From: an uncultured virus (IMG/VR IMGVR_UViG_3300042691_029418)
Taxonomy: Duplodnaviria; Heunggongvirae; Uroviricota; Caudoviricetes
IMG/VR virus record: IMGVR_UViG_3300042691_029418
Reading direction: 5' to 3' (one strand)
DNA: 20,000 bases
A program made the position numbers and the translations under genes. Below the pieces are notes generated by a model. It saw only the letters and a program-made list of their open reading frames with translations, did not search any database and was not told the DNA's origin. Shown one piece after another: positions 1 through 20,000 of this stretch. The stretch's first letter is position 1, and each line of letters opens with the position of its first letter.

Positions 1-145
1 AATCATACTTTACTCTGAGTGTCTCTTTCACCTTCTTTGGTTTTTTTGGTTTCTTCACATATATCCATTTTCCATCTTCTTTAATATACTTTGAACCTTG
101 TGATGTAATCCTTACTGTTCCTTCTGGTAAAATCTCTTTGGGCAT
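1..145 (-). CDS. Partial basic protein MPKEILPEGTVRITSQGSKYIKEDGKWIYVKKPKK..., runs off window edge
   Basis: Manually translated from ATG at 145; open to position 1; Lys-rich. Confidence 0.55.
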   Translation of the reverse strand, partial: MPKEILPEGTVRITSQGSKYIKEDGKWIYVKKPKKPKKVKETLRVKYD

Positions 146-308
146 AATTTTTATATCCGGAATTTTTTGGTTTTCGAAGGTTTTGTAAGTTCATTTTAGC
201 ATACAATTTAGCTGCCTTCCGTAACACTTTATAGCCTCCAGGGACCCATTGATTTTTATATCACGGCGGCAACCCCCGCACCGGATCGGGCACGGGGACA
301 CTGCTGAT

Positions 309-515
309 TCACGAACGAATGACACTGCCACGGTAGTCTGTATGTAACCCTGCAAGTTCCCATGCGGGGAAACCATCAATCCCATCACGTTTGTAACAAC
401 GACCGAACTCATCATCACGGTGACTGTTAAGTTGCGGACGACCCTTAACTACATTCGTTGCCACCCATATGGTCTCACGGGTGTTAAGATCGGTTGCCAT
501 GCTGTAGAGTGCCAT
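309..515 (-). CDS. Hypothetical early protein (68 aa)
   Basis: ORF track; pyrimidine-rich leader shared with the 919-1056 gene. Confidence 0.7.
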   Translation of the reverse strand: MALYSMATDLNTRETIWVATNVVKGRPQLNSHRDDEFGRCYKRDGIDGFPAWELAGLHTDYRGSVIRS

Positions 516-551
516 GAGAAGAAAGTGTGAGTGGGAAAGTGTTAACGAAGG

Positions 552-839
552 TCAGGCATGAGCACACTGAAAGTAAGGAATCGGACGTGCCTGATCAAAC
601 ACACTGTAGAACATATCCCATGCGGGAGTATCAGCAACGAAGGAGGAAATGTCTGCCTGATCGCATACCCATTCGTATGCCATATCAGCATCGGCATTGT
701 TATCAAGCACGAACTGATAGAGACCTTCGATTGCACCGCGGAATGCTTTATCTTCCACAAGTGACATCCAAGTTTTGCCAGTTTCAGTATCTTTGATCAT
801 GACTTTGCCAGTGATGCTGTAAGTGGTTTCGATGCTCAT
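552..839 (-). CDS. Hypothetical early protein (MSIETTYS..., 95 aa)
   Basis: ORF 552..863 trimmed to ATG 839, downstream of -10 box at 864-869. Confidence 0.75.
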   Translation of the reverse strand: MSIETTYSITGKVMIKDTETGKTWMSLVEDKAFRGAIEGLYQFVLDNNADADMAYEWVCDQADISSFVADTPAWDMFYSVFDQARPIPYFQCAHA

Positions 840-863
840 GTGTGTTTCGTTTGGTGTCCCCAT

Positions 864-921
864 ATTGTAGAACCCCCACCCGACGAATCGGAGTGAGGGT
901 GTGCCACTAATCAGACTGTCA
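864..921 (-). promoter_or_regulatory. Early promoter module 1
   Basis: -10 TACAAT (864-869), 32 nt, TGCCA(902)-N10-TGTCA(917-921). Confidence 0.8.
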
Positions 922-1056
922 CCAGATAACGGGATTGCCCTGAAAATCTGTTACAGTGCCCTGCTCAGTGTCGTTTGCAATTGATTCAAGAATCCGCAGG
1001 ATATCATCACCATTGTTACCTTGACGGAGCAGAGAAAGTGCCAGAGATTGAGTCAT
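919..1056 (-). CDS. Small protein MTQSLALSLLRQGNNGDDILRIL... (45 aa)
   Basis: Manual translation; TGA stop lies in the promoter half-site. Confidence 0.7.
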   Translation of the reverse strand: MTQSLALSLLRQGNNGDDILRILESIANDTEQGTVTDFQGNPVIW

Positions 1057-1093
1057 GAGAAAAAAGAGTGAGTGTTAACGAAGGGAGAAAAGT

Positions 1094-1234
1094 TTAGGGG
1101 GCAAGGTGTGCAGGAGATCCGCATGATTTGTAGAACTCAACCATTCGCATTGCCTCCTCATAAGTGCGGAACCATTGTGACCTCCACTCACACTGATTGT
1201 AAGGGGTCTGATAACGAACTTCGTAACGGGTCAT
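1094..1234 (-). CDS. Small protein MTRYEVRYQTPYNQCEWRSQWF... (46 aa)
   Basis: Manual translation; fills gap between neighbours. Confidence 0.7.
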   Translation of the reverse strand: MTRYEVRYQTPYNQCEWRSQWFRTYEEAMRMVEFYKSCGSPAHLAP

Positions 1235-1280
1235 TGTGAAACTTAAGAGGTGAACAGTAAGAGTCAGTGAGAAGAAAAGT

Positions 1281-1598
1281 TCAGTTCAGACGCATACCAG
1301 AGAAGAAAGGAATTGTGCCGAATTGTTGAGAAGAAAAGAACCAATCAAAGTTCTTTTGGAAGACACGTTCACCAGGGATTCCGTGCTCAGAAAGAATAGC
1401 ATTGAGACGGGATTTGGTGGTGTTGGTTTGATGTCCACCGTCGAAAAGTTCAATCCAGGTTTCACCAATTCGGGCAATCAAATTACCGTGCAGAAAGACA
1501 TCAGAAACATGAGAACAAGAGACAACCTCAGTGTTTGCCATCTTGAAATCTTTGCCTGCAGTGATAGCAGCATTCATCAGACGTTCGATCTTACGCAT
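1281..1598 (-). CDS. Phage hypothetical early protein (105 aa)
   Basis: ORF track; LHGNLIA...TTKSRLNA motif seen in phage hypotheticals; directly below promoter module 2. Confidence 0.8.
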   Translation of the reverse strand: MRKIERLMNAAITAGKDFKMANTEVVSCSHVSDVFLHGNLIARIGETWIELFDGGHQTNTTKSRLNAILSEHGIPGERVFQKNFDWFFSSQQFGTIPFFSGMRLN

Positions 1599-1624
1599 GG
1601 GGTGAGGTCGTTTGAACTGAAAGT

Positions 1625-1683
1625 ATTGTAAGGGGTCGGAGGGGGGTCTCAGGGGCAGCAGTGTGCCACTAGGTCAGCTGGCA
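1625..1683 (-). promoter_or_regulatory. Early promoter module 2
   Basis: -10 TACAAT (1625-1630); perfect GTGTGCCA-N10-TGGCACAC at 1661-1686. Confidence 0.85.
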
Positions 1684-2573
1684 CACTGGAAACGACCGTG
1701 GTTGAAATTAGCATTCGAAAAGACCTCACGATTCACCAGTTTGAACATACCAAACTCATTGGTCAGAACGTAACCTTCGGCATCAATTCTGTTGCCGTAG
1801 AGGTATGCTGCAGGGCCATCATTGCGGCACAGGAAGAGACAATCATCTTTGATGCTCTTTACCAGTGCCCACAAACGCAGCAGGTTGGTATCACAATCGA
1901 AGTCTTCAGGGTTGATCTCTTCACCAGCACGAATGCAGGCATTGATCTGTTGTTTGATCTTTGCTGCCTCTTTTACACTTACGAACTCACAGGCAGTAGA
2001 CATTTGACGGGCAAAGTCACAAACTTCCTTAACATCAGCAAACGATTCTTGCCCGTGCAGAATGTATGCATGAGGTTTCACAAATTTCGCATACTGAGTA
2101 TCAGTGATGATAAAGTTCATCGGGTGTGCTACAGCATCCCGCAGATCTTTGTCGGCAGTGTAGAACGTGTGAGGTGCTACAATGATCTCCTGATCAACTA
2201 CTTCTGGGAACTGGTAAGTGAGTAGGTTGGGAGTGTATTCAGTATCCCCACCAAACCCGATAAAGTCTCCTTGAAAAATGTACTCTGTACGAGGAAGATA
2301 ATCAAAACAAAAGTGCAGAATTGTTGCAACTTGTCCACTGTAGAATTGATCAATTTCTTCATGAGAATGAGCAATCTTGATTTTAACTTTGTTGAACACA
2401 GATTTGGTGCCAACAAAGAACTTACCAGTCGCAGGGTTTGTACCCCAGACGATGGCAGGACTTCCATCGATCTTCACTGACAGATTACCAGCAGCAGTGA
2501 ACCAATCCAGGGAGGAAAGGTCGCCCGTGAGAACCTGATCCTCTGGATGCTCAAGGTGGAGGTTTTTCGTCAT
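1674..2573 (-). CDS. DUF6267-like protein with RNA ligase/covalent nucleotidyltransferase-like motifs (299 aa)
   Basis: KNLHLEHPED N-terminus; VKIDG (motif I KxDG), FQGDF, EGYVL, FKLV; start trimmed to MTKN at 2573. Confidence 0.65.
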   Translation of the reverse strand: MTKNLHLEHPEDQVLTGDLSSLDWFTAAGNLSVKIDGSPAIVWGTNPATGKFFVGTKSVFNKVKIKIAHSHEEIDQFYSGQVATILHFCFDYLPRTEYIFQGDFIGFGGDTEYTPNLLTYQFPEVVDQEIIVAPHTFYTADKDLRDAVAHPMNFIITDTQYAKFVKPHAYILHGQESFADVKEVCDFARQMSTACEFVSVKEAAKIKQQINACIRAGEEINPEDFDCDTNLLRLWALVKSIKDDCLFLCRNDGPAAYLYGNRIDAEGYVLTNEFGMFKLVNREVFSNANFNHGRFQCAS

Positions 2574-2592
2574 GGGTGCTTTGCTCATGAAC

Positions 2593-2652
2593 ATAGTATG
2601 GCACAGGGTCAGGCAGTCTGCAACGGGGCTTGTGCCAGATTCCTAACCGTCC
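2593..2652 (-). promoter_or_regulatory. Early promoter module 3 (distal half-site degenerate)
   Basis: -10 TACTAT (2593-2598); TGCCA(2633)-N10-CGTCC. Confidence 0.65.
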
Positions 2653-2974
2653 ATCCCAACTCACCATTTCTATTTCTTTTTGTGGTAATCTTGCTCAATC
2701 TTTTTTTACCATCGGCAGATAAAACATTCACTCTTCCTTTATACCATCCTTCAGGTATATTATCGGGAAAAGTCATCATATTTGATTCGCCATTGGTAAC
2801 CCATATTTTACCTTTTTGTGAAGAAACTTTTCCCCATCTATGATTATTTTTACCCCTCATATCATATGATGGTCCAGTTCTTTCTACCGTATAAGAACTA
2901 GGATCTTCAATAATCCAATCCGGTCCATCTATGTTGAAACATTCATTCAACGATTTAACGTGAAGTTTATTCAT
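2609..2974 (-). CDS. Homing-endonuclease-associated DNA-binding-module protein (NUMOD3-like), no visible nuclease domain (121 aa)
   Basis: GKNNHRWGK, KGKIWVTNG...IPEGWYKGR and SADGKKRLS motifs; no GIY-YIG or HNH signature. Confidence 0.6.
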   Translation of the reverse strand: MNKLHVKSLNECFNIDGPDWIIEDPSSYTVERTGPSYDMRGKNNHRWGKVSSQKGKIWVTNGESNMMTFPDNIPEGWYKGRVNVLSADGKKRLSKITTKRNRNGELGWTVRNLAQAPLQTA

Positions 2975-2997
2975 TCTTGTCTTATAAGTCGCATAGT

Positions 2998-3005
2998 TAT
3001 TTATA
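2998..3005 (-). promoter_or_regulatory. T4-type late promoter TATAAATA
   Basis: Exact consensus 23 nt upstream of ATG 2974. Confidence 0.8.
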
Positions 3006-3007
3006 CT

Positions 3008-3031
3008 AAAAGAGGGGCATTTCTGCCCCTC
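3008..3031 (-). terminator. Intrinsic terminator
   Basis: GAGGGGCA-GAAA-TGCCCCTC followed by TTTT on minus strand. Confidence 0.75.
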
Positions 3032-3070
3032 AAAGTTGCTTTAGATGCGACTCATAAGCATCATTATTTA

Positions 3071-3241
3071 TCATCCCCCAGAGTGAAGAATGTCTAGCAT
3101 TTGTTGGTGATAGTGGTCTGCCTCACGAACCACATTTGCTGCCTCTGATACATCTTCAATCTCATACTGTGTCATCTCCAGAGAGTGAATCACATTAGAG
3201 AGAAGATCAGTCAGAGCATCAATCTTTTGTGCGTCAGTCAT
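3071..3241 (-). CDS. Small protein MTDAQKIDALTDLL... (56 aa)
   Basis: Manual translation; ATGA overlap with upstream gene. Confidence 0.7.
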   Translation of the reverse strand: MTDAQKIDALTDLLSNVIHSLEMTQYEIEDVSEAANVVREADHYHQQMLDILHSGG

Positions 3242-3438
3242 TTCAGAACGTGGCGATAATCAATGGATTTGATGCACCAACCTGTAGCAGCAGTGATTTC
3301 TTCTACGAGGTCATCTTCATCATCTGCCTCCCAAATCATACCGATAGTTTCATCGGTAATGTTACTGAACTGATGCTCGGGAAAGTCATCAGTAGCATCA
3401 TCAAAATCAAACTCGATTGCAGTAACTTGGAATTGCAT
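3238..3438 (-). CDS. Small acidic protein (66 aa)
   Basis: ORF track; WEADDEDDLVEEITAATGWCI. Confidence 0.8.
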   Translation of the reverse strand: MQFQVTAIEFDFDDATDDFPEHQFSNITDETIGMIWEADDEDDLVEEITAATGWCIKSIDYRHVLK

Positions 3439-3442
3439 TGTT

Positions 3443-3568
3443 TCAGTAATCGTAGTTTGCGTTCAGGTACTCATTGACATCGAACTTTTCATCTTTGAGT
3501 TCAGGAATGTCAAGGTCGAAAATCTCACCAGGCATGTCCTGAATCTCTTGCCACATTTCATCAAACAT
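3443..3568 (-). CDS. Small acidic protein MFDEMWQEIQDMPGEIFD... (41 aa)
   Basis: ORF 3443..3637 trimmed to ATG below promoter module 4. Confidence 0.7.
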   Translation of the reverse strand: MFDEMWQEIQDMPGEIFDLDIPELKDEKFDVNEYLNANYDY

Positions 3569-3593
3569 TGGTGAATCCCTCAGGAACGAATGT

Positions 3594-3651
3594 AATGTAG
3601 AACGGATTGGGGGGCATTGCAACCCCCCTTGTGCCACTTAGTTGACTGTCA
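3594..3651 (-). promoter_or_regulatory. Early promoter module 4
   Basis: TTGCAA-17-TACATT; GGGGGG/CCCCCC hairpin; TGCCA(3632)-N10-TGTCA. Confidence 0.8.
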
Positions 3652-3889
3652 CACCCTCAAACAGTTTGGTGTCAAACAGTGCCTCAACTTGACTCACGGG
3701 GCTAAGATTCACGAACATTTGTGCAGCGAGAACAGTTTTGTCACGAATATCTTCACACTCATAGTCATCAATTTCCTCGTTGACATAATTCTGATAATAT
3801 TTCGACTTCATACCAATCCGCACAAGATCACGGAGCAGACTCATCTCATCAGAATCCAGTTTGATCGTGTACTGAGTTTTGGTTTTCAT
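3638..3889 (-). CDS. Hypothetical early protein (83 aa)
   Basis: ORF track; fits between modules 5 and 4. Confidence 0.75.
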   Translation of the reverse strand: MKTKTQYTIKLDSDEMSLLRDLVRIGMKSKYYQNYVNEEIDDYECEDIRDKTVLAAQMFVNLSPVSQVEALFDTKLFEGVTVN

Positions 3890-3913
3890 GGTGTGTTTCA
3901 GGTGAACGAATGT

Positions 3914-3971
3914 AATGTAGAACGAATCAGGCAGGAAGTCTAGGGGGGTTGTGCCACTTCCCCAACTGTCA
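3914..3971 (-). promoter_or_regulatory. Early promoter module 5
   Basis: TAGACT-17-TACATT; TGCCA(3952)-N10-TGTCA. Confidence 0.8.
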
Positions 3972-4130
3972 CACAGAAGGGGTCACTTCGATTTCTTTAA
4001 TATTCAACCCACACAGTTGATTGTAAACACGATTGCTGATCAGATCACATGCACGTTTGGCACTCGATTTCTCATACCAAATCGTGACGCAGCCATCATA
4101 TGCCTCAACACGAATTCGATAGTTTTTCAT
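3969..4130 (-). CDS. Small protein MKNYRIRVEAYDGCVTIW... (53 aa)
   Basis: Manual translation; stop inside half-site of module 5. Confidence 0.7.
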   Translation of the reverse strand: MKNYRIRVEAYDGCVTIWYEKSSAKRACDLISNRVYNQLCGLNIKEIEVTPSV

Positions 4131-4153
4131 CGATTAATTGCGACGACAAAGGT

Positions 4154-4210
4154 ACAATACCACTACCAGGGGGTACGTATACCCCCTGTGTGCCACTTTC
4201 AGAATTGTCA
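4154..4210 (-). promoter_or_regulatory. Early promoter module 6
   Basis: -10 TATTGT; CAGGGGGT/ACCCCCTG hairpin; TGCCA(4191)-N10-TGTCA. Confidence 0.75.
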
Positions 4211-4411
4211 CACCTCATTCATAACTTTTAGACGACGCATAATATCATAAATTTCCATCTCATTCACGTCGATCTCATTCATATCAACGGGTGCGAATTC
4301 TTCGAGATTAATGTTACCATTGGCATAGATCGGAGCATAATACAACTCATCACCATCTTCCTGCGATAAAGTATAAACACAACCGTGATTGGTCGAAGTG
4401 ATAAAAATCAT
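4208..4411 (-). CDS. Small acidic protein (67 aa)
   Basis: ORF track; stop inside half-site of module 6. Confidence 0.75.
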   Translation of the reverse strand: MIFITSTNHGCVYTLSQEDGDELYYAPIYANGNINLEEFAPVDMNEIDVNEMEIYDIMRRLKVMNEV

Positions 4412-4432
4412 TTAAATTTCAGCAACGAATGT

Positions 4433-4490
4433 ACAATAACCCACATCCTGGCAGATATCAATCCCCTGTGTGCCACTAGTCCAACTGTCC
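4433..4490 (-). promoter_or_regulatory. Early promoter module 7
   Basis: TTGATA-17-TATTGT; TGCCA(4471)-N10-TGTCC. Confidence 0.75.
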
Positions 4491-4491
4491 T

Positions 4492-4546
4492 CATTCTCAA
4501 TAAAGAGAGTCTTATTGAGAATCAATAAGGATTATAATTGAGAATA
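4492..4546. repeat. Left arm of ~55-bp imperfect inverted repeat (three ATTCTCAA/TTGAGAAT sites)
   Basis: Matches reverse complement of 5232-5287 in identical blocks of 12, 13 and 9 nt. Confidence 0.8.
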
Positions 4547-4569
4547 CAACCAATTCTCAAACTGGCACA

Positions 4570-4725
4570 CTAATAGAATGGATCGTAGTCCTTGATGCTA
4601 ACATCGATATCTTCGTCACCTTGAAGATCTAGAAGTTCTCTCCAATTGAGATCTTCAACATCTAGATCATCATAACATGTGATATCTAATGTGACACGTA
4701 CATGACGTTTCTGTGCGGTTTGCAT
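4570..4725 (-). CDS. Small acidic protein MQTAQKRHVRVTLDITCYDDLDVED... (51 aa)
   Basis: Manual translation. Confidence 0.7.
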   Translation of the reverse strand: MQTAQKRHVRVTLDITCYDDLDVEDLNWRELLDLQGDEDIDVSIKDYDPFY

Positions 4726-4755
4726 GTGTATCTCGTGCGTGTGTGCTAGATTCTA

Positions 4756-4902
4756 TCATGCATAGTGACGATATGCAAGTGCTTCGTAATCTTGCCCATC
4801 TCGTGCATAATCCTCGTCTGATGCACCGTGCTCGTAGTATGCATCCTCATCGAGACTGTAATCGTTGCTGATTGTATAGTCGAGATCGTAATCGTCGTAC
4901 AT
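4756..4902 (-). CDS. Asp/Tyr-rich peptide MYDDYDLDYTISNDYSLDEDAYYE... (48 aa)
   Basis: Manual translation; below promoter at 4932-4960. Confidence 0.7.
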   Translation of the reverse strand: MYDDYDLDYTISNDYSLDEDAYYEHGASDEDYARDGQDYEALAYRHYA

Positions 4903-5080
4903 AACTCGTCGAGATGATTAATGACTTGTACAGTGTAGCATGATCTCGACGAGATTGCAAGCCTTATGATACATGTATCTCGTCGAGATGATAATGATAT
5001 ATATGAGATCTCGTCTATTATGTTAAGAATCGCTTATGAATATCGACGAGAAATGTGTGGATCTCGTGGCATCTCGTGCG
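4903..5080. repeat. Cluster of ATCTCG-N-CGAGAT palindromes and ATCTCGT half-sites
   Basis: Full sites 4903-4915 (1 mismatch), 4943-4955, 4977-4989; partial sites near 5008, 5043, 5061, 5071 (also 4730, 4798). Confidence 0.8.
4932..4960 (-). promoter_or_regulatory. Sigma70-type promoter
   Basis: TTGCAA-17-TACACT with a palindrome in the spacer. Confidence 0.65.
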
Positions 5081-5084
5081 GGGG

Positions 5085-5113
5085 TTGACATTGCGGACTT
5101 CGTGTGTTATAAT
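5085..5113 (+). promoter_or_regulatory. Perfect-consensus sigma70 promoter, plus strand
   Basis: TTGACA(5085-5090)-17-TATAAT(5108-5113) with extended -10 TG. Confidence 0.85.
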
Positions 5114-5140
5114 CCGCAGGCAAAGGTCACAAGTCCTAGA

Positions 5141-5217
5141 GGCATTTATAAGACATTTATAGGGCATTTATAAGACATTTATAGGGCATTTATAAGGCAT
5201 TTATAAAGCACTTAAAA
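5141..5217. repeat. 11-bp tandem repeat G[G/A]CATTTATA[A/G], six copies plus one degenerate
   Basis: Units start at 5141, 5152, 5163, 5174, 5185, 5196, (5207). Confidence 0.95.
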
Positions 5218-5231
5218 GACTTAAAGGAACC

Positions 5232-5287
5232 TATTCTCAACTATAACATACTATTGATTCTCAACTATTATCACCTTATTGAGAATG
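5232..5287. repeat. Right arm of ~55-bp imperfect inverted repeat
   Basis: ATTCTCAA at 5233 and 5257, TTGAGAAT at 5279; mirror of 4492-4546. Confidence 0.8.
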
Positions 5288-5336
5288 TTATGAAATGATA
5301 ATATATGTTTTTTAATATATTTTTTTAATTAAATCA

Positions 5337-5600
5337 TTACCATTTCTGTATTGGACAGTATGCAGCCTGGAATTTTACCTTATGTTCCAACCAACAACCA
5401 CAGTGCTTACAACGTTCCTGTCTCACACTATAATACTCACACTTCTTACAGGTATCAAGTCTTTCCTTCTGTAATTCCTTAGATGCATAAATCTGTGGAT
5501 CTGGAGTTGTGAGTACATCCTTTACAACTTCAAATGTAAACTTTGCAAGGTTCTTTCCTTGTTCTGTAATTGATGGAAATTGCTCTTGATTATCAGTCAT
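5337..5600 (-). CDS. Cys-rich putative metal-binding protein (DUF6171-like, 87 aa)
   Basis: CKKCEYY...CKHCGC...CPIQKW; ATGA overlap with upstream gene. Confidence 0.7.
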   Translation of the reverse strand: MTDNQEQFPSITEQGKNLAKFTFEVVKDVLTTPDPQIYASKELQKERLDTCKKCEYYSVRQERCKHCGCWLEHKVKFQAAYCPIQKW

Positions 5601-6193
5601 CGTCCTAGATAAAACCAACCTGTAATCACATACTTAGTTCCTTCCAATACTAATCCTCCACGGTGAGCATGAGTCATACCAGCAGGCCAGATCAGTAACT
5701 TACCTTTCTCTGGTTGTACTCTCTTCTTATAATACAGAAACTCAGTCTCTCCTCCCTTATAATCATCATTCAAATACAACATCCATACAAGTGCTCTGGC
5801 ACAATGTTCTAGTCCACTGTTCTCATCATGCCAGACATGATAACCACCACCAGCAGGAGTCTTTTGTACCTTTTGAGAGATCGAATACAATGGCACCTGT
5901 TTCATATGTCCGAAGACTTGACGATACTCTTCTAAGCAAGAGGACAAGACCTGATTTAGATGTTGTGAGGTATTGTTCTGAAATGACTGTTGCATATTGA
6001 CAAGATCAAGTGCCCAATCGAATCGTCCTGCATTGGAGTTCTCAAACTGATCATCCTCACAGAATACAGAATCAAGACTCTGATAATAATCAAAAGTCTT
6101 CATCACATCATAACAAAATTTAGAATCAACACTACAAGAGTATGATCCTATGAAGTCTTCGTATATACCTTTAAGTTCAGTCGTTTCCATCAA
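5597..6193 (-). CDS. 2OG-Fe(II) oxygenase (prolyl-4-hydroxylase-like)
   Basis: WHDE, YLNDDYKGGETEF, AHRG, KYVITGW. Confidence 0.9.
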   Translation of the reverse strand: MMETTELKGIYEDFIGSYSCSVDSKFCYDVMKTFDYYQSLDSVFCEDDQFENSNAGRFDWALDLVNMQQSFQNNTSQHLNQVLSSCLEEYRQVFGHMKQVPLYSISQKVQKTPAGGGYHVWHDENSGLEHCARALVWMLYLNDDYKGGETEFLYYKKRVQPEKGKLLIWPAGMTHAHRGGLVLEGTKYVITGWFYLGR

Positions 6194-6497
6194 TGTCTAG
6201 TTCTGGATATTTTGAAATGATCTTTTGTTTAAGATAGTCATAATACTCTTCATTCCATTGATCAGAGTTTGAGATCCACTTATCCAATGGACAATCACCC
6301 CATTGATCATGAATCTTATTTGTCAAATAGCACTGACAATACTTACATGCCTTGTGCTCTTGATCATAGTATTCACATGATTCACAAATCGACCAACGTT
6401 GTTGTTGACACTCTTCAGATGGTAGAAATCGTTTTCCCTTTGTTTCTTCTAGAAAGAATTCATCAATAAAATGAAAAATAAGTTGTGACTGTTTCAT
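6177..6497 (-). CDS. Cys-rich putative metal-binding protein, paralog of 5337-5600
   Basis: CESCEYY...CKYCQC...CPLDKW. Confidence 0.7.
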   Translation of the reverse strand: MKQSQLIFHFIDEFFLEETKGKRFLPSEECQQQRWSICESCEYYDQEHKACKYCQCYLTNKIHDQWGDCPLDKWISNSDQWNEEYYDYLKQKIISKYPELDIDGND

Positions 6498-6518
6498 GGT
6501 ACATTATAACACAGATGA

Positions 6519-7733
6519 TTATGATTTAGTGCCTCTGATGCGTTGTAAATGTCCTGTTCCGACATCACCAGAAAGAACTCTATACAGACGACCAGCTAAT
6601 GCCGCACCAGCACCTCCACCGGCACCAGCACTACCCCACTGTCCACCAGAGTTACCAGTGGCACCAGGATTACCATTCGAATAGACTCCATTGGGAGCAC
6701 AGTAATTGAAACCTGGTGAATTAGGAGCACCACCACCAGTACCAGCACTATTGAACTCTGCATCATTCAGTGGATAATTGGTGCTCCAGGAGCCACGATT
6801 GTTCCAGCCAGCACCTTGTCCAGGATTACCACCAAGACCAGCAGCACCACCACTGAGATTAGTATATGAGATTGCATAACATCCAAGATCCCAGTTGGTT
6901 GCACAGGCATATCCACTAAAATTATTTGGATTCCAACCATCTCCGGCACGATAACCACCACCACGACAACGAATTCTTGTATCGGTCGGATTCGCAGAGA
7001 TTACATATCCAGATGTATATCCAGGGGGAAGAGTAGCGGCACATTGGGCATTGGCAAGATGACCATAGAAATCTCTATTGTCACCGAAATAAACATTTGT
7101 CGCATAGGTTGTGGTGGCATAACAATTAATTGTGGGGCCAGTATTACCATCTGCACCACGGGAACCGACACCACCACCAGCCCAGATGCGTCCTGTATCA
7201 TTCACCACCACATCAATATTTCGGGATGCACCAGATCGTGTTGTTGTATTGTTCAGGTACAGTGCCGTTCCACCTGCGGTGTTTGAAACATCTCCACCTT
7301 CTCCATAAATCTGACCAGATACGTTCACTCTCAGATTATAGATTTCTGCATTCAATGTTGCGGCCGGAACAGTATTACTGGATGCAACGATGAGTCCATT
7401 GATTGCCAGATTCTTGATGACATTCTTATTCAGATTGCCACCCCAGACGGAACTGGATCCAAGATTTAGATTTGTATCACTACCAGATTGTGTTGCGAAG
7501 ATTTCTTTAACCGTTCCACGAAATGTTTGGGCACTCAGATTATTTTCAGATGATACATCAGAGTTCTCATCGGCATCGGGCACGACTGGACTTGTATCAT
7601 CCTGATTGGTATTTCTTCGATAGGTCGAAAATCTAACATCATTTGAATTGCCACCAAACGTTGTCTGTAGTGCTCTGGCACTGATTGTTCCCGTATTAAA
7701 ATATGTCGTGGCAGTGTACTGGGGTAAACTCAT
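6519..7733 (-). CDS. Gly-rich virion adhesin / tail-fibre tip protein, T-even gp38-like (404 aa)
   Basis: IYGEGG...AGGTAL...GRIWAGGG...GGQWGSAG...GAGAALAG...IRG pattern parallels gp38 polyglycine segments; late promoter upstream. Confidence 0.65.
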   Translation of the reverse strand: MSLPQYTATTYFNTGTISARALQTTFGGNSNDVRFSTYRRNTNQDDTSPVVPDADENSDVSSENNLSAQTFRGTVKEIFATQSGSDTNLNLGSSSVWGGNLNKNVIKNLAINGLIVASSNTVPAATLNAEIYNLRVNVSGQIYGEGGDVSNTAGGTALYLNNTTTRSGASRNIDVVVNDTGRIWAGGGVGSRGADGNTGPTINCYATTTYATNVYFGDNRDFYGHLANAQCAATLPPGYTSGYVISANPTDTRIRCRGGGYRAGDGWNPNNFSGYACATNWDLGCYAISYTNLSGGAAGLGGNPGQGAGWNNRGSWSTNYPLNDAEFNSAGTGGGAPNSPGFNYCAPNGVYSNGNPGATGNSGGQWGSAGAGGGAGAALAGRLYRVLSGDVGTGHLQRIRGTKS

Positions 7734-7758
7734 TACCGATGTATAACCTTATTTTTTG

Positions 7759-7766
7759 TATTTATT
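7759..7766 (-). promoter_or_regulatory. Late promoter AATAAATA
   Basis: 25 nt upstream of ATG 7733. Confidence 0.65.
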
Positions 7767-8262
7767 GTGGTGAATACTTGATTGCGACCGTAAATCGATG
7801 TTGATTCCGAAATGATGTGGCACGGTGCAGAATCATTCCATCAAAGACCACCATTCGATTTGGTTTAGGAATGATACCATAAATGTTCTCATCAATATAA
7901 AACTGAGTCTCTCCACCCTGTTGCACATCCCAGTCCAGATTTGGATAATACAGAAATGTCAGTCCTTCTCCATCAATATGATAATAGGGATTCTCACCTG
8001 GTACAAAACAATTAATGTACATTCGATACAGTTTCATCTGTCGAACCACATCCACCTTATCGGCAATCGTTTTGCGAAACAACTTATACACAAATTCCGT
8101 CTCTGGAATGTTGTGAATCATTCCAGTTACGGGTGTCTCTGGATTGTCCTGTTCACCATAGTGATAGGATGCACTCAGACAATATCGAAGTACAATTTCC
8201 TGTTCATTCTGAGTCAGAAACTGATCAATAAAATTAACTTCCATGTTGACCGTACTCTCCAT
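7762..8262 (-). CDS. 2OG-Fe(II) oxygenase (start may be 8244)
   Basis: YHID, GGETQF, LHRA, RFTVA. Confidence 0.9.
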   Translation of the reverse strand: MESTVNMEVNFIDQFLTQNEQEIVLRYCLSASYHYGEQDNPETPVTGMIHNIPETEFVYKLFRKTIADKVDVVRQMKLYRMYINCFVPGENPYYHIDGEGLTFLYYPNLDWDVQQGGETQFYIDENIYGIIPKPNRMVVFDGMILHRATSFRNQHRFTVAIKYSPQ

Positions 8263-8884
8263 ATTCTAAGACGTGCAGATTGAATGCGACAGTGATTCTT
8301 GGATCATTGGGTGTCGGTTGTGACTTTCTTACAAAATGATCCAGATAACTTGGAAACATAATCAGATCTCCTTCCCTTACACCAGGATGATATTTTGGTC
8401 CATAATGATTGGATTCCATCTCCAGAGAATGATGACGCAATGATTCCAGTGGATCAAGAAATGTCGTCGGTAGATGAATCTCTGAATTAAACTTTAGATA
8501 ATGAATACAAGAAAAATGAGAATCTTTTTGAAAGATATTACCACTCACATGATTGTGTATTTCCTGATATTCACCATCCACATAATAATTATACCAGATG
8601 TCAATGATTTCAAGTTTGCTGGGTTTATCAAAGAATCTGGAAACATATTCAATGTAATACTGAGTTGCCTTGCTATTTTCGGCAAACAAATTACCATTGA
8701 TTGAATTCAGATCAAATGACGTGTGTAACTTATCCGTCTCCCATCCGTCTGGAATCAGTGAACTCCTTTTTTGATATAGACTCTCTATCTTAGGAAGCAA
8801 TTCATCCTGAATGATCGGATTCTCTCTGATGTTGGTCTGAAAGATATGAATCGGAAAAAGTAACTTCTTATATGCTCTGCTCAT
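8234..8884 (-). CDS. Putative 2OG-Fe(II) oxygenase, TIGR02466-like
   Basis: WYN..QEIHNH, GDLIMFPSYLDHFV, RITVAFN. Confidence 0.85.
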   Translation of the reverse strand: MSRAYKKLLFPIHIFQTNIRENPIIQDELLPKIESLYQKRSSLIPDGWETDKLHTSFDLNSINGNLFAENSKATQYYIEYVSRFFDKPSKLEIIDIWYNYYVDGEYQEIHNHVSGNIFQKDSHFSCIHYLKFNSEIHLPTTFLDPLESLRHHSLEMESNHYGPKYHPGVREGDLIMFPSYLDHFVRKSQPTPNDPRITVAFNLHVLEYGEYGQHGS

Positions 8885-9071
8885 GTCTGATGCACTGATT
8901 GTCGTTCCAATGTCTTATGACGCCTGCGATAATGAATAGATTAGTAAGAAGGTAAGTGAGGAATATAACAGTCCGTATATGAGCAATGTGATCTGCTTCT
9001 CTGTCATTTTTGGATGCTTTCTCTCCCAGTGCCTTTGCCCACCATCTCCACAGTGTCTTTCTCTTCTTCAT
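8868..9071 (-). CDS. Small membrane protein
   Basis: WRWWAKALGEK; one hydrophobic segment. Confidence 0.7.
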   Translation of the reverse strand: MKKRKTLWRWWAKALGEKASKNDREADHIAHIRTVIFLTYLLTNLFIIAGVIRHWNDNQCIRHEQSI

Positions 9072-9297
9072 AGATTGATTGCCTTGACTTTATATATTGC
9101 AGTTCGTTCCACTGTTCCTTATAACACAGGACCAACAATCGTTCATTGGCATGAATGTGACATGCCTGATAGTTTTCATGATTCTTTGGACGTACCGATG
9201 TCTCAATGGTCAGGTAATCTTTATCGATAAAATATACCCAACCTTCGACACCTTTGGTCCAAAGAACATAATCATTGACCTGTGGAATATAAGTCAT
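9004..9297 (-). CDS. Hypothetical protein
   Basis: ORF track; ATGA overlap. Confidence 0.75.
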   Translation of the reverse strand: MTYIPQVNDYVLWTKGVEGWVYFIDKDYLTIETSVRPKNHENYQACHIHANERLLVLCYKEQWNELQYIKSRQSIYEEEKDTVEMVGKGTGRESIQK

Positions 9298-9572
9298 ACA
9301 AAGAATGATTCTAATATTGATCTGTTAGGAATCATAGCAGAATATGGAGATGTGTCTCTAATATCTACACACTTACCAATGGTCTTACTATTGACGGGGG
9401 AGAAATACTCTTTTGTTTTGGTGTTGTAGAACCCCCAGATACAACGAACATCCCCACCAAGATTGTAGTCAAACTTGCGGCAATGATGAATCCAGATTGA
9501 AACAACATTGCGTTTGAATGGTTCACTTTCATAACGATAACCTTGAGGTGCCTGATGAGGAAATTCAACCAT
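9294..9572 (-). CDS. Hypothetical protein (MVEFPHQAP...)
   Basis: ORF 9294..9617 trimmed. Confidence 0.75.
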   Translation of the reverse strand: MVEFPHQAPQGYRYESEPFKRNVVSIWIHHCRKFDYNLGGDVRCIWGFYNTKTKEYFSPVNSKTIGKCVDIRDTSPYSAMIPNRSILESFFV

Positions 9573-9732
9573 TGTCAACAACTGCACGGAGATGATTCGG
9601 ATTGTGCCCTGCGGCAATGTAGGAATGAATTTGCTCTATACACTGTTGTCTGGTGAGTTTAACTTGATTCGATTCAATCAGTTCCCAACCAGTTGTGCAG
9701 AACTCTTCGATACGATACAGTGTTTCAGACAT
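9565..9732 (-). CDS. Small protein MSETLYRIEEFCTTGW... (55 aa)
   Basis: Manual translation. Confidence 0.7.
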   Translation of the reverse strand: MSETLYRIEEFCTTGWELIESNQVKLTRQQCIEQIHSYIAAGHNPNHLRAVVDNG

Positions 9733-9737
9733 GATTC

Positions 9738-9968
9738 TCAAGTGGTAAATGAATCAATGATACCAGACTCATATTCATCCGCAAGACGGAACTTCTGAGC
9801 ATTCACAACATTGGGCATGATACGATCCACATAGGTATCATCATAGAAACCTGATTGTGAGAGAAGTTCAAATGCCTCTGTATCACTTCCAGCAATGAGG
9901 TTAATCACACCACCGTACTCAGAAGAAGGAAACGGCACCCAGTAGTCAACAATGTAAAGACTTTTCAT
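9738..9968 (-). CDS. Hypothetical protein (YWVPFPSSEYGG)
   Basis: ORF track; AAGGAG RBS and promoter upstream. Confidence 0.8.
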   Translation of the reverse strand: MKSLYIVDYWVPFPSSEYGGVINLIAGSDTEAFELLSQSGFYDDTYVDRIMPNVVNAQKFRLADEYESGIIDSFTT

Positions 9969-9981
9969 TTCTTTGAATAAA

Positions 9982-10152
9982 TTACTCCTTGATTTTAGAT
10001 GAATGTTTGAGATTTGTCAACTGCCTCTGCAGTTCAACCTGAACAGAGATTAGATGTGAATAGAGAAACCTTTGATACTCATTACTCTCAAGCAAAGAGG
10101 TTAAGTTATCAATTTGCTGTAGTGCCAGAATCAGTTTGGTTTGCTCATTCAT
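9982..10152 (-). CDS. Small helical protein MNEQTKLILAL... (56 aa)
   Basis: Manual translation; ATGA overlap. Confidence 0.65.
   Translation of the reverse strand: MNEQTKLILALQQIDNLTSLLESNEYQRFLYSHLISVQVELQRQLTNLKHSSKIKE
9992..10020 (-). promoter_or_regulatory. Sigma70-type (middle) promoter
   Basis: TTGACA-17-TAAAAT. Confidence 0.75.
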
Positions 10153-10331
10153 ACAAACTCCTGAATATAATAATCGACCGTGATCTCCAGTTCCGCCGCC
10201 TTTTGCTCATAAAAGTGATTGGTGTACTGTTGAGCACTCACCCATGCTTCATGATTGAACTGTTCAACTTCTGCATGTTCGATAAAGTCTTCAAAGGCAT
10301 TCATAAATTGTACGATCTCTTCGTAGTTCAT
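10149..10331 (-). CDS. Small acidic protein (60 aa)
   Basis: ORF track. Confidence 0.7.
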   Translation of the reverse strand: MNYEEIVQFMNAFEDFIEHAEVEQFNHEAWVSAQQYTNHFYEQKAAELEITVDYYIQEFV

Positions 10332-10447
10332 TTGGATTGTTGGTAATAGGCATCGAACAGTTTAGCATCTCTTTGAATCAGAAACGCATTGTATCCGATC
10401 ATGACCGTGATAGTCAGAATGCCGTAGATAAGATACTTCCGTGTCAT
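10328..10447 (-). CDS. Small membrane peptide MTRKYLIYGILTITVMIGY... (39 aa)
   Basis: Manual translation; overlaps both neighbours at start/stop. Confidence 0.6.
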   Translation of the reverse strand: MTRKYLIYGILTITVMIGYNAFLIQRDAKLFDAYYQQSK

Positions 10448-10680
10448 CAGCAGGCACCTGCCATAGGGTTGACATTCACCGCATCGAGGTTAAAGTCAGT
10501 CACTTCATAACCAAGACCAATTCGCTCAGCACACTCACGTTGAAAATCACTCTTGGTGATGCACTTGGTGCTCATCGTATCCACACCCTGAAACTTGAGA
10601 ACTTTGTAGATAAACTGGGTGCTACCTTCGATGGGGTAATAATCCACAACCATCGAACCAGTGGAAGAAGTGAGTTGCAT
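10447..10680 (-). CDS. Hypothetical early protein (77 aa)
   Basis: ORF track; below module 8. Confidence 0.75.
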   Translation of the reverse strand: MQLTSSTGSMVVDYYPIEGSTQFIYKVLKFQGVDTMSTKCITKSDFQRECAERIGLGYEVTDFNLDAVNVNPMAGAC

Positions 10681-10704
10681 TGGGTGTCTCCCGATTACCT
10701 CTGT

Positions 10705-10761
10705 ATTATAGGTCAGAAGGACGGCACCACGTCGTTCCGTAGTCCAGTTTCCGAACTGTCC
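10705..10761 (-). promoter_or_regulatory. Early promoter module 8 (degenerate)
   Basis: TATAAT; 31 nt; GTCCA-N10-TGTCC. Confidence 0.6.
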
Positions 10762-10916
10762 ATCTGCTCAAAGACAGAATAGAGTTTGTTATACAGTGCT
10801 GGCACACTTCCATACTCTTTTGCAATTCGATATTCCTCACGGAGGTCTAACTGCTGCAGTGCAGATATAATCACACCCATTTCATGCACATTCAGATTCA
10901 CGTTTGCTTCGGTCAT
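10713..10916 (-). CDS. Hypothetical protein (MTEANVNL...)
   Basis: ORF 10713..10931 trimmed. Confidence 0.7.
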   Translation of the reverse strand: MTEANVNLNVHEMGVIISALQQLDLREEYRIAKEYGSVPALYNKLYSVFEQMDSSETGLRNDVVPSF

Positions 10917-10921
10917 TTGCT

Positions 10922-11305
10922 TCAGTCCCATGATACGTTTTGTACTAAAAATCCAGGCATCACATAAGTCCAGGCACCCAGATCACCATTTCCACCAACT
11001 TTATATTCCCATTTGTATTCAAATTTGTTGTGACTGTCCCATGTCATGTATCCCTTTTCTTTATCAAATCGTCCTTTGATTGTCAGACCATGTTTATTAG
11101 AGAAAATGTTTCGAGTGCGAAGTGCTCCACCAGTTTCACGGGTTTCGACAATTTTACAGACATCAGGATAGGTTTGAAGTCCTGCCTCCAATATGCAAGG
11201 GGTTTCATATACAAACGGGCGATATACCTTTGGTTTGGGTGGTGCAGTTTGTGCGAATGCTGGTGATGCCAGCATCAAAGATACGATGAGAAGAAGTTTT
11301 TTCAT
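10922..11305 (-). CDS. Exported protein with signal peptide
   Basis: MKKLLLIVSLMLASPAFA|Q. Confidence 0.75.
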   Translation of the reverse strand: MKKLLLIVSLMLASPAFAQTAPPKPKVYRPFVYETPCILEAGLQTYPDVCKIVETRETGGALRTRNIFSNKHGLTIKGRFDKEKGYMTWDSHNKFEYKWEYKVGGNGDLGAWTYVMPGFLVQNVSWD

Positions 11306-11616
11306 CCGATTACTCTCCAACAAACAACAGCATTGCCCTTACTTGTAGAAGCAATATGGGCAAAGGCAGCATAAGACAGATCAAGGTCAGCATGAGAATA
11401 TGGACCACGATCATTCACTCGAACGATTACTTGTTTTCCGTTGTGTTGATTTGTGACTCTAATTTTACTTCCCATAGGAAGGTAAGGATGAGCAGCAGTC
11501 CAACGGTAAGCATTAAATCGTTCACCATTTGCAGTTATATTACCATGAAACCCATCACCAACCCCATAAAAAGTTGCAATTCCACAGGTCAATCCAGCAA
11601 TCAATGTTTCAATCAT
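11302..11616 (-). CDS. rlpA: RlpA-like double-psi beta-barrel (lytic transglycosylase family)
   Basis: TANGERF, TAAH..LPMG, VRVNDRGPY, DLSYAAF. Confidence 0.9.
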   Translation of the reverse strand: MIETLIAGLTCGIATFYGVGDGFHGNITANGERFNAYRWTAAHPYLPMGSKIRVTNQHNGKQVIVRVNDRGPYSHADLDLSYAAFAHIASTSKGNAVVCWRVIG

Positions 11617-11771
11617 TCCTCAGATTCGTCAAGAGCAAATTCCAAATAATTATAACCAATTAGTTTGCGTCCTTGATGAGATGTAATATCAATCTTTACA
11701 TCTTCTTTCTCAAGTTTTTCCAATCGACGACTGGTTGCATTATTCAGTTTTGGTGTCCAATAGTAACTCAT
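11613..11771 (-). CDS. Small protein MSYYWTPKLN... (52 aa)
   Basis: Manual translation; GGAG RBS. Confidence 0.65.
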   Translation of the reverse strand: MSYYWTPKLNNATSRRLEKLEKEDVKIDITSHQGRKLIGYNYLEFALDESEE

Positions 11772-11782
11772 TAAATTTCTCC

Positions 11783-11941
11783 TTAATTTTCAGGGTACAA
11801 TTTCCAACCATCGGGATAGATTCCCATTTCTTCACAACGTACTTCATAGGCAATTCGTTGCAACATACGCAAGTCCATCGATTCTACACTCTTTAGAATA
11901 GAACGACGAATCTGCTTGTCTTGAACGGTGTCGGTGACCAT
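11783..11941 (-). CDS. Small protein MVTDTVQDKQIRR... (52 aa)
   Basis: ORF 11783..12025 trimmed to ATG below module 9. Confidence 0.7.
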   Translation of the reverse strand: MVTDTVQDKQIRRSILKSVESMDLRMLQRIAYEVRCEEMGIYPDGWKLYPEN

Positions 11942-11965
11942 TGTGGTTCCGTTGATTACTTTGTA

Positions 11966-12022
11966 ATTATACTGCAGAACACAGTCGATTGCCAAACGGG
12001 TGTGCCACCTCTTGAACTGGCA
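11966..12022 (-). promoter_or_regulatory. Early promoter module 9
   Basis: TATAAT; 31 nt; TGTGCCA-N10-TGGCACA. Confidence 0.85.
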
Positions 12023-12443
12023 CATTCAATTCATCAAACAAATACTCCACATATAGTGTTTCTTCTTGCTCCCGTGCCTCTATTTCGTGTGGTTGATGCC
12101 AATAGTCCATATCTTCCATGCATTCTTTACCATAATACATTTTTCCACGTTTGGACCGCAGTGAACCGACTACCCACTGCTTCAGATGGGTCAGTTCGTG
12201 TAAAAGGGTTTTTATATACAACTCCTCATCCATGTGAGTGTTGAGTTCAATCAGGAAGTGACGTGGGCGATAGGTTTCACCCACAACGTCACAATACCCA
12301 TAAACACACTCACGATTCAGACCACGATGTACAATATCCACCGTGATCTTGTGCCGTGGAAAGAACCGATTCAGAAACCAAGAGGTAACATCCTCACAGA
12401 CCCGTTTGCGATACCCGTAGCCAGAATGTTGTATGTAAGACAT
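11967..12443 (-). CDS. Zincin-type (SprT-like) metallopeptidase
   Basis: TLLHELTHLKQ (HExxH), PHEIEA; start MSYIQ. Confidence 0.8.
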   Translation of the reverse strand: MSYIQHSGYGYRKRVCEDVTSWFLNRFFPRHKITVDIVHRGLNRECVYGYCDVVGETYRPRHFLIELNTHMDEELYIKTLLHELTHLKQWVVGSLRSKRGKMYYGKECMEDMDYWHQPHEIEAREQEETLYVEYLFDELNVPVQEVAHPFGNRLCSAV

Positions 12444-12505
12444 TGCCCCCAGTGAAGAAACCAAATAAACGATGAAACAAACAGGAGTTTTTCTTTAGCA
12501 GTCAT
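12371..12505 (-). CDS. Possible small membrane peptide MTAKEKLLFVSSFIWFLHWG... (44 aa)
   Basis: Manual translation; overlaps peptidase start by ~70 nt. Confidence 0.4.
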   Translation of the reverse strand: MTAKEKLLFVSSFIWFLHWGQCLTYNILATGIANGSVRMLPLGF

Positions 12506-12507
12506 AA

Positions 12508-12939
12508 TCAACGGGCATACAAGTAACCACCAGACCAGTCAGCATTCTCAAGCAACCATTCACGTTGCTCGATAATACGCAGATCATAACGAACACCTTT
12601 GGCAGGAGCTTTGAACGATGCTGACTTGTAGACTTCACCAGTCTTCTTATCAATGAAGCAGTGAACACTACGGGAACCATTAGCACTCATAATGATCTTG
12701 TGATATTTGCGACCCGTTTCAGGGTAGAACTCATAATCACATTTACCATTCTTGAGGTCTTGAATACAAGCATCATGATACTCAACATCTTCTGTGCGGA
12801 GAGCGTGACTGCGAATACTGTAATCAATGTAGTTCTGACGTAGTGCCTCACAGAGAGCATAGGTATGACCCAGAACTGCTTCTGCAATGTTATTCCGTGC
12901 CTCTTGCTGGGCAGAATACTCGGCAAAGGTGGTAGTCAT
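12508..12939 (-). CDS. Phage early protein (GRKYHKI...SVHCFID...YKSASFKAPAK)
   Basis: ORF 12508..13032 trimmed to MTTTF below module 10. Confidence 0.8.
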   Translation of the reverse strand: MTTTFAEYSAQQEARNNIAEAVLGHTYALCEALRQNYIDYSIRSHALRTEDVEYHDACIQDLKNGKCDYEFYPETGRKYHKIIMSANGSRSVHCFIDKKTGEVYKSASFKAPAKGVRYDLRIIEQREWLLENADWSGGYLYAR

Positions 12940-12960
12940 TGGTTTGTTGCGTATGAACGT

Positions 12961-13017
12961 ATTATAGGGCATCCCAGAGGGGTCTGAGAGGTCAGTATGC
13001 CAGTTCCTGATCTGGCA
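12961..13017 (-). promoter_or_regulatory. Early promoter module 10
   Basis: TATAAT; 31 nt; TGCCA-N10-TGGCA. Confidence 0.85.
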
Positions 13018-13117
13018 CCCACGTGCTGTCATCTTCTAGGTATCCCATCCAATCTTGAGGGTCGGTTTCATAAATTGCAATCTCCCGCAGTTCTTCAATC
13101 AGTTCAGACAGATCCAT
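12992..13117 (-). CDS. Small acidic protein MDLSELIEELREI... (41 aa)
   Basis: Manual translation; below module 11. Confidence 0.65.
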   Translation of the reverse strand: MDLSELIEELREIAIYETDPQDWMGYLEDDSTWVPDQELAY

Positions 13118-13140
13118 GAAAGTCCCTCAATCACTTCAAT

Positions 13141-13199
13141 ATAATAGCAAAAACCCCCCTGCTTTCGCAAGGGGTGGTGTGCCAGTTAATTAAGTGTCA
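13141..13199 (-). promoter_or_regulatory. Early promoter module 11
   Basis: TATTAT; CCCC/GGGG hairpin; TGCCA-N10-TGTCA. Confidence 0.75.
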
Positions 13200-13583
13200 T
13201 TTGTTCATTTGAAGTGTAGGTACAGGCATACCACCTTCGGTAGGAACATAGATGGTTACATTACCATTCTTGCTACCATCTTCCAGACCAGTGATATACA
13301 GGTACTGAAGATACTCACGGTTATCTTTCAAAGAATTGCCGATGATTTGGTTTGCCTTTGCAACACCCTGAGCACGAATGACTTCAGCATCAGCAAGTTG
13401 TTGTGCCGAATCTTTCTTTGCTTGTGCTTCAAGAACTGCCACCTGACGAGTATATTCTGCTTTTTGAAGTTCTGCTTTACCTTGCAAAGATTGTGCCCAC
13501 ACATTATAAAGAGGACCAACAATCGCATTGATTACAAACAGAGAGAGAAGAAAAGAAACACCAATAATCGTGGCGTTACGCAT
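13197..13583 (-). CDS. Membrane-anchored coiled-coil protein, SPFH/stomatin-associated type
   Basis: TM segment, PLYNVW, AEVIRAQGVAKANQII, IYVPTE. Confidence 0.7.
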   Translation of the reverse strand: MRNATIIGVSFLLSLFVINAIVGPLYNVWAQSLQGKAELQKAEYTRQVAVLEAQAKKDSAQQLADAEVIRAQGVAKANQIIGNSLKDNREYLQYLYITGLEDGSKNGNVTIYVPTEGGMPVPTLQMNK

Positions 13584-13597
13584 AGTGTTGTCTTCTT

Positions 13598-13786
13598 TCA
13601 TTTAGAACCTCCAGAGTTTTTAAAAATCATATTTGCCAGAATAATAATAGCAAGGTTCTGCCAGAAGGTCAAAGATACACTAAACCAAGACAGAATAACC
13701 CCAAGCAACCATGCTTCAAAGAAAATTCCAGCAGTGGCAATAACAATAAAAGCAAAAGCAGCAGCAACAGTAGCAGAAGTTTTCAT
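13598..13786 (-). CDS. Small hydrophobic membrane protein
   Basis: ORF track; two hydrophobic segments. Confidence 0.75.
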   Translation of the reverse strand: MKTSATVAAAFAFIVIATAGIFFEAWLLGVILSWFSVSLTFWQNLAIIILANMIFKNSGGSK

Positions 13787-13789
13787 AGT

Positions 13790-14206
13790 TCAAACAGCAA
13801 GGGCAGCAGAGGGAATTTCAACAATTTCAGGGAGTTTACTCTCCACATAGCAGTTCATATTGTAGCACACCCATTCGCCGTTGCGGAAGACATAATGATA
13901 CTCTTCTGCACCATCAGGCAACAGATACTCACAGAGGTCAGCATCAAGACGGGGAGGACACTCTTCGCCACGTTGAGAGTAATATTGAGGACCATATTCT
14001 TGTGCTTTGGTCTCACTATTCCAACGATCCTCAGTCCAGCAAGAACTCATATCACCACCGTCAATCAGGGCAGATGCCTTCTCATAAGAGTTATAGTGAG
14101 TTTTCAAAATACGACCCAACCACTCAGGATACGAATCCCAATGATGGTAGCAACTCAAAATGCTTCCATTTTTAAGTTCGATGCCGATTCTGCCTCTGGT
14201 CGCCAT
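13790..14206 (-). CDS. Phage early protein (MATRGRIG...YHHWDSYPEWLG)
   Basis: ORF 13790..14233 trimmed to ATG below module 12. Confidence 0.8.
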   Translation of the reverse strand: MATRGRIGIELKNGSILSCYHHWDSYPEWLGRILKTHYNSYEKASALIDGGDMSSCWTEDRWNSETKAQEYGPQYYSQRGEECPPRLDADLCEYLLPDGAEEYHYVFRNGEWVCYNMNCYVESKLPEIVEIPSAALAV

Positions 14207-14235
14207 TTGGAGATGTCTCTGTTGATTACCCACAT

Positions 14236-14293
14236 ATTATAAAAGATTCTCAGTGACCTGAGAACCCCATGTGTGCCACTTTAGAAACTGGTC
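14236..14293 (-). promoter_or_regulatory. Early promoter module 12
   Basis: TATAAT; TTCTCAG/CTGAGAA hairpin; TGCCA-N10-TGGTC. Confidence 0.75.
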
Positions 14294-14506
14294 TCAACTG
14301 TCATATATTCTGCATTCCAGTGCATCAGGATTGGCATCACAATAAAGTTCAAATGAGTTCGGATCATGATCATCATTAGGATGATTTGTCTTATATGTTT
14401 TAAGTGCTTCCAGTTCTTCTTCTGTATGTCTCCTTGACTGTGGAGAAATTGTTGGATCACTCAGAAGATCCTCATCCTTCTGAATGTGTTGGTCGATGTT
14501 TTCCAT
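14294..14506 (-). CDS. cp12: CP12 Calvin-cycle inhibitor (phage type, 70 aa)
   Basis: ELYCDANPDALECRIYD C-terminal motif; start MENIDQHI. Confidence 0.92.
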   Translation of the reverse strand: MENIDQHIQKDEDLLSDPTISPQSRRHTEEELEALKTYKTNHPNDDHDPNSFELYCDANPDALECRIYDS

Positions 14507-14526
14507 AGTTTTACATTGAGTTGATA

Positions 14527-14534
14527 TATTTATT
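14527..14534 (-). promoter_or_regulatory. Late promoter AATAAATA upstream of cp12
   Basis: 20 nt upstream of ATG 14506. Confidence 0.6.
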
Positions 14535-14711
14535 TTATCGTGGTGTGCAATCACCTTTTCCTTGAAGTGATCTAACCATGAGTTCAGTGAATTTTTCCAT
14601 TTTTTTGGCAGAAACTGATTGTGGACGATATGTTATAGCATCTTTGAGTGCCACAAGTTCATCCCATTCTTCTTGCGTGAGAGTTTTGGTTCCAGTTTTT
14701 TCCAGAGTCAT
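14535..14711 (-). CDS. Hypothetical protein (MTLEK...)
   Basis: ORF 14535..14753 trimmed. Confidence 0.7.
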   Translation of the reverse strand: MTLEKTGTKTLTQEEWDELVALKDAITYRPQSVSAKKMEKFTELMVRSLQGKGDCTPR

Positions 14712-14789
14712 AAATTTTCTGCGGTGTATCCCAATATTAGCATTCCAATACATTACTATCTAGAAACTTAATGTTTTCTTTGGGATCAC

Positions 14790-15152
14790 TTAATTTTTCT
14801 TTACAAAATCTTCAAGAGCATCCAAATCATCTTTCAATTCCTTTTCCCGTTTTTTATTATGGTAGTAATCCCATAATGCGTTGTGTGTATCCATCAGGTG
14901 ATCCACCCAGAAACCAGCAGGATAGATTCCGAGTGCATCTTGAAGTCCACGATGGGATGTTCCTTCACTTTCTGCTTTACACATAATGTAGCAAATTGCC
15001 TGAACCATATCAAGTTTATCTTCTTCAGAAAGCATAAAATACTTTCCTACTGCACGTTGCTTTGCTTCTTCATTTTCTTTTTGCATTTCTTTGAAAGCAT
15101 CAGAATCCCACAATTCTTTTAGTGCTTTACCAAGTTCGTTGGGTTCAGTCAT
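14790..15152 (-). CDS. Hypothetical protein (MTEPNELG...)
   Basis: ORF 14790..15245 trimmed to avoid overlap. Confidence 0.75.
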   Translation of the reverse strand: MTEPNELGKALKELWDSDAFKEMQKENEEAKQRAVGKYFMLSEEDKLDMVQAICYIMCKAESEGTSHRGLQDALGIYPAGFWVDHLMDTHNALWDYYHNKKREKELKDDLDALEDFVKKN

Positions 15153-15375
15153 CTTTCCCAAAGATAGTTCCAAAGAAACCAGAGTCACCTGGTTTGCGAC
15201 TTTCAAGTTTATCAAGGAGAGCATCTGTGCTAATAAGAGTATCAATTTGCATAATCATATCGGCAATGTGCTTGGCAATAAATGGTTTTTCTTGACGAGC
15301 AGCATATGCAAGTGCATTTCGCAATGATGCTTCTGCTTCTTTCAAACTTGTTTCAACAGATTCACTTAGTGCCAT
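15145..15375 (-). CDS. Hypothetical helical protein
   Basis: ORF track; GAGG RBS. Confidence 0.8.
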   Translation of the reverse strand: MALSESVETSLKEAEASLRNALAYAARQEKPFIAKHIADMIMQIDTLISTDALLDKLESRKPGDSGFFGTIFGKDD

Positions 15376-15532
15376 TTAGTCTATCCTCACATTTAGTATA
15401 AAAGGTTCCGTTTACATAACAAGACTTACCTGGTTCATAATATTTTACTACAGGTATTTGTGTTCTTGGATATTCTACCACATTTTTTACGTGACAGAAT
15501 AGATTATATCCACAGATAAGAGTTTCAATCAT
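15362..15532 (-). CDS. Small Cys-containing protein (MIETLICG...)
   Basis: ORF 15362..15568 trimmed. Confidence 0.6.
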   Translation of the reverse strand: MIETLICGYNLFCHVKNVVEYPRTQIPVVKYYEPGKSCYVNGTFYTKCEDRLNGTK

Positions 15533-16169
15533 CAGCAACTTTTCGCAAAGTGTAAGATCCATTACCATTATCTACCCATTCAACTTGATCACTCTCTTTC
15601 AGATTTGCTGCTTCTAAAAGGTCATCTGGGAATAGAACATAATATTCACCACTTGGATGCATTTCAACAGGAAGTTGCCACTTTGTAACTTTATCTTCCT
15701 TTTGAGGTGGAATCCAAAATCTGTCAGCAGTCATTTCATAACCAGCAGTAATTGATTCATCATATGTGAGATTCTTTTTTTCTACTTCATCGCACATTGC
15801 ATTCAGTTCTTCTTCAGTATACTGAACACTGCTTACGGTTGATCCGTCATGATCACTCCAGAAACTATTCCAAGCACCCCGACACTCTGGTGAAGGATCA
15901 TCATTATCGCAAGAAAAGGTTGATACATCACCATCACGCAAATCACCTACAGTTGCCTGCCAGGCAAGTTTGAACTTATCATCAAACTCTTGTAGATAAT
16001 ACTCAAGAAATTCATAGGCAGCAGACATCATTGCTTCTGCCTTATCATGCTGATGCTCTTGAATCCTATCTACTGCAGCATCAATAATCTCACGAGCAGA
16101 ACAAATCTTGGATGTGACCATTTCAAGGTCATTCATCGTTCGCCAAACTTTCTGATAATTAACTGCCAT
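15525..16169 (-). CDS. Protein with C-terminal AbrB/MazE-like DNA-binding domain
   Basis: YYVLFPDDLLEAANLKESDQVEW..NGSYTLRK; start MAVNY. Confidence 0.7.
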   Translation of the reverse strand: MAVNYQKVWRTMNDLEMVTSKICSAREIIDAAVDRIQEHQHDKAEAMMSAAYEFLEYYLQEFDDKFKLAWQATVGDLRDGDVSTFSCDNDDPSPECRGAWNSFWSDHDGSTVSSVQYTEEELNAMCDEVEKKNLTYDESITAGYEMTADRFWIPPQKEDKVTKWQLPVEMHPSGEYYVLFPDDLLEAANLKESDQVEWVDNGNGSYTLRKVADD

Positions 16170-16323
16170 GACGTTTGAGTTCCTCCTCAATTGCTTGCTG
16201 TACTATAATGGAAATCTCTTTGGATGTCAATCCATTCAGCCACTTCCAGTTTGGATCTTCTTTATCCCAATCCATGGTAAATGAACCGTCTTCGTTCTGT
16301 GTTATTTTAAGTGAGTCTTTCAT
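16159..16323 (-). CDS. Small protein MKDSLKITQNEDGSF... (54 aa)
   Basis: Manual translation. Confidence 0.7.
   Translation of the reverse strand: MKDSLKITQNEDGSFTMDWDKEDPNWKWLNGLTSKEISIIVQQAIEEELKRHGS
16202..16230 (-). promoter_or_regulatory. Sigma70-type (middle) promoter
   Basis: TTGACA-17-TATAGT. Confidence 0.7.
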
Positions 16324-16523
16324 CACATATCAATATGAATATCTTGTTCCCAATCTTTTTTCTCTACTTTGCGAAGAGATTTAAGTTCTTTGTACAGAGT
16401 TTTGATTTGTTGATATGCTTCTTCTGGAGAAATTTTATCTGTAATTTCTAATCCAGCAATTAGACCAACTTTATCTCCAAAACGAGCAAGTGCTCTTTCG
16501 TATTCTGATAGATGTTCGTACAT
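16323..16523 (-). CDS. Small protein resembling a cyanobacterial hypothetical family
   Basis: KISPEEAYQQIK motif. Confidence 0.75.
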   Translation of the reverse strand: MYEHLSEYERALARFGDKVGLIAGLEITDKISPEEAYQQIKTLYKELKSLRKVEKKDWEQDIHIDM

Positions 16524-16726
16524 TATTTTTCAAGTGAAAATCTTTCAAGATTATAAGGTTCTGAAGCAAGAATGTCAATACGTGCTTCAAGGGAATTCTC
16601 CATACGATAAAGTTCATTTGTGGTTGCAATATTTTCATATTGCAATTCTTTTATCTGATCTTCAAGAGATTGAACTTTTTCTTGCAATTCTTCAATCAAT
16701 TCAAGTAGATTTTTATTTGATTCCAT
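16523..16726 (-). CDS. Coiled-coil protein
   Basis: ORF track; heptad pattern. Confidence 0.75.
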   Translation of the reverse strand: MESNKNLLELIEELQEKVQSLEDQIKELQYENIATTNELYRMENSLEARIDILASEPYNLERFSLEK

Positions 16727-16850
16727 AAGTCTTAAAGTATCTTTGATATGCCATGAACCTTTGGAGAGAAGGTGTTACTCCAAGACTTTCACAGCACCTA
16801 CAATATGAAATAAATTCGTACCAAGGTGCTGTTGGGTCAGTATCACTCAC
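16713..16850 (-). CDS. Small protein (GTG start) SDTDPTAPWYEFISYCRCCE... (45 aa)
   Basis: Manual translation; GTGA overlap. Confidence 0.6.
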   Translation of the reverse strand: MSDTDPTAPWYEFISYCRCCESLGVTPSLQRFMAYQRYFKTYGIK

Positions 16851-17056
16851 AATTTGCCTCCGACCTCTCCTGAGTGAATGCTTTGGGGTTCAGGGAAACC
16901 CTCCTGCCTCCACTTAAGCAAAGCACGGGTCGCTGATATACATTGCTCTTCAGTGAGAGACGTGACCAGTCCATTTTCTTCAAGATCGGTTGAGTCCCAG
17001 AGTCCATACTTTTTTCGTTGAATGTAAAAACAATCATCAATTAGTTTCTTTTCCAT
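16847..17056 (-). CDS. Hypothetical protein
   Basis: ORF track. Confidence 0.75.
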   Translation of the reverse strand: MEKKLIDDCFYIQRKKYGLWDSTDLEENGLVTSLTEEQCISATRALLKWRQEGFPEPQSIHSGEVGGKL

Positions 17057-17201
17057 TCTTTAAATCGGGATGAGGTGCATAAAGAGGACCAGAATAGTTG
17101 CCAGCAAATTTATGATACTCTCTAAGTGCGGCAATTACTTCTGGAGTTTCTTGCCAGTTCCATTCATTACCATTCTTATCAGTGAAAGTTCTTAGGGTCA
17201 T
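17037..17201 (-). CDS. Small protein MTLRTFTDKNGNEW... (54 aa)
   Basis: Manual translation; GAGGAG RBS. Confidence 0.7.
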   Translation of the reverse strand: MTLRTFTDKNGNEWNWQETPEVIAALREYHKFAGNYSGPLYAPHPDLKNGKETN

Positions 17202-17203
17202 TT

Positions 17204-17377
17204 CTACTCCTCAAATTTATAACTTAGTTTAATGTCCTTTTTCTTTAGTTTGTAACGATCAATATGTTTTTGACGATGAGATTCACTTTCAAAGTAGCAT
17301 TTGCGAATTTCATTTCCATCCTTATAAACAAGTTTCCAAGGGAACTGCTCAAAGGGAAATTCTTCAGTGTGGTTCAT
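17204..17377 (-). CDS. Small protein MNHTEEFPFEQFPW... (57 aa)
   Basis: Manual translation. Confidence 0.7.
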   Translation of the reverse strand: MNHTEEFPFEQFPWKLVYKDGNEIRKCYFESESHRQKHIDRYKLKKKDIKLSYKFEE

Positions 17378-17538
17378 TATGAAGGTTGTTCAACACTTTG
17401 AGTATACACGGTATCAAAGAGTCCGTCAAGTATCTCACTGCACTGGTGATACTCGTCACTATTCAGAATAGTCTTCTCAATCTGATATCGACGAACAGAG
17501 TTGTAAATGAGTTTGTATTGTTCGGGTGTGAAGTTCAT
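17377..17538 (-). CDS. Small protein MNFTPEQYKLIY... (53 aa)
   Basis: Manual translation; GGAGG RBS. Confidence 0.7.
   Translation of the reverse strand: MNFTPEQYKLIYNSVRRYQIEKTILNSDEYHQCSEILDGLFDTVYTQSVEQPS
17401..17429 (-). promoter_or_regulatory. Sigma70-type (middle) promoter
   Basis: TTGACG-17-TATACT. Confidence 0.7.
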
Positions 17539-17723
17539 TCTGTTCCTCCATAAAGTAGTTGTCCATCTTTATATCCTACTTGATATGCTGCCTGCAACCA
17601 CTTGACGATTACTCCATAATCATTTGTTTTTGCTGCAAAATCAAAATCATCATAAAATCGATCAGAGCGAAAGGCAAAACCTTCCATTTCTTCAAACCAA
17701 TCTTCAAACTTTCTATCAGTCAT
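17535..17723 (-). CDS. Hypothetical protein
   Basis: ORF track; GGAG RBS. Confidence 0.75.
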   Translation of the reverse strand: MTDRKFEDWFEEMEGFAFRSDRFYDDFDFAAKTNDYGVIVKWLQAAYQVGYKDGQLLYGGTE

Positions 17724-17886
17724 AAAGATTTTGCTCCTGCTGAATACAATCTAGGTAATGATAAATTGTCTGTTGCGAGTACTGAAACTCATCAAATCGT
17801 TGTGGATTACCTTCTTTCATTTTGGTCAACATATTGATCCAGTCATATCGAGTGTTGATAATCCACCCATAGTGCTGGTCATTCAC
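17716..17886 (-). CDS. Small protein (GTG start) NDQHYGWIINTRYDW... (56 aa)
   Basis: Manual translation; GTGA overlap. Confidence 0.6.
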   Translation of the reverse strand: MNDQHYGWIINTRYDWINMLTKMKEGNPQRFDEFQYSQQTIYHYLDCIQQEQNLYD

Positions 17887-18068
17887 GGCGTTTCATCACT
17901 CCAATAATACCTCAGTTTATCACCATCAGCAGAAATATTCAAGTGATAGATTTTATCGTCTTCGGTATATACACCAATCCAAAGTGTCCTTTCATTCATA
18001 CTTTCAAGATGAAACATTTGAATGTCTTGAAGGACGATCTCATCAGGATTTTCGGTAAATCGACTCAC
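17883..18068 (-). CDS. Hypothetical protein
   Basis: ORF track. Confidence 0.75.
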   Translation of the reverse strand: MSRFTENPDEIVLQDIQMFHLESMNERTLWIGVYTEDDKIYHLNISADGDKLRYYWSDETP

Positions 18069-18361
18069 TTCAAAACCTCATTCACATCAACACCATCATA
18101 ATCATCAATACCAAGTTTGAACCTTACAAAATCAGTAAAATCTGTTTCATCCCTTTCATAGACATAATAACCACCATTATTATCACTTTCTGTGTAATTG
18201 GTGAAGTAATCATCAAATACCAACATTATAGCAAGGGCACGGGATTGGTCGTGTTCTGTGATGGTCTTATGAGGATGTGCTACGATTTTGGTAATACAAG
18301 AAAATAGTTCCTCTCTTGTATATGAGAATGCTTTTGCTTCTGGGTTAAGGTTGTAAGTCAT
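18065..18361 (-). CDS. Hypothetical protein
   Basis: ORF track; ATGA overlap. Confidence 0.75.
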   Translation of the reverse strand: MTYNLNPEAKAFSYTREELFSCITKIVAHPHKTITEHDQSRALAIMLVFDDYFTNYTESDNNGGYYVYERDETDFTDFVRFKLGIDDYDGVDVNEVLK

Positions 18362-18573
18362 TGTCCTAATCTCAATTTGCGTTCAGGTGAAGGAATGTGC
18401 CCGTAGAAAATATCATCGTAAGGATAGATGTAGGTATCATACCATCCAGAAGATAGTGCTTCCCAGAAGTCATCGGGAAAGTGCTCAATAGTATCATAAC
18501 TCTCTAAAGCATACCAGAAATCGTGAAATCCGTCAAGAAAGAGTTCCCACTTTGTTGGTTCTTGAAATCTCAT
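18358..18573 (-). CDS. Acidic, aromatic-rich hypothetical protein
   Basis: ORF track. Confidence 0.7.
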   Translation of the reverse strand: MRFQEPTKWELFLDGFHDFWYALESYDTIEHFPDDFWEALSSGWYDTYIYPYDDIFYGHIPSPERKLRLGQ

Positions 18574-18737
18574 TTTACATCCTCAAAGAAAATTGTGTGA
18601 TACTCACCTTCTACTTCTTCAAAGGTGAAGTTTTCATGCCAAGCATAAGGCAACATCTCTTTTACTGTTAGAATTTGATTTGTCTCAAATTTGTCTTTAT
18701 ATGGACCGAAACCAGTGTATCTAACTTTGTATGTCAT
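18570..18737 (-). CDS. Small protein MTYKVRYTGFGPY... (55 aa)
   Basis: Manual translation; ATGA overlaps. Confidence 0.7.
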   Translation of the reverse strand: MTYKVRYTGFGPYKDKFETNQILTVKEMLPYAWHENFTFEEVEGEYHTIFFEDVK

Positions 18738-19093
18738 TTCAATCTTTCTAAGACATTACGAATATGGGATACTGAAAGATAAAACTCACGAGTGTTCTGT
18801 CCCCCCAATACGATTGCGTTGAGTTCTTCAAGTGCTTCGTTGATAAGTTCTTGTCGTTCAATCTCAGCTAGTTGTTTGAGGGCATCACCGTTTTCCGCAT
18901 ACAGTTTATCTAATGCTTTATTTGCTGCTTCACGTCGTTCTGCTTCTTCAAACATCGCATCAGGGTATGGTTCTTGGTTGTTCATGAGTTGTCGGATCTT
19001 TTCTTTACCGTATTCCGTGAGTTGTTGTTTCTTACTGCGGAGTTCTTGGACTTCTTCTGGTGTGAGGTCTACCCAGGGCATATCATCATTCAT
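18734..19093 (-). CDS. Helical hypothetical protein (MNDDMPW...)
   Basis: ORF 18734..19129 trimmed. Confidence 0.7.
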   Translation of the reverse strand: MNDDMPWVDLTPEEVQELRSKKQQLTEYGKEKIRQLMNNQEPYPDAMFEEAERREAANKALDKLYAENGDALKQLAEIERQELINEALEELNAIVLGGQNTREFYLSVSHIRNVLERLK

Positions 19094-19284
19094 ACATCCC
19101 ACTCCCTTGCTTCCCAATCCATCAGGCACATTTCACCTTGCTCCTTGTCTGTGTAGTTTTCATAAGCATATTGACGACACTCTTCTTCTGTGCCCTCAAA
19201 CAGCATTTCATACATCTTGTGGTCTCCATCATAGGTAATCTTATAAAGACCCCATTCATCATAGCAATCAGGAAAGAACGGCAT
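19090..19284 (-). CDS. Small acidic protein
   Basis: ORF track. Confidence 0.7.
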   Translation of the reverse strand: MPFFPDCYDEWGLYKITYDGDHKMYEMLFEGTEEECRQYAYENYTDKEQGEMCLMDWEAREWDV

Positions 19285-19871
19285 TATCGTAGTTTCCCCC
19301 TAATCATTCGGATACACTCATTCCATTTATAACTGTTAGTTTCGTGTTCTGTCGGCAACCATTCTTCAATATCATTCACAAGGTCCTGAATAGAATTTTC
19401 CATATTAAGAGTATCTTCAAGGTATTCCCACCATTCAGCAATCACATCATAAAGAGTTGGTGATTTAGTAGATGAAACCACACCTTGCTTGACTGCTTCA
19501 CGGAATGCTTCTTTCAATCCATCGGCAACTTGCTCTGGTGTTTGAGGTGTTGGTTCCCATTCACTCACTTTTTCTTCATAAGCAGCATTATAACCTGCTT
19601 GGAAACCTTGCCACCTTGTAGCATCACTTGTCCAGTTTTCATCTCCAGGATACTCACCCCACCAATCTTTATATGCTTCTTCTACTGGTGATTTTGTTTT
19701 TTCCAGTTCTTCAAGGAATGAGAGTTTCTTTTCCAATACTTTGATTTGTGCTTTTACTTCTTCAATTTCTTCTTCAATTTCAGTCATAGGAGTTTCGTAT
19801 TTTACTGGTTCAGATAGTGGTCCATAAACTTGTTCCATTAGTTTTTGGAAATCTTTCTCAATACCAAACAT
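19284..19871 (-). CDS. Acidic coiled-coil hypothetical protein (195 aa)
   Basis: ORF track; TAATG overlaps. Confidence 0.75.
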   Translation of the reverse strand: MFGIEKDFQKLMEQVYGPLSEPVKYETPMTEIEEEIEEVKAQIKVLEKKLSFLEELEKTKSPVEEAYKDWWGEYPGDENWTSDATRWQGFQAGYNAAYEEKVSEWEPTPQTPEQVADGLKEAFREAVKQGVVSSTKSPTLYDVIAEWWEYLEDTLNMENSIQDLVNDIEEWLPTEHETNSYKWNECIRMIRGKLR

Positions 19872-20000
19872 TACAGGTTCTCCAATTCATCAACAATTTC
19901 AAGAATGTTCTTTTCAGTAATACCAATATATTTGAGTTCTTTAATCAACTCACGAAGAGTAGCAGCAATAGCAACTTGTCGTAATTTTGCTTTATGATAA
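19871..20000 (-). CDS. Partial CDS, C-terminus ...ATLRELIKELKYIGITEKNILEIVDELENL
   Basis: Manual translation; open to window edge. Confidence 0.65.
   Translation of the reverse strand, partial: YHKAKLRQVAIAATLRELIKELKYIGITEKNILEIVDELENL

Follow-up and report, generated by a model that had tools for sequence, protein, structure and literature searches.

Cyanophage genomes carry sites for nutrient sensors of their hosts, with PhoB boxes located ahead of pstS and phoA, as well as NtcA sites. Iron limits cyanobacteria in many lakes and in large areas of the ocean, and a full-text literature search for Fur boxes or other host iron-regulator sites in cyanophages retrieved no description of them. 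The classical Fur box is a head-to-head 7-1-7 element or an array of hexamers. For FurA of Anabaena PCC 7120, PMC4005646 prints the consensus AAATAAATTCTCAATAAAT and gives ATAAATATTCTCAATAAGC as the top site of the furA promoter. At isiA of Synechocystis, a Fur site located 163-186 nt past the start acts as a roadblock whose loss results in de-repression, and bidirectional promoters are named as a hallmark of Fur control in the same part of that paper (PMC8634477).

We analysed a 20-kb stretch of DNA (the window, taken at its whole length) that derives from a freshwater T4-like cyanophage with S-SRM01 as its nearest named phage. Two mirror-image arrays of short boxes in this window are, with a probability that we put at roughly 0.5, operator arrays of the host iron repressor Fur, bracketing what comparison of sequences indicates to be a control module of freshwater T4-like cyanophages, conserved and present as a single copy. 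The virus may sense the iron state of its host at this module, and binding of host Fur to the arms would mean that a lytic T4-like phage does so at a conserved single-copy control region. As with the PhoB and NtcA sites of cyanophages, the DNA site of a host nutrient sensor would lie on phage promoters; here, however, the sensor would be one for iron and the sites flank a non-coding control module rather than an auxiliary metabolic gene. Nearly all genes in the window lie on the same strand, and its closest record is a near-identical 7.3-kb fragment (G001). Rfam at gathering thresholds (0 matches) and ARAGORN (0 genes) returned nothing over the whole window, and a term search of the main text of the S-SRM01 paper (PMC8557907) found no mention of the module region.

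The initial annotation had described an element of ~800 bp with mirror-image arms that encloses two micro-ORFs, divergent promoters, a palindrome cluster and an 11-bp array. The letters of the arms read as it gave them, the enclosed features are all present, and the element itself proved to be real: a related module, collinear with that of the window and with paired dyads, invariant boxes and free spacers, was found in 28 further viral contigs (29 modules including the window). The features of the locus are as follows:

4468-4491, minus strand: the following early-promoter dyad (TGTGCCACT-N6-ACTGTCC), immediately outside the left arm
4492-4546, no strand: left arm, with the dyad ATTCTCAATAA-N8-TTATTGAGAAT at 4493-4522 and a third box at 4538-4545
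4531-4570, minus strand: leftward early-type promoter, an upstream dyad (4545-4570) followed by TTGAGA-18-TATAAT (4560 to 4531), an 11/12 match
4553-4560, minus strand: fourth TTGAGAAT box, in the spacer of the early-promoter dyad, providing the -35-like TTGAGA of the minus-strand promoter
4570-4725, minus strand: small acidic gene 1, 51 aa (phrog_12516, E 3.7e-16)
4756-4902, minus strand: small acidic, tyrosine-rich gene 2, 48 aa
4846-5051, no strand: operator-like cluster of CTCGWCGAGA(T) palindromes
5085-5113, plus strand: consensus sigma-70-type promoter, TTGACA-17-TATAAT with TG, a 12/12 match
5119-5231, no strand: AT-rich 11-bp array with units CATTTATAAGA and CATTTATAGGG (repeat family D1, 8 copies spaced 11 nt)
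5232-5287, no strand: right arm, with boxes at 5233 and 5257 and a dyad at 5257-5286
5288-5335, no strand: block, AT-rich as read from the sequence, with two T runs, just outside the right arm
4493 (-), 4515 (+), 4538 (+), 4553 (-), 5233 (-), 5257 (-) and 5279 (+): the TTGAGAAT boxes of the arms

The box TTGAGAAT occurs nine times in the window against 2.15 expected; 200 dinucleotide-preserving shuffles never reached that number. Of these copies, seven are located within the two mirror-image arms (4492-4560 and 5232-5287), including the fourth left box at 4553, which was absent from the list in the initial annotation. A repeat search paired 4492-4527 with 5252-5287 (36 nt, 81% complementary) and 4532-4546 with 5232-5246 (15 nt, 93%), and also returned a perfect local dyad (4493-4503 with 4512-4522); the exact 11-mer core of the left arm stands at 4493 and 4512. 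Within the arms the boxes are spaced 22-24 bp apart, and the half-sites face tail-to-tail, the 8-mers being separated by 14 nt, except at 4538-4560, where they are head-to-head and 7 nt apart. The spacers of the two arms are unrelated to each other, as are the bases that flank the arms on the outside. Comparison with related phages, which had been suggested as a check, showed the arms to be conserved: across 25 unique arms on the right and 27 on the left, no box changes and the spacers vary freely, as expected from the proposal that these are protein-binding arrays under selection. The right arm is also present in S-SRM01 and DSL-LC03, and in each of these two complete relatives the dyad is confined to a single locus.

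That the boxes match the operator of Fur, the host's iron repressor, had been missed, which left the earlier reading of their identity incomplete. The core ATTCTCAATAA corresponds to positions 7-17 of the FurA consensus as printed in PMC4005646; the agreement with that printed consensus is confined to this 11-12-nt core, the AT-rich flanks of the 19-mer being unmatched. Exact copies of the core number three in the window, every one of them in the arms, and two in the 240-kb genome of S-SRM01, both at the module. A search with the whole FurA 19-mer at up to five mismatches, which is non-discriminating in AT-rich phage DNA, did not single out the arms. The classical head-to-head 7-1-7 or hexamer-array layout of a Fur operator was not found in the arms; what they have is the core of the consensus and the site that stands before fur genes of the host phylum.

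The latter was found by scanning one genome per prokaryote species for TTCTCAATAA-N6-10-TTATTGAGAA, which gave at least 120 stretches, many of those among the matches listed being cyanobacterial. From 80 flanked loci we scanned 68 ORFs whose starts lie no more than 500 nt from the dyad and which read away from it; among the matches listed, four of the 68 belong to the FUR family and represent four cyanobacterial genera (L176, L188, L208 and L216), and the dyad sits 3-66 nt ahead of these four ORFs. The dyads at these host fur promoters are likewise tail-to-tail, with N7 there versus N8 in the phages. As an independent check, fur genes were identified by Pfam in five other small cyanobacterial genomes. 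The core TTCTCAATA, with one mismatch allowed, occurs in the 220 nt ahead of the best Fur homologue in four of the five genomes (five hits versus a background of 0.051 per 220 nt, a ~20-fold enrichment). These host-side sites come from cyanobacteria at large. The exact dyad was recovered from only 13 of the 401 cyanobacterial-class genomes sampled, and from none listed at 3 Mb or less. It is also located on Nostoc plasmids, indicating that a cellular reader exists. One of the two flavodoxin matches in the five small genomes (L430) was read and has no box just upstream, and seven Nostoc and other loci gave no Rfam match at E 0.01 or better.

The FurA core, the dyad upstream of fur and the ~20-fold enrichment together make operators of host Fur the most likely identity of the arms. 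A search of S-SRM01, DSL-LC03 and P-SSM2 for FUR-family genes gave none, suggesting that the reader would be a host protein; a phage-encoded Fur was rejected on these three genomes. A Zur box was also rejected, the cyanobacterial Zur box printed in PMC9337993 being a different sequence. Relative to the predicted promoters, the placement of the boxes would resemble that of cyanobacterial Fur operators, in which several adjoining sites likewise lie on or just past promoters: the left boxes overlap the 11/12 consensus match on the minus strand, and those on the right come after the 12/12 match on the plus strand. The arms differ from such operators in being carried by a lytic phage, as two mirror-image arrays ~700 bp apart around a control module.

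The boxes could instead be operators of a regulator encoded by the phage itself, in an ordinary early control region, with the likeness to Fur being coincidental. The spacing and orientation of the half-sites, which differ from those of the classical Fur box, would fit this, as would the lack of the exact dyad in the small cyanobacterial genomes, and the palindrome cluster implies that at least one further DNA-binding protein acts at the module. A coincidence is difficult to reconcile with the same 10+10-nt dyad ahead of fur in four cyanobacterial genera, with the enrichment before fur in the further genomes or with the dyads on Nostoc plasmids. Moreover, gene 1 matches nothing known as DNA-binding, nor does gene 2, searched in Pfam only. 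We consider a phage regulator distinctly unlikely. Even less credible is that the dyads act as RNA hairpins, the right one as terminator of the rightward transcript and the left one as a 5' stabiliser. The left dyad does fold well as RNA (-14.2 kcal/mol, z -3.0) and T runs follow the right arm, but folding of the right dyad is weak (centroid -5.8 kcal/mol, z -0.7), with the first T run beginning ~24 nt beyond it. The stems are also invariant in sequence, with no compensatory change in the 25 + 27 unique arms, the same sequence stands at host fur promoters, and no Rfam family was matched. A role as hairpins is thus highly improbable.

Site-specific inversion switches such as Hin, Gin, Cin and fim likewise have inverted repeats around a promoter-bearing segment. 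Such a switch, with the arms as crossover sites, had been one of the functions proposed for this element, and of the initial interpretation the protein-binding arrays under selection held whereas the invertible switch did not. It is true that the inverted repeats are ~700 bp apart and that flipping would re-aim the consensus promoter. As had been noted before, however, no recombinase or transposase is apparent: a scan of 33 window ORFs matched no such family. The 28 related loci all run collinear with the window (in assemblies, in which minority orientations are invisible), and in 17 of the 28 a single unbroken blastn match extends from a point 25 nt or more beyond the left arm into the interior. 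In 29/29 modules the strand of the enclosed genes, taken relative to the arms, is unchanged. The arms themselves, which are arrays of binding sites, are merely 81% alike over 36 nt, with unrelated spacers. We give an inversion switch almost no credence. A comparison of the strands of flanking ORFs was a crude and overly noisy measure of inversion; GIY-YIG genes turned up in the course of it. A MITE or transposon with terminal inverted repeats was rejected, since each complete genome has one locus and there is no target-site duplication.

Between the arms, the 12/12 promoter at 5085-5113 points right, against all neighbouring genes, and downstream of it no real-looking ORF start was seen. A homologous backward promoter is present in relatives and in P-SSM2. 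The 11-bp array that follows varies among relatives in both length and sequence (RNA fold of -24.2 kcal/mol, z -4.2), and the AT-rich block beyond the right arm is conserved in relatives; this block is a candidate unwinding element, or may be a late-promoter or terminator region. The early-promoter dyad of the leftward promoter was seen in the window and in relatives, and the next such dyad, at 4468-4491, heads the gene at 4208-4411. With one mismatch allowed, nine of the ten CTCGWCGAGA hits in the window fall within 4846-5051, where 0.96 would be expected. By our own reading, a putative weak leftward promoter runs from 4960 to 4932 (TTGCAA-17-TACACT) with a palindrome in its spacer; it is below the scan threshold, and relatives have TTGACA-palindrome-TATAAT at the corresponding site.

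From the promoter matches and the position of the boxes relative to them, we infer the transcript starts, Fur binding at the arms and each of the regulatory consequences considered here. In iron-replete cells, iron-loaded host Fur would sit on both arms. On the left arm it would cover -35 to +30 of the early promoter, the dyad itself falling at ~+1 to +30 of the leftward early transcript, and would repress it. The right-arm boxes lie at ~+113 to +166 from the predicted start of the rightward transcript, and Fur bound there would form a roadblock that halts the transcript 113-166 nt past the backward promoter; it would also cover a weak promoter-like site that reads leftward. Under iron shortage, Fur would leave the DNA, the early promoter would become active and the non-coding transcript would extend into the AT-rich block and then run antisense into the upstream genes. 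Putative Fur sites more than 100 nt past a strong promoter would be a feature shared with the isiA roadblock as described in the cited part of PMC8634477, compared to which the phage transcript is non-coding, antisense to its neighbours and predicted from its promoter. As speculation, we note that a DNA loop folded back on itself, with Fur pairing arm to arm, would be consistent with the mirror symmetry.

The antisense targets in the window would include three 2OG-Fe(II) oxygenases, which the ORF scan identified among the neighbouring genes (the upstream genes, right of the module). Iron-dependent enzyme genes to the right of the module occur in a minority of relatives only: among 36 right-flank ORFs scanned in relatives, five encode DUF6171 proteins and two encode 2OG-Fe(II) oxygenases. 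These enzymes, together with the seven boxes within 800 bp, could also be explained if the arms were a decoy, with multiplying phage DNA stripping Fur from the host chromosome so that host iron uptake feeds the iron enzymes of the phage. For a decoy, mirror symmetry, fixed positions relative to promoters and confinement to a single locus would all be unnecessary, and seven sites per genome copy are few. We regard it as very improbable.

The Fur boxes of the proposed operator arrays are an optional part of the module, as P-SSM2 has kept the promoter core and lacks them. In 92 non-redundant relatives with the backward promoter core, the 450 nt downstream of it were examined. At least two Fur half-boxes are present in 27 of the 92 and at least two exact copies of TTTTCCACA, which we take to be the cyanobacterial DnaA box, in 15; 50 have neither and none has both, indicating that this stretch holds different box types by lineage. 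Seven of the ten genomic TTTTCCACA sites of DSL-LC03 cluster around its module. The exact motif is absent from the window, in which hits with one mismatch are at chance level (9 versus 10.9 expected). In our reading the stretch may be an exchangeable slot that serves host DNA-binding proteins. The modules of marine T4-like cyanophages with DnaA boxes resemble the one described here in having a backward promoter, private repeats, boxes for host factors and an AT block, with a promoter core common to P-SSM2. Here, in contrast, the slot is filled by Fur boxes, with another set in mirror image on the far side. The variation in this slot offers a comparative handle on the function of the module.

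The same anatomy allows the module to be read as a replication origin, in which the backward transcript would provide a primer or R-loop running into the AT-rich repeats and block. Iteron-type origins (lambda ori, R6K, plasmid oriV) consist of direct repeats bound by an initiator that is encoded alongside, and we know of no T4 origin that bears boxes for a host regulator. In the sections of PMC3016281 (Kreuzer and Brister 2010) that describe T4, a minimal oriF or oriG consists of a promoter and an AT-rich unwinding element, whereas oriE contains iterons and relies on an early promoter. The locus described here likewise has a promoter (5085-5113) followed by the AT-rich array and block (5288-5335), iteron-like repeats, small adjoining genes and a putative dependence on an early-type promoter, but it lacks sequence likeness to these T4 origins (PMC3016281), and an origin role would fit its anatomy. 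The boxes would then be iteron-like architectural or initiator sites, which may coexist with Fur binding in an origin gated by the state of the host.

Several observations are consistent with an origin. The module is present in a single copy per genome, its strong antisense promoter has no ORF behind it, and the AT-rich array and block after that promoter are conserved from freshwater to marine relatives. The boxes lie 22-24 bp apart, and the marine relative AG-345-L05 has four direct TATTGAGAA repeats; the putative DnaA boxes around the module of DSL-LC03 and in the 15 relatives point in the same direction. On the other hand, cumulative GC skew changes monotonically along S-SRM01 and DSL-LC03 and does not turn at the module. 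GC skew had been proposed as a check and was uninformative, showing no turning point in the window or in the two complete relatives. The boxes are mostly inverted and are direct only in the record of AG-345-L05, no replication-initiator family was found among the neighbouring ORFs, and the enclosed proteins are without a Pfam family. Half of the relatives (50/92) have neither box type, and the AT block may alternatively be a late-promoter or terminator region. An origin is therefore a tentative proposal that we find unlikely, though worth keeping in view, and the module is the best candidate for the replication start of this family. A combination of both functions is a longer shot: Fur on the arms would loop the 750-bp region and block the origin transcript while iron is plentiful, the transcript would open or prime the origin when iron is short, and the sister modules with DnaA boxes would read the replication state of the host. 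If this were true, T4-like cyanophages would tune the start of DNA synthesis to host physiology by means of interchangeable host-regulator cassettes.

The two enclosed genes carry promoters of their own without Fur boxes, and both are intact in 29/29 modules. None of the 24 members of gene 2 was assigned to a Pfam family; its variable middle shifts its length while the frame is kept, and its start is missing in the near-identical record G001. Gene 1 gave no Foldseek match and no sequence match in the PDB. Its AlphaFold model (pLDDT 81) has almost no secondary structure, and its alignment (A1) contains 13 invariant columns.

We identified the mirror-image arms of the element at window positions 4492-5287 as arrays of a single dyad. 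The arms read as the initial annotation had described them, and in a repeat search they paired over 36 nt at 81% and a further 15 nt at 93%. The box TTGAGAAT occurs nine times in the window against 2.15 expected, a count reached in none of 200 shuffles; seven of the nine copies lie within the element, and a fourth left box (4553) is additional to those first listed. The true arm unit found by the repeat search is the dyad ATTCTCAATAA-N8-TTATTGAGAAT, which is perfect in the left arm (4493-4522). The 11-mer ATTCTCAATAA, which is the arm box, has three exact copies in the window, every one of them in the arms, and exactly two in the complete genome of the related cyanophage S-SRM01, both at the module, i.e., the control region bracketed by both arms. 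The divergent promoters, palindrome cluster and 11-nt repeats reported earlier between the arms were all confirmed in the sequence:

4560-4531, leftward, promoter with 11 of 12 consensus positions (promoter-match scan)
4846-5051, cluster of CTCGWCGAGA palindromes (pattern count)
5085-5113, rightward, consensus promoter with 12 of 12 positions (promoter-match scan)
5119-5231, array of eight repeats at 11-nt spacing (repeat search)

A literature string search with the box sequences gave one relevant match, the FurA regulon paper on Anabaena PCC 7120 (PMC4005646). The FurA consensus given there is AAATAAATTCTCAATAAAT, to which the core alone of the phage box fits, and the best furA-promoter site is ATAAATATTCTCAATAAGC (PMC4005646). 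A prokaryote scan (one genome per species) with the pattern TTCTCAATAA-N6-10-TTATTGAGAA returned at least 120 stretches, many of them cyanobacterial. The 80 loci with flanks gave 68 ORFs directed away from the dyad and beginning no more than 500 nt from it (among the matches listed). Four belong to the FUR family and come from four cyanobacterial genera; in these, the dyad precedes the ORF by 3-66 nt. Of the others, two encode cation-efflux proteins and three Mob_Pre relaxases, and the remainder are mostly unrelated. As a check independent of the phage pattern, Pfam was used to find the fur genes of another five small cyanobacterial genomes. In four of the five, the core TTCTCAATA (at most one mismatch) is present in the 220 nt preceding the best Fur homologue (5 matches, where the background rate is 0.051 per 220 nt), and in one of the five (65% GC) the dyad ends in TTGAGAATCAAT, the phage middle-box word. 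The classical Fur half-site layout is 7-1-7; the phage layout differs from this but recurs, with a spacer one base shorter, at the host fur promoters identified here. No FUR-family gene was found in S-SRM01, P-SSM2 or DSL-LC03, the last being another related cyanophage with a complete genome. We put the probability that the host ferric uptake regulator (Fur) reads the arms at about one in two. Among 401 genomes sampled from the cyanobacterial class, only 13 gave the exact dyad, none of them listed at 3 Mb or less; the one flavodoxin gene inspected has no box upstream. The cyanobacterial Zur box (PMC9337993) was also considered and differs in sequence from the arm boxes.

Phages use host nutrient-regulator sites for phosphate and nitrogen. 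Fur operators are well known. A full-text literature search, judged by title and the start of the abstract, found no publication on Fur boxes in cyanophages, and a term search of the main text of the S-SRM01 paper (PMC8557907) found no mention of the region.

On Nostoc plasmids of 28-58 kb, the best-covering matches among 21 Nostoc plasmid records, the dyad lies directly before a TATAAT and is repeated at a distance of about 426 bp in a region with few genes (compared loci L177, 900-2000, and L293, plasmid pNPM5, 3224-6650). These dyads adjoin Mob_Pre and DUF3991 genes and a conserved acidic protein, had no Rfam match, and may represent Fur-controlled plasmid promoters or small RNAs.

The family-matched ORFs of the window (Pfam, PHROG) are mostly on the minus strand and many are small; the matches comprise Kyanoviridae Gp96, DUF6267, three 2OG-Fe(II) oxygenases and two DUF6171 proteins. 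Window 4300-5500 matches cyanophages only: Synechococcus phage S-SRM01 (freshwater, Kyanoviridae) at 75% across 4613-5345, DSL-LC03 across 5233-5325 only and S-SKS1 across the first small gene. G001, a viral fragment of 7.3 kb, shares 99-100% identity with the window.

A dyad scan of IMG/VR returned at least 141 stretches, with nearly uniform spacing among the matches listed. Paired dyads in mirror orientation, 670-850 bp apart, are present in the window and in at least 28 further loci that are non-redundant by a prefix test. All 28 are collinear with the window, a flipped interior occurs in none, and in 17 of them a single blastn match begins 25 nt or more beyond the outer end of the left arm and continues into the interior (counts among the matches listed). 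The element had been proposed as an invertible switch. This is not supported, given the single orientation in every relative among the matches listed, the arms being site arrays with unrelated spacers, and the lack of a recombinase-family match in all 33 scanned ORFs, which agrees with the earlier remark that no recombinase is visible in the window. Within 25 unique right and 27 unique left arms (among the matches listed), the outer box TTATTGAGAAT shows no variation, the inner box ATTGATTCTCAATAA is nearly invariant in right arms and well kept in left arms, and the 8-nt dyad spacer varies freely, so that the conserved boxes and diverged spacers first seen in the window hold in the relatives. 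The dyad is restricted to one locus in the complete genomes of S-SRM01 and DSL-LC03. Among the relatives listed the module layout is constant: the left arm is followed by two small genes, four to seven palindromes, often a leftward TTGACA promoter, a G-rich stretch, a rightward promoter whose spacer is conserved too, an AT-rich repeat array of variable length, the right arm, and an AT-rich block with T runs.

In six related contigs, an opposite-strand ORF immediately beyond the right arm resembles, on sequence reading, a GIY-YIG homing endonuclease (L007:598-1503, L011:1644-2435, L022:2466-3029, L062:1-750, L076:2429-3028, L080:1-588), and in S-SRM01 this border carries an HNH endonuclease (L005, 3627-4208). 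Homing endonucleases seem to insert preferentially at the right border, and the rightward promoter could drive the putative GIY-YIG ORFs.

On the left side, read on the minus strand, an early-type promoter comes first (upstream dyad 4570-4545, TATAAT 4536-4531), the left Fur-box dyad lies at about +1 to +30 of its inferred start, and beyond it follow a second early-promoter dyad and gene 4208-4411. Two further boxes overlap the -35 region and the upstream dyad of this promoter, and the arrangement of the left arm is that predicted for repression. In Synechocystis, a roadblock function is described for a Fur site located 163-186 nt past the isiA start, and bidirectional promoters are named as a hallmark of Fur control (PMC8634477). 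In the phage, the right boxes lie at about +113 to +166 relative to the inferred start of the rightward transcript. From the left geometry and the isiA-like position on the right, iron-loaded Fur would act as a repressor of the left early promoter and truncate the rightward transcript, and iron starvation would release both. The released rightward transcript would enter the AT block and then run antisense into the genes right of the module. These are, in rightward order (5337-8884), a DUF6171 gene, a 2OG-Fe(II) oxygenase, a second DUF6171 gene, a gene for a 404-aa Gly/Asn-rich protein and two more 2OG-Fe(II) oxygenases, both DUF6171 proteins being cysteine-rich; a cluster of iron-dependent enzyme genes adjoins the right arm. 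The predicted antisense reach into these genes suggests an iron-sparing logic in this window. A link of the module to such genes is not general among relatives, where 5 of 36 scanned right-flank ORFs are DUF6171 and 2 of 36 are 2OG-Fe(II) oxygenases. That the dyads work at the RNA level is unlikely, as the right dyad folds weakly (z -0.7), the dyad stems never co-vary and the T runs begin about 24 nt from the dyad.

The rightward promoter core (-10 TACGCT, then CGCTAA) is common to marine P-SSM2, P-SSM5 and one marine single-cell virus record. An IMG/VR scan for this core returned at least 120 stretches; of those listed, 21 were too short, and 92 non-redundant ones extend 300 nt or more beyond the core. 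Within 450 nt after the core, at least two Fur half-boxes occur in 27 of the 92 and at least two exact copies of TTTTCCACA, which we take to be the cyanobacterial DnaA box, in 15; 50 have neither box type and none has both (among the matches listed). A similar AT-rich block follows in most of the 18 loci whose sequence was inspected, again among the matches listed. DSL-LC03 (173 kb) has the Fur right arm, and seven of its ten exact genomic TTTTCCACA sites flank its module copy (L006, 2680-2750 and 3100-3135; record 80123-80579); the reversed-pattern control had 0 matches. Since Fur and TTTTCCACA boxes occur in different relatives, we read the slot after the rightward promoter as one that would carry sites for different host DNA-binding proteins, depending on lineage. 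The window is the Fur-box version of the module, with a second mirror-image box set on the far side. Several marine relatives (L331, L335, L347, L357, L364, L368) show a conserved GTATCA-N2-GATAC (GTA-N8-TAC type) right after the AT-rich block; it presumably fits the NtcA site pattern and may be another host-regulator site of the module.

A replication origin, which would be compatible with Fur binding, is a possible but less probable reading of the module. T4 minimal oriF and oriG consist of a promoter and an AT-rich unwinding element, and oriE contains iterons and requires an early promoter (PMC3016281). The module resembles these origins in anatomy; against this reading, two complete relatives show a monotonic GC skew, and no initiator gene adjoins the module.

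The two acidic micro-ORFs of the initial annotation (4570-4725 and 4756-4902, minus strand) are genes, both intact in 29 of 29 modules, and the variable middle of the second differs in length with the frame unbroken (among the matches listed). With about 300 of 800 bp coding, the element is therefore not a purely non-coding landmark. The first gene is a member of phrog_12516 and had no match to solved sequences or structures; neither gene had a Pfam family match. Relative to window 4813-4901, G001 has an 89-bp deletion between two CTCGTC repeats, through which the second gene loses its start along with some 30 codons, so this gene looks dispensable in at least one variant.

The CTCGWCGAGA(T) palindromes form a second conserved class of putative protein sites. 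In S-SRM01 all 15 strand-hits fall in three clusters within 5.5 kb (record 85570-85730, 88165-88252 and 90907-91006), with none elsewhere in 240 kb. One copy occupies the spacer of a leftward promoter, and DLDE, part of the acidic sequence of the second small gene, is encoded by these repeats. On the minus strand (5141-5231) the 11-bp array repeats TATAAATG every 11 bp, a word presumably one base off the T4 late-promoter word, and as RNA the array would form a single extended hairpin (-24.2 kcal/mol, z -4.2). The small minus-strand gene cassettes of the window are headed by a GGGG..TGTGCCACT-N6-ACTGTCACAC dyad, found at 899-922, 1661-1684, 3629-3652, 3949-3972, 4188-4211, 4468-4491, 13177 and 14271.
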